From assembly GCA_046758445.1 (NCBI GenBank), contig JBHIAE010000003.1, positions 55,379 through 119,378 of the forward strand: a stretch of 64,000 bases of DNA, written 5' to 3'. Positions 1-64,000 of the stretch are shown here, in pieces. How positions within the stretch are numbered: the stretch's first letter is position 1; each line of letters begins with the position of its first letter. The notes under the pieces were generated by a model. That model was given only the letters and a program-made list of their open reading frames with translations. It did no database searches and was not told the origin of the DNA. This DNA comes from Candidatus Thorarchaeota archaeon. Lineage in GTDB: Archaea; Asgardarchaeota; Thorarchaeia; Thorarchaeales; Thorarchaeaceae. Made by a program: the position numbers and the translations under genes.

Positions 1-2
1 AT

Positions 3-281
3 ATGGGCGTCAAAGCCGCCGGTGGGATTCGAACCTTCAAGGATGCAATCAAGATGATCGAGGCCGGGGCCGATCGACTAGGCACAAGCGCAGGTATTGC
101 AATTGTTGAAGACTACCGATGGGCCCAGTATAGCGACTCTTGGATGCAACCGGATAGACCCTGCTGGGACTGTCCAAGTCGTCAGGCAAATCTCGCTAAG
201 CAGCCCAAGGAAGTGTATGTCTGGTACAAACAGCGGTGCTTGATCTGTCCTGACCGAGATGAGAATGTGTTTAATGACTAG
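3..281 (+). CDS. deoC: Deoxyribose-phosphate aldolase, C-terminal fragment (5' truncated by window) with Cys-rich tail
   Basis: [10 protein letters not shown]...AGADRLGTS is the DeoC C-terminal signature; followed by a CWDC...CLIC extension. Confidence 0.88.
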
Positions 282-293
282 GAGGGGAGATGA

Positions 294-2084
294 TTGACAG
301 AGTCACCGCAACCATATTCTGATGCAGAGATTCTCAGTGTTTCATTGACAAAGGGGAAGATAAACAGAGAGTCCATCTCATCTGACCTTTATTTCGAGTA
401 CCTGGGAGGCCGTGGACTGGGTGTAAAACTTCTATATGACAATCTTGCCCCGAAGACTGACCCGCTTTCGCCAGCAAATTGGCTGATCTTCGCTGTAGGT
501 CCTCTCACCGCCACTACTGTACCCACCGCCGGTAGATTCGTAGTTGTCACGAAGTCACCTCTCACGGGCACCATATTTGATTCACATGCTGGAGGTTACC
601 TTGGTGCTCAATTGCGCCGAGCAGGCTTTGCTGCAGTAGTCTTCCACGGTGCCTCATCGTCACCTGTGTATCTCTGGATCGATAACGATGAGATGGAGCT
701 CAGGGATGCTTCGAAAGTTTGGGGCAGGAATGTCGAGGAGACCACAGATCAGCTCTTGAAGGAGACCGACTCAAAGGCTCAGGTAGCTTGCATTGGACCC
801 GCGGGAGAGAACCGTATCAACCTCGCCGCCATTATGACAGACAAACACAGAGCGGCGGGACGTGGGGGTGTCGGCGCCGTGATGGGGTCGAAGAACCTTA
901 AGGCGGTCGTTGTAAGAGGCACAAGGCAAGTTGGTGTCAATGAACCCGACCGACTGAAAGAGGCTGTCAAGAGGGCTCGTCGACTGATTAAGAAGAACTC
1001 TGTTACTGACAAGTCGCTCCCCATATATGGAACAGCAGTGCTAGTGAATGTCGCCAATGAGTTTGGTATGTTGCCGACCTACAACTTCCAAGAGGGGACA
1101 TTCAATGACGCGGTAGGAGTGTCAGGAGAGAAGCTACTTGAGAGGCTCTCTGTTCGAACCTACAATTGCTTTGGTTGTCCCATAGGTTGTGGACGAATCA
1201 GTCGGGCAGAGGGCAGAGAAGTCGGAGGTCCTGAATACGAAACAATATGGGCGTTTGGTCCGCAGTGCGGCATAAACGACCTAGAATGGATTGCGGCAGT
1301 GAATCACCACTGTAACCTCTTGGGGATTGATACAATCTCAGCGGGGAGCACAATAGGCTGTGCCATGGAACTGGTGCAGAAGGGCAATCTTGATGCACCG
1401 CTCCATTTCGGAAACACGGAGGGCATCATTGAACTGATTCAAGACATGGCTCACGCTCGCGGGCTTGGCGGAGAGCTTGGAGAGGGTAGTCGAGCGTTCG
1501 CATCCAGGTATGGTGCTCCGGAGCTCGCAATGCATGTGAAGGGACTTGAGATTCCAGCCTATGATCCTCGCGGTGCACAAGGACATGCTCTTGGCTATGG
1601 CACCTCCAATAGAGGAGGCTGCCACCTACGGTCCTACCTAATTGGCCCGGAGATACTGGGCAGTCCTGTGCGGGTTGACCGCGATAGACCTGAAGGTAAG
1701 GCTGACCTTGTGATTCTATACCAGAACCTCTCTGCGGCCATGGACTCAATGGTCCTGTGCCGATTCACCAACTTCGCATGGACTGTCGATGACTATGCCG
1801 AGATGTTGGCTGCTGCCACAGGTCTCTCAACAAGCGGGCGGGACATCCTGAAGATAGGGGAGCGCATCTGGAACATTGAACGTCTCTTCAACAATCGTGA
1901 GGGTCTGACAGCTAAGGATGACCAACTGCCACCGAGGTTCCTCTCGCCTCTTCCTGAAGGCAATTCGCGGAACCGTGTTGTCCACATGAATGAGATGCTC
2001 ACGGAATACTACAGACTCAGAAACTGGGACCAAGACGGCCGTCCTACCAAGAAACGTCTCAAGAGTCTCAATCTTGTCAGTTGA
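294..2084 (+). CDS. aor: Tungsten-dependent aldehyde:ferredoxin oxidoreductase family protein
   Basis: YLGGRGLG, KSPLTG, IGPAGEN, AAGRGGVGAVMGSKNLKAV, CxxCPIGC, GPEYET, RGGCH motifs. Confidence 0.93.
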   Translation: MTESPQPYSDAEILSVSLTKGKINRESISSDLYFEYLGGRGLGVKLLYDNLAPKTDPLSPANWLIFAVGPLTATTVPTAGRFVVVTKSPLTGTIFDSHAGGYLGAQLRRAGFAAVVFHGASSSPVYLWIDNDEMELRDASKVWGRNVEETTDQLLKETDSKAQVACIGPAGENRINLAAIMTDKHRAAGRGGVGAVMGSKNLKAVVVRGTRQVGVNEPDRLKEAVKRARRLIKKNSVTDKSLPIYGTAVLVNVANEFGMLPTYNFQEGTFNDAVGVSGEKLLERLSVRTYNCFGCPIGCGRISRAEGREVGGPEYETIWAFGPQCGINDLEWIAAVNHHCNLLGIDTISAGSTIGCAMELVQKGNLDAPLHFGNTEGIIELIQDMAHARGLGGELGEGSRAFASRYGAPELAMHVKGLEIPAYDPRGAQGHALGYGTSNRGGCHLRSYLIGPEILGSPVRVDRDRPEGKADLVILYQNLSAAMDSMVLCRFTNFAWTVDDYAEMLAAATGLSTSGRDILKIGERIWNIERLFNNREGLTAKDDQLPPRFLSPLPEGNSRNRVVHMNEMLTEYYRLRNWDQDGRPTKKRLKSLNLVS

Positions 2085-4069
2085 CTAATGGTTTAGCAAA
2101 ATGGAGTTGTGTTCTACTGGCTCGAAACACAGGTCGGCGTAAGAAGTTCAGAAGGTCTCACGCGCCCTATCTTGCGGAAATCAGGCTCTTTTGGTGTGAT
2201 TCCTGTAACGTACCGACGCCTGCAAAAACAGAATGTAGCACATGTGGCAGCATTCCTAGGAGAGTCGGAATCTCTCCTCCCGGCGACCCATACCCGGCCA
2301 TGGAGGGCCATCTCAACTATGCAATCAAGACAATTGACACGCAATTCGGCGAAGGGGTGGGCAAGGATCTTCTACCTGCTGGCAAGACCATAGTAATGAA
2401 CAAGATTCCCTCGCTAGATGCGATGTTCGAAATCGTGATTGATGGCTACATTATTGGCAGACTGCGATATGAAGTCCCTAAGCATGATTACACTTTCTTA
2501 CTGACACTTGAGGGTGGGAGAAGGATTGGACAGTCGAGCAGACAGAAATGGGTTAGTTGTTACGATGACGTTCTGCAGTATCTAAAGAAGGGTGCGAACC
2601 TGATGGTTCCGGGTATTGCTGGATGCGACTCCGACATTGAGGTAGGTGACGAGGTATGGGTTACTGACAGTAATGGCAGCGTGATAGGTGTTGGGACAGC
2701 TCGGATGAGCGGAGAGCAGATTGCAGCAGAACCCAAGGGCTATGCAATCAAGATCAGAGAGGTGGACAATCCCCGGCCACCCGCCATAAACCCGAAGAAT
2801 GCGACTTGGGATGAAGCAGTAAATGCCAACGCAAGGGAGATTGACCGCATTGAGGAAGAAGCAGTCACTTTCATCAGGCGCACCATTGAGAAGAGAAGTC
2901 TACCTGTGGTAGTGGGCTTCAGTGGTGGGAAGGATTCTCTTGCTACATACTTACTAGTAGAGAAGGCTCTTGGTCGGAGCCCCCCTTTGTTCTTCATGGA
3001 CACTGGCTTGGAGCTACCTGAAACAGTTCAATATGTGAGTGAGTTTGCTGAGCGGCACGAAACGATTGTAGTTGGACAGAAGGCAGGGCACAAATTCTGG
3101 GAGTCTATCGGTTCTTTTGGTCCTCCTGCCAGAGACTTTCGTTGGTGCTGCAAGATACTGAAACTGGGACCTGCTGCACTATCCATAAGCGAGGAATTGG
3201 ATGGCAGCACACTCACCTTCATGGGTCAAAGAAAGCTGGAGTCATTCCAGCGTTCTGTAGAACGTCGAGTATCACACAATCCATGGGTGCCTGGGCAGAC
3301 CTCTGCCAACCCAATCCAGAACTGGAACGCTCTCGAGGTCTGGCTGTACATCTTCAGAGAGAAGGAGCCCTTCAACATAATGTACAACAAGGGCTATCAC
3401 AGGATGGGGTGCTATCTGTGTCCTTCATCCCCGCTCGCAGAGATTGAAAGCCTTGGTGAAACTCACCCCGAACTTCACACAAGATGGCGAGAAGAGCTGA
3501 ACAGGTGGGCCCAGAAACTTGGCCTTCCTGAAGAGTGGGTTGACATGGGTTTCTGGAGATGGAAGCGGCTGCCTCCAGGGCAGCTTGGTATGATTGACAG
3601 CCTCGGCCTAGAGATAGAAGCAGATAGTCCCGGGCGTAAAGAAGGCCTAGATCTGACTGCTGTAAAGGGGGTTTCTCCCTGTGTGGAGTCGGGCTTTAGC
3701 TTCGAGGGGCAATTCTCAGCAGGCATTGATCTCGACAGAGTGTCAAAGCTGGCGCCCATCTTTGGGAAGACCAAGGTATCTCAGGAGCTGGGTGCTCTGA
3801 GGACAAAGTCTGGAGAGAACACGATTTCACTGTTTAGTTCAGGTTCTTTGGTTATTCGCGGAAATTCAAATTTGGAGGTTGATCAGTTGGCGAGGCAGGC
3901 AGAGCGCGCGGTGAAACGTTCTTTGTTCTGTCAGGCATGTGGAACCTGTGTGCCCCAGTGCGAACAGGATGCTCTGAACCTGAATGAAGGCATGATAGCT
4001 GTTGATGAAGCGAAGTGCACCAACTGTCTCAAGTGCGATCAGTGGCCTTGTCCCATATACTTGGACTGA
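2081..4069 (+). CDS. PAPS-reductase-family (PP-loop) protein with N-terminal Zn ribbon, PUA domain and C-terminal 4Fe-4S dicluster; true start may be slightly downstream
   Basis: WCDSCNVP..CSTCG; GANLMVPGI (PUA); FSGGKDS; RWCCKILK; RMGCYLCP; CQACGTCVPQC and CTNCLKC. Confidence 0.88.
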   Translation: MTNGLAKWSCVLLARNTGRRKKFRRSHAPYLAEIRLFWCDSCNVPTPAKTECSTCGSIPRRVGISPPGDPYPAMEGHLNYAIKTIDTQFGEGVGKDLLPAGKTIVMNKIPSLDAMFEIVIDGYIIGRLRYEVPKHDYTFLLTLEGGRRIGQSSRQKWVSCYDDVLQYLKKGANLMVPGIAGCDSDIEVGDEVWVTDSNGSVIGVGTARMSGEQIAAEPKGYAIKIREVDNPRPPAINPKNATWDEAVNANAREIDRIEEEAVTFIRRTIEKRSLPVVVGFSGGKDSLATYLLVEKALGRSPPLFFMDTGLELPETVQYVSEFAERHETIVVGQKAGHKFWESIGSFGPPARDFRWCCKILKLGPAALSISEELDGSTLTFMGQRKLESFQRSVERRVSHNPWVPGQTSANPIQNWNALEVWLYIFREKEPFNIMYNKGYHRMGCYLCPSSPLAEIESLGETHPELHTRWREELNRWAQKLGLPEEWVDMGFWRWKRLPPGQLGMIDSLGLEIEADSPGRKEGLDLTAVKGVSPCVESGFSFEGQFSAGIDLDRVSKLAPIFGKTKVSQELGALRTKSGENTISLFSSGSLVIRGNSNLEVDQLARQAERAVKRSLFCQACGTCVPQCEQDALNLNEGMIAVDEAKCTNCLKCDQWPCPIYLD

Positions 4070-4159
4070 CGTATTGCGAGTCGTTATATAGTGAGTACAG
4101 TTTCTTTGACAAAAGCTTAATTACAGAGCCCCAACGGGGGCCTCCGTGACTCCAAACTA

Positions 4160-5518
4160 GTGACAGCCAAGGCGGCCAAGAAGATGCTCAGCGCGATCTC
4201 AATCACGATATGGCGATTCCGCAGGTACCTCGTGCTGAGTCTGGTTATCTCCATGATAGCAATTCCATTTGCCAACTTCCTGGTAATTGAACGCGACCGT
4301 AATCGGAATGAGATGTACGGGGAGGCCTTCTGGAGATTCGGCTTCAACGTCTATGACATGACTGATGACGAAGTCGCTGAAGCTCTGGGATACCATCCTG
4401 AGAATTACACGCTGCCAGAATATCTAGGTAATGTTACGTACGAGTATCCAGTGTTCGGCCTGATCTTCTTTGCTATAGCTGCTTGGTTATTCCCAGGACA
4501 GGGAGGTTTACAGCCGCTATGGTTGAACTTCATTCTGACGCTGGTATTTAACCTGAATCTCGTCTTGGTAGCTATTCTGCTAGGAGAGCGCATATTCAAC
4601 AAGAATTGGGCACGGATGTTGTTCGGCGGTTACTTCGTCTACGGCCTGATAATGTCCGCGGGAGGCGGCAAGCTCGAGCCCATTGTAGATTGCCTGCTTC
4701 TTCTGGCACTAGTGCTGAACAAGGAGAAACAACATGGAAAGGCGATGTTTGCCTTAGGTCTATCAGTGCAGACTAAGATATACTCGGTCGTTGCTCTTCC
4801 AATCCTATTCATCACAGCTCCTCTTTCGATTATCTGGTTCCTTGCTTCAACATTTATAACCGTAATTCCGTTTCTCTTCCTAGGAGCAGACTTCAGCACT
4901 CTGTTGTCGCATTTCCTGAATACAACAGAGTACAGCTCCTACATCGTCAACCCGATGTTTCCTGGACTTTTCCTAGCAACACCAGATATCAACAGCGATC
5001 CTGTCACTTTCTATATGTGGCCTCCAGCTCTGATTCCAGTCGTCATATACGTGACATTCATGCTATTCACGTTTCGGCCTTACCTGCCTCTCAGAGCTGA
5101 TTTAATGGAGGCATCATGGCACACGAAGCTGAAGTTACTGTTCCCTCTCTACATCTATATGCTTCCTGCGATTCTCTTCGTGTTCAGGTGGGTCATGCCC
5201 TGGTATCTCTTCTGGCTGGGTCCTATGATATTCCTATTCAAGGAAGACGAACATGCCATTGGCTATCTAAAACAGCTCACAGTTGTGGGCTTCGTCTATG
5301 CTTTTGGGATACTCTGTAACTGGCCTTACTTCATCTCTGGACCCCTGCCTGACTTCTTGATACACTTTCCACTCGGATGGTACACCCTTCTGGGTCTATT
5401 CCTATTGGTATTGTCAGCTGCAGTATCATTTGGTATATGGCGATGGACTTTCAAACGCAGAGAGAGAAGAGCTCAGAAGATTCGAGAGGCCATCGCACGC
5501 GGCGAGCTAGTGATGTAG
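4160..5518 (+). CDS. Polytopic membrane protein, possible GT-C fold glycosyltransferase (GT87/PIG-M-like)
   Basis: About 10-11 hydrophobic segments; extracellular loop with YEYP after TM1; GKLEP and GLSVQTKIY resemble GT87-type motifs; MPWYLFW near C-terminus. Confidence 0.5.
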   Translation: MTAKAAKKMLSAISITIWRFRRYLVLSLVISMIAIPFANFLVIERDRNRNEMYGEAFWRFGFNVYDMTDDEVAEALGYHPENYTLPEYLGNVTYEYPVFGLIFFAIAAWLFPGQGGLQPLWLNFILTLVFNLNLVLVAILLGERIFNKNWARMLFGGYFVYGLIMSAGGGKLEPIVDCLLLLALVLNKEKQHGKAMFALGLSVQTKIYSVVALPILFITAPLSIIWFLASTFITVIPFLFLGADFSTLLSHFLNTTEYSSYIVNPMFPGLFLATPDINSDPVTFYMWPPALIPVVIYVTFMLFTFRPYLPLRADLMEASWHTKLKLLFPLYIYMLPAILFVFRWVMPWYLFWLGPMIFLFKEDEHAIGYLKQLTVVGFVYAFGILCNWPYFISGPLPDFLIHFPLGWYTLLGLFLLVLSAAVSFGIWRWTFKRRERRAQKIREAIARGELVM

Positions 5519-5519
5519 T

Positions 5520-5984
5520 TTAGATGCGGGCTGTTCCATTCTCACGATAGTAGTCGATTATCCGTCGTCTAATGAGCGTAGAGGAACAGAGTCCATCTGC
5601 ATCTCGTTTCTCAAGTCTGACTATCTTAGTACTCATCCCAACATCTGTGAAAAGCCTCTCCAAGGCATCCATGTCAGTCTGTTGATCATACCCGAGCGCA
5701 ATGATGTCGGGGTCAATGTCCACTACGATAGAGGTGTGGTCGGTGGTATCGTACCCTAGGACCGCTCTGTCCACCATCTTCAAAGATTCAACAATTCGTC
5801 GTCTTTGTTCTGCTGGGAATACTGGGGGCGCGCCTCTTTCCTTCTCGACAGTCTTGTCGAGCGCGACCACGACGACAAGTTCCCCTCCATCACCAACCAG
5901 CTCTCTGGCTTGTTCGAGGTATGCGATGTGTCCAAGATGAAGGATGTCAAACTTCCCAGCAGCCAGCACGCGCTTACCTGCCAT
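5520..5984 (-). CDS. ribL: FAD synthase / cytidylyltransferase family
   Basis: GKFDILHLGH (HxGH), DPDIIALGYDQ, SSTLIR; start taken at MAGKRV. Confidence 0.85.
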   Translation of the reverse strand: MAGKRVLAAGKFDILHLGHIAYLEQARELVGDGGELVVVVALDKTVEKERGAPPVFPAEQRRRIVESLKMVDRAVLGYDTTDHTSIVVDIDPDIIALGYDQQTDMDALERLFTDVGMSTKIVRLEKRDADGLCSSTLIRRRIIDYYRENGTARI

Positions 5985-6003
5985 GAATAACCCCTCAGTC
6001 AAA

Positions 6004-6273
6004 CTAGTCCTCGTCGACGGCAAGGAACTCGGTGCCTTCCTTTATGACCTCAATCCGACGCTTAGTCTTAGTAATCTGGCTGACATGGACCAGACCGTTG
6101 ATTTCAAGCTGCATCAACGCCTGGTTGAGTTCTGCGTCGCTCGGCTCGTCGCCCAACTCCTTCTTCAGCGCTCTTGTCAGCTCATCGTCGAGAATGACCC
6201 CTCGCCGTTTCTTGAGTATTTGAACGATTACATTTCTGAGTGGTAGCACACTCCACGATGTCATCAATACCAC
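6004..6273 (-). CDS. Conserved archaeal small winged-helix-like protein downstream of cdc48
   Basis: ELNQALMQLEINGLVHV wHTH-like pattern; co-oriented between cdc48 and ribL. Confidence 0.65.
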   Translation of the reverse strand: MVLMTSWSVLPLRNVIVQILKKRRGVILDDELTRALKKELGDEPSDAELNQALMQLEINGLVHVSQITKTKRRIEVIKEGTEFLAVDED

Positions 6274-6283
6274 ATCCTGACGT

Positions 6284-8479
6284 TCATATGTATCCTGGAG
6301 GTGTGGTCTCCATAGCTTGAGTGGATCTGCGCATCTCCCTCTCTATCTTCTCAAATCGTTCGATATCTTCTGGCGTCACCGAAGCGTGGATGGCGGCCAG
6401 TGCAGACTCGAAGTGCCTCCAAGAAACAAGATTAGCATCCAAGTCCTCGCGAAGGGCACGCATGCCCGCCTCACGACAGACGGCTTCAATATCCCCACCA
6501 ACATATCCTTCAGTTTGATCTACCAGCGCACCTATCGAAACGTCTGAGTCAAGTGGCATGCCATCTGTGTAGATATGGAAGATCTCCTTCCTACTCTTGG
6601 CATCTGGAGCTCTTACATAGACAAATCGGTCGAATCTCCCAGTCCTCAGCAGAGCTCTGTCAATCAAGTCGGGTCGGTTTGTTGCGGCGAGGACGATTAT
6701 GTCCTTCATTGATTCGAGTCCATCCATCTCGGTGAGGAGCTGACTGATTACTCTCTCTGTGACATGACTGTCACCGCTACTCCGGCCTCTAGTTGGAGCA
6801 ATCGCGTCAATCTCGTCGAAGAAGATTATTGCAGGAGCGGCAGTTCTTGCCTTTCTGAACACCTCTCTAATGGCCTTCTCACTTTCTCCGACCCACTTGG
6901 AAAGCAGCTCCGGGCCCTTCACACTGATGAAGTTGGCCTCACTCTCAGTTGCCACAGCCCTGGCAAGGAGTGTCTTTCCGCATCCCGGTGGACCCCAGAT
7001 AAGAACGCCTTTTGGAGGCGAAATTCCGATTCGGGTGAATGACTTTGGTTTCTTCAACGGCCACTCGACTACCTCAATGAGTTCCTGTTTCACCTCAAGT
7101 AGGCCGCCTACATCAGTCCAATGGACGTTAGGTACTTCAATGAACACCTCCCTCACGGCAGAGGGCTGTATCTCTCTCAGCGCCCCAAGGAAGTCAGGGT
7201 TGTTGACCTCCAATTGGTCAAGGACTTCCGGAGGTATCTCTTCCTCTTCGAGGTTTATCTGAGGCAGGTATCTTCTCAGTGCCTTCATGGCTGCCTCTCT
7301 ACAAAGCGCATTCAGGTCTGCGCCCACAAAGCCGTGCGTTATCCTCGCAAGGTTCTGAAGGTCCACTTTGTTATCACCTTCAGAGGTAAGAGGCATTCCC
7401 CTCGAGTGAATATGCAGTACCTCCAGCCGCCCGGTCTCGTCCGGCACTCCAATCTCAATCTCGCGGTCGAATCTTCCTGGACGTCGTAGAGCGGGATCTA
7501 GAGCATTGATTCTGTTGGTGGCACCAATCACTATTACTTGGCCTCGAGCCTTTAGGCCGTCCATTGTTGCAAGAAGCTGCGCCACTACACGGCGTTCGAC
7601 TTCTCCCTGAACGTCCTCTCGCTTTGGCGCAATGGCATCTAGCTCATCGATGAAGATTATACTCGGCGCGTTCTCCTCTGCCTCTTCAAAGATCTTCCTG
7701 AGTTTCTGTTCAGACTCGCCATAGAACTTGGACATGATCTCCGGACCATTTATGTGAACGAAATTGGCCTCCGACTCAGAAGCGACAGCCTTTGCAAGCA
7801 ATGTCTTGCCTGTTCCTGGTGGTCCATGGAGAATAAGTCCGCGCGGAGGATCAATACCCAAACGCTTGAATATCTCGGGATGCCTCATTGGCAGCTCAAC
7901 CATCTCACGGATTCGTTGAATTGCATCAGCAAGACCCCCGATCTCTTCATACGTCACCTGTGCAGCGCCAATTACGTCACCAGTCGGTTTTTCGGCAATA
8001 GATAACATACTAGAATGCTGAACCACAACAGTACCTGCAGGTTTGACTGATGTGACCTTGAATGGAATCGCTCTCCCGAGAATGGGAATGAATACTGTGT
8101 CGTTTAGAGTAACTGGACAGTTCAGGAGTTTTCTCTTGACGAACTCCTCAAAGCGTGGCTCAGGCCGAATTGGCACAGAAGTCGGTGCAAGAGTGATGTT
8201 GCGTGCAGGCTCCTCATTTGCCCGACAGACAGTCACTTTCTCACTGAGACTCACGCCAGCGTTCCTGCGTATTCTACCATCCATGCGGATGATCTCTCGT
8301 CCCTTGTCTCCCTGATATGCTGGCCAGGCAATTGCAGCTGTGACTCGCTTCCCTTTGATTTGGATTATATCTCCAGTTCTGACTCCAAGCTTTTCCATAG
8401 ACATGGCATCGATTCGTACAATGAACCTGCCAATGTCTCTGTGTTCGGCCTCTGTTACCTTCAGAACTATTTCGACCAT
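6284..8479 (-). CDS. cdc48: CDC48/VAT family AAA+ ATPase
   Basis: N-domain plus two AAA modules ([16 protein letters not shown]; DELDA, DEIDA; RPGRFDRE); C-terminal GYI resembles an HbYX proteasome-docking motif. Confidence 0.97.
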
Positions 8480-8729
8480 TGCTCAACAACAACCTCCGGT
8501 TCTTGTATGGTGATAATCCAGAAACGGGGTGGGTCTTCGGCAACCCGCCAGCAACACCAAGCTTCCCATACTCTGGCTTCCATGAGAGGGTATTTCTACA
8601 CCGAGATAATCTCCCAGTAAGCGATTGTTGATTTCAAGTGATTGCCTCAAGTATGTTGTTATAAACCCTGAGTTCTGTTCTTTAACCCCTTACTGGTTCA
8701 ATATGAACTTACGTCGTAGGGCGCGGTTC

Positions 8730-8999
8730 CTACATCCGTGAAACTCGTTCTACCTCTACTTGTGAAACACCTTCAAGGGTGCATATCGCATCCTCAATGT
8801 CATCAGTGCCACCCAACGACTCATCGCGAGCGACATTCATCCGAAGTGCTTTGAGGCCGAACGCTATTGGAGTTATCTCGGTTGCTCGGACATCAGTATC
8901 CTCTGGTATGACCGCCTTGATGCGCTCAAGCAAGTCATCTAGATCCACGTCAACATCTTCTGGCATAACTTTCAACGTAACAACCACTCTTGCCATCAC
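8730..8999 (-). CDS. ef1b: Translation elongation factor aEF-1 beta
   Basis: KVMPEDVDVDL, PIAFGLKAL, GGTDDIE, VSQVEV. Confidence 0.93.
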   Translation of the reverse strand: MMARVVVTLKVMPEDVDVDLDDLLERIKAVIPEDTDVRATEITPIAFGLKALRMNVARDESLGGTDDIEDAICTLEGVSQVEVERVSRM

Positions 9000-9018
9000 C
9001 CATCAGCTCCCTAGACAA

Positions 9019-9219
9019 TCAAGGCCCCTCAAAAGCACAGTTGGGGCAGGTGTATTTGACAGAGAAACGTCTACAGACCTCGCACCGCCATATCATCAAG
9101 TCGCCACAAGACGGACACTGGAACTTCACGCTGTCCTCCTGTGGAGAGATTGAGCGGTGACATGATGTACATCTAATTGCTCTCATGTTAGACAAGTTAC
9201 CACCAGAAGTATTTCTCAA
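9019..9219 (-). CDS. Small Zn-ribbon protein (DUF1610 / HVO_2753-like)
   Basis: CTSC..FQCPSCG..IWRCEVCR..YTCPNCAFEGP; canonical neighbour of aEF-1 beta. Confidence 0.9.
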   Translation of the reverse strand: MRNTSGGNLSNMRAIRCTSCHRSISPQEDSVKFQCPSCGDLMIWRCEVCRRFSVKYTCPNCAFEGP

Positions 9220-9378
9220 GGGATGCGTTTCATTGGGCCCCTTTCTGCGTTATTATAAACCTGCCGAAGCGTACATTCCGACAGTCTTCCCAATTGTGAC
9301 CAGAACCAATCAGTGATGCTCAATTCATATATGCAAGGATTAGGGAATTGATATAGACATCAGTCAGGAGAGGAATTC

Positions 9379-10413
9379 ATGGGCACCAAACTGGGTGACA
9401 TAATGAACGCAGATGTGATAACCCTGCGAGAACTTAGCGGTCGTGCAATCGCCATCGATGCTTTCAACACCATCTATGCTTTCCTTGCTAGTATTAGACA
9501 GCCTGACGGTACTCCCCTAAAAGACAACAAGGGACGTGTCACCAGTCATCTTTCCGGGCTCTTCTACAGGAATCTAAACCTTCTCGAGCACGGAATAAAT
9601 CCTGTCTACGTGTTTGACGGCGAAGCACCCACCTTGAAGGCTGCAGAAGTCGAACGCAGGAAGGAGTTTCGCGAGGCTGCAAGAAAGGAATGGGTACGTG
9701 CAAAAGAGGAAGGGAGAATTGAAGACGCTAGAAAGGCAGCCCAGGCCAGCTCAAGACTGACCACACCAATGGTCGAGGACAGCAAGAAGCTCTTGACTGC
9801 CCTAGGGATTCCGGTGGTTCAGGCCCCCTCTGAGGGCGAAGCTCTCGCCGCGCAGATGACTCGATCTAACACCGTGTGGGCCAGTGCGAGCCAAGACAAT
9901 GACTCGCTGCTCTACAATTGCCCGCGAATGATTCGTAATCTGTCAATATCAGGGCGTCGTAGGGTATCCCGTTCGAAGACCTATAAGACGATACACCCTG
10001 AAATCATCGATTTGGACTTGAACCTGAAGCTAATGGGTATAACGAGAGAGCAGCTCATAGATATTGCAATTCTTGTTGGAACTGACTACAACGAGAAGTT
10101 GGAGGGTGTTGGTGCCAAGACAGCATTGAAGTGGATCAAGAAGTATGGCAGTTTGGAGAATGTGGAGGCTGAGAGAGGAATCACACTTGATTTCCCCTAT
10201 CCTGAAATCAGAGAGATCTTCTTGGATCCTCCAAGGATTGAACTTCAGGAACCTAAGTGGTCTGAACCACAAAATGAGGACCTAAGACGAATACTCTGTT
10301 CGGAACACGATTTCAGTCGGAATAGAGTCGAGAAATCACTAGAGCGACTTCGTACAGCGCTCAAAGAGGTCAGAGGGTCCACACAGCAGAGCTCTCTTAC
10401 GGATTTCTTCTGA
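9379..10413 (+). CDS. fen: Flap endonuclease 1
   Basis: IRQPDGTPL, TSHLSG, APSEGEA, LVGTDYN, C-terminal PIP box QSSLTDFF. Confidence 0.97.
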   Translation: MGTKLGDIMNADVITLRELSGRAIAIDAFNTIYAFLASIRQPDGTPLKDNKGRVTSHLSGLFYRNLNLLEHGINPVYVFDGEAPTLKAAEVERRKEFREAARKEWVRAKEEGRIEDARKAAQASSRLTTPMVEDSKKLLTALGIPVVQAPSEGEALAAQMTRSNTVWASASQDNDSLLYNCPRMIRNLSISGRRRVSRSKTYKTIHPEIIDLDLNLKLMGITREQLIDIAILVGTDYNEKLEGVGAKTALKWIKKYGSLENVEAERGITLDFPYPEIREIFLDPPRIELQEPKWSEPQNEDLRRILCSEHDFSRNRVEKSLERLRTALKEVRGSTQQSSLTDFF

Positions 10414-10492
10414 GTAGACTGTTGGATTCAGACTCCGAGAATGATAAATACCAAAGCAGAAACAGGACTAGTGTAGCAGGTGAAGCACACGC

Positions 10493-11185
10493 ATGCAAGA
10501 GAGAATAACGGCAGTTCGTGCGTCAATAGCTGACATAATCAACGGAACGTACCAGAATGTAAACGGGCCTCATGTCGTTTCTCCACACGGGGTCGAGCTC
10601 AGAAGAGTTGCTCTCGTGGGATTCATTGTAGATCAATACTCGGGGCAGGGTTTCGCCAGCATTACAATAGATGATGGAACGGAAACAATAAGGGCGAAGG
10701 CGTGGGGCGGAGAGGCCAGCTCCCTAGAGAAGGTTGAGCAGAACATTCTAACACTGATTATCGGTAAGGTACGGGAGTACGAAGGAGAGGTCTACCTCGT
10801 ACCGGAGATTGTGCGCGAGCTCGACGATCCGAACTACTTGTCCGTCCATCAGCTGGAGCGATACATTGCCATGCTTACAAGGAGCGGAGTCAGTTCCTCT
10901 GTGACTTCCGACTTGGAAGACTTCCTCCCTGAGCCGCCTCCACCGAAGCCGGCAGACAAGGAGAAGTCCGGAGGAGTAAAGGTTGCAGGCAAGATCTACA
11001 AGCAGATAATGCAATTTATCGAGAACCACGCAGACAAAGATGGTGTTCCCATTGATGACATAGTTGGATTCTTTGAGGAACGCGGCCATGATCGCACCGA
11101 TATCCAGTTGAAGGTACTGGATTTGCAGGGGCAAGGGAAGATACTGGAGGTCAGTGTCGGTGTTTACAGGCCGGCTGATGCATGA
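10493..11185 (+). CDS. RPA32/RPA2-like OB-fold ssDNA-binding subunit with C-terminal winged helix
   Basis: ITIDDGTETIRAKAW...IIGKVREYEGEVYLVPEIVR OB fold; Pro-rich linker; wHTH ending LQGQGKILEVSVGVYRP. Confidence 0.8.
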   Translation: MQERITAVRASIADIINGTYQNVNGPHVVSPHGVELRRVALVGFIVDQYSGQGFASITIDDGTETIRAKAWGGEASSLEKVEQNILTLIIGKVREYEGEVYLVPEIVRELDDPNYLSVHQLERYIAMLTRSGVSSSVTSDLEDFLPEPPPPKPADKEKSGGVKVAGKIYKQIMQFIENHADKDGVPIDDIVGFFEERGHDRTDIQLKVLDLQGQGKILEVSVGVYRPADA

Positions 11186-11244
11186 TTGAATCGGAACCGT
11201 TCACCGAACGACAGCTTAATAGCGAATATGGAGTGGGTTGACAT

Positions 11245-11658
11245 ATGGACGACTACGATAGCCTATTGGACAGAGCAAGATCTCAAGTTCCCGAAGACGC
11301 GTTCAAGCGGTCCGGAGAGCGATTCAACGTCCCTGGCGTGCAGCTCATGGTTCAGGGCAACAGGAGTTTCTGGCAGAACTTCCAAGAAACAATCAGTATC
11401 CTGAATCGACCTGGGAAAGAAGTGTTGAAGTACATTGCCGGACAATTAGCTACTGCCGGGAACATTGAGGGTAGCAATGCGATATTCAACGGCAAGTTCA
11501 CTTCAGAACAAGTTGATGCTGTATTGAGTCGCTATGTCGAGTCCTACGTGATCTGTCCTGTTTGTACTCGTCCTGACACAAGCATGGCAAAGGAAGGAAA
11601 CGCATACTATCTCGTATGTCAGGCCTGCGGTGCTCGCACTTCTGTAAGGCCAATATAG
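11245..11658 (+). CDS. eif2b: Translation initiation factor aIF-2 beta
   Basis: DYDSLLDRA, ERF, YVICPVCTRPDT, CQACGA. Confidence 0.95.
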   Translation: MDDYDSLLDRARSQVPEDAFKRSGERFNVPGVQLMVQGNRSFWQNFQETISILNRPGKEVLKYIAGQLATAGNIEGSNAIFNGKFTSEQVDAVLSRYVESYVICPVCTRPDTSMAKEGNAYYLVCQACGARTSVRPI

Positions 11659-11670
11659 GGGGCCAAGTAG

Positions 11671-11973
11671 TTGGTCAGTGTGTACTTGCGAGTTCGTGAA
11701 ACTCATGATGGACACTATCTCGTTGCTATGTGTGACGAAGGTCTCCTAGGAAAGACACTGGTGGAAGGAAAAGTGAAGTTCAAGGTGTCAAAGGATTTCT
11801 ACGGAGAAGAGCTTGTAGACGTTACGACCTGTGTGGAACATCTCAACAGAGCCACTATTGCCAATATGGTTGGGTCGACAAGCGTGGAAACCGCGATCAG
11901 TGCCGGTTTTGTACATGAGCAGGCTGTAGGCTACATTGAGGGTCATCCACATGCACAATGGGTAAGACTCTAG
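11671..11973 (+). CDS. DUF424 family protein
   Basis: VAMCDEGLLGK, FYG, ATIANMVG; usual position between aIF2B and NMD3. Confidence 0.85.
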   Translation: MVSVYLRVRETHDGHYLVAMCDEGLLGKTLVEGKVKFKVSKDFYGEELVDVTTCVEHLNRATIANMVGSTSVETAISAGFVHEQAVGYIEGHPHAQWVRL

Positions 11974-12041
11974 ACAAATAGAGAGTCTGACTGCTCAGGA
12001 AAAGCGCATAATCCAACCACGTTTTAAGCAAATCGTGAAGA

Positions 12042-13130
12042 TTGGAACTGTTGATGAAATTGAAAGCCCCCTGTTATGAGTGTGGAGAAAAGGCCGTAGT
12101 GGAAGGTCTCTGCGCCAACTGCTACGAGAAGGCACATCCGCTCATTCAGATACAGTCTCCACTTACTCTCTATTCTTGCAGGAGGTGCGACGCGGTGAAG
12201 ACTCCGGGGGGTTGGACGCCAATCACCGAGGTCCTGCCGGACTCGATCCAGACGAATCTGTATCAGGTCCGTATAGCGTTGGACCATGAGGTACAACGTT
12301 TCAAGGACCACGTTCAAGTTGACTTCACTGAGGAGAAAAGGCTAGACAGAGTACTTCACATCACTGTTTCTGCATCCGGGAAGTCCCATGAGTCAATTCC
12401 TAATCACACCGAGAGCTACCGCGTAGAAGTCAGGATGAAGAATGGCACGTGTGACACCTGCTCAATGATGAGCGGCGGGTATCACGAGGCGATTCTCCAG
12501 GTGCGCGCCGATGGCCGCCAAATAAGTGAACCTGAAGAAGAACAGATAATGTCCGTCCTCACTGATATGACCGTCGCTGAGTATGGGAAAGACGCCAAGG
12601 CATACGTTTCAGAAACAAGCAAAGACAAACATGGACTTGATTTCAAGATAGGCTCTGAACATCTGTGCCGCCGAATTGCTGATGAGCTCGAATCAAAATA
12701 CCTTGCCCAGCGGAAAGAGAACTATAAGCTAATTGGACAAGATCGTGGCGGCAAGCGGAAGTATCGAATCACCATTCTCATTAGACTGCAGAGATTCACT
12801 GTAGGTGATTTTGTCCGGGTCGGTGACGTTCCTTGCCAGGTTATGTCAATGGGCAAGAGTGGACTCACCTGCTTTGACCTGACGGCCCTACAGAGCTTCA
12901 CAATCAACACAAAGAGTTCCAAATGGAGAACACTAGATTTCATCTCTCCTGAGTCTACAAAACGACAGTTCATGGTTGTTTCGAGAGCCTATGGTCAGCC
13001 CATTCAGATTATGGACTCCGAAACCTACGAGATGTTTGAGATTGATGACAATGCCCTCTCTCAGGAGATAGGTGGAGGCGAAACAATCTTCGCGGTCTTG
13101 CTCGAAGACAACATCTATCCCCTTCCTTAG
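12042..13130 (+). CDS. nmd3: NMD3 family 60S/50S subunit biogenesis protein
   Basis: CYECG..GLCANC, CRRC, CDTCS..GGYHEAILQVR, YRITILIRL. Confidence 0.9.
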   Translation: MELLMKLKAPCYECGEKAVVEGLCANCYEKAHPLIQIQSPLTLYSCRRCDAVKTPGGWTPITEVLPDSIQTNLYQVRIALDHEVQRFKDHVQVDFTEEKRLDRVLHITVSASGKSHESIPNHTESYRVEVRMKNGTCDTCSMMSGGYHEAILQVRADGRQISEPEEEQIMSVLTDMTVAEYGKDAKAYVSETSKDKHGLDFKIGSEHLCRRIADELESKYLAQRKENYKLIGQDRGGKRKYRITILIRLQRFTVGDFVRVGDVPCQVMSMGKSGLTCFDLTALQSFTINTKSSKWRTLDFISPESTKRQFMVVSRAYGQPIQIMDSETYEMFEIDDNALSQEIGGGETIFAVLLEDNIYPLP

Positions 13131-13244
13131 TTACCAGGGCGAATGCCCCTCTAAGTGCCTGAAACAAAGAGCTACGCTTAAATGCGCTCCCAAGTCACAC
13201 TCTGCTAATGCCCAGGCCGAATGGGTCATAAACGGAGGAATTAG

Positions 13245-13574
13245 TTGCCCCGACGAGGTAAGCGCCGACACCAGGGTCCGCCAACTGAAGAGCTAGTTCG
13301 TGTTAGAACGCCCAAGCGAGATGAGGGAGAGATGTTTGGCATCATAATACAGATGCTTGGCTTTGACAGGGTCAGAGTTAGATGTGAGGACGGCGAGATT
13401 CGAATAGGAAGAATACCTGGCCGCATGAAGAAGAGGGTGTGGATGCGTGTCGGTGACACAGTACTGATAGTACCTTGGGAGTTTCAGTCTGATTTGAAGG
13501 GAGACGTTGTTTGGCGTTATCGCCAAAACGAAACTGACTGGCTCCAAAAGAAAGGCATCTTGAAGATGTTCTAG
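13245..13574 (+). CDS. eif1a: Translation initiation factor aIF-1A
   Basis: QMLGFDRVRVRCEDG..RIPGRMKKRVW..GDTVLIVPWEFQ. Confidence 0.96.
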   Translation: MPRRGKRRHQGPPTEELVRVRTPKRDEGEMFGIIIQMLGFDRVRVRCEDGEIRIGRIPGRMKKRVWMRVGDTVLIVPWEFQSDLKGDVVWRYRQNETDWLQKKGILKMF

Positions 13575-13622
13575 GCCAACCTTTTTCTGAGTAGTCAGTG
13601 GACGACTTGATACGAGGCATAA

Positions 13623-14435
13623 GTGCTTCTCGAAGGAAGGCACCCTGAGTTGAAACGACTGGACAGAGAGCATGAGCGGATTCTCTCTGAGCTCGACCGC
13701 CGTAAGATGAAGCGGCGGAAGGACTCAGATGAGTTCAAGGTTGTTGAGGGCGTGATTGACCCGCCGACGCTCAAAGCACTCTACAGGCTACTAAACAAAG
13801 GAGTCATCAATGCAGTACATGGCACCATCAGCACAGGGAAAGAGGCAAATGTCTATCGAGGAGAAGACCTTGATGGACAGCCGGTAGCAATCAAAATCTA
13901 TCGGGTTTCTACTGCAGAAACTGACTTCATGCTCGAGTACATCGTGGGTGATCCAAGATTCAGACGTATCAAGAGGCGAAGTAGAGCACTGATACCTCAG
14001 TGGACACTCAAAGAATACAAGAATCTCACACGATATCATGATGCGGGAGTACGCGTTCCCAAGCCAATAGCCGTCGACCGAAATGTACTGGTCATGGAGT
14101 TCATAGGTGATGCAAAGACTGCTGCTGCGCCTCTCATGAAGACAGTAGAGGTGCCGTCACCCGTGAAAGTCTTCAATCAACTCATTGAGATGGTTCAGAT
14201 TGGTTACAACAAGGCAGGCCTTGTTCACGCTGACCTGAGTGAGTATAACGTACTGTGGTTCAAGGGACCTGTGATAATTGACGTTTCTCAGGCCGTACTC
14301 ACGACCCATGACAACGCTAAACGGTATCTGATTCGTGACATCCAGAACCTAGCAAGCTTCTTCCGGAAGCTAGGAGTGGAGCCGGCGAATCCTGAAGAGA
14401 TTGCCGAACACATATTGTCCTCTGGTGAAGAATAG
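13623..14435 (+). CDS. rio1: RIO1 serine/threonine kinase
   Basis: ISTGKEANVY, AIKIYR, LVHADLSEYN, IIDVSQAV. Confidence 0.95.
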   Translation: MLLEGRHPELKRLDREHERILSELDRRKMKRRKDSDEFKVVEGVIDPPTLKALYRLLNKGVINAVHGTISTGKEANVYRGEDLDGQPVAIKIYRVSTAETDFMLEYIVGDPRFRRIKRRSRALIPQWTLKEYKNLTRYHDAGVRVPKPIAVDRNVLVMEFIGDAKTAAAPLMKTVEVPSPVKVFNQLIEMVQIGYNKAGLVHADLSEYNVLWFKGPVIIDVSQAVLTTHDNAKRYLIRDIQNLASFFRKLGVEPANPEEIAEHILSSGEE

Positions 14436-15002
14436 ATGCATTTCCAAGAGACCGTCAGAGTTCCTGCAGAAAGAGTAGGCGTCATCGTTGGGCGCAACGG
14501 CAGAGTCAGGAAGAAAGTAGAGCAACTGACAAACACCAAGATTGAGGTAGACCCTGAAGGTGTTGTGACTATTAGGAGTCCAGAAGACACTGAAGATCCT
14601 GTTTTGGCATGGAAGGCTCGTGACATTGTTCGAGCCATGGCTCGTGGCTTTAGTCCTAAGAACGCCCTCTCCCTCATTGATGAAGATGCACGACTCGTAA
14701 TCATCTCGCTCAGGGAGATTGTTGGGTCTTCACCCAACCAGCTGAAACGAGTTGCAGGCAGAATCATTGGAGAGAATGGCAGAACAAGAAGAGCAATTGA
14801 GCAGACGACCGAGACCAAGATATCCGTATATGGAAGGACAGTTTCACTGATTGGTTTTGATCCTGGTCTCCAGTATGCACATAGAGCCGTCGACATGCTA
14901 ATTGGAGGAGCACCTCACAGTGCAGTCTATTCAATGCTTGAGAGAGCTCGAAGACAGATGAGTCGCCTTGAAGCGGAGCTGTGGGAGGACACTGACCTCT
15001 GA
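14436..15002 (+). CDS. KH-domain pre-rRNA processing protein (Dim2/Pno1)
   Basis: IVGRNG, ARGFSP, GRIIGENG, GAPHSAVY. Confidence 0.93.
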   Translation: MHFQETVRVPAERVGVIVGRNGRVRKKVEQLTNTKIEVDPEGVVTIRSPEDTEDPVLAWKARDIVRAMARGFSPKNALSLIDEDARLVIISLREIVGSSPNQLKRVAGRIIGENGRTRRAIEQTTETKISVYGRTVSLIGFDPGLQYAHRAVDMLIGGAPHSAVYSMLERARRQMSRLEAELWEDTDL

Positions 15003-15056
15003 ACCTAGAGGAATTGTAATACCTCCTCTAATAATCCCAATTCCTCATTCTCTTAA

Positions 15057-16583
15057 TTGGCTAAGATGAACAGGACTCACAAGTCAGAAGAAGACTTTCG
15101 AGGAATCTCACCGGCAGAGTTCTTCTATAGAAATCGTCAGATGGCAGGCTTTGGAAATCCTACCCAGTCAGTGTACTCAACAGTCAGAGAGCTAGTTGAG
15201 AACAGCCTAGATGCCTGCGAAGATGCTCAACAACTCCCGAGAATACGGGTCTGTATTCAGTCCCATCGATCCAATATACTCACAGTGAGTGTTTCCGACA
15301 ATGGAGCAGGAGTTCCATATGCGCACGTTCCGGAGGCCTTTGGTCGAGTTCTCTATGGTAGCAAGTTCGGGCATAAACAGAAGCGTGGTACTTTTGGTCT
15401 AGGGGTCACAATGGCTATCCTCCATGGACAGATCACAACTGATGAACCTGTTTCGGTTCACACTCGAACAACGGAAGGTCCGGGTATGATCTTCCGAATT
15501 CTCATTGACGTCGAAAGAAACACTCCCATTGTCGAAAATAAAGAAGTATTGAGAAGGAGGGAGCAAGGCACCACCGTGACTGTCAAGTTAAGAGGTGACT
15601 TGAAGCGCGCTCAGGAGAGAGTAGAGGAGTATCTTAGACTGACGACTGTGGTATCCCCGCATGCTCAGATCGCACTCGTGATCGACGATTCATCAAGCAA
15701 GGTCATGGGCGGGTTTGTCGACACAGTCCCTGAAATGCCAGTCCCAACTAGACCGCACCCTAGGGCCGCAGATCTGGAGCTGCTTCGCCGACTCATTGAG
15801 AGTAGCAGGCCTAAGGGGCTTCGGGACTTCTTGATTGATTCCTTTCAGCAATTGGGAACTAGAACTGCAACCCGACTCCTCGGGTTTCTAGCAATGGACC
15901 AAAGCATTCAAGTTAAGACGATGGAACGCGAAGACATCTCTCGACTAGGTGCGGGACTTCGTAGATTCGACGGTTTTAGTAGTCCTAGTGGTAAGAGTCT
16001 GAGTCCCATCGGGAAGGATGCTTTTCTCAAGTCGGTGGCAGCTACCTTCAATACGAAAATGCTTAGCTATACACACAGTGCGACTTGTGAATGGGGCGGC
16101 AACGCCTTTGGAATTGAGGGAGTAGTGGCATTGGGTGATGATTTTCCCTCGGCAGACATACCAACGCTCTACCGATTCGCCAATCGTGTGCCTCTTCTTT
16201 ATGACGCAAGCGAGGACATCCTGTCCAAGGTGCTAAGACAGGTCAACTGGTCGAGGTACGGTAGAACAGGCCCGAAACCCGTTGCATTATTCATCCACTT
16301 CTTCTCCACGAAGGTACCATACAAGGCAGCAGGAAAGCAGGCTATCGCCCAGACATCTCAGATTGAAGAAGCGGCTCTGGCGGTCTACCGCAGACTGGGA
16401 CGTTCTCTGAGCAAATCCATCAAGAAACACAATCGTTCCCTACGGGACACCAAGAGGATTAGGGAGTTCTCCGAATTGTTTCGATTGGTGGCTAAGTATG
16501 GATCAGCCCTGGCAGAATCGGAAACAGTCCCTTCTACCGCCAAGATGGTGAAGATCCTTTTCGAGGCGAGTGATGATGTCTGA
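15057..16583 (+). CDS. top6B: DNA topoisomerase VI subunit B
   Basis: SPAEFF, ELVENSLDA, DNGAG, GSKF, RFANRVPLLYD, NWSRYG, KVPYKAAGKQAI. Confidence 0.93.
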   Translation: MAKMNRTHKSEEDFRGISPAEFFYRNRQMAGFGNPTQSVYSTVRELVENSLDACEDAQQLPRIRVCIQSHRSNILTVSVSDNGAGVPYAHVPEAFGRVLYGSKFGHKQKRGTFGLGVTMAILHGQITTDEPVSVHTRTTEGPGMIFRILIDVERNTPIVENKEVLRRREQGTTVTVKLRGDLKRAQERVEEYLRLTTVVSPHAQIALVIDDSSSKVMGGFVDTVPEMPVPTRPHPRAADLELLRRLIESSRPKGLRDFLIDSFQQLGTRTATRLLGFLAMDQSIQVKTMEREDISRLGAGLRRFDGFSSPSGKSLSPIGKDAFLKSVAATFNTKMLSYTHSATCEWGGNAFGIEGVVALGDDFPSADIPTLYRFANRVPLLYDASEDILSKVLRQVNWSRYGRTGPKPVALFIHFFSTKVPYKAAGKQAIAQTSQIEEAALAVYRRLGRSLSKSIKKHNRSLRDTKRIREFSELFRLVAKYGSALAESETVPSTAKMVKILFEASDDV

Positions 16584-17625
16584 GAGAAGCGGAGTAGACA
16601 TTCTAACAACTGTGGGGAGGGAGATAGTCAATGCAATCCAACGAGGCGAGTTTCCGACTCTGAATCTACCCGACAGAGGGACCACAAATATCCTCTATGA
16701 CCCTAATCTCGACCAGTTCATCCTTGGGAGTTCCCAAGTGAAGCGTGACTCCAGCAATCTCAAACACGTTCGGAGTTTTGCACAACTCGTCTGGGTTGCT
16801 CATTTCGCCAAGCAGCTTCTTCAGGCAAAACGTACCAGCTCACTTCGAGACCTATACTACTCAAGTGAGGCATTTGGTGTGGAGTTCAGCAATCAGACAG
16901 AATCAGATAGAACGATCGTTGACCTTGAGTGCTTGACTGGTCTGTCGAGGGAGGCTCTTGGCATATTTCCTGAGGAGCACTCATCGATCTTCGGAAGCAT
17001 GACAATGCAGTATACCGTTCCCGGCTATGAGGGCAAACAAGTGGATCTTACAATGAGTCCAGATGGTCTACCTGTGGGCCGCGCTCTCACGACCGCTCAG
17101 CCTCTGAGAACGGATGCGGAGGTCATACTGGCCGTAGAATCAGGTGGCATGTTCTCTCGGTTGATAGAAACCATGGCATGGGAAAGATACAAAGCTGTAC
17201 TGGTGCAGTTGGGAGGACAACCTCCGAGATCCACCCGGGCCCTGATGAGAAGAATCCACGAAGATCTCGGTCTTCCTGTCTTCATATTTACCGATGGAGA
17301 CCCTTGGGGAATGCACATTGCACAGGTGGTAATCAGCGGCAGCGCAAATTCCGCTCATGTAAAGGGACTGACGATTCCCTCTGCTAAATGGATTGGTGTG
17401 ACTCCAAATGACATAGTTGAACACGCACTGCCTTCAGAACCCATGACCGATGCGGATCTCAAACGCTTGGACGAGCTAGCTCGGGATGTTCGCTATTCCA
17501 ACAGAGAATGGCAGGAACACATCAAGCAGTTTCGGCGGCTTCAAAAGAAAGCGGAGCAGCAAGCCTTCAGTAGACACGGAATGGACTACGTTGTCGACAC
17601 CTATTTGTCAGACAAGCTGGCGTAA
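16570..17625 (+). CDS. top6A: DNA topoisomerase VI subunit A (Spo11 family)
   Basis: LRDLYY catalytic Tyr, VESGGMF, TDGDPWG toprim, KAEQQA. Confidence 0.95.
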   Translation: MMMSERSGVDILTTVGREIVNAIQRGEFPTLNLPDRGTTNILYDPNLDQFILGSSQVKRDSSNLKHVRSFAQLVWVAHFAKQLLQAKRTSSLRDLYYSSEAFGVEFSNQTESDRTIVDLECLTGLSREALGIFPEEHSSIFGSMTMQYTVPGYEGKQVDLTMSPDGLPVGRALTTAQPLRTDAEVILAVESGGMFSRLIETMAWERYKAVLVQLGGQPPRSTRALMRRIHEDLGLPVFIFTDGDPWGMHIAQVVISGSANSAHVKGLTIPSAKWIGVTPNDIVEHALPSEPMTDADLKRLDELARDVRYSNREWQEHIKQFRRLQKKAEQQAFSRHGMDYVVDTYLSDKLA

Positions 17626-17626
17626 T

Positions 17627-18655
17627 TCAGAGACCAAGCAGCTGAAACACCAAAAGAAGAGCAACGGCCCCATACGCAATAACCGCCTGAAGTAACACCA
17701 ACAGATTCACGTTCTTCTTCTCTGTCACGTTCTTTGAGAGGTGGGGTAATATCCAGTAGATTGTGTACGGTCCCGCAACCTCCAAAGTACCGTCTTCTCT
17801 TGGTCCTGCGAACTTCCTGTACTCACCACGGGTGCGGTTGATGCGTACCTTGTAAAAGATGTAGAGCAGAAAGTTCAGCCCGAAGGGCAGATACAGGAGG
17901 ACTGCAAGTCTGTCCATATTGCCGAGTATCAATGCAGCAGCTATTGCTGCTCCCATAGGCAACCTCCCGACGTCACCCGGCAGAATCCTTGCTGGATATC
18001 TATTGAACAATAGAAACCCGATTGATGCACCCATTAGCGCTCCGGCAACAACCCCAGCATCTACCTGGGTCTGGGGAATGGCGACACCTGCTGTGAGCGG
18101 CAGCAACACCACATACAGAACTGCTGCTGAGGAGTTTACTGCCGAGAGGCCGGCCTCTAGACCATTCATCCCTCCATACATGTTGGTAGAGTCAATGATG
18201 AACGTCATCATCAGTGGCACAATTACAAGCGGGTAGAGAATTCCCAGGTCAACCGTGCCTAAGAAAGGGATTGACATGGTTGTCGTGCCAACTTGCATCA
18301 CTATCATTGGTATTGATGCTATCATCGGGAGGGCTATCTTGGTTCGATTCCTGAAATCTAGGCTATCGTCTAGGAGTCCTATTATCGCTGCCATTAGAAT
18401 AGAAACCATTGCCGCCAAGAGTCCGGGGTTCACAATGTCTTGGGCCTGGAACGTTGTTAGCCCAATCACAATCAGAAGAGAGGTGACAATTGCGAAGAGA
18501 ACCACGATGCCTCCGCCCTTTGCAACCTCTGGCCTATCCTTCTTGTGGACATCAATGCCTACAAACCCCTTCTGTTTCAGGGTTTCTATCATAGATGGAA
18601 GTACTAGCACCACGATTAGAAACGCAAGTACTATGGCAATCAGAATAGCTAGCAA
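17627..18655 (-). CDS. UDP-GlcNAc:dolichyl-phosphate GlcNAc-1-phosphotransferase (AglH/Alg7/DPAGT1, MraY family)
   Basis: GIDVHK..RPEVAKGGG, IGLLDD, NMYGGMNGLEAG, FNRYPARILPGDVG; about 10 TM. Confidence 0.88.
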   Translation of the reverse strand: MLAILIAIVLAFLIVVLVLPSMIETLKQKGFVGIDVHKKDRPEVAKGGGIVVLFAIVTSLLIVIGLTTFQAQDIVNPGLLAAMVSILMAAIIGLLDDSLDFRNRTKIALPMIASIPMIVMQVGTTTMSIPFLGTVDLGILYPLVIVPLMMTFIIDSTNMYGGMNGLEAGLSAVNSSAAVLYVVLLPLTAGVAIPQTQVDAGVVAGALMGASIGFLLFNRYPARILPGDVGRLPMGAAIAAALILGNMDRLAVLLYLPFGLNFLLYIFYKVRINRTRGEYRKFAGPREDGTLEVAGPYTIYWILPHLSKNVTEKKNVNLLVLLQAVIAYGAVALLLVFQLLGL

Positions 18656-18840
18656 TCGTTTCTATTCTCCTATTGAGCGTTTCACAATCACCCTGTTTAA
18701 CACTTTTTGGATGTATGCCGCTTCGTGCATGCTTTCAACCTACGAAACCTATTTAACGAATCCAGAGGTTCGACCGCATCGTTCGCGGTCAGACTAGAGC
18801 ATATCTTATCGCGAACCCCAGCGATTCACGGTGATTCGTA

Positions 18841-21837
18841 TTGAGCCTGCTGCATAGACGAATAGCGACATTCGCAATACTGGCGTTGTTTCTCGTAGGC
18901 AGTGCTATGACAGCGGTTCCATTGGCAGCACACTGGGACTCTGAAGTGGCATACGACATAACGCAGCAGTCGACCATGGCAGATTCCACAAGCAATCTCA
19001 CAGTTCCATATGTGGATAAGCACTACGGGGCCGCTGATGGCATAATCGATCCATTTGAATATGCAATAAACTTCACGGATCCCGTGACTGGCATTACGGC
19101 CTATCTTGAACATAATGGCACCACACTCTTCCTAGGACTATCCGCCCCTACTTCGGGTTGGATTGCAGTCGGATGGCAGAACTACACCGATAGGTTCACT
19201 GTGGCCGGGCTGAATCAGAGTGATCTTCTATTCGGTTATGCTCCAGGTACACCGCATGAGGATTACTGGAGGGCCAGAGATGACGACGCTGGAACAGTCC
19301 ACTATGTATTGACAAGCCGCAATGGCAGTCTATTACAAGAGGGCGACTTTCCTACAGACGATATGGATGATCCATTCTCTGTAATGCCTGCACTTGCCAT
19401 GTACAGAAACATGGTTCTCGCGGGCGGTGGCATGCGACTAGGTGAAGTGCGCCATTTCATCATCCCCGCCGAAGAGGCCTATGCCTTTGACCCCACACAT
19501 CAACTCTATGGTCTGGATCTAGAGTACACAACTACACTAACCAGGCTAAAGAGAGGCGCATCAGTCCTAAGAAGCAATACGAGCAATCCTGCCAGATCAA
19601 GCCAGGTGGTGTTCAGCGACCAGAGAGGTGTCGGCACACTTCAACATCTCCCGGATGGTGATCAGAGTCGAATACTGTCTGCGAATGCCACTGATGACGG
19701 GGAAACGACTCAGCTTGAGTATGTACTCCAAATGATCAGTGGAGATCCCGAGGATATATCGATTCTAAATGGTACCGACCAAGTGTATCCATTCGTATTC
19801 TTGTACAGCAACACAGAAGACTTCGGCGAGTTGCCTGTGCAGTATACTTACTGGTCTGGTCCCATAATGATGCAGTTCGAACCCAATGCTGCACCAACAT
19901 TGTTGGTCGAGAGTCCAACCTCAGTAGACCCACTAGTCTGGGTGGACGAGTTCAAGGTAAATGTCACAGACAACACCTTTGTTAGAAGAGTGGACTACAG
20001 AGTTGACAATGAGAACTGGACGGAGATGGAGTTCGATTTCATATCCGGCCTTTGGGAATACCGTGTAGATCTTTCAGGCTACGCCGAGGGTCCGCACACT
20101 GTTTGGTTTAGCGGAACGGATCCGTCAAATTCGAGCAGAGTGATTTATGTCAATGTAACAATCACACGTCCATACACTCCATATCTTGGTATGAAGCTTG
20201 ATGTGGAAAGAGCCTATAGGACCGAAGGGTATCACACTGCACAGGTGAATGATCGATATACAATCACCAATAATGGTTCAGCGGCCATTGGAGCACTGGA
20301 AGTATTCCTTCCACTGGAATACGTGTACAATGTCCTCTCCCTTACGGCAGTGGACTCTCAGGGTAATGAGATTAAGGTCACCAGACTTCAGGACCAAGGA
20401 GGCATGATGCATTGGCGACTGCATCTCTATGAACCTGTAGACTATGGACAGACCTATGATTTCACCGCCACCATGCGAATGCACGGTCTCGATGTCATGA
20501 CGGACTCAGACACCAAAGAATTCGACTTGAAGTTCTTGAAGTACCCGGTTCTTCCCTATCCGATAACCAGTGCCTCCTTTCGCCTGATCCTCAGAACAGG
20601 TGACTCTCTCGCACCAAATTACGAAAGTCCTGATACAACAATGGACAATCTGGCTCCGTTTGCCATAGAGGAGTTCGCAACCGCTTTTCGGTCCTTCTCT
20701 CCATTCATTGTAGCAGACCGCACTACAACTGTGACCGTTGATCCATGGGGCTGGCTATCATTTAGCGAAACCATCTGGTTGCACAATATTGGGCCATTTG
20801 GGACTCCTGAGGACAAGGTTTCCTTTATCCTGCCTGCGTATTCCACAGGGGTAAGAATCTTTGACCGAGTTGGCATTTTGGCCAAATCGCAGTTCTCTCT
20901 TTCCGGGGAGTGGAATGTTTCAAGAGTTGTTGAGATCGATCTGCTGGGTGACCGGTTCGGTGAACAGCTACGGGAAGGATACTCTTACGAGTTCAACATC
21001 GACTACTTGGTTCCAATCAGTGAATATGAGCAGCTTGCAGAAGGCGCCAATCTCTTGAAGCTACCCATGGGCAGCGTTCAGGAAATTGTTGCACTATCAC
21101 ACACAGTCGACCTAGTCCTGCCCTATTCTGTGGATACATTTGAGGCCTATGGCAGCTACAGGCTTCTATATGGTGTGTTTGATACGACCCTCCGATACCA
21201 GTTCGCCAACACTTCCGAGTACAATCCGGCGGAAATCCAGATTCTCTATCGGCCATCACCAATCGTCTTTGTGCGACCTCTAGCCTTTGCTCTCATAGTG
21301 GGTCTCATTGCCCTCGCATACATCGCCTACAAAGGAGTCGATACTGGCCTCAGGCCAGAGGACCTGGAAGATGGTGAGATGCCGACAGCTGACAAGCGGC
21401 AGGTTGGTGCACCACCCAATCTGCTCAAGGACTTTGCTAATCTCTACTCTAAGAAGACTGCCCTTAGCATGGATCTGGAAAAGCTCGAGGCCGCAAGAAG
21501 AAGAGGTAAGGTCAAGAAGAGAGAGTTCATGATACGTGAGCGTGACATAAAGTCGCAGCTTGAACAGATTGACTCTGAGCTGCCCTCACTCAAGAATGAT
21601 CTTGGCGGGTACGGTACAAGGTATAGGGACATGATCTCCCAGATCGAGCTTCAGAATGAAAGGATTGAGGGTGCCAAGGCGGGTCTTCGTCAGTTGCTCT
21701 TACGAAAGAAGAAGCAGAGAATCAGTCGTGTGGCTTTTGAGAGGTCTCGTCAGGACTACCTGAAGACTATCCAGAAGGCCACGACAGCTATCGATCGAAT
21801 CCTGCTCTCAATTCAGGAGGAAGCCGGTGAGATCTAG
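18841..21837 (+). CDS. Ribophorin I (Ost1)-like type I membrane protein with N-terminal DOMON-like domain containing an FKBP insert, plus an Ig-like domain
   Basis: Signal peptide; GWIAVGW..SDLLFGY (DOMON); VHYVL..GMRLGEVRHFIIPAEEAY..HQLYG (FKBP); RTTTVTVDPWGWLSFSETIWLHNIG (ribophorin I-like); single TM after RPL; helical cytoplasmic tail; many NxS/T sequons. Confidence 0.75.
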   Translation: MSLLHRRIATFAILALFLVGSAMTAVPLAAHWDSEVAYDITQQSTMADSTSNLTVPYVDKHYGAADGIIDPFEYAINFTDPVTGITAYLEHNGTTLFLGLSAPTSGWIAVGWQNYTDRFTVAGLNQSDLLFGYAPGTPHEDYWRARDDDAGTVHYVLTSRNGSLLQEGDFPTDDMDDPFSVMPALAMYRNMVLAGGGMRLGEVRHFIIPAEEAYAFDPTHQLYGLDLEYTTTLTRLKRGASVLRSNTSNPARSSQVVFSDQRGVGTLQHLPDGDQSRILSANATDDGETTQLEYVLQMISGDPEDISILNGTDQVYPFVFLYSNTEDFGELPVQYTYWSGPIMMQFEPNAAPTLLVESPTSVDPLVWVDEFKVNVTDNTFVRRVDYRVDNENWTEMEFDFISGLWEYRVDLSGYAEGPHTVWFSGTDPSNSSRVIYVNVTITRPYTPYLGMKLDVERAYRTEGYHTAQVNDRYTITNNGSAAIGALEVFLPLEYVYNVLSLTAVDSQGNEIKVTRLQDQGGMMHWRLHLYEPVDYGQTYDFTATMRMHGLDVMTDSDTKEFDLKFLKYPVLPYPITSASFRLILRTGDSLAPNYESPDTTMDNLAPFAIEEFATAFRSFSPFIVADRTTTVTVDPWGWLSFSETIWLHNIGPFGTPEDKVSFILPAYSTGVRIFDRVGILAKSQFSLSGEWNVSRVVEIDLLGDRFGEQLREGYSYEFNIDYLVPISEYEQLAEGANLLKLPMGSVQEIVALSHTVDLVLPYSVDTFEAYGSYRLLYGVFDTTLRYQFANTSEYNPAEIQILYRPSPIVFVRPLAFALIVGLIALAYIAYKGVDTGLRPEDLEDGEMPTADKRQVGAPPNLLKDFANLYSKKTALSMDLEKLEAARRRGKVKKREFMIRERDIKSQLEQIDSELPSLKNDLGGYGTRYRDMISQIELQNERIEGAKAGLRQLLLRKKKQRISRVAFERSRQDYLKTIQKATTAIDRILLSIQEEAGEI

Positions 21838-21882
21838 GTACTCGATGGCATCTTTAGCAAGTCTTATCAAACACAATCGCAA

Positions 21883-22758
21883 GTGAATTTCCCCCTTGGG
21901 GGCGTAGATATGAATAAGTTCCTGAATCGTGATGAAGTCAGCGCTCGTGATTTGCTCAGCCCCAATACGAAGGCACTGCAGATGTATCAGTATCTTGCAG
22001 GGTCTCCGAAGGTGCAGTCTTATCTCCGAACAGCGAATAGGATGGCGGTTTCTAGGCTTGGCTATACTGATCATGGGCCGGTACATGCCGAGGTGGCGAC
22101 TTGGAACGCCCTAAGGATATTCGACATCTTGGATGAAACATTTCAACCCAACGTAGTTGCTGAAGGCATCGGTGATACAGATGACGCTCGCCTTGTCGTA
22201 TTAGCCTCCACGTACATCCACGACATGGGCATGGTGGTCCATAGGAACGAGCATCCGCAGGCCTCATTGGCATTGGCCATCCCGATATTAGAGCCAAAGC
22301 TGACCGAGATCTATGATGACCCCGCCAAGGCAACTGACATCATGAGCTTCATTCTCCATGGAATCTATGCCCATGATGATGACACGCAGTGTTTAACTTT
22401 TGAGGCGGGAATCACAAAGCTTGGCGACGGATGTGACCTCACCAAGGGTCGAACGATTATTCCATTCCAGAAGGGCAAGGTCGACATACACTCTGTTAGC
22501 GCCATGGCTATCCACGAGATAATCCTCGAAAAGGGAGAAGACACTCCGCTTAGGATAACGGTTGCAATGGATAACCCAGCAGGAGTCTTCCAAGTTCAGG
22601 CAGTTCTGGAGAAGAAGATATCGACTTCAGGACTAAGAGACCACATCGGCATCGATGTTCTGGTAAATGGCAGTCGTCTTGTGCTGACTCAAGTCAAAAG
22701 ACTGTTCAGAGTCCATCTTGAAGACTCGCCTGATGCGATCAGCGTGAAGGAGAAGTAG
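21883..22758 (+). CDS. HD-domain metal-dependent phosphohydrolase
   Basis: RLGYTDHGPVH, IHDMG, HD, DGCD, DIHSVSA. Confidence 0.88.
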   Translation: MNFPLGGVDMNKFLNRDEVSARDLLSPNTKALQMYQYLAGSPKVQSYLRTANRMAVSRLGYTDHGPVHAEVATWNALRIFDILDETFQPNVVAEGIGDTDDARLVVLASTYIHDMGMVVHRNEHPQASLALAIPILEPKLTEIYDDPAKATDIMSFILHGIYAHDDDTQCLTFEAGITKLGDGCDLTKGRTIIPFQKGKVDIHSVSAMAIHEIILEKGEDTPLRITVAMDNPAGVFQVQAVLEKKISTSGLRDHIGIDVLVNGSRLVLTQVKRLFRVHLEDSPDAISVKEK

Positions 22759-22759
22759 T

Positions 22760-22791
22760 TGGTAGCCCCGCCAGGACTCGAACCTGGGTCG
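22760..22791 (-). repeat. att-like direct repeat: 32-bp copy of the tRNA-Gln 3' end (T-arm, acceptor strand, CCA)
   Basis: tggtagccccgccaggactcgaacctgggtcg is identical to 24494-24525. Confidence 0.95.
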
Positions 22792-22812
22792 CCGCGAATC
22801 TCCTGTAAAGGC

Positions 22813-23454
22813 TTAGGTAAGAGAACGGAAGTTGACCACTTCAACTCTGTAGTCAGTCTTGATAGTTTCAGCATGACAGATGAAGTGCATGTCTCCCGTC
22901 ACAAAGGCGACTCTCACTTGCCCTTCTTCTCGATTCAGAAGGGCCTCGGTGAGCCTATCATAATCCTCAGGTTCCGGCGTCAGGCGTTTTCGCCTTTTTC
23001 CACGTTTTTTGATGCAGTTTCGGGTTTCTGGAGTATTCCAGCGTTTGAAGACCTCAATAATCTCATTTCTTGTTTCCTTCTGTTTTCTCGAATTGATGAC
23101 AGCACAATTGCTCGCATTCGAGTACAGGTTCTTCCGATGTGGTCGGTTCAGCAATTTGCTTCTAGCTATGCCAGAGCCTTTCTTCAATCGTGATGCCTCA
23201 TCAACTACATTCCTGAACGCATTATCTGCAATAGTTCGAGCACCATGAGGCGCGCAGATATCCCATCCGTCTTTCTCTTTCCTGAGCAGGTACCTTCTAA
23301 GAGATTGACCTTCCTTATGTCTCTCATCCATACGTACCCATTGATACAAGCTTCTACCAGGAAGACTTCTTCTCTCTGAGAGGTAGTGATTCCTAGCTGA
23401 CGCTCTGAGTGCAACTATGGCGTCTGCATCAAGAACGATTCTCCTTTTGGCCAC
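22813..23454 (-). CDS. PIN-domain-like protein (putative RNase toxin)
   Basis: N-terminal RIVLDADAIVAL and C-terminal EDYD..L...AFVTGDMHF match the PIN acidic motif layout; very basic. Confidence 0.6.
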   Translation of the reverse strand: MAKRRIVLDADAIVALRASARNHYLSERRSLPGRSLYQWVRMDERHKEGQSLRRYLLRKEKDGWDICAPHGARTIADNAFRNVVDEASRLKKGSGIARSKLLNRPHRKNLYSNASNCAVINSRKQKETRNEIIEVFKRWNTPETRNCIKKRGKRRKRLTPEPEDYDRLTEALLNREEGQVRVAFVTGDMHFICHAETIKTDYRVEVVNFRSLT

Positions 23455-23463
23455 CTACCACAC

Positions 23464-24381
23464 CTAGAGAAGCTTCTGCAGCTTTTTCTTCATTCTTCTC
23501 CTTAATGCTTTCCGTTCTCTATTGGTTGTGTGGTCTGATATTACGACATCATCTAATCTGACCAGAACCCCTCTTGACTCGTTGAAGGACTCGAAATACG
23601 TCATAATGTCACGAATCTCCTCAAGAGCAGCTTGTACACCTGAAGGTCTTTCCTCTTCACTTCCGCACCCATACATCTCCACTTGATGCAGGAGATCTTT
23701 TGAGGCACCGATGAGGTCAAAAGCCGCGCCACAAACGATATGGGCATCAAGAGGTTCCAAGTCCTGTAGCGAATCAAGAGCGAAAGCTATCTGATCATAT
23801 ATTGCCAGAATGAACACTGAAAGTGGATAGTGTTCCTCTTCAAGTGCACCCCAGAATGAAGAATAACGTTTCAGACTCTTCTCTAGGGTGCTTGACTTTT
23901 CATTGAGGATTTCCATTTCATAGAATTCAGGTGGTGTATAGTTACCATAGACATGATCTAGAATCCCACTAATTGGCATTTCCAAGAACTTCTCAAGAGC
24001 TTTGGTAAGTCTCTCTCGGAGTTTGCTCAGAGAATGCTTATCTTCCAATTCCTTCACACGATTGCGTCCAAGGGCTGTCATTGTGTAGTCACGACGAGGA
24101 CTCAGTCCATCAATCTCGGTCTTGGATTCCTTGACATATCCTTGAATCTTCAAGTGGTCGAGAGTTTCCTGCAAAGTAGAAGAATATGGTCCATAGTGAC
24201 ATCGTTCAAATCTGAAGTGCTCTCCTAGGTGTCCCTCTACTTCCCCCAAAAAGACAAGTTTCTGAAGCCGTTTTCTACCCTCTACTTTGAAGTTTGGGCT
24301 GGAATCCATGATTGCTAGAGGTAGCCAATGTGCAAGACTCTCTGAAACCTTTGAATCAGTACTGGCCATATTGTTCTCCAC
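23464..24381 (-). CDS. DUF4065/Panacea (SocA/YwgA-like) antitoxin domain with C-terminal helical extension
   Basis: GRKRLQKLVFL, FRFERCHYGPYSSTL, L..L...GYV, DYTMTALG, ILDHVY..Y. Confidence 0.7.
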   Translation of the reverse strand: MENNMASTDSKVSESLAHWLPLAIMDSSPNFKVEGRKRLQKLVFLGEVEGHLGEHFRFERCHYGPYSSTLQETLDHLKIQGYVKESKTEIDGLSPRRDYTMTALGRNRVKELEDKHSLSKLRERLTKALEKFLEMPISGILDHVYGNYTPPEFYEMEILNEKSSTLEKSLKRYSSFWGALEEEHYPLSVFILAIYDQIAFALDSLQDLEPLDAHIVCGAAFDLIGASKDLLHQVEMYGCGSEEERPSGVQAALEEIRDIMTYFESFNESRGVLVRLDDVVISDHTTNRERKALRRRMKKKLQKLL

Positions 24382-24493
24382 TCTAGAGCTCCACTTCGCC
24401 TCTTCGTCTGCATACTCTCTAATAAGCCTCTATTTCATATATGTTTCCGTTGCAGCCTTCTGAACCTGATAAGGATGAGAAAACAGGAAAATC

Positions 24494-24569
24494 TGGTAGC
24501 CCCGCCAGGACTCGAACCTGGGTCGACGGGGCCAAAACCCGCCATGATTGACCGCTACACCACGGGGCT
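24494..24569 (-). tRNA. tRNA-Gln(UUG), CCA encoded
   Basis: AGCCCCG/CGGGGCT acceptor; anticodon arm GCGGG-TT-TTG-GC-CCCGT; GGTTCGAGTCC T-arm. Confidence 0.95.
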
Positions 24570-24599
24570 ATGTTTGTCAAACCAAGGAGGCAAGCGTTT

Positions 24600-24920
24600 T
24601 CAGCTTTCCGACGTCAGACCGAAGGGAACTCCCTTTTCAAGGATTTCGGAGGGTATACGGTCACGCCACCTCTTCAGGAAATCGTCCTCAGCCTTTCTCT
24701 GTCTTCCCGTCATTCTAAGATCATCGGGAAGCATGCAAGGTATTCCACTAATCACAGGATACCAGCGATTGCACCTCTGACAAGTTATGAGCGCCTCATC
24801 AATCTCCTCGAAGTCCTTTCCCTCTGCTTGTCCGGTGTGGCTCTCATAAACATCGAGATGGAGCTCACTCCTGCAGTCTTTCATCGGGCAGACAAGTATG
24901 TCCATCAACCAGGGCTTCAA
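24600..24920 (-). CDS. Trm112 family methyltransferase activator
   Basis: KPWLMDILVCP..C..L.L, EIDEALITCQRCNRWYPVISGIPCMLPD; TTG start inferred. Confidence 0.88.
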   Translation of the reverse strand: MKPWLMDILVCPMKDCRSELHLDVYESHTGQAEGKDFEEIDEALITCQRCNRWYPVISGIPCMLPDDLRMTGRQRKAEDDFLKRWRDRIPSEILEKGVPFGLTSES

Positions 24921-25053
24921 GCATGCACAACTCCTGTGTACAGGGTACTCAGGTGGACACCAATAAAAAGCATTCGAGATGTCTACTGCGGTTCTAAGTC
25001 GAGGGAAAGCCTCTTTTGGCATTTGGTTGGACCTCTAGCAGCGCAACGGACAG

Positions 25054-26466
25054 GTGATATTTCCAATGGACAACTCTCATCCTTGGCTTCCAATGACAGA
25101 AGACTTTGAACAAGAAATGCTTGAATCGATCGGAAAGAAAGACCTGGAGGAGCTGTTCTCTAACATTCCCAAGAAGTTCAGGCTGAAAGATGATCTGGAC
25201 CTTCCAGAGTCACATACCGAGCGTGAAGTTATCAAGAGAGTCCAGGATCTTGCCGGGAGGAACAAGTCTGCAGATGATGGAAGGATGTTTCTCGGCGCTG
25301 GAGCAGGCATGCACTTCATTCCTTCAGTGGTACCTGCTTTGGCCGGGCGCTCGGAGTTTGTCACATCCTATACCAGCTACCAACCTGAGATTAGTCAGGG
25401 AATGCTCCAGACGTTGTTTGAGTATCAGAGCCTAATGGCAGAGCTGCTTGAAGTAGATGTGGTTAACAGCAGTATGTATGACCATGCCAGCGCTCTTGCT
25501 GAAGCTATTCTGATGAGTGCCCGGGTCAAGAAGCGCACGAGGTTTCTGGTTCCAAGTACAATGAACCCCTCTCACTGGCAAGTCATAAACACATACACCC
25601 AGCCCCTCGGCATTGAGCTAGAGCAAGTTGAATATGGCCGAGAAACTGGTCTGATGTCCATTTCCGACCTTGAAACACGCCTGAATGACCATGTTGCAGG
25701 AGTGTACCTTGAGAATCCAAGCTTTCTTGGTTTCATAGAGTCTCAGATAGACACGATTGACAAGTTAGTGCATGAAAGTGGTGCTTTGCTAGTAGCAGGA
25801 GTTGACATTCTGTCTCTTGGCATAATGCGGCCTCCTGGTAACTATGGTGCAGACATAGTCGTAGGTGAGGGCCAGTTCCTAGGTACGCCGATGTCATTTG
25901 GAGGTCCTCTCTTGGGCGTCTTCGGTTGCATTGGGGAGATGAAGATCATCCGACAACTGCCAGGCCGTCTTGTAGGCATGACGAGGACAACGGATGAGCC
26001 ACACGAACGCGGTTTTGTATTGACCCTGAGTCCACGCGAGCAACACATTCGGAGGGAGAAGGCAACTAGCAACATCTGTTCCAACCAAGCGTTGGTCGCA
26101 GTTACTGCTGCAGTATATACGTCGGTCTTAGGACCAAAGGGTATTGAGAGTCTGGGCGAAACTCTTGCCTACAACTCCCACTATGCGGCCCAGAGCTTGG
26201 ATGCAATTCCGAACGTGCATGCTCCTGCCCTCAGCTCGTCTTTCTGGAAGGAATTTGTCGTCAAGTTCGAGGGTGGCATATCTGCTCAGAGAGTCCATGA
26301 GGGCCTTCTCAAGCGCGATCTCCATGGAGGGAAGATTCTGACTCACGATTTTCCAGAACTGGGAGAATCAATGCTTCTCTGCGTGACTGAGCTTCATTCC
26401 AAGGAAGTCATAGACGAGCTCGTAACTGCTGTTGAGGAGATCGTAGCAGAAGGAGGTGACGCCTGA
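25054..26466 (+). CDS. gcvPA: Glycine dehydrogenase (decarboxylating) subunit 1
   Basis: FLGAGA, YTSYQPEISQGMLQTLFEYQS, NSSMYD, REQHIRREKATSNICSNQ. Confidence 0.96.
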   Translation: MIFPMDNSHPWLPMTEDFEQEMLESIGKKDLEELFSNIPKKFRLKDDLDLPESHTEREVIKRVQDLAGRNKSADDGRMFLGAGAGMHFIPSVVPALAGRSEFVTSYTSYQPEISQGMLQTLFEYQSLMAELLEVDVVNSSMYDHASALAEAILMSARVKKRTRFLVPSTMNPSHWQVINTYTQPLGIELEQVEYGRETGLMSISDLETRLNDHVAGVYLENPSFLGFIESQIDTIDKLVHESGALLVAGVDILSLGIMRPPGNYGADIVVGEGQFLGTPMSFGGPLLGVFGCIGEMKIIRQLPGRLVGMTRTTDEPHERGFVLTLSPREQHIRREKATSNICSNQALVAVTAAVYTSVLGPKGIESLGETLAYNSHYAAQSLDAIPNVHAPALSSSFWKEFVVKFEGGISAQRVHEGLLKRDLHGGKILTHDFPELGESMLLCVTELHSKEVIDELVTAVEEIVAEGGDA

Positions 26467-28004
26467 TGATTGGGTATCGTCAAGCAAGATGGAAAGAACC
26501 TCTCTTGTTCGAAGTATCTGTTCCAGGAAGGACAAGCTTCACGCTTCGAGAAGCTGACAAAGAGATCAAGAGTGTCGCTGGTTCCATGAAGTCGATGTTA
26601 CCCTCAGAGATGATCCGAACTCGACCCCCTTCCCTCCCTGAGGTTTCCGAACTCCAAGTCATACGTCATTTCACTCGTCTGTCGCAAATGAACTTCTCAG
26701 TTTCATCAGGCACATACCCTCTTGGCAGCTGCACTATGAAGTACAATCCTGTTGTCAATGACTTGGCTGCCGGCCTTAGTGGATTCTCTTGGCTACATCC
26801 ACTACAAGATGTGTCGACATGTCAGGGTGCATTGGAACTGATGTGGGAGCTTGAGCATTGGCTGGCCGAGATAACCGGCATGGATGCCGTGACGCTCCAA
26901 CCTGCAGCTGGGGCTCAGGGCGAGTATACAGGAGTGATGGTAATCCGGGAGTATCACAAGAATATCACACAAGAGTGTGAGCAGCGTAATGAGATGCTAA
27001 TACCGGATTCAGCACATGGAACAAACCCTGCATCTGCAGCCATGGTTGGCTACAAGGTGGTAGTACTACCTTCAAGCCCTGACGGTCTTGTAGACCTAGA
27101 GGCGTTGAAAGCTGCAGCAGGCCCAAAGACTGCTGGTTTGATGCTGACTAACCCTAACACAATTGGGGTGTTCGAGAAGGACATCGAAGAAACTGCAGGA
27201 ATCATTCATGAAGCAGGTGGTCTACTGTACTATGATGGCGCCAATCTTAACGCGATAATGGGCATCACAAGACCCGGCGACATGGGGTTCGATGTTGTAC
27301 ACATGAATCTACACAAGTCATTCTCCACCCCGCATGGCGGAGGTGGTCCGGGAGCGGGAGCAATTGGGGTAAAGGAAATGCTAGAAGAGTTCCTTCCTGT
27401 GCCTAGGATAGCAAAGACCGAGGAAGGCACATTTGATTTCAACCACGACTTTCCAAGGTCAATAGGCAGAGTACACGGATTCTATGGCAACTTCGGGATA
27501 CTTGTCAGGGCATACTCATACCTCTACTCACTCGGAAGCGAGGGAATTCGAAACGTTGCCAAGAACGCTGTACTCAACGCCAATTACGTAGCTCACCACG
27601 TAGCTAAGATTCCTGGTTTTACACTTCCTTTCTCAAAGGATGCTCCTCGAATGCACGAGTGTGTCATTTCGGTCGAAGAGCTCAAGGAGAAGACGGGCGT
27701 CACAGCCATGAATGTGGCGAAACGGCTTCTTGACTTTGGAGTGCACGCTCCTACTATCTACTTCCCGCTGATAGTACCTGAGGCTCTCATGATAGAGCCT
27801 ACGGAAACCGAGTCCAAGCAGGATCTTGACTTCTTCATCTCCGCCTTGAAACAGATATCAAAAGAGGCACACGAGACTCCAGAGAGAGTCATGGATGCTC
27901 CACATATGACAGCCGTGAGGCGCTTGGATGAGTACCGAGCTGCACATCCAAGAACACTGACTTTGTCATGGCGCATGTTTCAAAAGCAGAGCAAGGACAG
28001 ATAG
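26466..28004 (+). CDS. gcvPB: Glycine dehydrogenase (decarboxylating) subunit 2
   Basis: YPLGSCTMKYNP, SAHGTNPASA, HMNLHKSFSTPHGGGGPG, MIEPTETES. Confidence 0.97.
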   Translation: MIGYRQARWKEPLLFEVSVPGRTSFTLREADKEIKSVAGSMKSMLPSEMIRTRPPSLPEVSELQVIRHFTRLSQMNFSVSSGTYPLGSCTMKYNPVVNDLAAGLSGFSWLHPLQDVSTCQGALELMWELEHWLAEITGMDAVTLQPAAGAQGEYTGVMVIREYHKNITQECEQRNEMLIPDSAHGTNPASAAMVGYKVVVLPSSPDGLVDLEALKAAAGPKTAGLMLTNPNTIGVFEKDIEETAGIIHEAGGLLYYDGANLNAIMGITRPGDMGFDVVHMNLHKSFSTPHGGGGPGAGAIGVKEMLEEFLPVPRIAKTEEGTFDFNHDFPRSIGRVHGFYGNFGILVRAYSYLYSLGSEGIRNVAKNAVLNANYVAHHVAKIPGFTLPFSKDAPRMHECVISVEELKEKTGVTAMNVAKRLLDFGVHAPTIYFPLIVPEALMIEPTETESKQDLDFFISALKQISKEAHETPERVMDAPHMTAVRRLDEYRAAHPRTLTLSWRMFQKQSKDR

Positions 28005-28060
28005 AGTTGAACTGCAGAACCGTGACAATAGTGCTGAAAGAAGACCCGAGGTTGATGTAG

Positions 28061-28432
28061 ATGATGTTTGAGAAACAGGCTGGCCGCCACAAGATCTTCA
28101 TCCATACTGAAACCATAGGCAATGACTTGCTTGTCGCAATCTATGGGGGTGATGAACACCACATTGGTGGAGTCTCTGTTGCCTACCCCACAAAGAGTCA
28201 CTATAGAAACGCGACAACTATAAGCGTCAACAGTCTCACGCTTCCAGGTCACAAAGACTATGTGGTTGCAAACTCCACTGCCGAGAAGGTATGCAAGTCC
28301 TTAGAGAAGCCAGTGGTTGTCACTGTAGGAATACACTATGACGCAGCTACTTCTGAGGAGATAGAGCAGGTAATTCAGATAGTAGACGAGTTGACCGAAG
28401 AGGTCATTTCGCAGTATCAAAACGCTGAATAA
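28061..28432 (+). CDS. LpdD-like / proteasome-assembly-chaperone-like (PAC3/4 fold) protein
   Basis: GNDLLVAIYGG..HIGGVSVA, LPGHKD..VA, VVVTVGIHYDAATSEEI. Confidence 0.65.
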   Translation: MMFEKQAGRHKIFIHTETIGNDLLVAIYGGDEHHIGGVSVAYPTKSHYRNATTISVNSLTLPGHKDYVVANSTAEKVCKSLEKPVVVTVGIHYDAATSEEIEQVIQIVDELTEEVISQYQNAE

Positions 28433-28464
28433 CTCAACTGAGTAGGCCCCTCAGGGTCCTTTAT

Positions 28465-28746
28465 GTGCGCGTGAGTCTCAAGTCCTTCGGCCCCATCCGC
28501 CGGGCTCTCAATAGTCAGGTAGTCGACATAGACGTTCCTGACAACTCCACTGTCAGGCAGGTCATCGATAGGATTGTCGAGATCGGAGGAGATGAAGTCA
28601 GGCGTCTGGTATTGGACGGCAATCGCATAAGCGGCAATCTGATAGTGATGTTGAACAAGAGGGATGTGGCGACACTCGAAGGAGAAGACACACCAGTGCG
28701 TGAGAATGACGAGGTAGTTGTTCTACCACATGTCCAAGGGGGATAG
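28465..28746 (+). CDS. MoaD/ThiS/SAMP ubiquitin-like protein
   Basis: Beta-grasp pattern, IVMLN.RD, C-terminal LPHVQGG di-glycine. Confidence 0.92.
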   Translation: MRVSLKSFGPIRRALNSQVVDIDVPDNSTVRQVIDRIVEIGGDEVRRLVLDGNRISGNLIVMLNKRDVATLEGEDTPVRENDEVVVLPHVQGG

Positions 28747-28754
28747 ATAAGAGA

Positions 28755-30050
28755 TTGGAGCATGGTCGCTTCTACCTTGAAACATACGGTTGTTCCCTGA
28801 ACAAGTCTGATTCTGATATCATTGTGGGACATCTCAGTACTCTGGGAGCAGAACGAGTTGACAAGATTGAGAATGCCAATCTCGTCATACTGAACTCCTG
28901 TGGAGTCAAGGAACCCACCGAGGACCGTATCATACACAGACTTGAGAAGCTATCTCGGCAGTCAGCACCAGTAGTGATTGCTGGATGTCTTCCACGCATC
29001 TCCATCAATCGAGTCAAGAGTGCAATACCGGACTTTGCAGCACTTCTTGGTCCTCAATCGATTGAGTCAATGGGTCCAATAGTAGAACAAGTGTTGCGTG
29101 GTGAACGCGGAATCATTCACTTAGAATCTGACTTGGGCTCAAAACTTAGCTTCTTCGAGGGCCCACCGAGCAGCGTAATCTGTACGGTTCCGGTTTGTGA
29201 AGGCTGCCTAGGCAGCTGTGCCTATTGTGCAGTCCGTTTTGCTAGAGGGGATGTGCGGAGCCATAGCATTTCTGAGATAAGTCGTGTCGTAGATAGATGC
29301 GTTCACCTTGGCTATCGAGAGATAAGATTGACCTCGCAAGATGCCGGTGTCTTTGGGCATGACACGGGAGAAACACTGCCTGACCTATTGACTACACTTG
29401 ATCTCATTGAAGGCCTTCACATGTTCCGACTTGGAATGTTCAACCCCAATCTGGTAATCGATTCAATAGAAGACCTAACTGAAATCATGGCGTCCAATCA
29501 TTACTTCAAGTTCTTCCACATTCCTCTACAATCCGGAAGCGATCATGTTCTGGATAGAATGGAGCGACAGTATACTGTCAAGGAATGGACCGCAATTGTC
29601 AATAAGGTGACCAGGAGGCTCCCAAAGGCAACAATAGCTACTGATATCATTGTGGGATTCCCCGGTGAAACAGAAGTGGACTTTGAGTCCACCATTGCTC
29701 TTCTGGAGAGAGTGAAACCGAGCGTAGTCAACATCTCGAAATACGGGGACCGACCCGGAACCCGAGCATCGAGGTCCAATGAAAAGGTCGACACCTCTGT
29801 CAAGAAAGAACGAAGTCGGAAACTATCAGGCCTTGTGTCAGAAATGACAACACAGCATAATGAGTCATGGATTGGATGGTCCGGCCCGGTACTTGTGACA
29901 GAGCCCGGTTCAAAGGGCGGAGTTGTGTGCAGAAACTTCGCCTACAAACCGGTTGTTGTTCTTGAGGACTTGGAATACGGGACCTACGTGAATGTGGAGG
30001 TGACTTCTGCCCAGAGGACCCACTTGATTGCTCAGACATGTCCCGACTGA
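28755..30050 (+). CDS. tRNA t6A37 methylthiotransferase (e-MtaB/MiaB-like radical SAM)
   Basis: ETYGCSLN, NSCGVK, AGC, CLGSCAYC, HIPLQSGS, TDIIVGFPGETE, C-terminal TRAM. Confidence 0.92.
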   Translation: MEHGRFYLETYGCSLNKSDSDIIVGHLSTLGAERVDKIENANLVILNSCGVKEPTEDRIIHRLEKLSRQSAPVVIAGCLPRISINRVKSAIPDFAALLGPQSIESMGPIVEQVLRGERGIIHLESDLGSKLSFFEGPPSSVICTVPVCEGCLGSCAYCAVRFARGDVRSHSISEISRVVDRCVHLGYREIRLTSQDAGVFGHDTGETLPDLLTTLDLIEGLHMFRLGMFNPNLVIDSIEDLTEIMASNHYFKFFHIPLQSGSDHVLDRMERQYTVKEWTAIVNKVTRRLPKATIATDIIVGFPGETEVDFESTIALLERVKPSVVNISKYGDRPGTRASRSNEKVDTSVKKERSRKLSGLVSEMTTQHNESWIGWSGPVLVTEPGSKGGVVCRNFAYKPVVVLEDLEYGTYVNVEVTSAQRTHLIAQTCPD

Positions 30051-31066
30051 ATCATGATATCGATTACCTTGCCTGACAGAGCACTCTTCCTTGAAGCCTC
30101 TACAATCTCAAGAGCTGCTATACCATCATCAAGGCCCACTTTGGGGGTATCTCCAGTTTCAATACAATGAAGGAAGTCGCTGACCACTTGCTGTAGGGGC
30201 TCTCCATAGACCTTGATAGTAGCACCTCGTTCTGGCAGGCTCAGAGTCCTACCATCGGCTGAAGGCGCTTGATCCAAGTCTTGAATCTTGATTATCTGGC
30301 CGAACAAATCGAGTGTCAAAGTGCCCTTTGTTCCTGATACATCCATGCTCCGCTTCCTACCGACATATTGTCTTGATAGATGGAAAAAGTGTTCAACTCC
30401 GCTTTCAAACCTGACCATCACAGTCCCAGCGTTCATTACCTCGTTCTTCATGCTGCACTGAGCGTACAGTTTGGCAGGCCCATGGCTTATCCGTCTCATG
30501 ATGTCGAAATCGTGAACGCCTATGTCTTCGAAGACATCACCTAGAGATTCTATCCTCGTTGGTGACACGAATCCCCGCCTGTCATGAATTACACTCTGAG
30601 GTGTGCCGACTGCACCGTTTCGAATGAGCTTCAGTGTTCGTTCCACTACCGGATTGTAGATCTCAGAGTGACCTACAAGTGCCACTATACACTTCTCTCT
30701 AAGAAGCTTAGCCACCCTCTGTGCGTCTTTTGCAGTTCTTGCCATGGGTTTCTCGATGAGCATCCCTCGGATTCCCGTGTTGTCACTGGCGATCCTCTCC
30801 ACAATGCTTGCGTGGGTTTCCGTGGGTGTAGATACCACCACTCCGTCCAGACTCGCTTGGTCAATCATTGATTGATAATCATCATATGCCTCTACCTCAT
30901 ACAGCCGCGCTACTTCTTCTGCCTTCTCGAAGTCTGTATCTGCAACTCCTGCAAGTGTATGCATGCCACTCAGGACTCGGGCATGGATTCTTCCCATGTT
31001 TCCTGTGCCGATGATTCCTATCCTTAGCGTTGTCGTGGCAATCCACTCCTCAGGCAAGCGTCTCAT
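30032..31066 (-). CDS. Gfo/Idh/MocA family oxidoreductase
   Basis: GIIGTGNMG, STPTETH, IEKP, DIGVHDFD. Confidence 0.9.
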   Translation of the reverse strand: MRRLPEEWIATTTLRIGIIGTGNMGRIHARVLSGMHTLAGVADTDFEKAEEVARLYEVEAYDDYQSMIDQASLDGVVVSTPTETHASIVERIASDNTGIRGMLIEKPMARTAKDAQRVAKLLREKCIVALVGHSEIYNPVVERTLKLIRNGAVGTPQSVIHDRRGFVSPTRIESLGDVFEDIGVHDFDIMRRISHGPAKLYAQCSMKNEVMNAGTVMVRFESGVEHFFHLSRQYVGRKRSMDVSGTKGTLTLDLFGQIIKIQDLDQAPSADGRTLSLPERGATIKVYGEPLQQVVSDFLHCIETGDTPKVGLDDGIAALEIVEASRKSALSGKVIDIMIQSGHV

Positions 31067-31468
31067 TAGAAACCCGCTTTATAGATTATTCTTCGTCGCT
31101 CGTGAAGGGATCACCAATGATACATTCCGGATTTGACATGATTTTCGCATTTGGCACAAGTCGCTCTGACCCTGCACTGCACTAGGGCCTTATATTCCGA
31201 AGACAACACTCATTTTCAGAATACAGTCTGCATGAAACTTCGAGGTTTCCTCATGGCACTGGTCTTAGGTCTACGTCCCTGTCACCCTCTCTGCTCCCAC
31301 TAGAGGAGAAAGACCCACCACACCAACTAGTGCCTGCTAATTGTGAAACTTCATTCCCCTGTAGACACCTCCCAAGAAGGACCCACCCTTGAAGCCTCGG
31401 CTCTTCTTTCCCGTGGTACGGGTGGGTCCTGTAAATACGAGAAATGTCACATAACATCAGAGGTGATC

Positions 31469-32356
31469 TCACTTGTTACTCTCGTCGGACCGTCCGATAG
31501 CCTTTGGGTAAGAGCCCAAGACCTTGACAAAGACTGACTTAGCTCTCAGGCCCTCAAGTGCCTCTGAACATCTCTTCTCGTTTTGGTGCCCTTCAAAGTC
31601 CAAGTAGAAGTTATACTCCCATGGATGCTGTCGGGTGGGCCTGGATTCAATCTTGGTCAAGTTTATTCCTCTGGTGGCCAATTCTCCCAACGACTCATAG
31701 AGTGCACCAGGAACATGCTTGGTTGAGAAGATCACTGATGTCTTATCGTTCTCAGTAGGAGTCGGCTTTACCTTGGACAGCACAAAGAAGCGAGTGTAGT
31801 TGTTCCGGTTGTCTGCGATATCCTCAGCCAGTATCTTCATTCCATAGATCTCAGCAGCTCTCTCGCTTGCGACTGCAGCAGCATCTCTCAGTTGCTCCTC
31901 CTTAATCATCTTCACACTTCCAGCAGTATCATAGGTAGACACTAAGTCGAAACCCTGACGTTCTAGGAAGTCCCGACACTGTCCAAGCGCCTGAGGATGT
32001 GAGTAGACCACTCTTACTCCTTCAATCGTTGTACCGGGGTCCGCTATGAGGCAGTGAGAGATTCTCAGAACTATCTCGCCACACACATTCAGATCATACA
32101 GTAGAAACAAATCGTATACCTGACTGACGCTACCTTCAATCGAGTTCTCTATGGGAACTATACCATACTCAGTGGCATCGGAACTCACTTCTCTGAAGAC
32201 GTCGGAAAACCGTTTGCAGGGTCTAGGTTGAGCACTCGGTCCGAAGAAACTGTAGACTGCACTCTCACTATATGCACCTGGTTCGCCCTGAAACGCAACT
32301 TCTGTGCTTCTTCCTGATTCCGTCATTTCACAATCCTTGGACTGCTGACTTGACAT
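31469..32356 (-). CDS. pheA: Prephenate dehydratase
   Basis: VAFQGEPGAYSE, PIENSIEGSV, SHPQALGQC, NYTRF, ACT domain NLTKIESRP. Confidence 0.96.
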   Translation of the reverse strand: MSSQQSKDCEMTESGRSTEVAFQGEPGAYSESAVYSFFGPSAQPRPCKRFSDVFREVSSDATEYGIVPIENSIEGSVSQVYDLFLLYDLNVCGEIVLRISHCLIADPGTTIEGVRVVYSHPQALGQCRDFLERQGFDLVSTYDTAGSVKMIKEEQLRDAAAVASERAAEIYGMKILAEDIADNRNNYTRFFVLSKVKPTPTENDKTSVIFSTKHVPGALYESLGELATRGINLTKIESRPTRQHPWEYNFYLDFEGHQNEKRCSEALEGLRAKSVFVKVLGSYPKAIGRSDESNK

Positions 32357-32509
32357 GCTTATAACACTACGGCTGTCCGTCGGCCGAATTGGGAGGTCTT
32401 ATCAATTTGGCCCCGAGTCCGGAAGAACCTATTTCCAAGGGAGGTGAAAGACACTCGCGGATACTGAGATTCAGACATGAGTCACTTCACAAGATGCTCG
32501 TGAGAGGAC

Positions 32510-32830
32510 TCAATTCTCACGTGGTGTAACTCGAATACTCACTACCTCTTTTTCTCTGTAGATATCCGACCACTGTTCAGATGTCAACATCTCTCTAAGC
32601 TTGTCTTTGGCACCCTTTCTCATACGCTCACTCGTGTACACTATCTTGTCCACTTTGACTGGCACACTTGGATCATCATATTCCTCTCTGTCGTACTTAC
32701 GCATGGTAGCTTCGAGGTAATCATGAAGTGTTTCCAGCTGGTCTTCGATGGCATTCTTCTGTTGAAGCAAATTGTAGTACTCTTCACAGATCTCACGCAT
32801 CTCTTCCTCGAATCTCTCTTGCAGACTCAT
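32510..32830 (-). CDS. Hypothetical protein (N-terminal coiled coil)
   Basis: 106-aa ORF with ATG and plausible composition, immediately 3' of tRNA-Leu. Confidence 0.6.
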   Translation of the reverse strand: MSLQERFEEEMREICEEYYNLLQQKNAIEDQLETLHDYLEATMRKYDREEYDDPSVPVKVDKIVYTSERMRKGAKDKLREMLTSEQWSDIYREKEVVSIRVTPREN

Positions 32831-32896
32831 TGCATAGGCCTCTTTCTCTGTGAATACTGTCTTCTGTCAGAATGCTCATCCATCTGAAAAACAAGT

Positions 32897-32984
32897 TGGT
32901 GCGGAGGGCGAGATTTGAACTCGCGAACTCCTACGAGACTAGGCCCTCAACCTAGCGCCTTTGGCCAGGCTTGGCAACCTCCGC
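32897..32984 (-). tRNA. tRNA-Leu(GAG), long variable arm, CCA encoded
   Basis: GCGGAGG/CCTCCGC acceptor; CTAGG-TT-GAG-GG-CCTAG anticodon arm. Confidence 0.95.
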
Positions 32985-33052
32985 GTGAGTAAGTGGTCAA
33001 TCGAATCGTGGTTGCTGTTGTGAACCTCTTAAAGCTGTCGGACATACAATGG

Positions 33053-33397
33053 CTACTCTGCTTCATATCTGTCCGATTCTGCAAAGAAGTCCATTGCAAG
33101 CACGAACGAGTTGGGCACTGCGTGATGAACTACGCCTTCGGGAATCGTGTACGTGTCGCCCTTCCTGTAGACTCGAGTTTCGTCGCCTATTGTGAGAGTC
33201 AATTCGCCTTCTATCACCACTCCGAACTGGGCCGCGTGGCTGTGAGGAGGCACTCTTGCCGTAGACTCAATCTCAAAGAAAGCAATCTGGAAGGTCGTTC
33301 CTTGCGCCAGCCACCCCTCGACCCCCTTCATAGAGTGCTTGACTTTCGGGAGGCCTTTGATGAAATCAGGATATGTTGCTCTAGTCATGTTGGTCAC
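33053..33397 (-). CDS. Cupin domain protein
   Basis: VPPHSH..QFGVVIEGEL, GDTYTIPEGVVH. Confidence 0.88.
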   Translation of the reverse strand: MTNMTRATYPDFIKGLPKVKHSMKGVEGWLAQGTTFQIAFFEIESTARVPPHSHAAQFGVVIEGELTLTIGDETRVYRKGDTYTIPEGVVHHAVPNSFVLAMDFFAESDRYEAE

Positions 33398-33612
33398 AGC
33401 TTTCGGAGTAGTAGCCCCCTCCTATAATACTTGAGTCCAGAATACGAAACTGTCCTGTTGATAGAATAATGGAAACGTCCGGATGAGACGAGGGTATGCG
33501 CATGGACCAAGGTCTTCTACCTCTAGCTCATCCTCTCAGAATGATTGCTAAAGGTAGAGGCACAAGAAGAGATGAACTCGAGAGAGCTCATCTCCCCTAA
33601 CCCTTTTAGATT

Positions 33613-34983
33613 CTACAAAGAAAGGCTCTCAATCGTCCTCTCTGAATTCACAACTTCCTCCATTTGCATAATCGTGGGGATGAAGCGTCCTACCAGCCCA
33701 ATCAGGATTATTCCGACTCCGCTGATCAGAAACCAGGTAGATGCGCCTAGGGCGTCTGCCACCGGACCAGCCAGAGCAAGGCCAATGGGTGCCATCAGTG
33801 GTGATAGACTGACTATGACTGAGAAGACACGCCCCTGCATATCCGGCGGTACTACTGCCTGCAGTATGGCCATTAGCGACCCGGAGGCCATCGGAATCAT
33901 GATTCCTGCAAGAAGCAGTCCACCAACAGCCATTGAGAAGAAGCTGCTTGGAGTCAAACCAACAACGAGAATCGCCACACCTGCGATAACCACAGCCCAG
34001 ACTACCGTGACCATGCGACGCTTGAAGCCACCCCACATGCTCAAAGTTACACCGCCCAATATCATGCCGACTCCCATGGCTGACTGAAGCCAGGCTAGCT
34101 CAAATGGCCCGCCGCTGAAATGAATCAGGGCCAAAATGGGTATCAACGTAGTAGCAGGAATCAGAATCATGTTAATGATCATAAGGGCGAATAGGGTGAA
34201 CTGGCCACCTTTCCACCCCAGCAAGAAGCCAACCCCTTGTTTAATGTCAGTCTGCAGACTAGAAGAGCTCTCTTCTACCGAGAGTTCTTTCATTGGTTGA
34301 GGAATCCTAATCAATAACAAAGGCACTATTGCCATAGCTGCAGTTCCAACATCTATCATCAATATAGTCTGAATTGGTAGAATCACAAGCAACAGAGCGC
34401 CGAGGGGAGGGGCAGCGATCTGAGCCAGACCAGAGAGAGTCTGATACAGACCATTGGCTCTGGAAAGATGTTCGTCTGGCACCATCAGTGAAACTGAAGC
34501 TTGCAGTGCAGGCCACTGAAACACTCCGATGGCAGAACGAATCGCCATTACTATGTAGACATGTACTATCTGAGCAGACCCCATTGCAAAGAGAACAGCC
34601 AATAGAATGACCATGAAGGCTGCAACCCCATCTGAAAGGATCATCACCTTACGTCGATTCCAACGGTCGACTAGGACTCCAGCAACAGGGCTGGCTATGA
34701 TCTGAGGTAGGAGAGCAATAATTGTACCGATTGCAAGCACAGTGGCGCTGCCTGTGGTCAAGGTCAGCCACCAGACGAGTGCAAACTGCACAAGTGCACT
34801 ACCCACAAGGGAGAATGCCTGCCCTCCAAGTATCTTCATGAAGTCCTTCATCAGATGCTTCTTCTCAGCATCGGGCTGTTGAGATGTTGACAGCACACCT
34901 GCAGCTAGGTCGACTGACTCGCCAGCAGCATACGTGATCTCGTGAGCCTGAAGTTCCTGTTCGAGTTCTGTTTCAAGTATCAT
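33613..34983 (-). CDS. MFS transporter (DHA3/MefA-like efflux family)
   Basis: GQAFSLVGSALVQFAL, GVLVDRWNRRKVM, QGRVFS; 12 TM. Confidence 0.9.
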   Translation of the reverse strand: MILETELEQELQAHEITYAAGESVDLAAGVLSTSQQPDAEKKHLMKDFMKILGGQAFSLVGSALVQFALVWWLTLTTGSATVLAIGTIIALLPQIIASPVAGVLVDRWNRRKVMILSDGVAAFMVILLAVLFAMGSAQIVHVYIVMAIRSAIGVFQWPALQASVSLMVPDEHLSRANGLYQTLSGLAQIAAPPLGALLLVILPIQTILMIDVGTAAMAIVPLLLIRIPQPMKELSVEESSSSLQTDIKQGVGFLLGWKGGQFTLFALMIINMILIPATTLIPILALIHFSGGPFELAWLQSAMGVGMILGGVTLSMWGGFKRRMVTVVWAVVIAGVAILVVGLTPSSFFSMAVGGLLLAGIMIPMASGSLMAILQAVVPPDMQGRVFSVIVSLSPLMAPIGLALAGPVADALGASTWFLISGVGIILIGLVGRFIPTIMQMEEVVNSERTIESLSL

Positions 34984-35011
34984 TTCCGTAACAGTCCTTA
35001 CATAGTGATAT

Positions 35012-35029
35012 AAACCGACCAGTCGGTTT
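35012..35029. promoter_or_regulatory. TetR operator copy 1 (perfect palindrome)
   Basis: AAACCGAC-CA-GTCGGTTT between divergent MFS and TetR genes. Confidence 0.8.
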
Positions 35030-35042
35030 TGAATTACTTATG

Positions 35043-35060
35043 AAACTAACCAGTCGGTTT
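35043..35060. promoter_or_regulatory. TetR operator copy 2
   Basis: AAACTAAC-CA-GTCGGTTT, adjacent to an AT-rich TATA-like run. Confidence 0.75.
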
Positions 35061-35189
35061 TATTAATAAGTCTTTCCCCTGACGTAGGACATCAAAACCA
35101 TTGAAGGCAGCACACTTCGAAGTCAGTGATCTTGACTACACCGATGTTCCAGGATTCCCTGTAGGCTCACAAATCGAAACACTTATTGG

Positions 35190-35207
35190 AAACTAACCAG
35201 TCGGTTT
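35190..35207. promoter_or_regulatory. TetR operator copy 3 (autoregulatory)
   Basis: AAACTAAC-CA-GTCGGTTT just upstream of the tetR start and downstream of CTTATT. Confidence 0.75.
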
Positions 35208-35229
35208 CATTAGAAGGACCTAGAGAGAT

Positions 35230-35859
35230 GTGTGCGCAAAGTTGACACCGAAAGTAACTGCCGAGAAGAAGAAGCTCATATTGGATACAATAGTGAGTGC
35301 AGCGGAAACTCTCTTTGGAAACAAGGGGTACCATGGAACCTCTATGGATGATATTGTCAAAGAGAGTGGCTATAGCAAGGGCGCAATATACGGTCATTTT
35401 GAGAGTAAGGAACAGCTATTCTTGGCTGTACTTGATAGGCAGACTGGCGCGAGCTTGGAAGCTATGAGGTCCCAGTTCTCTCCTGATGATTCTGCCTGGA
35501 CAAAACTGGAGAAGATCTTGAAGGCTGAGACTGACAACATGTCCAGAATCTCAGACGAGGAATGTCGGCTCTCTTTCGAGATTCAACTACAAATCTCAAG
35601 GCAGAAGTCTTGGAGATCTAAGATGGAAGAACAGTTTGATAGAGCACTTAGGTTTATAGCTGAGATTGTTGAGGAGGGTATACAGACCGGGGAGTTCGAG
35701 CAAGACATAGATCCCGAGAGCGTGGCAGCCATACTAGTAGGAGCTTCAAACGGGCTGTCACTCTACAGACTCGTTACCAGTAAGCCGTTCGACTGGAAGA
35801 AGATCAATGACACTCTATGTGCCATCCTACATAGAGGAGTAGTCGCTACCAGCAAGTGA
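35230..35859 (+). CDS. TetR/AcrR family transcriptional regulator
   Basis: AAETLF..KGYHGTSMDDIVKESGYSKGAIYGHFESKEQLF. Confidence 0.95.
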   Translation: MCAKLTPKVTAEKKKLILDTIVSAAETLFGNKGYHGTSMDDIVKESGYSKGAIYGHFESKEQLFLAVLDRQTGASLEAMRSQFSPDDSAWTKLEKILKAETDNMSRISDEECRLSFEIQLQISRQKSWRSKMEEQFDRALRFIAEIVEEGIQTGEFEQDIDPESVAAILVGASNGLSLYRLVTSKPFDWKKINDTLCAILHRGVVATSK

Positions 35860-35944
35860 AGGGACTACAAGCTAGCTTTGCATTGCCTGCAAGTTTTCGC
35901 TTGACTCTCTAGCTACTTTCAACTAGCCTAACGCAAGGAAGAAA

Positions 35945-36048
35945 TGGAGCCCCGGGCGGGATTTTCGGCATCGCAAGAATGTTTCAGCTTTCGAACCCGC
36001 GATCTATTGCTTACGAGGCAATCGCCGTAGCCGCTTGGCCACCGGGGC
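35945..36048 (-). tRNA. tRNA-Thr(CGU) with 28-nt non-canonical intron in the T-loop (35962-35989)
   Basis: GCCCCGG/CCGGGGC acceptor + TCCA; ATTGC-CT-CGT-AA-GCAAT; removing the intron at a BHB restores GGTTCGAATCC. Confidence 0.9.
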
Positions 36049-36128
36049 ATGTTTCACGCGGAGTCCGCTCGTGAGCGTTAATAAAAGTTTATCATGAACA
36101 GAAATCGACTTGCACCGGAGGTCTCCGA

Positions 36129-37121
36129 ATGACAATGGGTGAAATGGGAGAACGTCAGTTTCTAAGGAGCATTCGTGATCTTGTTGGTGAGATAGATGGG
36201 GCACGGCTAGGTTTTGACGATGATGCCTCAGACATTCCATTTACTGATGACAAGAGTCTCGTGATCAATGTTGACACCCTTGTCGGGAAGACTGATTGGC
36301 TTCCGGGAATGACAGAGGCGCAGGTGGGACGAAAGACAGCAGTGATGGCATTGAGTGACTTGATTGCTAAGGGGGCATCACCTGTTGCTACGATGTTGTC
36401 TCTCTGTGTTCCGCAGGACTTTGAGGCAGTTGCAGCCCAAGAATTGATGCGTGGCTTCTCTCAATACTGCTTGAAATCCCGCGTCCCTTTCATCGGTGGT
36501 GATGTTGGATCCTCCAATGATGTCATACTTACAGGAGTTGCCATCGGATTAGCTAACCCAGATGGAATCATAGCAAGGGGCGGTGCCAGAAGCGGTGACA
36601 TAGTAGCAGTCACTGGAAAGTTCGGCCTGACTTCTGTGGCCTTTGAGATCCTTCTGAACGGAAGGAAGGCAGAGGACAACCTCAAGAGCAGGGCGCTTGG
36701 TGCTGCATACAAACCTGACATCCACCATGGATTTGTTTCTGCGCTTGTCAAGAAAAGGGCGGTCACCTCATCCATGGACAGTAGCGATGGTCTCGCGATT
36801 ACACTAAACACTATGGCGGCACATAGCAAGCTCTCCTTCCTGATAGAACACTTACCTATCGCTGAAGATGTGACCCACTTTGCCAAAGACATCGATGTCC
36901 AAGAAAGGAAGTTGGTATTGGAAGGCGGAGAGGAGTTCATTCTTGTGCTAACTATCCCGCATGACCGCTGGGACGATGCGCTAGGGGTTGCGCGAAAGAC
37001 ACACACTCCTCTCTGGAGAATAGGACATGCTCGAGAGGGCGAAGGTGTACAATTAGAAACTTCAGAAGGGTATGTTGAGATCCCGCCGAAGGGCTATGAC
37101 AACTTCAGGGAGTGGGAATGA
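36129..37121 (+). CDS. thiL: Thiamine-monophosphate kinase
   Basis: MGE..F, GFDDDA, SDLIAKGA.P, GGD, MDSSDGL, GGEEF.LV. Confidence 0.93.
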   Translation: MTMGEMGERQFLRSIRDLVGEIDGARLGFDDDASDIPFTDDKSLVINVDTLVGKTDWLPGMTEAQVGRKTAVMALSDLIAKGASPVATMLSLCVPQDFEAVAAQELMRGFSQYCLKSRVPFIGGDVGSSNDVILTGVAIGLANPDGIIARGGARSGDIVAVTGKFGLTSVAFEILLNGRKAEDNLKSRALGAAYKPDIHHGFVSALVKKRAVTSSMDSSDGLAITLNTMAAHSKLSFLIEHLPIAEDVTHFAKDIDVQERKLVLEGGEEFILVLTIPHDRWDDALGVARKTHTPLWRIGHAREGEGVQLETSEGYVEIPPKGYDNFREWE

Positions 37122-38841
37122 GCTGGACAGGGTAGTGATTGTTGATGGCTATGTAGATGAGCCCACATGTCTAGGTGTTCCGCCCTACATCAGTCCCTAC
37201 CCAAGATACATAGCTGGTGCAATTTGGACAGAGTCTCCGAGAACAGAGGTCCTCTACCAGACCATAGATGAACTTCGCAAGATGAGAGATCCTCAGCATA
37301 AGTGGGCAGACGCAGACATGCTACTCTTGATTGCTGGAATGATCGTGCCTGGTAAGTACCTCGGCGGCACTCCGATATCAGTCAGGGAGGCGAAGCGTCT
37401 ATTCTCAGATTCAAGGATTGAGGACGTTCCCAAGCTGCTTGTTGGACCCTGGGCACGATTCGGTTGTGGTCTTGAAGGTGGGCGTCTGGCTCTCAGCTCG
37501 GAAATCCTCTCCCCGCCGTTTGACTACATCGTGTCCGGTGATTCTGAGGTGGTCTTGGCTGACATCATGAAGGCGGACGGCGACATCTCCGCAGTGGACA
37601 TTGCCGCGGAGAGAGAAATCTTGGAAGATGTCCAGGAGTATTCAGTGCGTGGAGCACAGTTGATACCGCAGCATCCGGGATACAAGCGAGGGTACATGAT
37701 ATGTGAGATTGAAACGTACAGGGGCTGTCCCCGATATATCACAGGCGGCTGTTCATTCTGCACTGAACCACTCTACGGGCAGCCGAAGCAGAGGAAAGAG
37801 TCTGACATTGCGAAGGAAGTCGAGGCTCTCTATCGTCAAGGTGTCAGAGCATTTCGCATCGGCAATCAGGCAGACCTGTTCACCTACGGATCCAAAGAGA
37901 TAGGTGACGAAGAGTTTCCGAAGCCCAACCCGGCCGCCATTAATGGTCTGTTCAGAAAGATACGCTCAGTTGCGTCACAGGTGCAGGTCCTCCACATAGA
38001 CAATGTGAACCCTGGCACTATAGCTCACCATCCAAATGAGAGTAGAGAAGTGGCCAAGACAATCGTCAAACATCACACTACTGGAGACGTGGCAGCGTTT
38101 GGAGTGGAGTCATTGGATCCCGAAGTGGCCAGACGGAATAACCTGAAGGCTAACGAGGAAGAGGTGATGGATGCAGTCCGCCTCCTTAATGAGATTGGAG
38201 GTCAACGGTCTTCATGGGAGCTACCTCATCTTCTGCCAGGAATCAATCTTCTGTATGGCCTTCCTGGAGAGAGCAATAGAACACTTGAGCACAACATCTC
38301 GTTTCTTGAGCGTCTAGTTGAAGAGAATCTCATCGTGCGCAGGATAAACATCAGGCAGGTGATTGGCTTCGCTGGAACTCGAGTCGGGAGCGAAACATGG
38401 AAGGTCATAAAGAAACACGAGTTCTTCCAACATAAGAAGAGGGTAAGGGAAACAATAGACGTTGAGATGATGAAACGTGTAGCTCCCTATGGCACTGTCA
38501 TTCGCTCTGCATTTCTCGAGGAGCAGAGAGGGAACAATCACCTCTTGCGTCCCTTAGGGACCTACCCGCTACTATGCTACATGCCAGATGGGCGAAGCCC
38601 CGGTGCAGTGACCAATGTCTTCGTCGTTGATCATGGCCCAAGGTCTCTCAGAGCATTACCTTATCCATTCAAGGTTAGAAGGGCCTCTCTGGCACAATGG
38701 AGGGCTGTACCAGGGATAGGTTCCAAGCGGGCGGCACGGATAAAGGCGGTTTCGCCCCCTGATAGCGCACGTGAGCTTGAAACATATCTTGACACACACT
38801 TACCAGAATGGTTCAAACGCACTCTGGATTTCGAGGACTAG
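37072..38841 (+). CDS. Archaeal radical SAM protein with C-terminal HhH (COG1031-like); true start probably near 37123
   Basis: DGYVDEPTCLGVPPYISPYPRY, ETYRGC......CSFCTEP, HIDNVNP, RRINIRQV, VPGIGSKRA. Confidence 0.88.
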   Translation: MLRSRRRAMTTSGSGNELDRVVIVDGYVDEPTCLGVPPYISPYPRYIAGAIWTESPRTEVLYQTIDELRKMRDPQHKWADADMLLLIAGMIVPGKYLGGTPISVREAKRLFSDSRIEDVPKLLVGPWARFGCGLEGGRLALSSEILSPPFDYIVSGDSEVVLADIMKADGDISAVDIAAEREILEDVQEYSVRGAQLIPQHPGYKRGYMICEIETYRGCPRYITGGCSFCTEPLYGQPKQRKESDIAKEVEALYRQGVRAFRIGNQADLFTYGSKEIGDEEFPKPNPAAINGLFRKIRSVASQVQVLHIDNVNPGTIAHHPNESREVAKTIVKHHTTGDVAAFGVESLDPEVARRNNLKANEEEVMDAVRLLNEIGGQRSSWELPHLLPGINLLYGLPGESNRTLEHNISFLERLVEENLIVRRINIRQVIGFAGTRVGSETWKVIKKHEFFQHKKRVRETIDVEMMKRVAPYGTVIRSAFLEEQRGNNHLLRPLGTYPLLCYMPDGRSPGAVTNVFVVDHGPRSLRALPYPFKVRRASLAQWRAVPGIGSKRAARIKAVSPPDSARELETYLDTHLPEWFKRTLDFED

Positions 38842-38876
38842 TTTCTGGAAGTTACGTTGTCTTAGAATGAGTCGCA

Positions 38877-38954
38877 TGGCGGGCCCGGCCGGATTTGAAC
38901 CGGCGATCTCTAACTTAGAAGGCTAGCGCCTTATCCAGGCTAGGCAACGGGCCC
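38877..38954 (-). tRNA. tRNA-Arg(UCU), CCA encoded
   Basis: GGGCCCG/CGGGCCC acceptor; CTAGC-CT-TCT-AA-GTTAG. Confidence 0.95.
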
Positions 38955-39097
38955 ATTCACATTTGGGTCAATTCTGTTCTGACATAAAGCTTTCCGCCCG
39001 GACTCTTGGTTCAGACGCAAGGATGTATGTGATGGCCCGGGAACTCGCCAGAGCTCCCGAACCTGGGGGTGTGTGTGAAACCGGGGCTGTCACCCGT

Positions 39098-39355
39098 TCA
39101 GATTACAAAAGAAGGCGGATACATTACAAAGTACTGGACTACAATTGAGAGTAGAATTCCACTAAAGACCAAGCTTCTGCCTCTCTTCATATTGACTTCT
39201 GTGAACCAGAGTATTGCACCGACGAGGACAACTATCACACCTGACAACCTGCCAATGAAGATGAGAAAGTCCCAGATCTCTGCAAGATACGTGGTTATCA
39301 TGTTCACAAAATCGGTCAAAGGACTCAGTAGCTGGACGTGTTGCACGCGTCTCAC
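39098..39355 (-). CDS. Small two-TM membrane protein (start possibly at MITTY)
   Basis: Two hydrophobic helices separated by basic KRGR. Confidence 0.6.
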   Translation of the reverse strand: MRRVQHVQLLSPLTDFVNMITTYLAEIWDFLIFIGRLSGVIVVLVGAILWFTEVNMKRGRSLVFSGILLSIVVQYFVMYPPSFVI

Positions 39356-39431
39356 CGCTATATCATTCTACATGTGCAATTTAAGGTCCTGAAGAACTAC
39401 AGACAGGGCACGAGCCCAAGCGCGAGGAAGT

Positions 39432-40220
39432 CTATGGTTGTCGTTTCTCCAGACCATCACAGAAGGCCAAGATGTTCTTCCCGAGATCTTGGAAGTTATA
39501 TCCTCCCTCTAGCAGCCCATAACGACGACCCTCACATCTCTCCATAGCGAAATCATGCATGAGCTCTCCAATTCTCTTGAAAGCGCCAGTCGAGAGATTA
39601 GACCCCCAGTCGTCTATATACTGGTCAAACCCGGCTGAGGCAACAATGATGTCGCTATCAGGACTTGCATCGAGTGCCCTCTTCACGTCTGCCAGGTAGT
39701 CCTCGTCACCGTGACCCCGTGGGTTGTGAATCACGAAATCCTTGTCATGTCCTAGGATGTTGATGTTGCCGTCACCGGTATGAAGGTCAAAGTCGAGGAT
39801 GAAGGCCGACTGTATGCGCCCGGTCGCTCTTAGATGGAGTAGAGAAACAGCTACATTATTGAAGTAACAGAAGCCCCAAGAGCTATCCCAGGATGCGTGG
39901 TGTCCCGGTGGGCGAATCAACCCAAAAGCAGGTTGACCCTCAATAGCAATCTCTGCTGTCAGAATCGCTCCCCCTGCGGCGAGTGCTGACATCTCGTACA
40001 ATAGATTCCTGCTTGAGAATCCGCTGTTTCTCTTTATCCTCTCAAGATGGTCGGCCCCATGTGATCGCAAAATCTGTTCTTCTGTTGCTGGGACAGGCTC
40101 AACGAACTGATAGTCAGGGTGCTTCCCAAGAATCTCCACGGCTGTGTCCAGTCGTCCAGGAGCTCCCGCCGGAGTGCCGTCATAAGACTCCTTCATTAAT
40201 GGATGATAGACAATCTTCAC
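39432..40220 (-). CDS. Histone deacetylase / acetoin utilization (HDAC) family protein
   Basis: RPPGHHA, GFCYFNN, LDFDLHTGDG, SAGFD, LEGGY. Confidence 0.93.
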   Translation of the reverse strand: MKIVYHPLMKESYDGTPAGAPGRLDTAVEILGKHPDYQFVEPVPATEEQILRSHGADHLERIKRNSGFSSRNLLYEMSALAAGGAILTAEIAIEGQPAFGLIRPPGHHASWDSSWGFCYFNNVAVSLLHLRATGRIQSAFILDFDLHTGDGNINILGHDKDFVIHNPRGHGDEDYLADVKRALDASPDSDIIVASAGFDQYIDDWGSNLSTGAFKRIGELMHDFAMERCEGRRYGLLEGGYNFQDLGKNILAFCDGLEKRQP

Positions 40221-40285
40221 AGGACATGCTCTGTAACTGGCGGCATATGTTTGTGTGGGTCAGTTATTGGAGAAACAGTGGTGAG

Positions 40286-40308
40286 CGGACGGGCTCGCGA
40301 CCCGTCCG
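40286..40308. terminator. GC-rich hairpin 3' of rpl12 (possible terminator or processing site)
   Basis: CGGACGGG-7nt-CCCGTCCG 8-bp stem. Confidence 0.4.
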
Positions 40309-40349
40309 TTCTCCCGAATGAGGGATGGACTAAATGCTTTGAGTCCACT

Positions 40350-40664
40350 TTAGCCGAAGAGGCTTCCGAGACCGGCCACCTCTTCCTCCTCTTTCTCTTC
40401 TTCCTTCTTCTTTTTCTTCTTCTCCTTAGCGGCAGGTGCTGCCTGAGCAGCGCCGCCAGCTGCGGGTGCTGCAGCAACTGCAACAGGCATTGCTGCACCC
40501 TTCAAAGCCTCATCAATGTCCACGCCCTTCAGGGCCGCAAGAAGTGCCTTGACTCTTCCCTTGTCAGCCTTCACACCTGCTGCGGTGAGCACGGCTTCTA
40601 TATTCTTGGCGTTGACCTTCTGGCCTGCTTTGTGGAGCAGAAGAGCTGAATATACATACTCCAT
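40350..40664 (-). CDS. rpl12: 50S ribosomal stalk protein aP1 (L12p)
   Basis: [11 protein letters not shown], Ala-rich hinge, GLGSLFG. Confidence 0.96.
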
Positions 40665-40685
40665 TTGTTTCTACCTCGCTAGTGT

Positions 40686-41705
40686 CTATTCGAACAGGCC
40701 ACCAAGGCCTGCAACTTCTTCTTCTCCCTCTTCTTCCTCTGGCTCGTCCTGCTGTTCTGATACATCTGTGGTGGTTGCCGCAGATTCAGTTGCAACAATA
40801 GGCTGAACCTGGCTGAGGACTTCCGAGGGTATTGCTTCTGGATCTTTCTCGGAGACTGCTGCTACTATTGCGAATGACTCCGCACTTGCCTTGGCCAAGA
40901 ACTCTCCGAGCAGATCTGGCTCAAAGAAACCGACATCAAGAGCTAGACTTCTAGCTTCAATGTTGGCTTTTGCTACGATTATTGAAATAGTGTCTTCGGT
41001 TGGGAAACCTGTGTTGATTGAGAGGTTCACTGCAAACTGATGACCTACGAAGATCTGTTCTAATAGACCGCCCAAATCGATTTCTAGACCTTCAGATGTT
41101 ATCACAGAACCATCAGCAAAGGCTGCAATAAGCTTCAACTGAAGCTCCATTGGTTCAATTCCCAGCCGCGTAAGCATCTGAGCCATTGCATTTGATATGA
41201 CATCACCGGCCTTCACAGCTACAGTGTCCTCGATTATGTGTATGACCCCGCCTTTCACACGGGACGGAATCTTGAGTCCAGCCAACTCACTTATGAAGGG
41301 GCCTGGAGCAACACCGGTGTTCATCGATGGAACAATGATATCTTTTGGTGCAGTCTGACCACCTTTAGCTGGAGCTGCCGCCTTGTTTTCACTCAGGAAC
41401 TTGGTCAGTACGTAGGGATCTTGATTGCTGAAGATGAACGCAACGGGACCGCCGACATATTCGGTTAGCTGTTTGACGCCCTTCTTCTTTGCATACTCAA
41501 GGGCTCTTATCATGAGCGTGTTTCGAGCCATCTTAATCATAGCAGAGCCTCTGAGACTCTCTCTGATTCCTGCCAGTTGCTTGGCGCCAACACCTTCCAC
41601 ATTTACGAGACCTATCATCTGGCTACCGTCGATCTGCGAAGCCAGTTCCACCACGGCATCGAGCTTCCATTGTGGAATCTTCTTCTCATATACTGACATC
41701 TTCAT
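40686..41705 (-). CDS. rpl10: 50S ribosomal protein uL10/P0
   Basis: IPQWK, RNTL, APAKGG, TGVAPGP, GLGGLF. Confidence 0.96.
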   Translation of the reverse strand: MKMSVYEKKIPQWKLDAVVELASQIDGSQMIGLVNVEGVGAKQLAGIRESLRGSAMIKMARNTLMIRALEYAKKKGVKQLTEYVGGPVAFIFSNQDPYVLTKFLSENKAAAPAKGGQTAPKDIIVPSMNTGVAPGPFISELAGLKIPSRVKGGVIHIIEDTVAVKAGDVISNAMAQMLTRLGIEPMELQLKLIAAFADGSVITSEGLEIDLGGLLEQIFVGHQFAVNLSINTGFPTEDTISIIVAKANIEARSLALDVGFFEPDLLGEFLAKASAESFAIVAAVSEKDPEAIPSEVLSQVQPIVATESAATTTDVSEQQDEPEEEEGEEEVAGLGGLFE

Positions 41706-42367
41706 CCTCTCTCCATTGGCACTGCAATTGACGGTCCCATTGTATTCTTGACTAGAACACTCCCCACACGATCAATCAGGCCTTTGCTGTCCACAAAACT
41801 GAGGACCTCAGCAATATTGTCAGCTATCTCTCTGTCACTCATCTTGACATGACCCACTTTGACATGGAATGTCGGTGTGTTTCTCATCCTTACGCGTACT
41901 GTTCGTTGATATTGGTCAACAACGGGGCCCAAGTCTGCTTGAGGCGGAAATGGTCTTGGCATCTTACCTCTCGGTCCGAGTGCCTGACCTAGGTAGCGAC
42001 CGACTAGAGGCATCGCATCTACAGCGGCTATGAAGAAGTCGAAGCCCTTGGCGAGTGCCTTTCGCTCCTTCTTCTCATCGCCCAGCTTTGGAATCTCTTC
42101 CTTCGAAACAATTCTCTGAACACCGGCCGCCTGTGCCTTCTCAGCAAACTCACCATCGCCAAACGCACAGACTTTCGTAGCAGGATACATTGCGTTGGGA
42201 AGTACAAGCTCCTGATTCAATCTATTCTCAGGCTTGGAAACATCCAGTTCCTTCTTCCTGAAGTTGACTGCCATGTCAAAGCTCTGTTTGAACTTGATCT
42301 TTCTCTTCTTTCCCTTGGCCCTTGCCTCTGCCACGGCTGCTTCGATTGGTTCAATCTTGAATGACAT
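41702..42367 (-). CDS. rpl1: 50S ribosomal protein uL1
   Basis: FKQSFDMAVN, LGQALGPRGKMP, KNTMGP. Confidence 0.96.
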   Translation of the reverse strand: MSFKIEPIEAAVAEARAKGKKRKIKFKQSFDMAVNFRKKELDVSKPENRLNQELVLPNAMYPATKVCAFGDGEFAEKAQAAGVQRIVSKEEIPKLGDEKKERKALAKGFDFFIAAVDAMPLVGRYLGQALGPRGKMPRPFPPQADLGPVVDQYQRTVRVRMRNTPTFHVKVGHVKMSDREIADNIAEVLSFVDSKGLIDRVGSVLVKNTMGPSIAVPMERG

Positions 42368-42370
42368 CGA

Positions 42371-42877
42371 CTAGGCCTCCCTGAGCGGTTCATCCAGTTG
42401 AGTGTCCCAGACGCCTTCCCGGACATCGTTCTGAAACTCCTTTGCCGACTTCTCCTCGATTGTCACTCCCATCGAAACACAGGTTCCTGATACAATTAGT
42501 ACCGCACCCTTCAGGGTAAGTGCCGAGAGATCGGCCGATTTTCCCTTGGCGATGGTCTTCAACTGGTCAATGGTGAGGTTGCCTATGATCTCTGTTTTTG
42601 GCTCCCCCGAACCCTTCGGCTGACCTATCTCCTTGAGGATCAGGGCACTTGTCGGTGGAGTCCCAACTTCAACTTCGAAGGTCTTGTCTAAAGGATTCAC
42701 AGTGATCTTGACTGGAACCTTCAGTCCCACGAATGGCTGGGTCACCTCATTGATCTTTGTGACTACCTGAAAGATGTTGACACCAGTTGGACCAAGAGCT
42801 GGTCCTATCGGTGGTCCTCCTGACGCTTTGCCGCCCTCTACCATTGCGTCAACTACTATGGGTTTTGTTTCACTCAA
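42371..42877 (-). CDS. rpl11: 50S ribosomal protein uL11 (TTG start inferred)
   Basis: VEGGKASGGPPIGPALGP, VGTPPTSAL, GTCVSMGV. Confidence 0.96.
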   Translation of the reverse strand: MSETKPIVVDAMVEGGKASGGPPIGPALGPTGVNIFQVVTKINEVTQPFVGLKVPVKITVNPLDKTFEVEVGTPPTSALILKEIGQPKGSGEPKTEIIGNLTIDQLKTIAKGKSADLSALTLKGAVLIVSGTCVSMGVTIEEKSAKEFQNDVREGVWDTQLDEPLREA

Positions 42878-42882
42878 ACTTG

Positions 42883-43050
42883 CTTCAACTCCTGATGCAG
42901 TGCTCTCGGCATATCTGCGGACACGCCTACTAGTGACGACCTGCTGGCACAATCAGCACTCTGTCCAGCAAGGTCTACTGCATTCATAGTCACTTCTTTC
43001 ACCCCTGACACGACGTCTCGCGTCCATGTCTGATTAAGGAGTTGGAAGTC
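42883..43050 (-). promoter_or_regulatory. Candidate structured 5' leader RNA of the L11-L1-L10-L12 operon
   Basis: Six helices of 6-11 bp, G-U pairs favour the minus strand; TATA-like CCTTAAAA about 20-25 nt upstream; closing helix includes the AGGAG SD. Confidence 0.6.
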
Positions 43051-43076
43051 CCCACGGGCAGAGTGTTTTAAGGCTT

Positions 43077-43343
43077 TTGGAGTGTGAGGAGTCTAGGACT
43101 CGACCAGAGATGAATCAATCTGAGGATGACCATACAGAGGCCTCGGAACTCGATGAGGAAGATGAAGAGCGGCAGCAGGAGTTCGCAATTAGAGCTGTCG
43201 AGATAATCCAGACTGTTGTTGAGGACTTGGATGAGAGAGGAAAGAGAATTTGGCGCAAGATGCTGGGGATTGATCCAGGGCCTCAGTCGTGCGCCCAGAA
43301 AGAGTCGTCGTCCAACTCATCATCATCAAACTCCTCATCCTGA
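43077..43343 (+). CDS. Possible small acidic hypothetical protein, antisense between spt5 and rpl11
   Basis: Helical-looking EFAIRAVEIIQTVVEDLDERGKRIWRKMLG; 3' end overlaps spt5 on the opposite strand. Confidence 0.3.
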   Translation: MECEESRTRPEMNQSEDDHTEASELDEEDEERQQEFAIRAVEIIQTVVEDLDERGKRIWRKMLGIDPGPQSCAQKESSSNSSSSNSSS

Positions 43344-43957
43344 GGAGTCTCTTCAGCCTCGGCCTCTTCTCTATGAGCCTTCTCAACAATCTTGGCAAAG
43401 TCTGCATGCACTCTGATTGGGATTGTGTGAGGACTATCGAGCAATTCGAGGATGAGTTCTTCCTTAGCTGCGTCTACCCTGGCTACCTTAGCACGCTCGC
43501 CCTTGAAAGGACCCGAGATGATCTCCACGACATCTCCCATGGATATGCCTTCTGCCGCGGGCTTGGGAACCAAGAACTTGTCTATCTCCTCAAAGCTCAC
43601 CTTTCCGCCCACGCGCCCTCGCACATGAGGGACGCCGGAGATGGCGATTTCTACATCTCTGAACTCCAGAGTTTCCAAGAATACATAGCCACGAAGGGTC
43701 TCAGGGACAAGGATTGCCTTGACGCGTCCAAGCAGCTGATTCTGAGAAACAAGCTTGGGTTCTCCTGTCTTCTTTCGTTTCTTCTTACAATTATCCATGT
43801 GCTCTTCTGTAGCCTCTCTTGAGGAGAATTGTTCCGAGCAGAATGGACACTCCCAGACATCTGTTTCACCAATTACGGCGGTTGTGATCAAATCGGTTAC
43901 ACCGCGTTCTTGGCCTATTGTGGTCCTGACTGCATAGATGCTGCTTCTTTGTTCCAA
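43283..43957 (-). CDS. spt5: Transcription elongation factor Spt5 (NusG) with inserted CCHC zinc finger and acidic tail
   Basis: IYAVRTTIGQE, LRGYVFLE, KOW GDVVEIISGPFKGERAKV. Confidence 0.95.
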   Translation of the reverse strand: MEQRSSIYAVRTTIGQERGVTDLITTAVIGETDVWECPFCSEQFSSREATEEHMDNCKKKRKKTGEPKLVSQNQLLGRVKAILVPETLRGYVFLETLEFRDVEIAISGVPHVRGRVGGKVSFEEIDKFLVPKPAAEGISMGDVVEIISGPFKGERAKVARVDAAKEELILELLDSPHTIPIRVHADFAKIVEKAHREEAEAEETPQDEEFDDDELDDDSFWAHD

Positions 43958-44506
43958 GTTGGAAGCCCCCTTGATTCAGAGATTAGTCTTGCGTGTCGCA
44001 TAATCGTCCGAAAGTTCTCTCGTTTTCTTGTTAGATTACTGCAGCAACCAAAATTCGCCGACAAAGAAGGCGATTCTTCCGTATGGCTGCCGAGATCGAG
44101 GTCATAGCCGGGCTGATTTAGCGGTCCATGCTTGTGCACTTGGCGTGCAGTCCGTTATGCGGAATGGTGTGGTTAAAAGAATTGTGGAGTGAGATAATGG
44201 GTGGATTGGGAGATTCTATCTGACAAGCATGCTCGCATTTCATATCTTTCCTATGGACGAGTCATTGGACTCCTCACTGGCCCCTCTTTTGACTTCTATC
44301 TGCATTATCACGCTTGGTGTTAGCTTGAGCGTCAGCTCCAGCAGTAGGTGTATCGCCCGACGCGCTCTCGTTTTTCAGGCTTTGTTTCGGGGGATGAATC
44401 ATTCCTAGAATGTTCTAACAAATCGAAACCAAGAGAGAATCAACACTAAGACGACGGGAAGAGATATATACTAAACGACTAAAAGTATAGATGCTCAACA
44501 GGGGAG

Positions 44507-45160
44507 TTGAGAATATTGAGGCCAATGCAAAGTAAGGTGTATATCGGTTTAGTGATTTCCATACTGGTTCTTTTTGCAGTGCCGCAGTTCGCTGTGGCGA
44601 CTACCTACTACGGTGCTGTCAACAATCCCCACCCATGGGCATACACAACGCTTACAGCATCAGGGGGCTCCTACGGGGGACTCATTTATTGTGAGGGCTA
44701 TAAGCTTGATCCATCCCATTGCCACGCTTATGCTACAATCTACATCAGAGTCACCCCTTCTCAAAGTGGGAAGATAGAGATTGGGGTCGATTGGCATCTT
44801 CGAGGCCACATCAGCGCTCTACACATGCTAAGCAAGGCAGAATGGATAGCTTGGTACTACTGGTGTGAACCAGGACACGAACTGTACCCATGGAACCACG
44901 GCGGAGTGAAAAGCGGACCGTTTCGACGAACAGACTGCCACTATGGTGGTTGGTGGACGTGGGAAGGACATATCACTGATGTTTCCCACACGACAAGCGA
45001 GAAGAGGACTCCCAATGAGGCTGTGACTCAAGGAGAAACCATCTCCATTGGAATCTTGATAAAGTTCAGTCTCTTTGGAAGTTCACACATTCAGGATGCG
45101 TACCAGACCAGTGGTTCACTATACGTGGATGTAAACTCGATAGCATACCAATATGCGTAG
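44507..45160 (+). CDS. Secreted hypothetical beta-rich protein
   Basis: Signal peptide-like N-terminus; Trp/Tyr/His/Cys-rich; own terminator. Confidence 0.65.
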   Translation: MRILRPMQSKVYIGLVISILVLFAVPQFAVATTYYGAVNNPHPWAYTTLTASGGSYGGLIYCEGYKLDPSHCHAYATIYIRVTPSQSGKIEIGVDWHLRGHISALHMLSKAEWIAWYYWCEPGHELYPWNHGGVKSGPFRRTDCHYGGWWTWEGHITDVSHTTSEKRTPNEAVTQGETISIGILIKFSLFGSSHIQDAYQTSGSLYVDVNSIAYQYA

Positions 45161-45169
45161 CAGATTAAG

Positions 45170-45207
45170 TGTGGGTTCTTAGCAAGAACCCACATCTCTT
45201 CTTTCTT
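45170..45207 (+). terminator. Hairpin plus pyrimidine tract terminator
   Basis: TGTGGGTTCTT-AGC-AAGAACCCACA 11-bp perfect stem followed by TCTCTTCTTTCTT. Confidence 0.7.
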
Positions 45208-45303
45208 CGAAACCAAAAGGCCGAAGTGCAGCACGGTGGAGGACAGAGGTGTCCCTAGATTGTCAAGCTGGCCCGGCAGCCTTCAAAGTCGTACGATGGT
45301 TCT

Positions 45304-45495
45304 CTAGCTTGTTGGCTGCGTGCCCCAGTCGGCTGTGATTAGGGACATGACTATTTGGATTATGTAGCTGAGCATTCCAACAAGGATCATTCCTAGAATG
45401 GTGATTCTCAAGCTAAGCCAGAGTTCTTTTCTGGCGGGTTTTGTGGCAAGCTTCAGTATCCGTCTGCTCTCTCTGATGAAGTCACCAATACCCAA
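45304..45495 (-). CDS. secE: Protein translocase subunit SecE/Sec61 gamma
   Basis: RILKLATKP..KE, one TM; position between ftsZ and spt5. Confidence 0.93.
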   Translation of the reverse strand: MGIGDFIRESRRILKLATKPARKELWLSLRITILGMILVGMLSYIIQIVMSLITADWGTQPTS

Positions 45496-45556
45496 GTCGT
45501 TCTCACATCCTTGTTCTAGAATGCATCAGCAATCTCAGAATCGACTGCTCTCAGTT

Positions 45557-46729
45557 TCAGTGTTCCTTTAAACTTTCCTGAAGGCCCAAGGATGCACTCT
45601 CTAGCCGCGGTAGACCTAGGTCAGTCTTTAGGTCATCTGCTAGCGGTGTGACACGGTCTGTTTTGTCGAATATGTACGGTGAGTTGACCCCAGATGCTAT
45701 GATTGTAACGCGAAGTCGGTCTTCCAGTTCCTGTGATATCAATGCACCATAGATTATCTCAGCACCTGGATTGACCTGCTCAGTAACAAGTTCGACAACG
45801 TGTTTGGCCTCAGCTAGCTGGAGGTCCGTACTACCACTGACGTTCACCAGAATATTCCTAGCGTTCTCAATTGATACGTCAATCAGAGGGTTCCTTAGCG
45901 CGTTTATGACTGCCTCTTCTGCCCGGTTCTCTCCCTGAGCTTCTCCTAGTGCGATTATCGAAACACCGCCGTTTTTCATAGTGGTACGCACGTCTGCGAA
46001 GTCTAGGTTCACAAGACCAGGCTTCGATATCAGTTCAGCAATCCCCTTTACAGCCCTCACGAGGACTTCGTCCGCCACCATAAATGCCTCAGGCATTGAA
46101 AGATCAGGAGCAATCTCCAGAAGCTTCTCATTCGGAATAGCTATCAAAGTGTCTACGTGTTCCATCAGAGCGGTAAGGCCGCGAGTCGCATTTCTTCTAC
46201 GAGTTTCTCCCTCAACCTCAAACGGCAAGCACACAATTGCAACGGTAAGTGAACCATTCTCTTTCGCGGCTTTTGCAATCAATGGTGCTGCACCAGTGCC
46301 CGTGCCGCCTCCCATTCCGGCAGTTATGAAGACCAAGTCCCCCCGAATTACATCTTTTATCACATCATAGGTTTCTAGCGCGGCCGCCTCTCCAACATCA
46401 GGGTCGTTACCTGCTCCCAGACCACCACAGGTTTCCTTTCCTAAGAGCAACTTGTGAATTGAGTTGCAGAAGTATAGGTCCTGCGCATCTGTATTGGCTG
46501 CGAGGGTTTCTGCGCCCTCTACTCCAACCTCCATTATGCGTGTCACTGCATTATTACCTGCACCACCAACGCCTACGACCAGAATCCTGGCTGTGACGGA
46601 CTCGAGCAGGTCCGCTAGTTCATCATCTGTTGTTGCTGCAATTCGACGTTTCTTTGACTGTCTGGCACTACCAGGGTCACGTTTGGTGTCCGATTGTTTG
46701 CGGAGGACCTCTTCAAGCAAAGGATGCAT
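45557..46729 (-). CDS. ftsZ: Cell division protein FtsZ
   Basis: GVGGAGNN, GMGGGTGTG, NLDFADV. Confidence 0.97.
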   Translation of the reverse strand: MHPLLEEVLRKQSDTKRDPGSARQSKKRRIAATTDDELADLLESVTARILVVGVGGAGNNAVTRIMEVGVEGAETLAANTDAQDLYFCNSIHKLLLGKETCGGLGAGNDPDVGEAAALETYDVIKDVIRGDLVFITAGMGGGTGTGAAPLIAKAAKENGSLTVAIVCLPFEVEGETRRRNATRGLTALMEHVDTLIAIPNEKLLEIAPDLSMPEAFMVADEVLVRAVKGIAELISKPGLVNLDFADVRTTMKNGGVSIIALGEAQGENRAEEAVINALRNPLIDVSIENARNILVNVSGSTDLQLAEAKHVVELVTEQVNPGAEIIYGALISQELEDRLRVTIIASGVNSPYIFDKTDRVTPLADDLKTDLGLPRLESASLGLQESLKEH

Positions 46730-46808
46730 TAGCTCACTCTCACCTTTGGTTCTATGTCAATATCGGAGTGTTCTGCTAACAAAAACCGGAATACTACCAG
46801 CGTATTAC

Positions 46809-47777
46809 CTACTTCGCTTGCTTCTTTCTGCGTTTACGCTTCCTGAACGTCTTGAGAATTGGCGCAATTGATACCCCGTGCTTCTTCAACAGTCTTGATG
46901 TCTTTTCCAGCGTTGGCTGGCCATTCTGCGCTCCTCTCTGGGTTATGGTTAGGGCTGCTACTGCGTTGCCAACGTGAAGAGCCATCTCAATGTTCTCTGA
47001 TCGAGTCCATGCATTGACGAATCCGGCAGCAAACGCATCGCCTGCTCCAAGTGTGTCGACTGCCTCAACCTCGAACACCGGAGATGTGAAGTATTCGAAT
47101 CCGTCTGTTGCTGCTGCACCCTCTTTCCCCTTCTTCACAACAACTATGCCAGGAATTGTTTTCGCAAACGACTTGAGGGCCTTCTCAGTTGGGCTGATCT
47201 TGAAATAGTCCTTGAGTTCCCCCTGATTCACAAACAGAAGGTCAGTCTGGCGCAAGAAACTCTTCATGTCCATTCCGCTGGCAGCTCTCCCCGGATCAAA
47301 GGAGAATATCATCCCGTTCGTTGTGGCTATCTCGAGCGCTCTAGCAGCCATCATCGGAAATCCGCCCGCAACATGGACTGTTTTTGCGCGAGCAACATAT
47401 TCTTCATCCAGAAGGTGTTTCTCGAGAAACCTGTTTGCGCCCGGCTCAGCGACGACAAGTCGTTTTCCATCTGGCTGCTGAGCAACAAAGAATAGTCCTG
47501 TTGGCTGCTTGTCCAACACCAAGATGCAGCTTGTATCCACTCCAGCATTGGAGAGCTCCTTCAGGGCCTCCTGTCCATAGAGGTCGTCGCCAACACAGGC
47601 AAAGATCCCTGTCTTGACACCCAGACGTGCAGACTGAGAAGCAAAGTTTGACGCAGACCCACCGATGGAAACGAATCCAGTATCACTGACTACATGATCA
47701 TTTCGTGCCGGAAGCTTGGCGACGTCCATAGCAATATCAACATTGATTCTGCCTATGGCAATGATCTCTTGAATCAA
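46809..47777 (-). CDS. PfkB family carbohydrate/nucleoside kinase
   Basis: GGSASN, VGDD, DTLGAGDAFAAG. Confidence 0.92.
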   Translation of the reverse strand: MIQEIIAIGRINVDIAMDVAKLPARNDHVVSDTGFVSIGGSASNFASQSARLGVKTGIFACVGDDLYGQEALKELSNAGVDTSCILVLDKQPTGLFFVAQQPDGKRLVVAEPGANRFLEKHLLDEEYVARAKTVHVAGGFPMMAARALEIATTNGMIFSFDPGRAASGMDMKSFLRQTDLLFVNQGELKDYFKISPTEKALKSFAKTIPGIVVVKKGKEGAAATDGFEYFTSPVFEVEAVDTLGAGDAFAAGFVNAWTRSENIEMALHVGNAVAALTITQRGAQNGQPTLEKTSRLLKKHGVSIAPILKTFRKRKRRKKQAK

Positions 47778-47789
47778 TTCAACTGCCCC

Positions 47790-48716
47790 TTAGACTATGA
47801 GTGCAAGTATACCCTTCTGAGCATGCAGACGATTCTCTGCCTGGTCAAACACAACACTGTGAGTCGGGTCGTCCATTATATCGCTAGTAAGCTCTTCGTC
47901 ACGGTGTGCTGGCAAACAGTGCATGACTATTGCGTCGTCTTTTGCCTTTCCAAGAAGAGATCTGTTGATTTGGAATGGCATCAGAGCATCCTCCTTCTCC
48001 TTGGACCGTTCCTGACCCATGCTGAAGAAGGTATCTGTGTAGATCACATCAGCGCCCTTTACCGCCGCCGTGGGATCACTCACTACTTCAACTGTGGTCT
48101 TGTGGGTCTTGCTGAGGGCATCTGCCTTCTTTGTGATCTCGTCGGAGGGAGTATAGCCTTTGGGTGATCCAATTGTGACGTCCATTCCCATTATCGTGCA
48201 ACCTTGCATGATTGAGTTGCTTACATTGTTCGAGTCGCCGACGTAAGCTATCTTCAGTCCCTCCAATCCACCTTTGTGCTCTTCAATGGTCATCATGTCT
48301 GCCATTATTTGACAAGGATGATTGAAGTCCGAGAGACCATTTACCACAGGTACCGTTGCATTCTCTGCCAGCTCAACGACCTCATTGTGACCAAATACAC
48401 GCGCCATTATTACATCGCAGTATCTGCTGAGAACCTTCGCCGTGTCACCGATGGTCTCTCCTCTTCCGAGCTGTGTACCAGTCGGCTGAAGGTATAATGC
48501 ATGGCCTCCCAACTGGGTCATACCGACCTCGAACGAAACTCGTGTACGTGTGGAGGACTTCATGAATATCATTGCCATTGACTTGCCTTCAAGAACCTCG
48601 TGAGGCTCCCCACTTTTCTGCATTCGTTTCAAATCATGTGCCTTGTCAAGAAACTCTCTCAGTTCGTCTCTCTTGAACTCCGAAAGATCAATGAAGTGCT
48701 TACCTTTGAACCTCAC
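47790..48716 (-). CDS. argF: Ornithine carbamoyltransferase
   Basis: STRTRVSFE, HPCQ, SMG, MHCLPAHR, QAENRLH. Confidence 0.96.
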   Translation of the reverse strand: MRFKGKHFIDLSEFKRDELREFLDKAHDLKRMQKSGEPHEVLEGKSMAMIFMKSSTRTRVSFEVGMTQLGGHALYLQPTGTQLGRGETIGDTAKVLSRYCDVIMARVFGHNEVVELAENATVPVVNGLSDFNHPCQIMADMMTIEEHKGGLEGLKIAYVGDSNNVSNSIMQGCTIMGMDVTIGSPKGYTPSDEITKKADALSKTHKTTVEVVSDPTAAVKGADVIYTDTFFSMGQERSKEKEDALMPFQINRSLLGKAKDDAIVMHCLPAHRDEELTSDIMDDPTHSVVFDQAENRLHAQKGILALIV

Positions 48717-48789
48717 ACTTGTTACCTCTGCTGACGGAATAGACGTAGGGCCCTCTTATTGACCCTCGTAATAAAACTGCCCACCCTCG

Positions 48790-49701
48790 TTACTGGCCAG
48801 CCACAAGCCGTTGGGCAAACCACTCTGGTTCGAAGATCTGAAGGTCTTCGTAGCGCTGCCCGACTCCTACATATATCACAGGTCGTCCAGTGACAAATGC
48901 AACTGACAGAGCCGCCCCTCCTGAAGGGTCTGCATCAACCTTTGTCAAAATGGCTCCATCAATACCTATGGCATCATTGAACTCCTTAGCCTGCGAAAGA
49001 GCATCGTTGCCTGCTAGAGCATCTCCCACGAAGATCTTCAGGTCTGGTTCTGTGACTCTCGCAATCTTCTGCATTTCCGCAATCAGGTTCTTGTTGCTCT
49101 GCATTCTTCCGGCAGTATCTATCAACACGACGTCGATATGCTTGGCGCGAGCATGAGCAACAGCGTCATACGAGACTGCAGCAGCATCAGAGCCATACTG
49201 CTGTTTGATCACTCTGACGCCGAGGCTGCTTGCATGTCGCTCAAGCTGTTCAATGCTTCCCGCACGGAATGTGTCGCCAGCCGCGATGACTACTGAGAAG
49301 CCCTTCTTCTTGAAGAAGCTGGCCATCTTCGCCAAGGTTGTGGTCTTTCCTGTCCCGTTTACACCTACAAAGAGAATGACAGTTGGCTCGCCTTTAGCCT
49401 TCTTTGCCGAAGCGAACTCTATCGGGTCAAGTGGCTGCTCCGGTGTCAATACTTCAAGAATTGACTCGTAGATTGCTGTTCTGAACAACTTGCCAGTATT
49501 CTCCAGCCGGCCTGCTCTTGAGCCGATTAGCTTCTCTTTGGTGAGATTGCAGATATGTTCTGCCACCTCTACAGCCACATCGTTTTGAATCAGTACCATC
49601 TGAAGGTCCCAGACAGCATCAGCCAGATTCTTCTCGTTCAGTTCCTTTGTCGTTGCCTTCGTGACCGCAGAATCGACAGCACCCCGGAGCTTCTCGAACA
49701 A
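48790..49701 (-). CDS. ftsY: SRP receptor FtsY (TTG start inferred at MFEKL)
   Basis: GVNGTGKTTT, DTFRAG, DTAGR, TKVD, GVGQ. Confidence 0.96.
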   Translation of the reverse strand: MFEKLRGAVDSAVTKATTKELNEKNLADAVWDLQMVLIQNDVAVEVAEHICNLTKEKLIGSRAGRLENTGKLFRTAIYESILEVLTPEQPLDPIEFASAKKAKGEPTVILFVGVNGTGKTTTLAKMASFFKKKGFSVVIAAGDTFRAGSIEQLERHASSLGVRVIKQQYGSDAAAVSYDAVAHARAKHIDVVLIDTAGRMQSNKNLIAEMQKIARVTEPDLKIFVGDALAGNDALSQAKEFNDAIGIDGAILTKVDADPSGGAALSVAFVTGRPVIYVGVGQRYEDLQIFEPEWFAQRLVAGQ

Positions 49702-49702
49702 T

Positions 49703-50140
49703 CTATTGTGCCCCCTGAGCCTGGATTTGCTCAGCAATCTGCTTCATCTGGGCTTCCAAGATGGCTGAGCGATTCACCATCTTCTCATGCTCCGACACAA
49801 GTGCTTCATACTGTTTTCCGAGGCTCTCCACAGCCTGTTCGACTCCCTTTGTTGCCTCCTCAAGAGTCTGTTCTATTCTAACACCACTTCCGAGAGCTCT
49901 AGTCACCTCTTTTGGATTCACGAGTTTCGCCTGGGCAAATACGCTTCCGCCCACGTTCATGAGCATCTCCTCACCGTCTTCCTTGTCCTCTAGTTCCTTG
50001 AGTACCATCAGACCGGTTTGATAACGGCCCAGAAGAACCTGAGTCACCTCTATCTGCTGTCGAAGCACATTGATGTTGGAATCTGTCAGATGCTGTTCCA
50101 CGTATAACTTCTGGAGAAGGTTTCTTTGCTCTTCTGCCAT
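49703..50140 (-). CDS. pfdA: Prefoldin alpha subunit
   Basis: Coiled coils flanking EMLMNVGGSVF..ALGSGVRIE hairpins. Confidence 0.92.
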   Translation of the reverse strand: MAEEQRNLLQKLYVEQHLTDSNINVLRQQIEVTQVLLGRYQTGLMVLKELEDKEDGEEMLMNVGGSVFAQAKLVNPKEVTRALGSGVRIEQTLEEATKGVEQAVESLGKQYEALVSEHEKMVNRSAILEAQMKQIAEQIQAQGAQ

Positions 50141-50382
50141 TAGATATCGCTCTCCACACCGAGGATCTTCCTGAGCTCCAAGTCAGTTGCCTCCTCAGGC
50201 TTGATCTCCTCAACAGTCCTAATCTCGATCTCACGTCTCTTCACTCGATGACGGCTTCCGAGGTCCGAATAGATTCGTTCTCTGACGTGTGATTCTTTGA
50301 GTGCAATCATCTCCTTTGAGAAAGTGAATGCTCTCTTGTTCTTCTTGTATTCTCCAGTCGCTCGCCATACTCTCGAACTCAT
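50140..50382 (-). CDS. rplX: 50S ribosomal protein eL20 (LX/L18a)
   Basis: FSKE, ERIYSDLGSRHRVKR..I.I..VEEI. Confidence 0.92.
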   Translation of the reverse strand: MSSRVWRATGEYKKNKRAFTFSKEMIALKESHVRERIYSDLGSRHRVKRREIEIRTVEEIKPEEATDLELRKILGVESDI

Positions 50383-50400
50383 CTGAAGGTCACCTCTTGT

Positions 50401-51066
50401 TTAGACGAAGCCAAGTACTTGGCTAATATGAGCAAGTTCCACTCCAGTCGTTTCTGAGCCTGCAATCATGCTGTCCAGATTGGCTAACACACCTAGGCTC
50501 GTATACGGACTTCCTCTGTTTACTGTGCCAACTTCGACATGCACTTTTAACAACTGTGATATCTGGTCAATCTCATCATTCGTTGCCATGGGATGTACAA
50601 CAGCCCCCCGATTGGTGACCACAGTATTCGAGCCAACAGTGGGCAGTCTTGCAACCGTTCCTGGGACGACCTCAACATCGAGAACGTCAGCAATCTTCTT
50701 CCGCGCTTTCTCGTCAAAGTCTGGATGACATATAGCACCTTTGTCATTCGCAAGGACGATATTTCCGAGCGCAGTCATCTTGTTGTCTATCCAGTCGACA
50801 AGAATATCAGAATACTCGCGTAGCGCTGCCAGCTCATCATCACTGGCCGTGTATGGAACAAGTATCCCATTGGAGTTGGCTATGGACACAAGTCCTACAG
50901 CATCCAATGTGGCAACAGTAGATTGGACTAACGGGAGATTGAAGACACGTTCAAGTGTATCCAGTGAGTCTTCCGACATATTGGGTGATACAAACACGTA
51001 CCTATCGGTGGCAATTCCGAAGGCTCCGACATTTGAATCGCCCTCGAAATCGTATCGGGCGATCAT
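50401..51066 (-). CDS. eif6: Translation initiation factor aIF-6
   Basis: ANSNG, ALGNIVLANDKGA, GTVNRG, TTGVEL. Confidence 0.95.
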   Translation of the reverse strand: MIARYDFEGDSNVGAFGIATDRYVFVSPNMSEDSLDTLERVFNLPLVQSTVATLDAVGLVSIANSNGILVPYTASDDELAALREYSDILVDWIDNKMTALGNIVLANDKGAICHPDFDEKARKKIADVLDVEVVPGTVARLPTVGSNTVVTNRGAVVHPMATNDEIDQISQLLKVHVEVGTVNRGSPYTSLGVLANLDSMIAGSETTGVELAHISQVLGFV

Positions 51067-51072
51067 GATTAG

Positions 51073-51495
51073 CTACGCCTCTGCAAGGTATACACGGACG
51101 AGGTTGTCCGAGTTCTTCGTTGCCCTAATCCGTATTCTGCGTGGAGGCTTCTGAATGCCCCTAGACCAGATTCTCTCATTGACCTCGGGCTGAATCACAA
51201 GCTCTTCAGGTTTCATATGGCGTTCTACAAACTGCCTTAGGATTCTTACAGCTCTGTTGGACCTGCGAAGTCTACTCCCAGTCCAGTACGCCTTTCGCAG
51301 AGGTACCGTATAGATTCGCTCGTCGATGATCTCCTCCTCAGGAACGACCTCGGCTGGAGCTACTTCCTCGGGCTCTGGTTTCTTCTCCTCGGCTGGTGCC
51401 TCTGCTTCCTCCTCGATTTCTTCCTCGACTTCTTCAATCTCCTCGAGTTCAGCAAGCTCTTCCTTTGCATCTTTGGCTTTCTTCTTCTTGCTCAT
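51073..51495 (-). CDS. rpl31e: 50S ribosomal protein eL31 with acidic N-terminal extension
   Basis: ERIYTVPLR, RAVRILRQFVERHMK, NERIWSRGIQKPPRRIRIR. Confidence 0.95.
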   Translation of the reverse strand: MSKKKKAKDAKEELAELEEIEEVEEEIEEEAEAPAEEKKPEPEEVAPAEVVPEEEIIDERIYTVPLRKAYWTGSRLRRSNRAVRILRQFVERHMKPEELVIQPEVNERIWSRGIQKPPRRIRIRATKNSDNLVRVYLAEA

Positions 51496-51509
51496 CTAGG
51501 CACACCTTA

Positions 51510-51665
51510 CTATGGCTTCAGCTTCGTTTCACGCCACTTCCGCTGCTTGGGTGTTCTTCGCACCGTTCCTCCTGTCTTCACCACTACCCAGGTCGGCACG
51601 GAAGAGTTGCTCTTGAGTGCCCTTGCCATCCTGAGTTTCTTTGCGAGAGGTTTGTTTCTAGCCAT
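51510..51665 (-). CDS. rpl39e: 50S ribosomal protein eL39 (51 aa, not in the ORF track)
   Basis: Translates to [51 protein letters not shown]. Confidence 0.95.
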
Positions 51666-51685
51666 TGATTTCACCTATTGCAGCA

Positions 51686-52024
51686 TTACCTGAACGAGAT
51701 CTTAGTATCACGCTCTTTCTCTTGCATCTGTTGAAGGAGCGACTTAAGTTGCTCATCTGTGACTCGAGCTCTTAGACGCCCTGCACTTGCCAACTGGATG
51801 AGTTGAGCTTCTATCTGTTCCGCCAGTTGAGGTTTGACCATTCTGACATTTGTGAGCCGCGAGCGAGCCTCGGGAGTGAGAATCTGCCTGAGAATGGCCT
51901 CCTTCTGAGCCTGAGCTTCAGCAATCTGCTGTTCTCTCGCTTGGTCTTCAAGTGCTTGGTCTCTCAGAGCCGCACGTTTCCTCTGGCGGATCTCTTCAAG
52001 CTCATCGTCACTCAAAGTACTCAC
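51686..52024 (-). CDS. PDCD5-like dsDNA-binding protein
   Basis: ELEEIR, ILRQILTPEARSRL.N..MVKP, QLIQLA. Confidence 0.93.
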   Translation of the reverse strand: MSTLSDDELEEIRQRKRAALRDQALEDQAREQQIAEAQAQKEAILRQILTPEARSRLTNVRMVKPQLAEQIEAQLIQLASAGRLRARVTDEQLKSLLQQMQEKERDTKISFR

Positions 52025-52043
52025 CTATCTCATCGGAAGTCTC

Positions 52044-52496
52044 CTAGTAGTTCTCCAACTCGGGTATGGCCTTCGCAAGCTCCTTCCTCAGTCCGGTTGA
52101 TAGCTTATCCATGTATGATCTACCTATGTTAGTCATCTCTCTGCCCTTGTTCCCGCGCTTCTTGATGAAGCCCGCTCTCTCAAGCTGCTGCAGAGCAGTC
52201 CTCACAATCGACCCACTTCCTTTGTGGAACTTGTTTGGCTTGGTTCCACGTCTCTTTCTCCCACCATATTGAATACGTAACCGCTCTGTTCCAATGGGTC
52301 CCTTGAGATAGATCTTTCTTAGGATACTTGCACATCTCATATACCACCAGTCGGGGTCGTCTGGTGCTCTTTCCTTGTGCGCACCTGTCTTTACGAGACT
52401 CGCCCAGTCTGGGGCACTTATCTCCTCTCGAGACCTAAGGTCTTGTGCAATCCGTCGTATCAAGACGCTGGGTGGGATATCATAGGTTGTCGGCAT
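52044..52496 (-). CDS. rps19e: 30S ribosomal protein eS19
   Basis: PDWASLVKTG.HKERAP, WWYMRCASILRK, YGG, GSGSIVR. Confidence 0.96.
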   Translation of the reverse strand: MPTTYDIPPSVLIRRIAQDLRSREEISAPDWASLVKTGAHKERAPDDPDWWYMRCASILRKIYLKGPIGTERLRIQYGGRKRRGTKPNKFHKGSGSIVRTALQQLERAGFIKKRGNKGREMTNIGRSYMDKLSTGLRKELAKAIPELENY

Positions 52497-52626
52497 ACAA
52501 GGATTCACCATACCGTTTGAGGAGGTCACCGTACATAGACTAAGCTGATGGCCTACCTCAGAAGGCTGCCCTCGTCAAAATGAGTCAGCATAAAAGGATT
52601 TTCATGGGTCGCTCGCTATTGAGGCC

Positions 52627-52899
52627 TCATAGTCGATAGAGAACTGCTGTGTTTCCGCGAATTCCCGCGAGTTGAGCTCCAGTATCACTACATAGCATCT
52701 GAAAGGTTTCTTCTCTGGAACCACCTTCTGTCATGGCCGATCGGAGAAGCCGGACCTTGATGTACTTGTGCTTATTGAGCAGTCTCTTTGCTTCCTTGAC
52801 AAGACCATCAGAAATCCCTCCCTTCCCTATCTGCATCATCGCAGAATCCTGCCATGCAATGCCCAGTCTGATGGGATCTGGCTTGGTCTTACGTGTCAT
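52627..52899 (-). CDS. YhbY/CRM domain RNA-binding protein
   Basis: QIGKGG, IKVRLLRS, RGNTAVLYR. Confidence 0.9.
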   Translation of the reverse strand: MTRKTKPDPIRLGIAWQDSAMMQIGKGGISDGLVKEAKRLLNKHKYIKVRLLRSAMTEGGSREETFQMLCSDTGAQLAGIRGNTAVLYRL

Positions 52900-52941
52900 C
52901 TCGAATCAACTCTGGCCTATGGGGTCTGCTCTTTAACATAC

Positions 52942-53289
52942 CTATCCGACGTAGTATCTCGTAGTGTTTCCACAGTCGAAACAGGTGACTGAGAGGTGTC
53001 TGGCTCTATTATGACGCATTCGAACTCGACAGTTCTCTCCTGGCACGAGCACATTCCCGCACACACGGCAGACTCTTCTCCTGACATGTCGGGGTATCTT
53101 CATTCTGGCTCTCTGAGCAACTCTTCTGGCTATCTCAACTCGGCGTCGAGCACTCTCAGGACTGATTTTGGCGAGCTGTGATGCCTGTATCCATAGCGCT
53201 TCGATTCTCGATGCAGCTAAACGCCGAGTTTCTCCACGAGTTGCTCTTCTCTTCCCCACAAGAAAGCCTCTCCTTCGAAGGCAATTCAA
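52942..53289 (-). CDS. rnp4: RNase P protein component 4 (Rpp21)
   Basis: A..RI..L, RRRVCRVC...LVPG.NCRVR, TCFDCG...RY. Confidence 0.92.
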   Translation of the reverse strand: MNCLRRRGFLVGKRRATRGETRRLAASRIEALWIQASQLAKISPESARRRVEIARRVAQRARMKIPRHVRRRVCRVCGNVLVPGENCRVRMRHNRARHLSVTCFDCGNTTRYYVG

Positions 53290-53313
53290 TACATCTTAAA
53301 TCGTTCGAGGCAT

Positions 53314-54039
53314 TTGGTCATAACTATGCTCCACGTGATTCTCTTAGACTCTGCAATAGAGCTGGTTCCACCTGAGATATCCTCCTCAAAGCAAGTCCAG
53401 AAACATGCAGGAAGGCGCGGCAAAGGACCGACCGAGATACTCCTTGACCAGACACATCATGGTCGTGCCATGACAAAGCTCGACAATGGCGAAAGACGAG
53501 GTAGGCCTGACATTTCATATCTATGTCTCTTGTCTCTGTTGGAAACCCCGCTATGCAAAGCAGGATTGCTCACCGTCAATCTCCATCTTCAAGGCGGACG
53601 GATAATCGATGTGAATCCGAACGTGCGACTTCCACGCAACTACGACCGGTTCGTAGGACTCGTTGAGCAACTCATCCAACATGGAAGAGTGCCCTTGGAG
53701 GGAGAGCCACTTCTGATGGTGAGGTCACTCACACTCCAAGAGCTAGTTTCCAATCTGAAGAGTCCAGAAGACAGCGAGATCTCAATTCTCTGTACTGAGG
53801 GCGGAAAGCGAACAACGATTGATGGTCTGAGCGCAATCATGCCCACAGACGCATCAATCCCGTTGATAGTTGGAATTGGAGCTTTCCCCCATGGTGATCT
53901 TTCTCAGGACATCAAGACCTTATTCAAATCTCATATCGAGCTTGACAAAGACGTAATGATGGCCTGGCATGTGTGCGCAGAGATTCTATGGACCTACTCT
54001 TGGAGAATCAACGTGGTACGCAGACGATTTGAACACTAG
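53314..54039 (+). CDS. nep1: 16S rRNA pseudouridine methyltransferase Nep1/Emg1
   Basis: LLDQTHH, RGRPDI, RLPRNYDRFVGL, IGAFPHG. Confidence 0.93.
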   Translation: MVITMLHVILLDSAIELVPPEISSSKQVQKHAGRRGKGPTEILLDQTHHGRAMTKLDNGERRGRPDISYLCLLSLLETPLCKAGLLTVNLHLQGGRIIDVNPNVRLPRNYDRFVGLVEQLIQHGRVPLEGEPLLMVRSLTLQELVSNLKSPEDSEISILCTEGGKRTTIDGLSAIMPTDASIPLIVGIGAFPHGDLSQDIKTLFKSHIELDKDVMMAWHVCAEILWTYSWRINVVRRRFEH

Positions 54040-54044
54040 AGAGA

Positions 54045-54119
54045 TGGTGCGGCCACCGGGATTCGAACCCGGGTTACGAGCTTGGAAGGCTCGGATCATA
54101 ACCCCTAGACTATGGCCGC
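54045..54119 (-). tRNA. tRNA-Gly(UCC), CCA encoded
   Basis: GCGGCCA/TGGCCGC acceptor; CGAGC-CT-TCC-AA-GCTCG. Confidence 0.95.
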
Positions 54120-54312
54120 ATATGAGAATCGAGCAAAGGTCTTGGGTTCTAGGGCGCAAACCAACTGGTGTTGATTTAAACTAATCGCTGCGGAGGACTC
54201 CTTCAACACAATCCTTTTGTTGGCTCAATCCCGCTCTCGACACCGGGCTGCAAGAACCGCGCAAAGTGGACTAGCCTTCTATTTCCAATCTGCCAAATGA
54301 AGAGGCATTCAG

Positions 54313-56325
54313 ATGGAGTCCTTAGAACATAATGGCATCATAGTTCTCAAACCCCCAGAACCACAACGCTTTGAGATAGCTGTCCGGGGTGAACGAACAA
54401 TCCTCAACGGGCTCCAAGAGGAGATGGCTTTTGCTTGGGTGAGGAAACTTGGAACCCCACATGTTGAGGATCCCGTCTTCATAAAGAACTTCATGACTGA
54501 TTTCAGTAAAGCTTTGAAGGTAAGACCTCGCCTGGATCTTGAGGAAGTCAACTTCTCTTCGATAATAGACTTCGTTGAAGAAGAGAGAGCTGCCAAGGAA
54601 TCCATGACCAAGGAGGAGAAGAAAGCGGCAAGAGAGGCGAGAAAGGCTGAACGTGAACGCCTGAAAGAGGAGTTTGGCTACGCCTATGTCGACGGAGAAA
54701 GAATGGAACTTGGCAACTATCAGACAGAGCCATCGGGAATATTCATGGGTCGGGGACAACACCCTCTCAGGGGCCGATGGAAGCAAGGTGCGAAGGAGAA
54801 AGATATCACTCTGAATCTGAGCCCTGATGCGGAGATTCCGGAGGGGGACTGGGCCAAGATTGAATGGGCATCTGATAGTATGTGGATTGCCAAATGGACT
54901 GATGAGCTTACCAACAGCACGAAGTACATCTGGCTTCACGACAGCACCCCCATCAAGCAGGCGCGTGAGGCTGCGAAGTTTGACACCGCTATGAAAGTGG
55001 CCAAGAATCTAGATTCTATTCGGGCACACATAATGGACGGCATTCATTCCGAGAAGCCCAGGAGAAGGATGCTTGCAACAGCATGTTACCTGATAGATAT
55101 GTTGAACCTTAGGGTGGGTGACGAGAAAGATCCAGATGAGGCTGACACTGTTGGTGCAACCACTCTAAGGGTAGAGCATCTGACCTTCAGGAGGGCTTCA
55201 GTTGTCTTCGACTTTCTAGGCAAGGACAGTGTTGCATGGCATAAGGAAATTGAATTACCATCCGACGTGTACGACACGCTCCACGAGCTCTACGAGAACG
55301 CACTTGAAAGAGTCGAGTCCTACGAGTCAAGAAGGCGTAGGACGACCCACTCTGATTCCAAGAAACCAGCACAAATCTTCCCAAGCATAGGGAGTGGTCA
55401 CGTCAACCGTTTCTTGAGCGAGGTCGACAAGAATCTGACCGCAAAGGTCTTCAGAACCTTCCATGCCACGTTGACAATGCAGGATGAGCTCGCAAAGAGA
55501 AAGACAAGACGTGCTGACCCGGACTTTGTGAAGAAGGAGGCTGTCAAACGGGCTAACCTAGAGGTCGCAAGAGTGATGAACCACACCAAGCAGGCCCCAA
55601 AGGGCTGGCCTCGCACTACCGAACGTTACCAGGAGAGAATCAAGAAGGCGGATGAACGAATCAAGAGGGCTGAGTCTGTTCTCAGGGAAAAGAAAAAGCG
55701 ACTAAGGACAATCAAGAAGAAAGAGAAAGACAGTTTCCAAAAGCGTCAGGCAACTGTTTCGAAACAGAAGGAGATTGTTGAGAGGAACAAGCAATCAGTT
55801 GCAGCTTGGCGTGAGAAACGTAATCGTGCGAAGATCACTTGGGACAATGCACGGGAAAAGAGGCGACGAACCCGAACGAGCAGGCGTAGGGGTAAGACTA
55901 CCAAGAAGCAACGCATGGAAGATGCACGGGCCCGCATAGAACGAACCAGAGAGCGTCTGGACAAGGCCGAGAGTGGCCTTGCCGTTGCAAGAACGAGGTA
56001 CAACAAGAGCAGAGCATCATTGGAGAAGAAACAGCAGTCACTTGCAGAGCTCAGAGAGAAGTCTGCTGCCCGAGTCACTCGTGTTGAGAAGATTGTGAAG
56101 ACTGCTGCTGAGCGTGTCAAGAAGGCAAAGCTTGCGAAGAAGAAGATAGAAACAGACTTTACACTGGCTAGGGACTGCCGTATCTGGAATCTGGGTACGT
56201 CTCTCAAGTCGTATGTTCATCCAAAGATAGTCTACAAGTGGTGCCGCAAGGTTGAGTATCCCTGGCGGAAGGTGTATCCAAAGACCTTGCAGAGGAAGTT
56301 TGCCTGGGTTGAGGAAACATTATAG
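54313..56325 (+). CDS. Eukaryote-type DNA topoisomerase IB with long basic coiled-coil linker
   Basis: SLEHNG, EPSGIFMGRGQHPLRG, LRVGDEKD, ADTVG, DFLGKDS, TAKVFRT, MNH, LGTSLKSYVHP (R-K-R-H-Y pentad). Confidence 0.95.
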   Translation: MESLEHNGIIVLKPPEPQRFEIAVRGERTILNGLQEEMAFAWVRKLGTPHVEDPVFIKNFMTDFSKALKVRPRLDLEEVNFSSIIDFVEEERAAKESMTKEEKKAAREARKAERERLKEEFGYAYVDGERMELGNYQTEPSGIFMGRGQHPLRGRWKQGAKEKDITLNLSPDAEIPEGDWAKIEWASDSMWIAKWTDELTNSTKYIWLHDSTPIKQAREAAKFDTAMKVAKNLDSIRAHIMDGIHSEKPRRRMLATACYLIDMLNLRVGDEKDPDEADTVGATTLRVEHLTFRRASVVFDFLGKDSVAWHKEIELPSDVYDTLHELYENALERVESYESRRRRTTHSDSKKPAQIFPSIGSGHVNRFLSEVDKNLTAKVFRTFHATLTMQDELAKRKTRRADPDFVKKEAVKRANLEVARVMNHTKQAPKGWPRTTERYQERIKKADERIKRAESVLREKKKRLRTIKKKEKDSFQKRQATVSKQKEIVERNKQSVAAWREKRNRAKITWDNAREKRRRTRTSRRRGKTTKKQRMEDARARIERTRERLDKAESGLAVARTRYNKSRASLEKKQQSLAELREKSAARVTRVEKIVKTAAERVKKAKLAKKKIETDFTLARDCRIWNLGTSLKSYVHPKIVYKWCRKVEYPWRKVYPKTLQRKFAWVEETL

Positions 56326-56347
56326 ACTAGAAACATCTCAGCCGTGA

Positions 56348-56797
56348 CTAGAGATGAAGTGAACCTGCAGGATCATTGTATAGTCTTCCTCTCATTAGGA
56401 AATCCCTAATTCTATGTTCTATCTCATCTCTAGTTTCTATGAACTTGGTTAGCGTTTCTTCATACGTGCCCGCAAAGGCCGCGGGGTCGGCAAGTGACCA
56501 GTGATCCATGACCTTCGCACCTGGGAAGACGGGGCACTCTCTCTTGGCACTGTCGCAGACGGTTACAACGAGATCGAACTCTTCGCCTTTGAATCTGTCA
56601 AGACTCTTCGTGTAGAGACTGGCCGTATCTGCACCACGTTGTTTCAAGACATTGACTGCGAATGGATTGACCGCACTACCCGGAGAAGTACCTGCACTGT
56701 AAGCCTCATAGTCATCACCGCCGAGTAGTCTGAGCAAGGCCTCTGATATCTGACTCCGAGCCGAGTTACCAGTGCAAAGGAAGAGCACCCGTTTCAA
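56348..56797 (-). CDS. arsC: Arsenate reductase (thioredoxin-coupled, LMW-PTP fold)
   Basis: LFLCTGNSARSQ, SAGT, TVCD...ECPVFPG, HW...DP. Confidence 0.88.
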   Translation of the reverse strand: MKRVLFLCTGNSARSQISEALLRLLGGDDYEAYSAGTSPGSAVNPFAVNVLKQRGADTASLYTKSLDRFKGEEFDLVVTVCDSAKRECPVFPGAKVMDHWSLADPAAFAGTYEETLTKFIETRDEIEHRIRDFLMRGRLYNDPAGSLHL

Positions 56798-56987
56798 GAC
56801 TCGTATCTCCTTGACATAATCACTGATTCCAACTGATTGGCTTTTAATTCACATGCATAGGTACCATAATCAGAGCCGTTCGTGATGTCCACGAACAGTC
56901 CGTATTGTTCTGCCCTGCTAATGTGACATTGGCATAGATTGATAATCCATCTTATTGAAGACCTGAACAAGTCATGCTGCCAAGGGA

Positions 56988-57977
56988 GTGGTCGTATTGG
57001 AGTATGAACGCAATCTCATCGAATTGGGCAAGAAGGAAACTGCTATGTTGAGCTGGTCTTCTGAAGGAGTTCTTACGGTTGGCCTATCCAACGGCGCGGT
57101 CCAACTGTATGAATCTGGAGAACTGACCGCTGTTCTAGGGAAACATTCCAAGGCTGTATCATCAATCGCTTGGAGTCCGAACGGAGAGTTTCTCGCCACT
57201 GGTGCTAGGGATAACACGATAATCCTATGGAAACAAGACAAGGAAGAAGCAGTCCTGAAGGGACATACAGGCCCTATCTATCAAGTGGCATGGAGTCCCG
57301 ATTCTGAGATATTGGCGTCATGTTCTGGAGATAAGTCAGTCTTGCTTTGGAGGGGTGAAAAGCCTCTAACCAAAATGGTGGGACACACTGGTGCTGTCAC
57401 GAGTCTGTCCTGGAGTCCCAATAGCAAACTGCTGGCATCAGGCTCAGCAGACTCCACAGTCCGACTCTGGAATCGAGATGGAACTGTCGAAGCTGTGCTA
57501 GAGGGTCACACGAAGGCCTTGGCACGGGTGGCCTGGCATCCAGAGATTGATTCCAAGCTGCTAGCTTCAAGCGCTTATGATTTCAACGTTCGTCTCTGGA
57601 AGGGCGGCAAGGAGCATGCTCTCCTGGAGGGACACAAAGACCGTGTCTTCGGTCTAACATGGAGTCCTGATGGGCGGACTCTGGCCTCTGGAGGTGGTTT
57701 CAAAGACGCTGATATCAGACTGTGGAATCGCGAGGGGGCCTCAATAGCAGTCCTGAAAGGACACACTAGTAGCATTTACCAGCTGAAATGGAGACCTCAA
57801 GGAGACATTTTGGCATCCTCATCTTTTGATTCAACGGTACGATTGTGGCGCGAGAATCAGGAAATCACGACCCTCACAGGACTCAAAGGTCCCGCCCTCG
57901 GACTCGATTGGAGTCCAGACGGTCAGTCCATTGCTTCTGCAGGAACTGGGAAGGTTGGCGTATGGACACTGCAATAG
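56988..57977 (+). CDS. WD40-repeat beta-propeller protein
   Basis: About seven LxGH..V..VAWSP....LAS.S.D.TVRLW repeats. Confidence 0.93.
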   Translation: MVVLEYERNLIELGKKETAMLSWSSEGVLTVGLSNGAVQLYESGELTAVLGKHSKAVSSIAWSPNGEFLATGARDNTIILWKQDKEEAVLKGHTGPIYQVAWSPDSEILASCSGDKSVLLWRGEKPLTKMVGHTGAVTSLSWSPNSKLLASGSADSTVRLWNRDGTVEAVLEGHTKALARVAWHPEIDSKLLASSAYDFNVRLWKGGKEHALLEGHKDRVFGLTWSPDGRTLASGGGFKDADIRLWNREGASIAVLKGHTSSIYQLKWRPQGDILASSSFDSTVRLWRENQEITTLTGLKGPALGLDWSPDGQSIASAGTGKVGVWTLQ

Positions 57978-58027
57978 GCTGAGATCTGTCACAAAGAATG
58001 AAATAGAGGGAGCCGAGTTTTCAGAGT

Positions 58028-59014
58028 ATGTTGTTCGAGATATCCCTAGTTGTCCTATTCTTGCTACTGATCTGGACAATATTGACTTTCAGACGTTGGA
58101 AACGAAGTTTATCTTCGATACTAGAGCGCAACAGCGAAATCGCAGTAACATCAGCTGGGGAGATCGAGTACGCTCTCAAAGGTACTGGTCCGGTCATACT
58201 ATTCCTTCACGGAGGTCCTGGTGGATATGACCAGGGTCTACTTGATTATGAGATGTGGAATGAAGGAGGGTTCTCGGTTCTATCTATCTCCAGACCAGGA
58301 TATCTTCGAACACCACTCACTACAGGAGTGACCTTTGAAGAACAGGCTGATGCTGTTGAAGCATTACTGGTGAGTTTGGGGATATCAGAGGTTGCAGTTC
58401 TTGGTGCTTCCGCGGGAGGACCCATAGCTCTACAGCTTGCCTTGTGTCATCCAACGCGGGTCAAAGCACTAATTCTAATGGCAGCCGTCAGCCAAGAATA
58501 CATTGTAAGTGAGAGTCAGATGGAGTCGACTATGGCTAAGATATTCCTCTCAGATTCAATGGTCGACATAGGAGTGTGGATATTTGATATCCTGACCAGA
58601 CGTTGGCCGTCCTTGTCGCTGAAGATGAGTTCCAAGGAAACTGTTGGTCTGGATTCCGATGATTTGAATGACTATGTGAAGCAAGTGCTGTCCATCTCCG
58701 AACAGGTTTTGTGGTTTAAGAGATTCATCCGCACTACATGCCCGATGAGTTCAAGGATGGTGGGGCTTAACAATGACCTCGAACAACTAGAACGAGTATC
58801 TTTTGAGAACTTGGAAGAAATCATGTGTCCTACATTGGTCGTTCATGGAACAGTTGACACAGATGTTTCATTTTCAAATGCTGAGTTTTCAGCCAATTCA
58901 ATACCAAATGCGAAGTTGCACAGAATTGAAAATGTAGGACATATTGTCTGGTTAGGAAGACATGTTTCTAAGATGAACTCGGACCTTCTTGAGTTTCTAA
59001 GGGAGTCAATGTAG
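58028..59014 (+). CDS. Membrane-anchored alpha/beta hydrolase
   Basis: N-terminal TM, HGGPGG, GASAGG nucleophile elbow, HG..D, GH. Confidence 0.9.
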   Translation: MLFEISLVVLFLLLIWTILTFRRWKRSLSSILERNSEIAVTSAGEIEYALKGTGPVILFLHGGPGGYDQGLLDYEMWNEGGFSVLSISRPGYLRTPLTTGVTFEEQADAVEALLVSLGISEVAVLGASAGGPIALQLALCHPTRVKALILMAAVSQEYIVSESQMESTMAKIFLSDSMVDIGVWIFDILTRRWPSLSLKMSSKETVGLDSDDLNDYVKQVLSISEQVLWFKRFIRTTCPMSSRMVGLNNDLEQLERVSFENLEEIMCPTLVVHGTVDTDVSFSNAEFSANSIPNAKLHRIENVGHIVWLGRHVSKMNSDLLEFLRESM

Positions 59015-59184
59015 CCGAAGAGCCGATACTTACTGGGCTGAAAATCCGCGATAAAGCCCCATGCAGATCTTCAGTGAGAAGCCAATTCGTGATTCTGTGC
59101 TAATTCATGTGATATTGGCAGTACTCACAGCTCAAGTTGGAGGGTTACGAACTAGGATAGAGCAGTATTTGCTGGAAAAGGAGA

Positions 59185-59292
59185 TGGTGCGCTCGCCGGG
59201 ATTCGAACCCGGGCCGGATCCGTTCTACGGTTCCGAGGGATAAACCCCCGCGCATTGGCAGGGATCCATCATAGCCCCTAGACAACGAGCGC
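59185..59292 (-). tRNA. tRNA-Gly(GCC) with 33-nt canonical 37/38 intron (59223-59255)
   Basis: GCGCTCG/CGAGCGC acceptor; GATCC-CT-GCC-A|intron|C-GGATC; central helix CTGC/GTAG with AAC bulge (relaxed BHB). Confidence 0.9.
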
Positions 59293-59385
59293 GTCGAAGC
59301 ACATCGCGATGGTGAGCGTTAAAAAGCTTATCAAGGGCCTAGCATTACGCATTTTCCACGTAAGTCCAGATGGAGCTGCTAAGCA

Positions 59386-60459
59386 CTGACTGAACAGGTC
59401 ACGAGCAAGAGGCTGGAATGGATTGACATCTCAAAAGGCGCCGGAATAATCTTTGTGATTCTACCCCATTCCATGATACCGTGGCAGGACAATGCAATTC
59501 AGTGGTCAGTGATTGCGTTTGTAACTAGTTTTGTCATGCCACTGTACTTTATCCTAGCCGGCCTGACATACAATGGGGAAAAACATCGCGAAAGTCTCAG
59601 GAATTATGCTATCTCCCGTGGAGGCCAGCTCTTGATTCCGTATTTCGCTATTTACATCATTATGATGCTCCTATTCGTTCCACTGGAAGGTTCAATTGAT
59701 ACCTATCTTACGCCCATTGATTTAGTCTTCTGGCTTCTCTATGGGGCGGGACCACCTGGTCAACCTACCTACTTGTGGTTCCTGCCTGTTCTATACTTTG
59801 GATTGCTAATCTTCGTTGCAATTGAGTCGGTGACGCACACCTATGACCCAAGAGTAAAATGGCCACTTGTTGCTCTTTTCCCGTTTCTTGCTTTTTGGAT
59901 AACTGATGTTTTCTCTCCAATTCTCGTCCCTTGGCGATTGAACAGTGTGCTACTAGCCGCAGCATTTTGCATCATTGGCCATGAGATTAGAAGGTATAGG
60001 GGTCTGAAGTCCTGGCACACAGACTCAAGAATACGCGATGGAGCAATCCTCGTGTTTCTGTTTGTCTTCTTAATACCTGCATCTCAGTATAATGGCTTCA
60101 TTAGTAACGCTGATGATTGGCTTGGCACAAATGGATGGTTATTCATAGTCACTGGCACCTTTGGAACGATCTTCATCTTCATGCTATCGAGCCTCTCAGA
60201 GTACTCCATAGTTAGCAGAAAGATGCAATTTCTTGGAGTGGGCTCTCAGGTCATCTATGAAGTTCATCCCATCTTCTTCTATCTAGTTCCTCTTATTGTA
60301 AGTCTGTTCGGATTCTCAGCAACAGACTATGCCACCTCATTCGCACTCTTCTGGCCCATACGTTTCGTCTTTGCTCTTGGACTGTCAATTCCATTCACAC
60401 TACTTGTGTACAGAAACAGACTTCTCTCCTTGATTCTCACTGGCAAAAGCGAAACATGA
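59386..60459 (+). CDS. Acyltransferase family 3 membrane protein (CTG start inferred)
   Basis: In-frame upstream KRLEWIDISKGAGIIFVILPH is the AT3 signature; FVMPLYF, LLIPY, LWFLP. Confidence 0.85.
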   Translation: MTEQVTSKRLEWIDISKGAGIIFVILPHSMIPWQDNAIQWSVIAFVTSFVMPLYFILAGLTYNGEKHRESLRNYAISRGGQLLIPYFAIYIIMMLLFVPLEGSIDTYLTPIDLVFWLLYGAGPPGQPTYLWFLPVLYFGLLIFVAIESVTHTYDPRVKWPLVALFPFLAFWITDVFSPILVPWRLNSVLLAAAFCIIGHEIRRYRGLKSWHTDSRIRDGAILVFLFVFLIPASQYNGFISNADDWLGTNGWLFIVTGTFGTIFIFMLSSLSEYSIVSRKMQFLGVGSQVIYEVHPIFFYLVPLIVSLFGFSATDYATSFALFWPIRFVFALGLSIPFTLLVYRNRLLSLILTGKSET

Positions 60460-60598
60460 TTCAGGTTTACAGTAATCAAACTCGCTTTCTGTTGTATACG
60501 ACGCTAGAGAAGGTGTAATTGCATCCAGTTCTAGAATCATCTTTGCAAGTAGTCTTCCGTCTGAATCCTTGTGTAGCTTGAAAGATGAATCACCCAGC

Positions 60599-61675
60599 TT
60601 AGCGTAGCCCCGCCAGCTGCTTGATCTTCAACAATCTGAAAGTCGATTCGCACTCAAGCGCGAGATCTCGTCGTCGATTCTCCTCTAGAGCCATATAGGC
60701 ACCGTTTGTCCAGTAACCGGTCTTCTTCTCGGTCATCCATGATTTGGGGAACAAATAAGTGTCACGCCTAGTGCGATGTGATTCCAAGAAGTCTATTACG
60801 CGTCTGAACCAATCACTTTGTTTCGTGGCTTCGAAGGGTGCCATCATCTCTAGAGCAAGCAAGAGGTCTGGTTTGGTTTCTTCTTGAGGCGATACAAAGT
60901 AGTTCGGAAGATGGACGCTCCATCCAATCACGTAGTATCTGCTACCATGTTTCATCAAGCCATAGCCAGGCTGAAGCTGTTGGTATTCTGGACTTAGCAC
61001 CAGTTCTGCGATTCTCTCGGCCTTATCTTTCATTTCTGGACTCTGCAGTATCTCCTTGGAACTGGCAAAGGCGCGAAGATCGTGCACCCAGGGAAGAATC
61101 AGCTTCTGACCGAAATATAACTCCGGATTGACGAGTTTGTGGCGCCTCATGGACTCTGGGATTGAGAACTCCTTCTCGTCTACGTAGACTTTCTCAAGAA
61201 TCTGACTCTCCGCAAATGAGTGGATCAAGTTCAATCGCTTGACCAAGACATCGTGCACGGGTCTTGTATCGTGATAGCCAGTATAAGCCAAGAAAGAGGC
61301 GACGATTGTTCTAAGAAAGACCCTAAACGGATGTCCAATCTCGGGCTCAATCCCCTCTGATAGCCAGACTCTGAACGGGAGAGTCATGCCATCAAATGGT
61401 TGTAGTCCTGCACGCATTCCGAGCTGTCCAAGCTTCCCCATGACATTCTCAAAGGCCGCGGGACTGCTTGAATGTATCTCTTTCATCTCAAAACTCGGAT
61501 TTAATCTCTCCAACCATGTCATTACAATCTTACTCTCAAGAAAGTCGTCCAAGGCTTGGCTGACCTTGTTCACATCCTGCTCCTCAATGAGCTCGACAAC
61601 TGTACGAAAACGGATTACTGGCCCCGCATGGTCAAGAAGCCATTGTGCCAACTCATTAGAACTCAATGAAGCCAC
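60599..61675 (-). CDS. Hypothetical helical protein (alpha/alpha-toroid-like)
   Basis: Long ORF; WLL...GPVIRFRT start and ESTFR.L end. Confidence 0.6.
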   Translation of the reverse strand: MASLSSNELAQWLLDHAGPVIRFRTVVELIEEQDVNKVSQALDDFLESKIVMTWLERLNPSFEMKEIHSSSPAAFENVMGKLGQLGMRAGLQPFDGMTLPFRVWLSEGIEPEIGHPFRVFLRTIVASFLAYTGYHDTRPVHDVLVKRLNLIHSFAESQILEKVYVDEKEFSIPESMRRHKLVNPELYFGQKLILPWVHDLRAFASSKEILQSPEMKDKAERIAELVLSPEYQQLQPGYGLMKHGSRYYVIGWSVHLPNYFVSPQEETKPDLLLALEMMAPFEATKQSDWFRRVIDFLESHRTRRDTYLFPKSWMTEKKTGYWTNGAYMALEENRRRDLALECESTFRLLKIKQLAGLR

Positions 61676-61758
61676 ATTCCTTCCAATTATCCCGTCATCC
61701 GCAATTCATAACTGGTAGTAGTATTATGAATGCATTGACCAAGGCGGTGGGCGTAAAT

Positions 61759-62469
61759 ATGTCTGAGGACCTTGCGAGTCTCAAGAAACAGATAATGCAT
61801 GAGATCTATCAGAAGCGGATGCTACTGACGTCCCTTCGGGATAGGGGGGAAGGATGGACACTGATCTCGGGGCTATGGAGTCCTTTCTACATCCAACTCC
61901 GACTACTAAGCTCCTTTCCGGAAACTCTCTCAAAGGTCGGCAAAGCGATGTCCCGGCTGCTTGAAGATGAGGCCCCCGAGGTCAACAAGATTGTCGGGGT
62001 AGCATTTGCAGGGGTACCGATAGCCACAGCAATCGCAATAGAGTCTGGACTTCCCGCCTGCCACACTCGGAAGATGGTTGGAGCCAGGACTGAGGATGAA
62101 CTTCAACGGGCAATCCAGGAGTATGGCCAACATTCGATGTTAGAAGGCGTCATAGAGGACGGGGACTCACTGTGTATTGTTGATGACCTGGTCACCCGAA
62201 TGGAGAGCAAGCTCGTTGCACGTGCTCAGATATTGGCCGAGGTTGTACGACGAAATGTAAGAAATGTTAGCTGCGACCATGTAGCGGTGGTCATCGACCG
62301 GGAACAAGGGGCAAAGGAACGCGCAGGAGAGTTCAACCTCAAATTGCATTCCCTAATTGGCTTCGTTGAGGAAGGACTTTCACTGGTTGCTGACCTAATG
62401 ACGCAAGAGGAACATAGTCTGATTAGCGAATACCTCTCTGACCCGAAGAAGTACCAAAAGAATGAGTAG
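61759..62469 (+). CDS. pyrE: Orotate phosphoribosyltransferase-like (PRT type I)
   Basis: TLISGLWSPFYIQLR, AGVPIATA, IVDDLVT, VVIDREQGA. Confidence 0.75.
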   Translation: MSEDLASLKKQIMHEIYQKRMLLTSLRDRGEGWTLISGLWSPFYIQLRLLSSFPETLSKVGKAMSRLLEDEAPEVNKIVGVAFAGVPIATAIAIESGLPACHTRKMVGARTEDELQRAIQEYGQHSMLEGVIEDGDSLCIVDDLVTRMESKLVARAQILAEVVRRNVRNVSCDHVAVVIDREQGAKERAGEFNLKLHSLIGFVEEGLSLVADLMTQEEHSLISEYLSDPKKYQKNE

Positions 62470-62560
62470 ACGCGCATCACTTCTCTCCATTCTCTTATCA
62501 CAATGAAAATGAATAGAATAGAAACTGATTTCTTCTGGATTGTATGCCTAGAAACGGGGA

Positions 62561-63034
62561 ATGAGCGAGAGAAAGGATCCTGTTCGGCATATGCTGAACC
62601 TTGCCCTGGCCACTGCACTGAATGACTTGGAGTACTATCAGCGAGCCCTGGATCAGACTCGTATTCCGGAGGCGAGGGCGCTGCTACTGGTCCTTGAGGA
62701 GTCTGAGGAAGAACTAATCGAGAAGATTGAACACATGATGGTTGCGGGTGTGATTGAGGCGGTAGCGGGGAGCAAGGAGATCAAAGCATTCTGGGAGGAA
62801 CCAAATGAGGACCCCTTTGAGTTTGCGTCACCATTCTCAGCAAGTCTTCAGTTTCAGAGATGGACAATCTGCAACGAAACCCTCGAACGCAGCCTGAAAG
62901 CTTATGGCTTCTATCTTTCAATAGCGGCTCGGGCCAAGTCGGAAGTCGTGAGTGCCCTGTTCGAGTATTTTGCATATATCAAAGCACAGCACATCAAAAG
63001 ACTACGGAAGGTTTGCGAGTCCTTCAATGATTAG
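62561..63034 (+). CDS. Ferritin-like / rubrerythrin-like four-helix protein (degenerate ligands)
   Basis: LA....YY, L...E..., FY..IA, LF......HIKRL two-repeat pattern. Confidence 0.55.
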   Translation: MSERKDPVRHMLNLALATALNDLEYYQRALDQTRIPEARALLLVLEESEEELIEKIEHMMVAGVIEAVAGSKEIKAFWEEPNEDPFEFASPFSASLQFQRWTICNETLERSLKAYGFYLSIAARAKSEVVSALFEYFAYIKAQHIKRLRKVCESFND

Positions 63035-63167
63035 TCTAGTTGGTCTTCTGTGTATTGGAGCATTCCAAATGCTGTTGGAACACGTGTTCCAGTATCATTA
63101 CATGAAACAATGCGCGAATAAAAGAAATAAAGAGATATATTTATAAGGAATTAAATATACATATTGT

Positions 63168-63647
63168 ATGCTGGCCGGGAGGCCTAGCCCAAGGCATACC
63201 GTTCCTCGCCTCCAGTGGAAGCCAAGGGGACGGGGGGTGCCTGCATCAGAAAACGAGTTGAGATTGATGAGCAACGAGAATCCTGCGTTTCTTCCCCCAG
63301 TAGTGATTGATGATTACTCAGACTTTGAGCTGCTGGCGAAACGTGCAGCTGTTGTAGTCTACTTGCCTGAGTACTTCCACAGCCCGTTCCTAGACGATCA
63401 GAAGCGGCTGAGAAGGGTGACCCTCACGGCCCTGGGCGTGAGAATGAACGGAATAGCACTCACATTCAAGCATATTCTAGACTACAACGATCTACTTGAC
63501 TCATCCAAGGGCTGGGATGAACAGACGAAGGAGATCGACCGTATCATGACCGAGATCATGACGACTCTCGGCTCCAAGGGCAAACTAATCCGTGGATCAG
63601 TAGAAACGGAGCCTGCGCTTGGAGAGGCACTGGTCATGCGGCCGTGA
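63168..63647 (+). CDS. Hypothetical protein (start likely MSNEN, near 63267)
   Basis: ORF with globular composition following an AT-rich promoter region. Confidence 0.55.
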   Translation: MLAGRPSPRHTVPRLQWKPRGRGVPASENELRLMSNENPAFLPPVVIDDYSDFELLAKRAAVVVYLPEYFHSPFLDDQKRLRRVTLTALGVRMNGIALTFKHILDYNDLLDSSKGWDEQTKEIDRIMTEIMTTLGSKGKLIRGSVETEPALGEALVMRP

Positions 63648-63728
63648 GCCCTCCTTCCGACATCTACACAGATGCCACCCACAGCAACATTGTTATCAGT
63701 TTAGATGCGAGTATGCTATTGAATCAAG

Positions 63729-64000
63729 GTGACAAAGATAGAACCAGCTGAGGAAATTGTTCCTCGCATTCTCGAGCGATATGAGAAGGAGCCGAGGGGC
63801 TGGAGAGTGATGAACACTCCTCGAGGAGAGATGCTGGTTGTAGGGCCTGACTCCGTTTTTCAGCTAAAGCTCATCTCACTGAACCCGTTCGAGTTCGTGG
63901 GCTCTGGAGTCGAGATGAGCGAGTCCAACAAAGTGGTCAAGTCGGTCCGTTCTACGCCTGAGTTTGGATTCAGACCACTGACTGATGTCGATATCCAGAG
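63729..64000 (+). CDS. Hypothetical protein, 3' truncated by window
   Basis: Open frame from GTG: TKIEPAEEIVPRILERYEKEPRGWRV...PEFGFRPL. Confidence 0.6.
   Translation, partial: MTKIEPAEEIVPRILERYEKEPRGWRVMNTPRGEMLVVGPDSVFQLKLISLNPFEFVGSGVEMSESNKVVKSVRSTPEFGFRPLTDVDIQ

Follow-up and report, generated by a model that had tools for sequence, protein, structure and literature searches.

Ost1 (ribophorin I) is a helper subunit of the oligosaccharyltransferase (OST), the enzyme complex of protein N-glycosylation, to which it docks the ribosome; in Asgard archaea it counts among the 'eukaryotic signature' parts of the translocon. In the Lokiarchaeal MK-D1 ('Ca. Prometheoarchaeum syntrophicum'), the crystallised cytoplasmic domain (PDB 8WHN) of the 607-aa OST1 binds ribosomes (PMC11417166). 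Two eukaryotic proteins serve as analogues. FKBP11 binds ribosome-bound OST-A translocons (9N9J/9YGY); there its nominal active site lies buried, and the study's authors argue that it does not isomerise nascent chains (PMC12804085). In animals and plants, malectin associates with ribophorin I and is tied to glycoprotein quality control (PMC9144812). Here we describe a Thorarchaeal Ost1 homologue in which domains of comparable kind are part of the same polypeptide. Our literature search, which covered few subscription journals, found no description of an Ost1-DOMON-FKBP fusion, in keeping with the original prediction, which knew of no such description.

The gene occupies positions 18841-21837 (+ strand) of the window, by which we mean the whole 64,000-nucleotide stretch of Thorarchaeal DNA that was analysed. 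It is a single, uninterrupted ORF with a TTG start, present in one copy in the genome and matched by full-length homologues, and encodes a 998-aa type I membrane protein. From the N-terminus this comprises a signal peptide, a DOMON domain with an FKBP inserted into it, an Ig-like domain, an Ost1/ribophorin I region, a single TM helix and a helical tail. Profiles, structure prediction and fold searches agree on this arrangement, so that the architecture proposed from the sequence is fully supported. The predicted signal peptide (residues ~1-30; 18841..18930, +), read from the translation and with a putative cleavage site, has a basic RR n-region, a hydrophobic core of 16 residues and an AxA-like end. 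The long TTG start is supported because homologues align with the 998-aa protein from residue ~4 onward and keep the hydrophobic signal sequence; an alternative 976-aa call (P0002) would be devoid of it. All 16 N-x-S/T sequons lie in the extracytoplasmic part.

When searched by itself against Pfam and NCBIfam, the window's protein gave just a weak Big_7 match, and it lies below all Pfam thresholds. The domains were instead made visible via homologues, family profiles and structure. Pfam was run on the homologues (50-86% identical) as two sub-alignments of the 54-sequence alignment, and found FKBP_C in 50 of 53 (counted at E <= 0.01), DOMON in 17 of 53, Big_7 in 30 of 54 and Ribophorin_I in 22 of 54. 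Databases label these homologues 'FKBP-type peptidyl-prolyl isomerase', 'Ig-like domain-containing protein' or 'hypothetical', names which hide their Ost1 identity and are corrected here.

The extracytoplasmic ('lumenal') region of the Ost1 part is a two-lobed β-sandwich (residues 451-805; 20191..21255, +), contained within an AF2 model of residues 345-840 with a pLDDT of 89. The similarity to Ost1/RPN1 that had been anticipated for this half was checked by Foldseek with residues 451-833, and human RPN1 and yeast Ost1 account for the whole of the top eight (E 1.5e-22 to 5.6e-16, the next match being 1e-10), including RPN1 8b6l_O at E 1.5e-22 and yeast Ost1 6ezn_A at E 2e-18. Comparison by VIA to RPN1/Ost1 yields Z 21.5-25.1 over about 375-381 residues; in the best match (Z 25.1), positions 103..496 of the model are collinear with RPN1 28..465 across 381 aligned residues. 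Pfam Ribophorin_I (PF04597) reaches E 9e-11 among the close homologues and does not match the window's copy. By phmmer, canonical Asgard Ost1 proteins of ~570 aa match residues 444-993 with E down to 3e-35, and one of these, P0140, itself scores Ribophorin_I at E 6e-17. The single TM helix (residues 808-833; 21262..21339, +) is predicted as helix 464-489 of the 345-840 AF2 model, and aligns with the RPN1 TM in VIA. It is followed by the expected helical cytoplasmic domain (residues 841-998; 21361..21834, +), identified by phmmer and a family profile, which match residues 841-989 to 8WHN at E 5e-6 and 5e-8, respectively. No other region of the protein is as conserved as this tail, with invariant columns dense at 857-996, and judged by these alignments it is a homologue of the 4-helix bundle with which Ost1/RPN1 binds ribosomes. 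From residue ~450 to its end the protein is a complete, collinear Ost1, to which an extension of ~400 residues is added in front, on the outer face of the membrane. An Ig-like (Big_7) spacer, also foreseen in the original prediction, directly precedes the Ost1 part (residues 353-441; 19897..20163, +); the window's copy matches Big_7 at E 0.007, and its AF2 β-sandwich matches the Ig-like domain of 6tn6 at Z 12.8 (VIA).

Upstream of the spacer lies a DOMON-superfamily β-sandwich that is split, as had been claimed, into an N-terminal half (residues 52-135; 18994..19245, +) and a C-terminal half (residues 257-346; 19609..19878, +), both assigned from AF2, VIA and alignment with canonical DOMONs. 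The VIA matches bridge the insert between them: ethylbenzene dehydrogenase (EBDH) gamma 2ivf_C (Z 15.9, 168 aligned), NxrC 7b04_C (Z 15.1), the dopamine β-hydroxylase (DBH) DOMON 4zel_B (Z 13.8), the cellobiose dehydrogenase (CDH) cytochrome 1d7c_A (Z 12.3) and CBM9 1i82_A (Z 11.9). An incomplete Atlas fold search recovered DOMON clusters at a TM of 0.77 by target; DOMON and FKBP clusters were separate in that search, and no combined DOMON+FKBP cluster was found. Pfam DOMON (PF03351) reaches E 4e-6 among the homologues and gives no match to the window's copy. The window protein does match two DOMON proteins, P0164 at E 5e-21 and P0209 at E 4.5e-15; for PF03351 itself, the former reaches E 3e-16 and the latter 9e-28. 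Uninterrupted archaeal DOMON proteins align collinearly at 26-34% identity, and relative to these the FKBP is one clean insertion inside a DOMON β-hairpin loop.

The insert (residues ~141-244; 19261..19572, +) was originally placed at ~19270-19550, and models as the FKBP fold that had been proposed. It is of the short type with no IF flap insert, matching SlyD at Z 11.8 (rmsd 1.9, 85 aligned), FKBP13 at Z 11.1 (rmsd 2.3, 93 aligned) and FKBP11 at Z 10.5 in VIA, with TM by target of 0.67-0.76 (0.72-0.76 in Foldseek). The family profile finds FKBP2/FKBP13 among PDB sequences at E 2e-5 (profile positions 147-236), and Pfam FKBP_C (PF00254) reaches E 3.6e-12 among homologues; scanned alone, the window's insert falls short of the 21.1-bit cut-off, with 15.8 bits (E 0.018). 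AF2 models the DOMON-FKBP with a pLDDT of 89 and pTM of 0.84, as what appears to be a rigid unit.

The FKBP pocket is largely conserved, as far as the alignment can tell. Its residues are named here by FKBP12 numbering (Y26, F36, D37, W59, Y82, H87, F99), mapped through the FKBP2 alignment. The equivalents of Y26 (Y155), Y82 (Y214) and F99 (Y229) are invariant in all 54 copies, as is the GMRxGE motif; that of W59 is Y188 in 53 of 54, and that of H87 is H220 in 46 of 54. The D37 position is Q/E166 (Gln in 44, Glu in 10), and F36 is Leu/Ile. The sister-family copy retains a canonical 'FDTS' and matches FKBP_C at E 2e-13. The window's own subclade carries an extra AGG insertion before GMR, plus V151G. 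Given the F36/D37 changes, these subclade changes and the sub-threshold FKBP_C score, catalysis may be weakened or lost.

A genome search showed that the window protein is the only match to either half, and the gene is thus the sole Ost1/ribophorin I orthologue of this Thorarchaeal genome. The survey across Asgard genomes found the fused form, always in one open frame, in 43 of 43 genomes sampled from the family, which span 16 genera, and in the single genome sampled from the sister family. In each of the 25 remaining Asgard families of the sample there is canonical ~600-aa Ost1 only (550-630 aa), or no match, and their matches cover just residues ~440-998. The fusion is therefore fixed across one order and absent from the other Asgard lineages sampled, and is best read as a derived, order-specific accretion. 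This distribution speaks against the original prediction of a 'one-polypeptide precursor of ER glycoprotein quality control', and we reject an ancestral precursor on these grounds: the fusion arose independently in the order, and is analogous, not ancestral, to the eukaryotic arrangement.

Stand-alone DOMON-FKBP-Ig-Ig-TM proteins (P0128, P0132, P0133) were also found, in which another Ig-like domain follows the module and a Ser/Thr linker leads to a TM anchor. Their existence implies that the module can work without Ost1. They are rare, occurring in one of the order's 44 sampled genomes. In a Rosetta-stone test none of their genes lay next to Ost1, AglB or agl genes, so that this test lends no further support. 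A quick tree, with long branches and a midpoint root, nests them inside the Ost1 N-modules, which tentatively suggests that they are secondary partial duplicates.

Other genes of the N-glycosylation pathway are part of the genomic context. At 185 bp upstream, a divergent gene (17627..18655, −) encodes a Glycos_transf_4 protein (PF00953, E 2e-28) of the AglH/Alg7-type GlcNAc-1-P transferase kind, which catalyses the first step of lipid-linked glycan synthesis. Five further genomes, from two genera, share this divergent AglH-Ost1 pairing, and the genome also has an STT3/AglB (a 927-aa ORF) and an Ost3/6-like ORF. Conservation of the pocket, the lack of any other Ost1 in the genome and the conserved divergent pairing with aglH make PPIase activity and a functional coupling to N-glycosylation plausible.

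By analogy with the eukaryotic systems, the protein is likely to serve as a foldase or holdase anchored at the translocon and OST. The reading that we favor, and hold somewhat probable, is that of an OST1 orthologue fixed with a DOMON-FKBP-Ig extension and working as a translocon-tethered foldase/holdase on emerging chains. Its tail would dock a translating ribosome at a SecYEG-AglB(STT3)-Ost3/6 translocon in the cytoplasmic membrane, as in eukaryotes and MK-D1, and the Ig spacer would position the rigid DOMON-FKBP unit over the channel exit. There the FKBP pocket would bind unfolded segments of freshly N-glycosylated emerging chains and probably isomerise their prolyl bonds, with the DOMON as a scaffold and perhaps a second surface for ligands. 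Such an assembly would be a covalent version of the non-covalent eukaryotic one (FKBP11 at OST-A; malectin on RPN1). A more ambitious proposal, which we offer tentatively and with some doubt, is that Thorarchaeales possess a hard-wired co-translocational 'glycosylate-and-fold' station, in which the ribosome-docking OST subunit would itself bear an active extracytoplasmic prolyl isomerase/holdase and a possibly glycan-sensing DOMON, both working on nascent chains on their way out of SecYEG and AglB.

We weighed several rivals to this foldase/holdase reading. At the same location, the FKBP could be a non-catalytic adaptor or structural domain, its pocket holding a fixed partner instead of isomerising nascent chains and the module tuning OST assembly or substrate access, which is unlikely but deserves serious consideration. 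At human OST-A, CCDC134 covers the ligand site of FKBP11, which acts as an adaptor (PMC12804085); in our protein the substitutions at F36 (L/I) and D37 (Q/E), the failure of the window's copy to reach the Pfam threshold and the modeling of the strand equivalent to FKBP12 46-49 as a loop all lean the same way, whereas most pocket aromatics are invariant at order-level divergence (32-50% identity). The conservation of these aromatics fits a working peptide pocket and a fixed partner equally well; such a partner could belong to the S-layer or be another part of the translocon, or could be a stretch of Ost1/AglB itself. Alternatively, the DOMON-FKBP-Ig may be a general cell-surface foldase/ligand device with Ost1 as a mere anchor, unrelated to N-glycosylation or the translocon. 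The module does occur alone with a different C-terminal half, in the stand-alone proteins whose genes do not adjoin glycosylation genes, but the fusion is present in every sampled genome of the order with no unfused Ost1 left, and the scarcity of the stand-alone forms and their tentative nesting within the Ost1 N-modules make this an improbable account.

A redox or electron-transfer function, in which the DOMON binds haem b in an extracytoplasmic device, would be in line with the closest fold matches, which are the haem-b DOMON relatives EBDH gamma, NxrC and CDH cytochrome. The alignment of 54 copies argues strongly against it. 'GLN' replaces the haem-binding 'GMN' motif in the N-terminal DOMON half, and the canonical Met is Leu in 48 copies and Ile in six. 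The haem-His column (335) is His in 44 copies, a point in its favor, and is Arg in eight, Gln in one and Tyr in the window's copy. The original prediction, which saw no evident Met/His haem ligands, is confirmed for the Met. We rejected a haem-binding DOMON on the loss of the Met ligand in every copy, and consider the redox device very improbable. The sugar-binding reading of the DOMON draws on this loss and is conjectural; the domain is perhaps a second ligand-binding, possibly glycan-binding, surface, and its likeness to the carbohydrate-binding module CBM9 is one of fold. Finally, a chimeric assembly or the mis-called fusion of adjacent genes has nothing beyond the unusual length to recommend it, and is barely credible against a stop-free single frame both here and in 44 independent genome assemblies, to which over 120 proteins of 930-1001 aa from metagenomes can be added.

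If the glycosylate-and-fold proposal is true, archaea would have invented independently a form of glycoprotein folding help coupled to the translocon, for which the eukaryotic ER (FKBP11, malectin-RPN1) is to our knowledge the only other example. The fusion itself indicates that the coupling of folding helpers to OST can evolve outside eukaryotes, and bears on debates over how far ER-type proteostasis logic arose before or in parallel to eukaryogenesis. By the gene-fusion argument, an Ost1-foldase fusion also speaks for an action of Ost1 on nascent chains that are still unfolded as they leave the translocon. Residues ~45-350 offer a tractable soluble module for PPIase, chaperone and ligand-binding work.

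Residues ~440-998 are homologous from end to end to MK-D1 OST1 and other canonical Asgard Ost1 proteins, but these begin right after the signal peptide, without the DOMON, FKBP or Ig domains of the Thorarchaeal protein. Human RPN1 (8B6L chain O, 6S7O chain E) and yeast Ost1 (6EZN chain A, 7OCI chain A) share the fold of residues 447-840, collinear with RPN1 28-465, at only 13-19% identity and lack the N-terminal module; membership of an OST complex is putative for the Thorarchaeal protein. The DOMON has the same β-sandwich as its superfamily (2IVF_C, 7B04_C, 4ZEL, 1D7C, 1I82; Z 11.9-15.9 over both halves), but has lost the haem Met and houses a whole FKBP in a hairpin loop. That FKBP shares its fold with short-type FKBP2/FKBP13 (2PBC/4NNR) and SlyD without its IF domain (4ODQ/4ODR) at Z 10-12, keeping Y26, Y82 and GMxxGE and differing at F36 (L/I), D37 (Q/E), W59 (Y) and F99 (Y). 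It is nested in another domain, whereas the FKBP of SlyD itself hosts an insert. FKBP11 likewise places an FKBP on the lumenal side of a ribosome-bound OST translocon, as predicted for the extracytoplasmic FKBP here. It is nevertheless a separate, recruited protein that reaches the ribosome by its own basic C-terminal helix, a task that would fall to the Ost1 tail in the Thorarchaeal protein. Asgard lineages closer to eukaryotes than the Thorarchaeal order lack the fusion; the likeness is one of functional analogy. Malectin is an accessory β-sandwich on the lumenal side of ribophorin I, as the DOMON module would be, but has another fold, a non-covalent attachment and proven glycan binding, which is conjectural for the DOMON. 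Overall, human cells split the OST subunit and FKBP folding-helper jobs among separate proteins, whereas in this order they would be combined in one polypeptide.

Our analysis shows that the protein encoded at window 18841-21837 (+) is a full Ost1 that carries, in addition, a DOMON(FKBP)-Ig arm on the extracytoplasmic side. The gene is a single open frame that begins at TTG and runs for 998 codons. At the translated N-terminus, a pair of arginines is followed by a hydrophobic core of 16 residues and then by small residues, and homologue conservation begins at approximately residue 4 of the alignment; the long start with a signal peptide is therefore the sensible reading of the sequence, and the alternative 976-aa database call (P0002) would be without a signal sequence. 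Searched alone against Pfam/NCBIfam, the protein yields nearly nothing, with only a sub-threshold Big_7 match, and the sole solved structure that it matches by sequence is 8WHN (residues 841-989, E 5e-6). This is the cytoplasmic domain of OST1/ribophorin I from the Lokiarchaeon MK-D1; its four helices form a bundle that shares its topology with the human RPN1 domain, and it has been reported to pull down ribosomes (PMC11417166). All 16 N-x-S/T sequons of the window protein lie outside the membrane.

Full-length relatives (930-1001 aa) number more than 120, the majority from MAGs labelled Thorarchaeota. Many bear automatic database names ('FKBP-type peptidyl-prolyl cis-trans isomerase', 'Ig-like domain-containing protein', 'hypothetical') that are misleading for fused Ost1 proteins. 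When 53-54 of these relatives were scanned domain by domain, Pfam recovered FKBP_C in 50/53 (best E 3.6e-12), DOMON in 17/53 (best E 4e-6), Big_7 in 30/54 (best E 6.8e-10) and Ribophorin_I in 22/54 (best E 9e-11). The family profile matches 8WHN (E 5e-8) and human FKBP2/FKBP13 (E 2e-5), the latter across the whole FKBP domain. FKBP divergence is greatest in the window's own lineage, where, among other changes, 'AGG' is inserted ahead of the invariant GMRxGE motif; the window's insert scores 15.8 bits against FKBP_C, under the 21.1 cut-off, and is missed by a whole-genome Pfam scan with this model. Elsewhere in the genome, FKBP_C matches only within a 284-aa ORF (G000:C26:32519-32773, locus L013), presumably the usual cytoplasmic archaeal FKBP.

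Confident AlphaFold2 models built with the family alignment agree with these assignments. Residues 40-352 were modeled with pLDDT 89.1 and pTM 0.84, the latter suggesting that DOMON and FKBP form a rigid unit. Structural alignments to the DOMON superfamily span both sides of the FKBP insert (positions 12..311 of this model), with VIA Z scores of 15.9 for ethylbenzene dehydrogenase gamma, 15.1 for NxrC, 13.8 for the dopamine beta-hydroxylase DOMON, 12.3 for the cellobiose dehydrogenase cytochrome and 11.9 for CBM9. Model positions 102-202 adopt an FKBP fold, resembling SlyD (Z 11.8), FKBP13 (Z 11.1) and translocon-bound FKBP11 (Z 10.5). In a direct alignment to uninterrupted archaeal DOMON proteins (26-34% identity), the FKBP stands out as a single clean insertion (~120 residues) in the hairpin that follows the DOMON 'IGY' strand. 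The model of residues 345-840 (pLDDT 89.2) opens with an Ig sandwich; the rest is collinear with residues 28-465 of human RPN1 and with yeast Ost1, and the terminal helix (808-833) aligns with the RPN1 TM. The top eight Foldseek matches to this model are all RPN1 or Ost1 (E 1.5e-22 to 5.6e-16; next match 1e-10), and VIA aligns ~375 residues to them with Z 21.5-25.1 (next fold Z 13.5). The structural claims of the original prediction, among them an FKBP inserted into a DOMON domain and an Ost1/RPN1-like C-terminal half, are thus all confirmed by homologue Pfam matches, family profile, AlphaFold2 and Foldseek/VIA.

Searching the window's genome (92.7% complete) with each half of the protein returned only the protein itself, and no second, canonical Ost1 was found there. 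In an exhaustive HMMER search, ordinary Asgard Ost1 proteins of 550-630 aa align to residues ~440-998 (E down to 3e-35). A survey of 201 genomes from the phylum recovered the full-length form, aligned over query 1-998 in one open frame, from every genome of the window's family (43/43, representing 16 genera) and from the one sister-family genome in the same order (32% identity); in the remaining families the match starts at ~440 or is lacking altogether. The DOMON(FKBP)-Ig extension is therefore a fixed, order-specific and derived feature, and an assembly or gene-call artefact recurring throughout this set is scarcely credible. Two full-length fused Ost1 proteins (P0023 and P0057, 50-58% identity) carry the NCBI labels 'Candidatus Hodarchaeota' and 'Candidatus Sifarchaeia'. 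The GTDB-based survey places the fusion in one order only; loose MAG taxonomy or contamination may account for the two labels. The extension is absent from the other Asgard families sampled and from eukaryotic RPN1/Ost1. This distribution argues against the earlier proposal that the protein is a precursor of ER quality control; it favours instead an independent invention, analogous to the eukaryotic arrangement.

Upstream of the Ost1 gene lies a divergently transcribed aglH (Glycos_transf_4, AglH/Alg7 type; window 17627-18655 (-), E 2e-28), separated by a 185-bp spacer up to 18841. Directly downstream is a 291-aa ORF (21883-22758 (+)) that matches no Pfam family at E <= 10; five related genomes carry it in the same place, at 77-86% identity. 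Five other genomes, from two genera, share the order top6A - aglH - Ost1 - 291-aa ORF (L005-L009). A 180-aa ORF (18255-18797 (+)) that runs antisense to aglH, over its 5' part, has no family match and is most likely spurious. Genes for a RIO1-type kinase (13623-14435 (+)) and topoisomerase VI subunits B (15057-16583 (+)) and A (16570-17625 (+), overlapping B by 14 bp) provide an ordinary archaeal housekeeping context. On a contig other than that of Ost1, a 927-aa STT3/AglB ORF (G000:C20:7761-8990, L001) and a 190-aa Ost3/Ost6-like ORF (G000:C20:13026-13346, L010) lie ~4 kb apart on the same strand, and may constitute a second small N-glycosylation locus.

The module also occurs in stand-alone, membrane-anchored surface proteins, in which DOMON-FKBP-Ig continues into another Ig-like domain and a Ser/Thr-rich linker, with a TM anchor at the C-terminus (P0133, L014:6129-7889, from a MAG labelled Lokiarchaeota; P0128, L015:2542-4260, Thorarchaeota; further forms P0132, P0131 and G179:C23:20710-21900). 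The genes for these proteins do not adjoin glycosylation genes. A surface function of the module independent of OST would fit such proteins and is, in our judgement, improbable; in a quick tree with long branches and a midpoint root, the stand-alone forms nest within Ost1 N-module diversity, tentatively suggesting that they are secondary partial duplications rather than the donor. A redox role for a haem-bearing DOMON is more improbable by far. As originally predicted, the Met/His haem ligands are not evident: across 54 copies, the Met of the canonical 'GMN' motif is invariably Leu or Ile, and the His column holds His (44), Arg (8), Gln (1) and, in the window's copy, Tyr, so that haem binding is effectively excluded. 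Loss of these ligands does not imply the sugar binding that was also proposed, for which the only sign is the fold resemblance to CBM9; the DOMON may merely be a scaffold.

Pocket positions were mapped through the FKBP2 alignment and are given in FKBP12 numbering. Y26, Y82 and F99 correspond to Y155, Y214 and Y229 (each 54/54), W59 to Y188 (53/54) and H87 to H220 (46/54); the F36 equivalent (position 165) is Leu/Ile and that of D37 (position 166) is Gln (44) or Glu (10). The canonical 'FDTS' is retained in the protein from the sister family (FKBP_C E 2e-13). A conserved, putative peptide-binding pocket is well supported. We propose that the tail would dock ribosomes at the SecYEG/AglB translocon, a role shown for MK-D1 and human RPN1, and that the DOMON(FKBP)-Ig arm would place the FKBP pocket near emerging chains, where it could bind or isomerise prolyl segments in substrates that have just been glycosylated and are not yet folded.

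Asgard Ost1 is already known, and our literature search found no paper on a DOMON/FKBP/Ig extension of it; the arrangement is of interest for archaeal translocon and N-glycosylation biology. In function, its closest parallels are FKBP11, which binds ribosome-associated OST-A translocons (PMC12804085), and malectin, which binds ribophorin I (PMC9144812). The nominal active site of FKBP11 is buried and the protein serves as an adaptor (PMC12804085), which makes a non-catalytic FKBP domain the main rival to the proposed prolyl isomerisation, one we regard as rather unlikely but deserving of weight. Both parallels are eukaryotic and non-covalent, whereas the arm described here is covalently part of Ost1.

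Follow-up and report, generated by a model that had tools for sequence, protein, structure and literature searches.

The ribosomal protein operon L11-L1-L10-L12 of Thorarchaeota is preceded by what the comparative data support as a conserved, structured leader RNA, restricted to this group and previously undescribed. An open reading frame (ORF) with its own Shine-Dalgarno (SD) sequence runs through this leader and ends at the L11 start codon. The analysis started from a 64,000-nt stretch of DNA from a Candidatus Thorarchaeota archaeon (hereafter the window, to whose positions all coordinates refer), which had earlier been inspected from its letters alone; that sequence-only reading proposed a pseudoknotted leader that sequesters the SD of L11. 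As judged from the alignments, the presence of a second, better SD and of a conserved upstream ORF (uORF) would change the likely mechanism from the one first suggested. The reading that we favour, to which we assign a probability of roughly 60%, is that translation of the leader ORF is coupled to that of L11 and that the 5' hairpin domain probably gates leader translation, perhaps under ribosomal-protein feedback.

Genomic context and phylogenetic range

Pfam annotation of the minus strand yielded Spt5, a gap and the genes for L11, L1, P0 and P1 in this order, in agreement with the operon context that had been claimed, and the in-frame start of L11 is a UUG, as the TTG of the sequence-only reading implied. 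The genes and the gap are as follows.

43283-43957, minus strand: Spt5/NusG, the upstream neighbour (Pfam Spt5-NGN and KOW)
about 405 nt, minus strand: gap between Spt5 and L11, with the leader inside
42371-42877, minus strand: L11 gene, UUG start at 42877-42875 (Pfam Ribosomal_L11_N and Ribosomal_L11)
41702-42367, minus strand: L1 (Pfam), beginning 3 nt past the L11 stop
40686-41705, minus strand: P0/L10 (Pfam), with an ATGA overlap with L1
40350-40664, minus strand: P1/L12 (Pfam)

Initiation at the UUG retains the conserved N-terminal strand of L11; the start context UUGAGYGAA is kept in relatives, and most orthologues likewise begin with UUG, a weak start codon. The product of the upstream neighbour, Spt5, is 224 aa long and carries an acidic tail and, within its NGN domain, a Cys/His zinc-finger-like insert (43735-43870, minus strand) with weak Pfam matches to zf-C2H2_2.

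The range of the leader was examined with a BLAST query of 261 nt of the leader region, with a MAFFT alignment of 25 orthologues (A1) and the covariance model built from it (R1), and with an alignment of 72 sequences (A2). BLAST detected the region in all 16 same-genus genomes, with identities of 74-97%, and, in 8 more genera of the family, its 5' core; the position was between Spt5 and L11 throughout. The covariance model recovered the leader upstream of L11 in 70 of 70 Thorarchaeota loci, which had been fetched via the L11 protein, and, in a search of 151 genomes of the phylum, in every genome of the same GTDB family (26 of 26, representing 14 genera), with one copy in each. The order Spt5-leader-L11 was found in 25 of 25 family loci. 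No match to R1 was obtained in 124 genomes from 26 other Asgard families, nor in the L11 loci of Bathyarchaeota, Thermoplasmata, Hydrothermarchaeota or Jordarchaeum. Outside Thorarchaeota, most loci have Spt5 and L11 directly adjoining; that of Jordarchaeum has a gap of 446 nt, in which the leader motifs are missing.

In most genera the whole gap between Spt5 and L11 measures about 220-300 nt, a length into which scarcely more than the promoter and the leader fits. The extra ~180 nt found in the subclade of the window are an insertion upstream of the leader promoter. Inside this insertion, which is restricted to the subclade, lies an acidic ORF of 77 codons (43110-43343, plus strand; 88 codons if read from a TTG at 43077), within the gap between Spt5 and the leader, on the strand opposite to the operon and pointing away from the L11 promoter. 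At its 3' end it overlaps the stop region of Spt5, which is encoded on the other strand; this ORF has no Pfam match, and tblastn matched it in 7 same-genus genomes at 61-100% identity.

When positions 42300-43700 were scanned on both strands against Rfam 15 (cmscan, E<=10), no relevant family was matched, the L10_leader and riboswitches included; the sole match was a chance-level C/D-box on the other strand, with 16.5 bits against a cut-off of 36. A tRNA scan of the leader region gave none, and full-text literature searches returned no description of such an L11-operon leader. The suggestion of an undescribed Asgard ribosomal leader is upheld for an element that is conserved, structured, specific to Thorarchaeota and without an Rfam match.

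Predicted transcript start and secondary structure of the leader

The features of the leader, from its putative promoter to the SD of L11, are listed below in the direction of transcription.

43065..43081, minus strand: putative promoter, an A-rich BRE-like stretch and TATA-like CTTAAAAC (43072-43065), conserved in all orthologues
43042..43043, minus strand: predicted transcription start, A residues just 5' of CUCC, placed by TATA spacing
43038..43041, minus strand: P1 5' strand CUCC, like the 16S 3' end (anti-SD-like), which pairs with GGGG at 43005-43002
43031..43037, minus strand: internal-loop strand UUAAUC(N) between P1 and P2; U, U, A and A invariant in 25 sequences
43007..43030, minus strand: P2 hairpin GACAUGGACG / CGUCGUGUC, with a conserved loop of C-N-A-G-A type; covariation
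42999..43005, minus strand: SD1 GGGGUGA, SD of the upstream ORF, 5 nt before its GUG; GGGG is the P1 3' strand
42874..42993, minus strand: upstream ORF, GUG at 42993-42991, 39 codons, UGA at 42876-42874; the stop overlaps the UUG of L11 (UUGA)
42977..42983, minus strand: P3 5' strand AUGCAGU, which pairs with 42901-42895
42938..42975, minus strand: P4 hairpin, with a GACC..GGUC base, an internal irregularity and a distal stem; covariation at the base
42908..42927, minus strand: P5 hairpin GGCGUGUC / GAUAUGCC; covariation
42895..42901, minus strand: P3 3' strand ACUGCAU, which abuts the SD of L11
42889..42893, minus strand: SD2 AGGAG of L11, 11 nt before UUG; conserved as CAGGAG

The TATA-like element had been pointed out by the sequence-only reading and is retained in orthologues. 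Between the end of its TTAAAA hexamer and the conserved CUCC lie 24-25 nt in 63 of 71 sequences. Archaeal promoter geometry suggests that the conserved A-rich and TATA-like stretch functions as a promoter, and by the same standard geometry the leader transcript would begin 1-2 nt before CUCC, giving a predicted 5' UTR of about 165 nt downstream of the TATA box.

Alignment A1, made with MAFFT alone, yielded the five-helix consensus, P1 to P5, that also holds in A2, and 7 of its pairs had changed on both sides. In A2, 90.8% of cells were paired against 84.5% in column shuffles, a level that none of 500 shuffles attained, and 24 of 36 pairs showed changes on both sides, counts that overstate the number of independent observations in that the sequences are related. 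As a control, the partners were slid by 1-3 columns, which left only 27-41% of cells paired. Single-sequence folding was only mildly better than that of shuffled sequences and equal by strand (z = -2.16 and -2.33 on the two strands), so that the case for structure rests on the comparative data. The transcribed strand is fixed by the frequency of G-U pairs, for which the sequence-only reading had already noted a preference for the coding strand, together with the fact that R1 matches the minus strand only.

Three hairpins proposed at the outset reappear in the consensus, each with covariation. GACAU..GUGUC corresponds to P2 (43030-43007), which is paired in 94.5% of cells; in 8 of its 9 pairs both partners have changed. 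GACC..GGUC is P4 (42975-42938), with both-side changes in 3 of the 4 pairs at its base and a variable distal part. The third is P5 (42927-42908), where all 6 modelled pairs have changed on both sides; this hairpin folds in every orthologue though its sequence differs, and is missing in the short variants L073 and L076. These two Thorarchaeota MAGs carry natural minimal leaders, without P5 and most of P4, that retain P1, P2, P3 and an SD-like GGAGUGA or GGAGUUA; their 22-codon leader ORF has a stop overlapping the AUG start of L11 (AAAUGA).

The tertiary arrangement proposed with these hairpins fared less well. Of the two helices that were to cross, AUGCAGU/ACUGCAU is present as the 7-bp P3, yet not as a member of a pseudoknot: it is predicted to close a three-way junction with P4 and P5. 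Apart from a single C-G for A-U exchange, in L085, P3 hardly varies, so that its support is complementarity and not covariation; 98.8% of its cells are paired. The other, AGUGAC/GUCACU, is paired in 53.7% of cells, no better than in shuffles; since it is not conserved, there is no pseudoknot, and an all-against-all column scan of the alignment gave no covarying helix or pseudoknot beyond P1-P5. The long closing helix CUUC(C)AACUCCU/AGGAGUUGAAG, which was to sequester the SD of L11, is likewise not conserved across 70 sequences, its outer pairs being broken in about 45 and its core U-A pair in 27 of them. The 5' half of this helix lies upstream of the predicted transcription start and would therefore not be transcribed.

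At the 5' end of the predicted transcript, P1 (CUCC/GGGG) is a plausible helix. It is pair-compatible in 100% of 71 sequences, with one-sided changes only (C-G, U-G and U-A), and is weak in the energy model, with a mean pair probability of 0.14. The nucleotides of the adjoining UUAAUC loop are retained in the 72-sequence alignment as well. Taken as a whole, the element shows what is generic to ribosomal-protein leaders, namely a fixed position in the 5' UTR of a ribosomal protein operon (70 of 70 loci) and a secondary structure with covariation support, here in P2, P4 and P5.

An open reading frame that ends at the L11 start

In all 70 aligned sequences a GUG, AUG or UUG stands 5-7 nt past GGGGUGA, and the start column of the 70 leaders holds GUG in 51, AUG in 10, UUG in 9 and CUG in 0 cases. 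This SD is itself near-invariant: GGGGUG and the next A do not vary in 25 sequences, and few of 72 sequences deviate. The organism's own 16S tail ends in AUCACCUCCU, and SD1 could form 7 contiguous pairs with it (UCACCUCC). The same 16S gene (L126, about 3040-3155) was seen to carry two small insertions near its 3' end, the first of about 28 nt inside AAGUCGUAAC/ACAAGG and the second a ~30-nt hairpin between helix 45 and the anti-SD tail.

From the start column, the leader ORF extends over 36-41 codons (22 in the two naturally shortened leaders) and passes through the P3-P5 junction and the SD of L11. The first base of its stop lies at most 8 nt, on either side, from the first base of the L11 start. 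The frame is stop-free in 67 of 70 sequences; of the two remaining frames, one is stop-free in 0 and the other in 17. Between GACC and the 3' strand of P3, where the leader is variable, the leader-ORF frame holds 4 stops over the 70 sequences, against 71 and 71 in the others. This open-frame pattern spans at least 14 genera and persists across indels. Where lineages are set apart by a 1-nt indel, the invariant ACUGCAUCAGGAG block falls into different frames, as LHQE or HCIR, and yet the ORF terminates at the L11 start in each, by way of different stop codons.

Most family members have GGAG-NN-GUGA between the SD and the start of L11 (A2 columns 197-203; window 42889-42883), and in most the UGA of this GUGA, or a nearby UAA or UAG, is the stop of the leader ORF. 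The window and its two closest relatives have GGAGUUGAAG in its place, with the stop moved 3 codons downstream onto the L11 start. Four apparent exceptions were encountered: three leaders whose canonical frame is cut short by an early stop, and L085, where the anchor column is missing. In three of these four, a leader ORF runs from another start codon and ends at or just before the L11 start. The alternative start is a UUG-AUG opened by a UAG-to-CAG change in L078, an AUG inside P2 in L080 and an AUG in L085, which leaves L097 as the only orthologue without an intact leader ORF.

Another definition of the uORF, by the frame that ends in UUGA, was discarded: it gives a long open stretch in only about 14 of 71 sequences. 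It is the start 5 nt after GGGGUGA that defines the conserved uORF.

Proposed control of L11 translation

According to the reading that we favour, transcription would start about 24 nt past the TATA box, placing CUCC at or next to the 5' end of the RNA, whose 5' domain would comprise the weak P1, the invariant UUAAUC loop and P2, with P1 holding the first four bases of GGGGUGA. A ribosome on the leader ORF would unfold the P3-P5 junction and terminate at the L11 start, whereupon the terminating ribosome or a newly recruited subunit would initiate L11; L1 and P0 would follow via their near-abutting or overlapping starts. Control would be exerted at the leader's own SD, in that P1-P2 would hide GGGGUGA and so shut down the operon. 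A free operon-encoded ribosomal protein may stabilise P1-P2. Leader translation and its coupling to L11 synthesis are what we infer from the conservation of the frame, and the role of P1 and of any protein ligand has the same standing.

Two published observations bear on this scheme. Termination-reinitiation coupling in archaea requires very short stop-start distances, and a distance of ~20 nt nearly abolishes it (PMC10666635). L1 represses the L11 operon leader in E. coli and L1 operons in Methanococcus (PMC3616713), and by this precedent L1 would be the leading candidate ligand among the proteins encoded in the operon.

The placement of the two SDs is relevant to where control would act. The uORF SD forms the 3' strand of P1, facing the anti-SD-like 5' end, beside the UUAAUC loop and the conserved P2 loop. 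The SD of L11 directly abuts P3 at a distance of 11-13 nt from the start codon. The consensus structure leaves it single-stranded, and its predicted probability of being unpaired averages 0.52. CUCC could also base-pair here, sometimes with a 1-nt register shift, and among the pairings predicted for this SD the one with CUCC is the commonest. The predicted thermodynamic accessibility of SD1 and SD2 was heterogeneous and gave no clear switch. If the 5'-terminal CUCC sequesters any SD, the comparative data would favour that of the uORF over that of L11.

A more elaborate version of the scheme, which we regard as doubtful, would make the 5' end itself the sensor. In this version, the anti-SD copy CUCCU at the mRNA 5' end would toggle between the two SDs and gate an obligatory leader ORF for L11, L1 and the stalk proteins, and would sense free ribosomal protein or translational capacity. 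If real, a toggle module of this kind would be without archaeal precedent as a uORF-based feedback circuit for ribosomal proteins, and would parallel, in a prokaryote, the uORF control of eukaryotes.

Alternative explanations

The conserved fold might also be explained by a classical ribosomal-protein leader that acts through its structure alone: L1, or P0/L11, would bind the junction or the SD-side loop and block the 30S subunit, and the open frame would never be translated. The covariation of the helices and the position of P3 next to the SD of L11 are compatible with this explanation, as is the resemblance of the SD-adjacent CAG-GA-GUC of the leader to CAG-GA-GCG in the L1 stalk of the organism's own 23S rRNA. 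Described L1-binding mRNA sites are stems with an internal bulge, which contains a G-A pair and an unpaired A and is flanked by conserved pairs (PMC3616713), and the leader can form a G-A rich internal loop bordered by a GAC/GUY helix, with GGC/GCC in L077 vs GAC/GUC in L067. When modelled across the alignment, however, the candidate L1-type internal loop (GAC/GUY and UG/CA around AGGA) was 79% paired, a value that 221 of 500 column shuffles attained; it shows no covariation, and its strand order is permuted relative to rRNA. Two resemblances found by eye, of UCAGGAG to the L1 stalk and of GUCUGGGGGUGA to the GTPase-associated centre of 23S that binds L11 and P0, are both at chance level given how much sequence was compared, on a par with other chance 8-9-mers, and count as no more than leads. 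The leader covariance model matched neither of the 23S rRNAs searched, the organism's own included, BLAST against the own 23S returned chance-level 6-9-mers only, and Rfam offered no match either. A purely structural leader also leaves unexplained the depletion of stops (4 vs 71 and 71), the NUG start column and the fixed position of the stop, and we consider it unlikely. The organism's own 23S gene (L032, 1501-4831) is 3331 nt long against the 2987 positions of the archaeal model, which implies insertions of several hundred nt, and it lies on a different contig from the 16S gene.

The invariance of UUAAU and of the P2 loop nucleotides, and the fact that CUCC has two alternative purine-rich partners (GGGG and GGAG), would also suit a metabolite or ion riboswitch or an RNA thermometer, in which P1-P2 or the junction would toggle CUCC between the two SDs. 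Riboswitch classes usually govern several metabolic or transport genes. The leader occurs as a single copy per genome, always at the ribosomal protein operon, and has no match to an Rfam riboswitch, which makes this explanation distinctly improbable.

Less credible still is a small gene in front of L11, with a functional protein of 36-41 residues as its product. Such a gene would be expected to show what is seen here, a good SD followed by a start codon and a frame kept open among relatives, but the C-terminal half of the ORF is read in different frames across lineages. The leader ORF shows no third-position excess of variation and no codon periodicity. The synonymous share of its codon differences is 9%, the lowest of the three frames, and no synonymous variation occurs in its conserved first codons, an indication of constraint at the level of the RNA. 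A functional leader peptide was rejected on the grounds of the missing periodicity and the switches of frame between lineages. From the same observations, translation itself and not the peptide appears to be selected, and what the alignments indicate to be preserved is an open, initiable frame ending at the L11 start.

Least probable of all is an independent small non-coding RNA gene that merely adjoins L11, which would account for the leader's own promoter and conserved fold but not for its constant position and orientation upstream of L11, nor for the SD and start of L11 belonging to the same conserved block with nothing between.

Relation to other leaders and uORF systems

To our knowledge, only a handful of archaeal ribosomal-protein leaders have been identified, and our literature searches found none reported for Asgard archaea. 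Asgard archaea are the closest prokaryotic relatives of eukaryotes. The element described here is a large, covariation-supported RNA present throughout a family, in which a folded leader is combined with a conserved, non-coding-like uORF placed right at the L11 start. Should the coupling to L11 prove real, four proteins of the L1 stalk and the GTPase-associated centre would depend on leader translation, tying ribosome production to translational capacity. The leader also constitutes a compact RNA for binding and structural study in an uncultured lineage, and a candidate new Rfam family.

Among known systems, the leader of the E. coli L11 operon (rplKA) resembles that of Thorarchaeota in lying directly upstream of the L11 gene. 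In E. coli, L11 and L1 are translationally coupled, so that control at the L11 start governs both, and the bacterial L1 site is a small stem of 6-12 bp with one internal bulge (PMC3616713). The Thorarchaeota leader, in contrast, has about 165 nt, five helices and a translated-looking uORF, and no similarity in sequence or model was found between the two; the initial impression of an element larger than a simple L1 site was correct in this respect. The L1 operon of Methanococcus vannielii and M. jannaschii is a closer parallel in being archaeal, in controlling L1-L10-L12 and in having a repressor encoded in the operon (PMC3616713). Its site directly precedes L1, and L11 is located elsewhere, whereas the Thorarchaeota element precedes L11 in a contiguous set of four genes and its L1-like loop model is without covariation.

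The bacterial L10 leader (RF00557) and the archaeal r-leaders of S15, eL15 and L4 share with the present element that they are structured 5' UTRs of ribosomal protein operons. Comparative genomics has yielded r-leader candidates, some of which mimic rRNA (Eckert & Weinberg 2020, PMC7247131); among the 20 candidates of that study there is no L11, L10 or Asgard motif. A conserved upstream ORF, as in Thorarchaeota, is not described for the L10 leader or for the S15, eL15 and L4 motifs.

For the uORF, the nearest likeness is with archaeal termination-reinitiation coupling (Huber et al. 2019, 2023), in which an upstream stop overlaps or nearly adjoins a downstream start. The known cases couple two protein genes, whereas here the upstream partner is a leader peptide that is not conserved, inside an RNA fold that is. 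In bacterial leader-peptide (uORF) regions, it is the translation of a short ORF and not its product that sets the expression of the main gene. The Thorarchaeota L11 operon resembles them in having a short ORF in its 5' leader, and differs in being archaeal and in the placement of this ORF, which belongs to an operon of ribosomal proteins; neither a stalling motif nor an attenuator-terminator alternative was found in the leader. Set beside these systems, the element would unite the action of a ribosomal-protein leader with that of a device for coupling through a leader ORF.

Follow-up and report, generated by a model that had tools for sequence, protein, structure and literature searches.

A predicted zinc-finger module inserted in the NGN domain of the elongation factor Spt5 in an Asgard archaeal family

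To our knowledge, Spt5/NusG is the only transcription factor that is conserved in all life. The archaeal protein is commonly regarded as minimal, consisting of an NGN and a KOW domain. The inserts of bacterial NusG probably sit in the strand 2–strand 3 hairpin, not in the helix 1–strand 2 loop. In Thermotoga maritima NusG, domain DII is inserted in NGN, binds dsDNA at 0.04 µM and has been modelled on upstream DNA; both nucleic-acid binding, with dsDNA preferred, and RNAP binding have been shown for it (PMC5224480). In Pyrococcus furiosus, the NGN domain of Spt5 touches upstream DNA via non-conserved basic residues that are important for run-off transcription (PMC11162788), and in Pol II complexes the upstream duplex is encircled by NGN, Spt4 and KOW1 (PMC6150629). 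Here, we describe the Spt5 of a Candidatus Thorarchaeota genome, in which a short cysteine- and histidine-containing module is inserted in NGN. The window analysed is a stretch of 64,000 nucleotides, and the features discussed are collected in Table 1.

The spt5 ORF of the window encodes the Spt5 of this genome. It matches TIGR00405 (KOW_elon_Spt5) at 147.8 bits (cut-off 69.95), Pfam Spt5-NGN at 58.2 bits (cut-off 22.4), with the match split into two stretches, and Pfam KOW at 31.3 bits (cut-off 22.3). Its NGN core superimposes on that of Methanocaldococcus jannaschii Spt5 (3lpe_A) with a Z score of 15.7 and an rmsd of 1.3 Å over 84 residues. In profile searches of the genome it was the sole Spt5 and the sole copy of the insert to be detected, and no second copy of the finger was found (next best match, E 0.26). 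The ORF order gives the neighbourhood secE–spt5–L11–L1, the neighbours being named from their translations, and this agrees with the ftsZ–secE–spt5 and L11–L1–L10–L12 segments described for Asgard genomes (PMC10833476).

Table 1 Coordinates of the spt5 gene, its encoded parts and the neighbouring ORFs in the window.
Feature	Position	Strand	Residues and remarks	Basis
spt5	43283..43957	(-)	TTG start, 224 codons + stop (224 aa)	ORF list, TIGR00405, Pfam
NGN part 1 (strand 1 + helix 1)	43865..43945	(-)	aa 5-31	Match states 1-30 of compact-Spt5 profile; AF2 E6-12, H17-30
44-residue insert	43733..43864	(-)	aa 32-75	After profile position 30
Predicted C2HC beta-beta-alpha zinc-finger core, W35...C57	43787..43855	(-)	Ligands C37, C40, H53, C57; core F44	
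Lys/Arg run KKKRKK	43769..43786	(-)	aa 58-63	
Return segment EPKLVSQNQL, predicted third strand of module	43733..43762	(-)	aa 66-75; S71, N73, L75 invariant	
NGN part 2, from strand 2 (Spt4-docking edge)	43565..43732	(-)	aa 76-131	Pfam Spt5-NGN stretch 71-129
KOW domain	43376..43546	(-)	aa 138-194	Pfam KOW 141-167; AF2 strands 143-192
Acidic C-terminal tail ending SFWAHD	43286..43366	(-)	aa 198-224, 27 residues; pLDDT 53-60	
Ribosomal protein L11, downstream ORF	42371..42952	(-)		Name read from translation, ORF list
L1, next downstream ORF	41702-42367	(-)		Name read from translation
secE, upstream ORF	45304..45495	(-)	63 aa	Name from translation and gene order
ftsZ, further upstream	45557-46729	(-)	390 aa	Name from translation and gene order

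When compared with a profile built from compact archaeal Spt5 proteins, the protein carries an insert of exactly 44 residues in the stretch linking helix 1 to strand 2 of NGN, and the region reads ...GETDVWECPFCSEQFSSREATEEHMDNCKKKRKKTGEPKLVSQNQL... The insert contains the motif C37-x2-C40-x12-H53-x3-C57, followed by KKKRKK. With C37 encoded at 43847-43849 and C57 at 43787-43789, the motif spans 43787-43849, and both the insert after helix 1 and this location are as originally predicted from the sequence. The protein has only three cysteines, all of them in the motif. In homologues of at least 73% identity, 121/121 keep the C-x2-C-x12-H-x3-C pattern, so the expectation that the Cys/His ligands are conserved in orthologues holds, also when set against the alternative of non-conservation, and the motif is retained in the most divergent genus, in which the insert is 39–45% identical. 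Among 30 diverse inserts, including those of this genus, W35, C37, P38, C40, F44, H53, C57, S71, N73, L75 and G77 are invariant. The exposed invariant positions (W35, P38, S71 and N73) group outside the helix in these inserts, whereas the exposed helix positions of the finger vary within the family, unlike those of DNA-reading fingers. Taken together, the conservation of the putative ligands and the restriction of cysteines to the motif are far beyond chance.

Charge is less evenly distributed. In most cases the 21-residue finger is neutral or acidic (net charge from -4 to +4, mode -2), and the 7–11-residue linker behind it carries three to eight Lys or Arg residues in 119 close homologues. 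Hence, the basic patch that had been predicted is present in most members but is not universal: the linker of genus g15 is acidic (CQMAEGEDSPERV) and that of genus g8 is only weakly basic. The finger is kept in both, which means that whatever function the finger is selected for cannot depend on the basic patch.

In an AlphaFold2 model of full-length Spt5 the insert is ordered, with a pLDDT of 90–96, in line with a folded module and not with the disordered segment that had been considered as an alternative. DSSP assigns strand 34–36, a bridge at 43–44 and helix 47–56, a beta-beta-alpha arrangement, as well as a return strand at 68–71. When the insert is modelled in isolation the same elements appear at a mean pLDDT of 80 (AlphaFold2 models contain no zinc), and the presence of strand 68–71 in both models indicates that it pairs within the module. 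The top Foldseek rows for the isolated 51-residue insert model are C2H2 fingers, with rmsd values of 0.4–2 Å over 25–30 residues and E-values of 0.5 or above; nothing was found at E 0.001 or better, which is expected for such a small domain and is not evidence of a new fold. The best PDB sequence matches in a profile search are likewise classical C2H2 fingers, all of them weak. In Pfam the insert reaches none of the gathering cut-offs (zf-C2H2_2, 20.0 versus 26.9 bits; zf-C2H2_4, 17.8 versus 27 bits), and zf-C2H2_4 is matched below threshold by 30/30 family inserts at E-values of up to 1. The classical ligand pattern C-x2-4-C-x12-H-x3-5-[H/C] and the core aromatic F44 are present and invariant in 30/30 inserts, with Thr in place of Leu at the second core position. 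We are highly confident that the module is a real, conserved and folded zinc finger with predicted zinc binding. By sequence and by model it looks like an ordinary classical C2H2-type finger with Cys2-His-Cys ligands, and not like a ubiquitin-binding one. As a possible donor we considered the N-terminal C2HC finger of Zc3h12a-like NYN RNase fusions in related genomes, which has the pattern C-x2-C-x11-H-x3-C and a basic run. This candidate was rejected: with its different spacing and such low similarity (E ~0.006-0.009), the match does not justify naming a donor.

Within the window's own family, named Thorarchaeota at NCBI, the insert is found in 83/85 genomes and in all genera (16/16). The two exceptions are assembly gaps: in one genome the gene is split over contig ends, and in the other no Spt5 was found. 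Searches gave the insert in 0/1 sister-family genomes and yielded no real matches in ~314 other Asgard genomes. The predicted zinc-finger insert is thus a lineage-specific add-on of the Spt5 of one Asgard family, as had been proposed. The accompanying view that a typical archaeal Spt5 comprises NGN and KOW only fits the solved structures but is too narrow for archaea at large, in which at least 11 other representative Spt5 clusters bear unrelated inserts of 21–153 aa in the helix 1–strand 2 loop. These include an extra KOW in other lineages. Judged from these alignments, the helix 1–strand 2 loop is a recurrent insertion site in archaeal Spt5 that appears to have been used repeatedly for unrelated inserts.

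A gene for the Spt4 partner, the presence of which had been proposed as a check, is found in the genome at G000:C2:9473-9673 (PF06093, 40.2 bits). The predicted complex of Spt5(1-135) with Spt4 scores 0.66, against 0.00 for the best control, and passes a mark that is reached by 58/80 solved complexes and 2/110 mismatched pairs, a pass that may stem from similarity to Spt4/5 structures already solved, for example 3LPE and 3P8B. The runs share at least 88% of their contacts, and the pLDDT of the partner is at least 81. In the modelled complex, Spt5 79–86 lies antiparallel to Spt4 32–41, which is the canonical strand pairing, and the interface also names L76 and G77 of Spt5, where the insert exits, and Spt4 residues 39–41, 47 and 50. 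Residues 47 and 50 lie in a conserved 8-residue loop insertion that the Spt4 of this family has at the matching end of the docking strand. Within this loop D46-P47-R48 is invariant in 25/25 family members, and the loop is missing from the sister family and from the four other Asgard Spt4 proteins compared. The complex model names no residue of aa 32–75 as a confident contact, and unnamed residues are merely uncertain, which neither shows nor excludes contact. In the models the module enters and leaves the NGN fold right beside strand 2, the Spt4-docking edge, and the original prediction that the insert may bind the surface near Spt4 is supported to the extent that the insert is predicted to emerge beside the Spt4-binding strand.

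The acidic tail with its FW had also been correctly noted from the sequence. The protein terminates in ...DDDSFWAHD at the end of a 27-residue acidic tail. Tails could be delimited in 59/121 homologues, where they have a median length of 32 aa and a D/E content of 47%, and [FY]W is present in 59/59. Acidic, aromatic-ended C-terminal tails are common in Asgard Spt5, and the sister-family Spt5 is without the acidic tail.

For the function of the module we tentatively favour, at somewhat less than even confidence, an accessory module beside Spt4 whose Lys run contacts nucleic acid, most likely upstream DNA. The zinc-stabilised finger would enlarge the Spt4/NGN face of the elongation factor, and in most members the Lys run could make non-specific electrostatic contacts with the nucleic acid that leaves the polymerase, the upstream duplex being the likeliest. 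Through such contacts, both the hold of Spt4/5 on the elongation complex and the upstream edge of the bubble would be stabilised. By analogy, functional parallels may be seen in Thermotoga NusG DII, in basic, lineage-specific residues within the NGN of Pyrococcus Spt5 and in the eukaryotic KOW1 region that closes the DNA-exit tunnel, and it is from structures of other organisms that we infer the geometry of the module relative to DNA. Several observations speak against nucleic-acid contact: the Lys run is not universal, the finger is mostly neutral to acidic, the helix surface is variable and none of the module's residues is confidently placed in the complex model.

In a second reading, which we consider possible though not probable, the finger and the co-inserted Spt4 loop form a new composite docking surface. 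It would bring a lineage-specific partner to the elongating polymerase, such as a protein of chromatin, a subunit of RNAP or a factor acting in termination or RNA processing, with the Lys run being secondary. Single C2HC and C2H2 fingers frequently mediate protein contacts, the finger persists where the Lys run is lost, and the invariant exposed residues cluster off the helix. The helix 1–strand 2 loop also hosts unrelated inserts in other lineages, the extra KOW among them. Finger and Spt4 loop co-occur in the family, and neither is present in the sister family or in the four other Asgard genomes examined for Spt4. However, this co-occurrence is one phylogenetic event and not independent replication, and finger residues are not confidently placed on Spt4 in the complex model. 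It is doubtful that the finger and a co-evolved Spt4 loop make up a new recruitment surface for such a partner, be it in chromatin, RNA processing or termination, or a SAMP/Urm1-tagged protein. If this is true, an Asgard lineage would independently have made Spt4/5 into a modular platform, in parallel to the extra KOW domains, the acidic N-terminus and the CTR of eukaryotes.

A purely structural role is unlikely. In that case the module would be a zinc-stabilised brace of the NGN/Spt4 heterodimer without a ligand of its own, and adaptation of the neighbouring fold and of the Spt4 loop to the module would account for its retention. The high pLDDT in the context of the whole protein agrees with a brace, the co-insertion of the Spt4 loop also fits, and the unrelated inserts of up to 153 aa tolerated in the helix 1–strand 2 loop suggest a permissive site. 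The non-ligand surface and the Lys run, however, are strongly conserved across at least 14 genera, beyond what a passive spacer needs.

The original prediction had likened the spacing to that of the NEMO/optineurin ubiquitin-binding fingers. That the module is of this UBZ-like kind, with ubiquitin or a related modifier as its ligand, is very improbable. Its C2HC ligands and their C-x2-C-x12-H-x3-C spacing, which we take to match NEMO-type UBZ fingers, do fit this reading, but the spacing is equally that of classical C2H2 fingers and does not discriminate between them. Beyond the spacing, Zn-C2H2_12, the family of autophagy-receptor UBZ fingers, gives sub-threshold matches to 3/30 inserts (E 0.002 or weaker), and UBZ4 chains of FAAP20 and SLX4 match weakly (E 0.06-0.1), below many generic C2H2 fingers. 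The genome also holds nine ThiS/MoaD-type beta-grasp ORFs and one of Urm1 type, which are possible SAMP/Urm1 targets. Against this, the top matches in both sequence and fold are classical C2H2 fingers, with UBZ fingers marginal; NEMO is not among the best 60 PDB sequence matches listed; and the helix face employed by UBZ fingers is variable here. NEMO/UBZ was rejected as the leading identity, given that the PDB profile search, Foldseek and a Pfam scan of the 30 inserts gave nothing UBZ-specific and that the family is without ubiquitin. In a sample of 400 Asgard genomes, the count of those with ubiquitin (PF00240) was 0/85 for the own family and 0/1 for the sister family, as opposed to 289 matches in the ~314 other Asgard genomes, and no UQ_con E2 was found in the window's own genome. 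This agrees with the literature, in which true ubiquitin is absent from Thorarchaeota (bioRxiv 10.1101/2021.08.17.456605).

Finally, a sequence-specific DNA-reading finger that targets Spt5 to particular genes, in the way that RfaH is targeted to ops sites, would share its fold class with DNA-reading C2H2 fingers but is extremely improbable for a single finger whose helix positions -1, 2, 3 and 6 are Ser, then variable and often acidic, in the only Spt5 detected in the genome and not in a specialised paralogue.

The thorarchaeal Spt5 zinc-finger module is previously unreported: the searched literature, including a 2026 elongation-factor survey of 218 Asgard proteomes, contains no description of it. 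The loop insertion in Spt4 and the recurrent use of the helix 1–strand 2 loop in other archaeal Spt5 proteins are also new here. A whole Asgard family has a module, predicted to be a folded zinc finger, at the Spt4 edge of its elongation factor and a matching change in Spt4 itself, which offers a testable example of an elongation factor that gained additional surfaces earlier than the elaborations seen in eukaryotes. Owing to its small size, the module could be grafted into tractable hosts, for instance Thermococcus or Pyrococcus, where an upstream-side effect on elongation, pausing and termination could be followed.

Among known systems, the inserts of T. maritima NusG (DII) and, at a smaller size, of Aquifex aeolicus NusG are alike in being an extra domain within NGN. 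DII is unrelated in sequence and fold and much larger (~190 aa), and the likeness drawn here is one of function by analogy only. Of 1M1G/1NPP and 2XHC, the structural aligner matched just the NGN and KOW cores to the Spt5 studied here. NEMO/optineurin UBZ and the UBZ4 fingers of FAAP20, SLX4 and Rad18 share the C2HC ligands and a similar spacing, but give no signal above generic C2H2 fingers, and the insert resides in a lineage without ubiquitin. Closer are the classical C2H2/C2HC fingers (zf-C2H2_4, zf-C2H2_2, zf-C2H2 and zf-C2HC_2; for example, INSM1 2LV2, archaeal-virus B-129 2WBT and MOZ CCHC 1M36), with which the insert shares the pattern aromatic-x-C-x2-C-x3-F-x8-H-x3-C, the core Phe and the predicted hairpin and helix, and these families are matched below threshold by all 30 inserts. 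Unlike them, it is a lone finger within a loop of a different domain, its fourth ligand is Cys, it has an added third strand, and Thr occupies the position where a second core Leu is usual. The protein as a whole is closest to the solved archaeal Spt5 of M. jannaschii (3LPE/4ZN1), P. furiosus (3P8B/3QQC/8OKI) and Thermococcus kodakarensis (9BCT), with the same NGN and single KOW, adjoining ORFs read as secE and L11, and an Spt4 partner with a predicted canonical strand–strand interface. What sets the thorarchaeal protein apart from them is the 44-residue predicted zinc-finger module, the 27-residue acidic FW tail and a partner Spt4 with an extra 8-residue loop.

The protein encoded by spt5 is identified by TIGR00405 (147.8 bits, cut-off 69.95), and a Pfam scan finds a KOW domain together with a Spt5-NGN domain broken into two stretches. 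Aligned against a profile of 35 compact archaeal Spt5 proteins of 145–165 aa, it carries one additional block at the junction of NGN helix 1 and strand 2, reading TDVWE-CPFC-SEQFSSREATEE-HMDNC-KKKRKK-TGEPKLVSQNQL (Lys run KKKRKK, aa 58–63), and an acidic C-terminal tail of 27 residues that is also extra to the profile. All three cysteines of the protein lie within the finger motif, and C37 and C57 fall where the original prediction had placed them. Read by eye from their translations, the ORFs downstream of spt5 look like L11 and L1 and those upstream like SecE and FtsZ; with neighbours named from translations alone, the gene order is consistent with the Asgard segments ftsZ-secE-spt5 and L11-L1-L10-L12 (PMC10833476). 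The 1.35-kb gap between spt5 and the ORF read as secE is occupied by a putative 217-aa ORF that has no match in Pfam.

Table. Coordinates of the features discussed, on the window unless a locus or contig is named
Feature	Coordinates	Strand	Remarks
spt5	43283-43957	minus	TTG start, 224 aa
Insert, aa 32-75	43733-43864	minus	single 44-residue block beyond profile position 30
Finger cysteine C37	43847-43849	minus	ORF translation
Finger cysteine C57	43787-43789	minus	ORF translation
217-aa ORF	44507-45160	plus	hydrophobic N-terminus, opposite strand to spt5
ThiS/MoaD-family (SAMP-like) beta-grasp ORF	~28486-28743 (G000:C3:83864-84121)	plus	PF02597 41.2 bits
Spt4	L001:1501-1710 (G000:C2:9473-9682), outside the window	minus	70 aa in the window's family
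~170-aa protein	L019:628-1140; also L020, L021	plus	genomes G366, G384, G316 of the window's family

Against the two doubts attached to the original prediction, that the Cys/His residues might vary or the insert be disordered, C-x2-C-x12-H-x3-C is kept in all 121 closest homologues (73–100% identity, mostly labelled Candidatus Thorarchaeota by NCBI) and the insert is predicted to be ordered. A query of aa 28–80 run against 400 genomes of the phylum recovered the insert in 83 of 85 genomes, and 16 of 16 genera, of the window's family (named Thorarchaeota by NCBI); in one of the two misses contig ends split spt5 exactly across the insert, and in the other no Spt5 was detected anywhere in the genome. 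The insert is absent from the one genome searched (96% complete) of the sister family in the same order, whose Spt5 is a plain protein of 158 aa with neither insert nor acidic FW tail, and no real match was found among the ~314 other Asgard genomes searched. When 1.84 billion representatives were searched exhaustively, the finger proved to be confined to the query's own clusters. Eleven positions (W35, C37, P38, C40, F44, H53, C57, S71, N73, L75 and G77) are invariant in 30 diverse inserts, including those of the most divergent genus (insert identity 39–45%).

The full-length AlphaFold2 model, built on a 72-sequence alignment, has a mean pLDDT of 88.4, with 90–96 over the insert, which forms a short hairpin (34–36/43–44), a helix (47–56) and a further strand (68–71). 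The same elements appear when an isolated 51-residue insert is modelled alone (pLDDT 80), so strand 68–71 is part of the module and not of the NGN sheet. M. jannaschii Spt5 (3lpe_A) and the NGN core superpose with Z 15.7 and rmsd 1.3 Å over 84 residues, the alignment passing over the 44 insert residues. The insert pattern, aromatic-x-C-x2-C-x3-F-x8-H-x3-C, follows that of classical C2H2 fingers except that the final ligand is Cys. Among PDB sequences, a profile of inserts best matched the INSM1 fingers (7.5e-6, two fingers summed), other leading matches being archaeal-virus protein B-129, ZBTB17, ZBTB20 and Zif268-type fingers; the UBZ4 fingers FAAP20 and SLX4 matched weakly (E 0.06–0.1), and NEMO was not among the best 60 matches listed. 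Foldseek ranked BCL11A, Tramtrack, ZNF295 and CTCF fingers highest, with every E at least 0.5, an unsurprising result for a domain of this size. Sub-threshold Pfam matches among the 30 inserts were to zf-C2H2_4 (30), zf-C2H2_2 (28), zf-C2H2 (21), zf-C2HC_2 (17) and the autophagy-receptor UBZ family (3). Since these matches are mainly C2H2, the insert is a generic beta-beta-alpha finger; its spacing, originally taken as NEMO-type, fails to single out NEMO, and classical C2H2 fingers match first. The sole other finger weakly resembling it in the family is the N-terminal C2HC finger (CPYC-x11-H-x3-C then a basic run; zf-C2HC_2 25.2 bits, slightly below cut-off) of a ~170-aa protein, where it is joined to a Zc3h12a-like NYN RNase domain (61.7 bits).

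The presence of spt4, proposed as a check, was confirmed outside the window, where its neighbour is an S1-domain ORF that reads as Rpo7, the RNAP stalk subunit, and Spt4 was detected in 39 of 40 family genomes searched. The family's Spt4 has an 8-residue loop insertion (consensus LPGRDPHEDPRK-S, D46-P47-R48 invariant) not present in sister-family Spt4 or four other Asgard Spt4 proteins compared, which have DPEGS or DPENS at the site. Complex prediction for Spt5(1–135) and Spt4 scored 0.66 (best control 0.00), passing a mark met by 58/80 solved complexes and 2/110 mismatched pairs, with contact agreement across runs of at least 88% and partner pLDDT of at least 81; this pass may be owed to resemblance to solved Spt4/5 complexes. 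The predicted interface pairs canonical strands, Spt5 79–86 with Spt4 32–41, and because these are antiparallel, the Spt4 strand end where the new loop starts adjoins the beginning of strand 2 in Spt5, at which the chain re-enters from the finger. Interface residues named include Spt5 L76/G77 and Spt4 39–41, 47 and 50; none of those named is from the finger proper. Co-occurrence of finger and loop is one phylogenetic event, and thus suggestive rather than statistical evidence that the two work together.

The basic patch originally predicted holds for 119 close homologues, in which the linker past C57 has 7–11 residues with 3–8 Lys/Arg, but not throughout, the linker being acidic in genus g15 and weakly basic in g8, both of which retain the finger. 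By analogy with the published structures and the NusG domain described below, we tentatively favour a zinc-stabilised accessory module that would adjoin Spt4 and whose Lys run would contact exiting nucleic acid, although persistence of the finger where the Lys run is lost weighs against such contact. Because the finger outlives that loss, two rivals remain serious: a protein-docking surface made of finger and Spt4 loop, which is possible if doubtful, and a purely structural brace, which we think rather improbable. Binding of a ubiquitin-like modifier is very unlikely. Ubiquitin (PF00240) gave 289 hits among ~314 Asgard genomes outside the order and was found in 0 of 85 family genomes and 0 of 1 sister-family genomes, in agreement with the report that Thorarchaeota ‘seemingly lack true ubiquitin homologues’ (bioRxiv 10.1101/2021.08.17.456605), and no E2 was found in the window's own genome (92.7% complete). 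Nine ThiS/MoaD-type beta-grasp ORFs and one Urm1-type in that genome leave a SAMP/Urm1 ligand conceivable, but no evidence points toward one. One of the nine lies in the window, in a family without ubiquitin. Finger charge is usually neutral to acidic and the helix surface variable, and sequence-specific DNA reading by the finger is the least probable reading, unlikely in the extreme.

The acidic tail with [FY]W occurs in all 59 family members with a delimitable tail. In Spt5 proteins labelled Loki-, Heimdall- and Sigynarchaeota, which lack the finger, similar acidic tails that finish in W/F motifs, such as DDDEWAKFDGF, also occur, so the tail is a separate, wider feature. Among representative Spt5 proteins with these labels, acidic aromatic-ended C-termini (P0223, P0124, P0126, P0144, P0180, P0242 and P0251) show a D/E run followed by W-[AS]-K-F or F-S-E-F-F; judged by sequence, the aromatic acidic tail looks like a short linear motif common to these proteins and the family's FW tail.

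Re-inspection of the 150 best representatives revealed at least 11 other clusters with unrelated inserts of 21–153 aa in the helix 1–strand 2 loop, including a helical insert of 77 aa (Heimdallarchaeota-labelled), one of 46 aa (Thermoproteota-labelled) and an extra KOW motif nested within the loop of P0138. Given this recurrence, the Thorarchaeal finger is one of several solutions at a permissive site; among the loop inserts inspected, it alone carries this zinc finger. Loop-insert representatives are P0126, P0138, P0141, P0162, P0190, P0196, P0198, P0231, P0244, P0173 and P0268, and the 80-aa insert of P0198 (193-member cluster) contains CGEC...H-x4-H. Some archaeal Spt5 representatives have putative long N-terminal extensions, of 190–210 aa in P0168 and P0165 and 140–270 aa in P0190, P0221, P0174, P0170, P0152 and P0140. 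One type is 36–38% Asp/Glu and recalls the acidic N-terminus of eukaryotic Spt5; another is globular, with recurring GTEDDTV...EW...RYGD motifs and without a Pfam match.

No description of the insert was found in the full-text literature searched on Spt5 in Asgard/Thorarchaeota, zinc fingers and NGN, and a 2026 elongation-factor survey of 218 Asgard proteomes names zinc fingers for Spt4, Elf1 and Spt6 only (PMC13289920). This analysis contributes a census of ubiquitin, the accompanying insertion in Spt4, the disappearance of the Lys run from one genus, and recognition that the loop is a hot spot for insertions in general. In known structures, NGN and Spt4 sit on the side of the elongation complex where the upstream DNA lies (PMC6150629, PMC11162788), and in Pol II the upstream duplex is ringed by NGN, Spt4 and KOW1 (PMC6150629). 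Lineage-specific basic NGN residues of P. furiosus Spt5 contact the upstream duplex and influence run-off transcription (PMC11162788), and the domain inserted in the NGN of T. maritima NusG binds dsDNA at 0.04 uM and was modelled on upstream DNA (PMC5224480).
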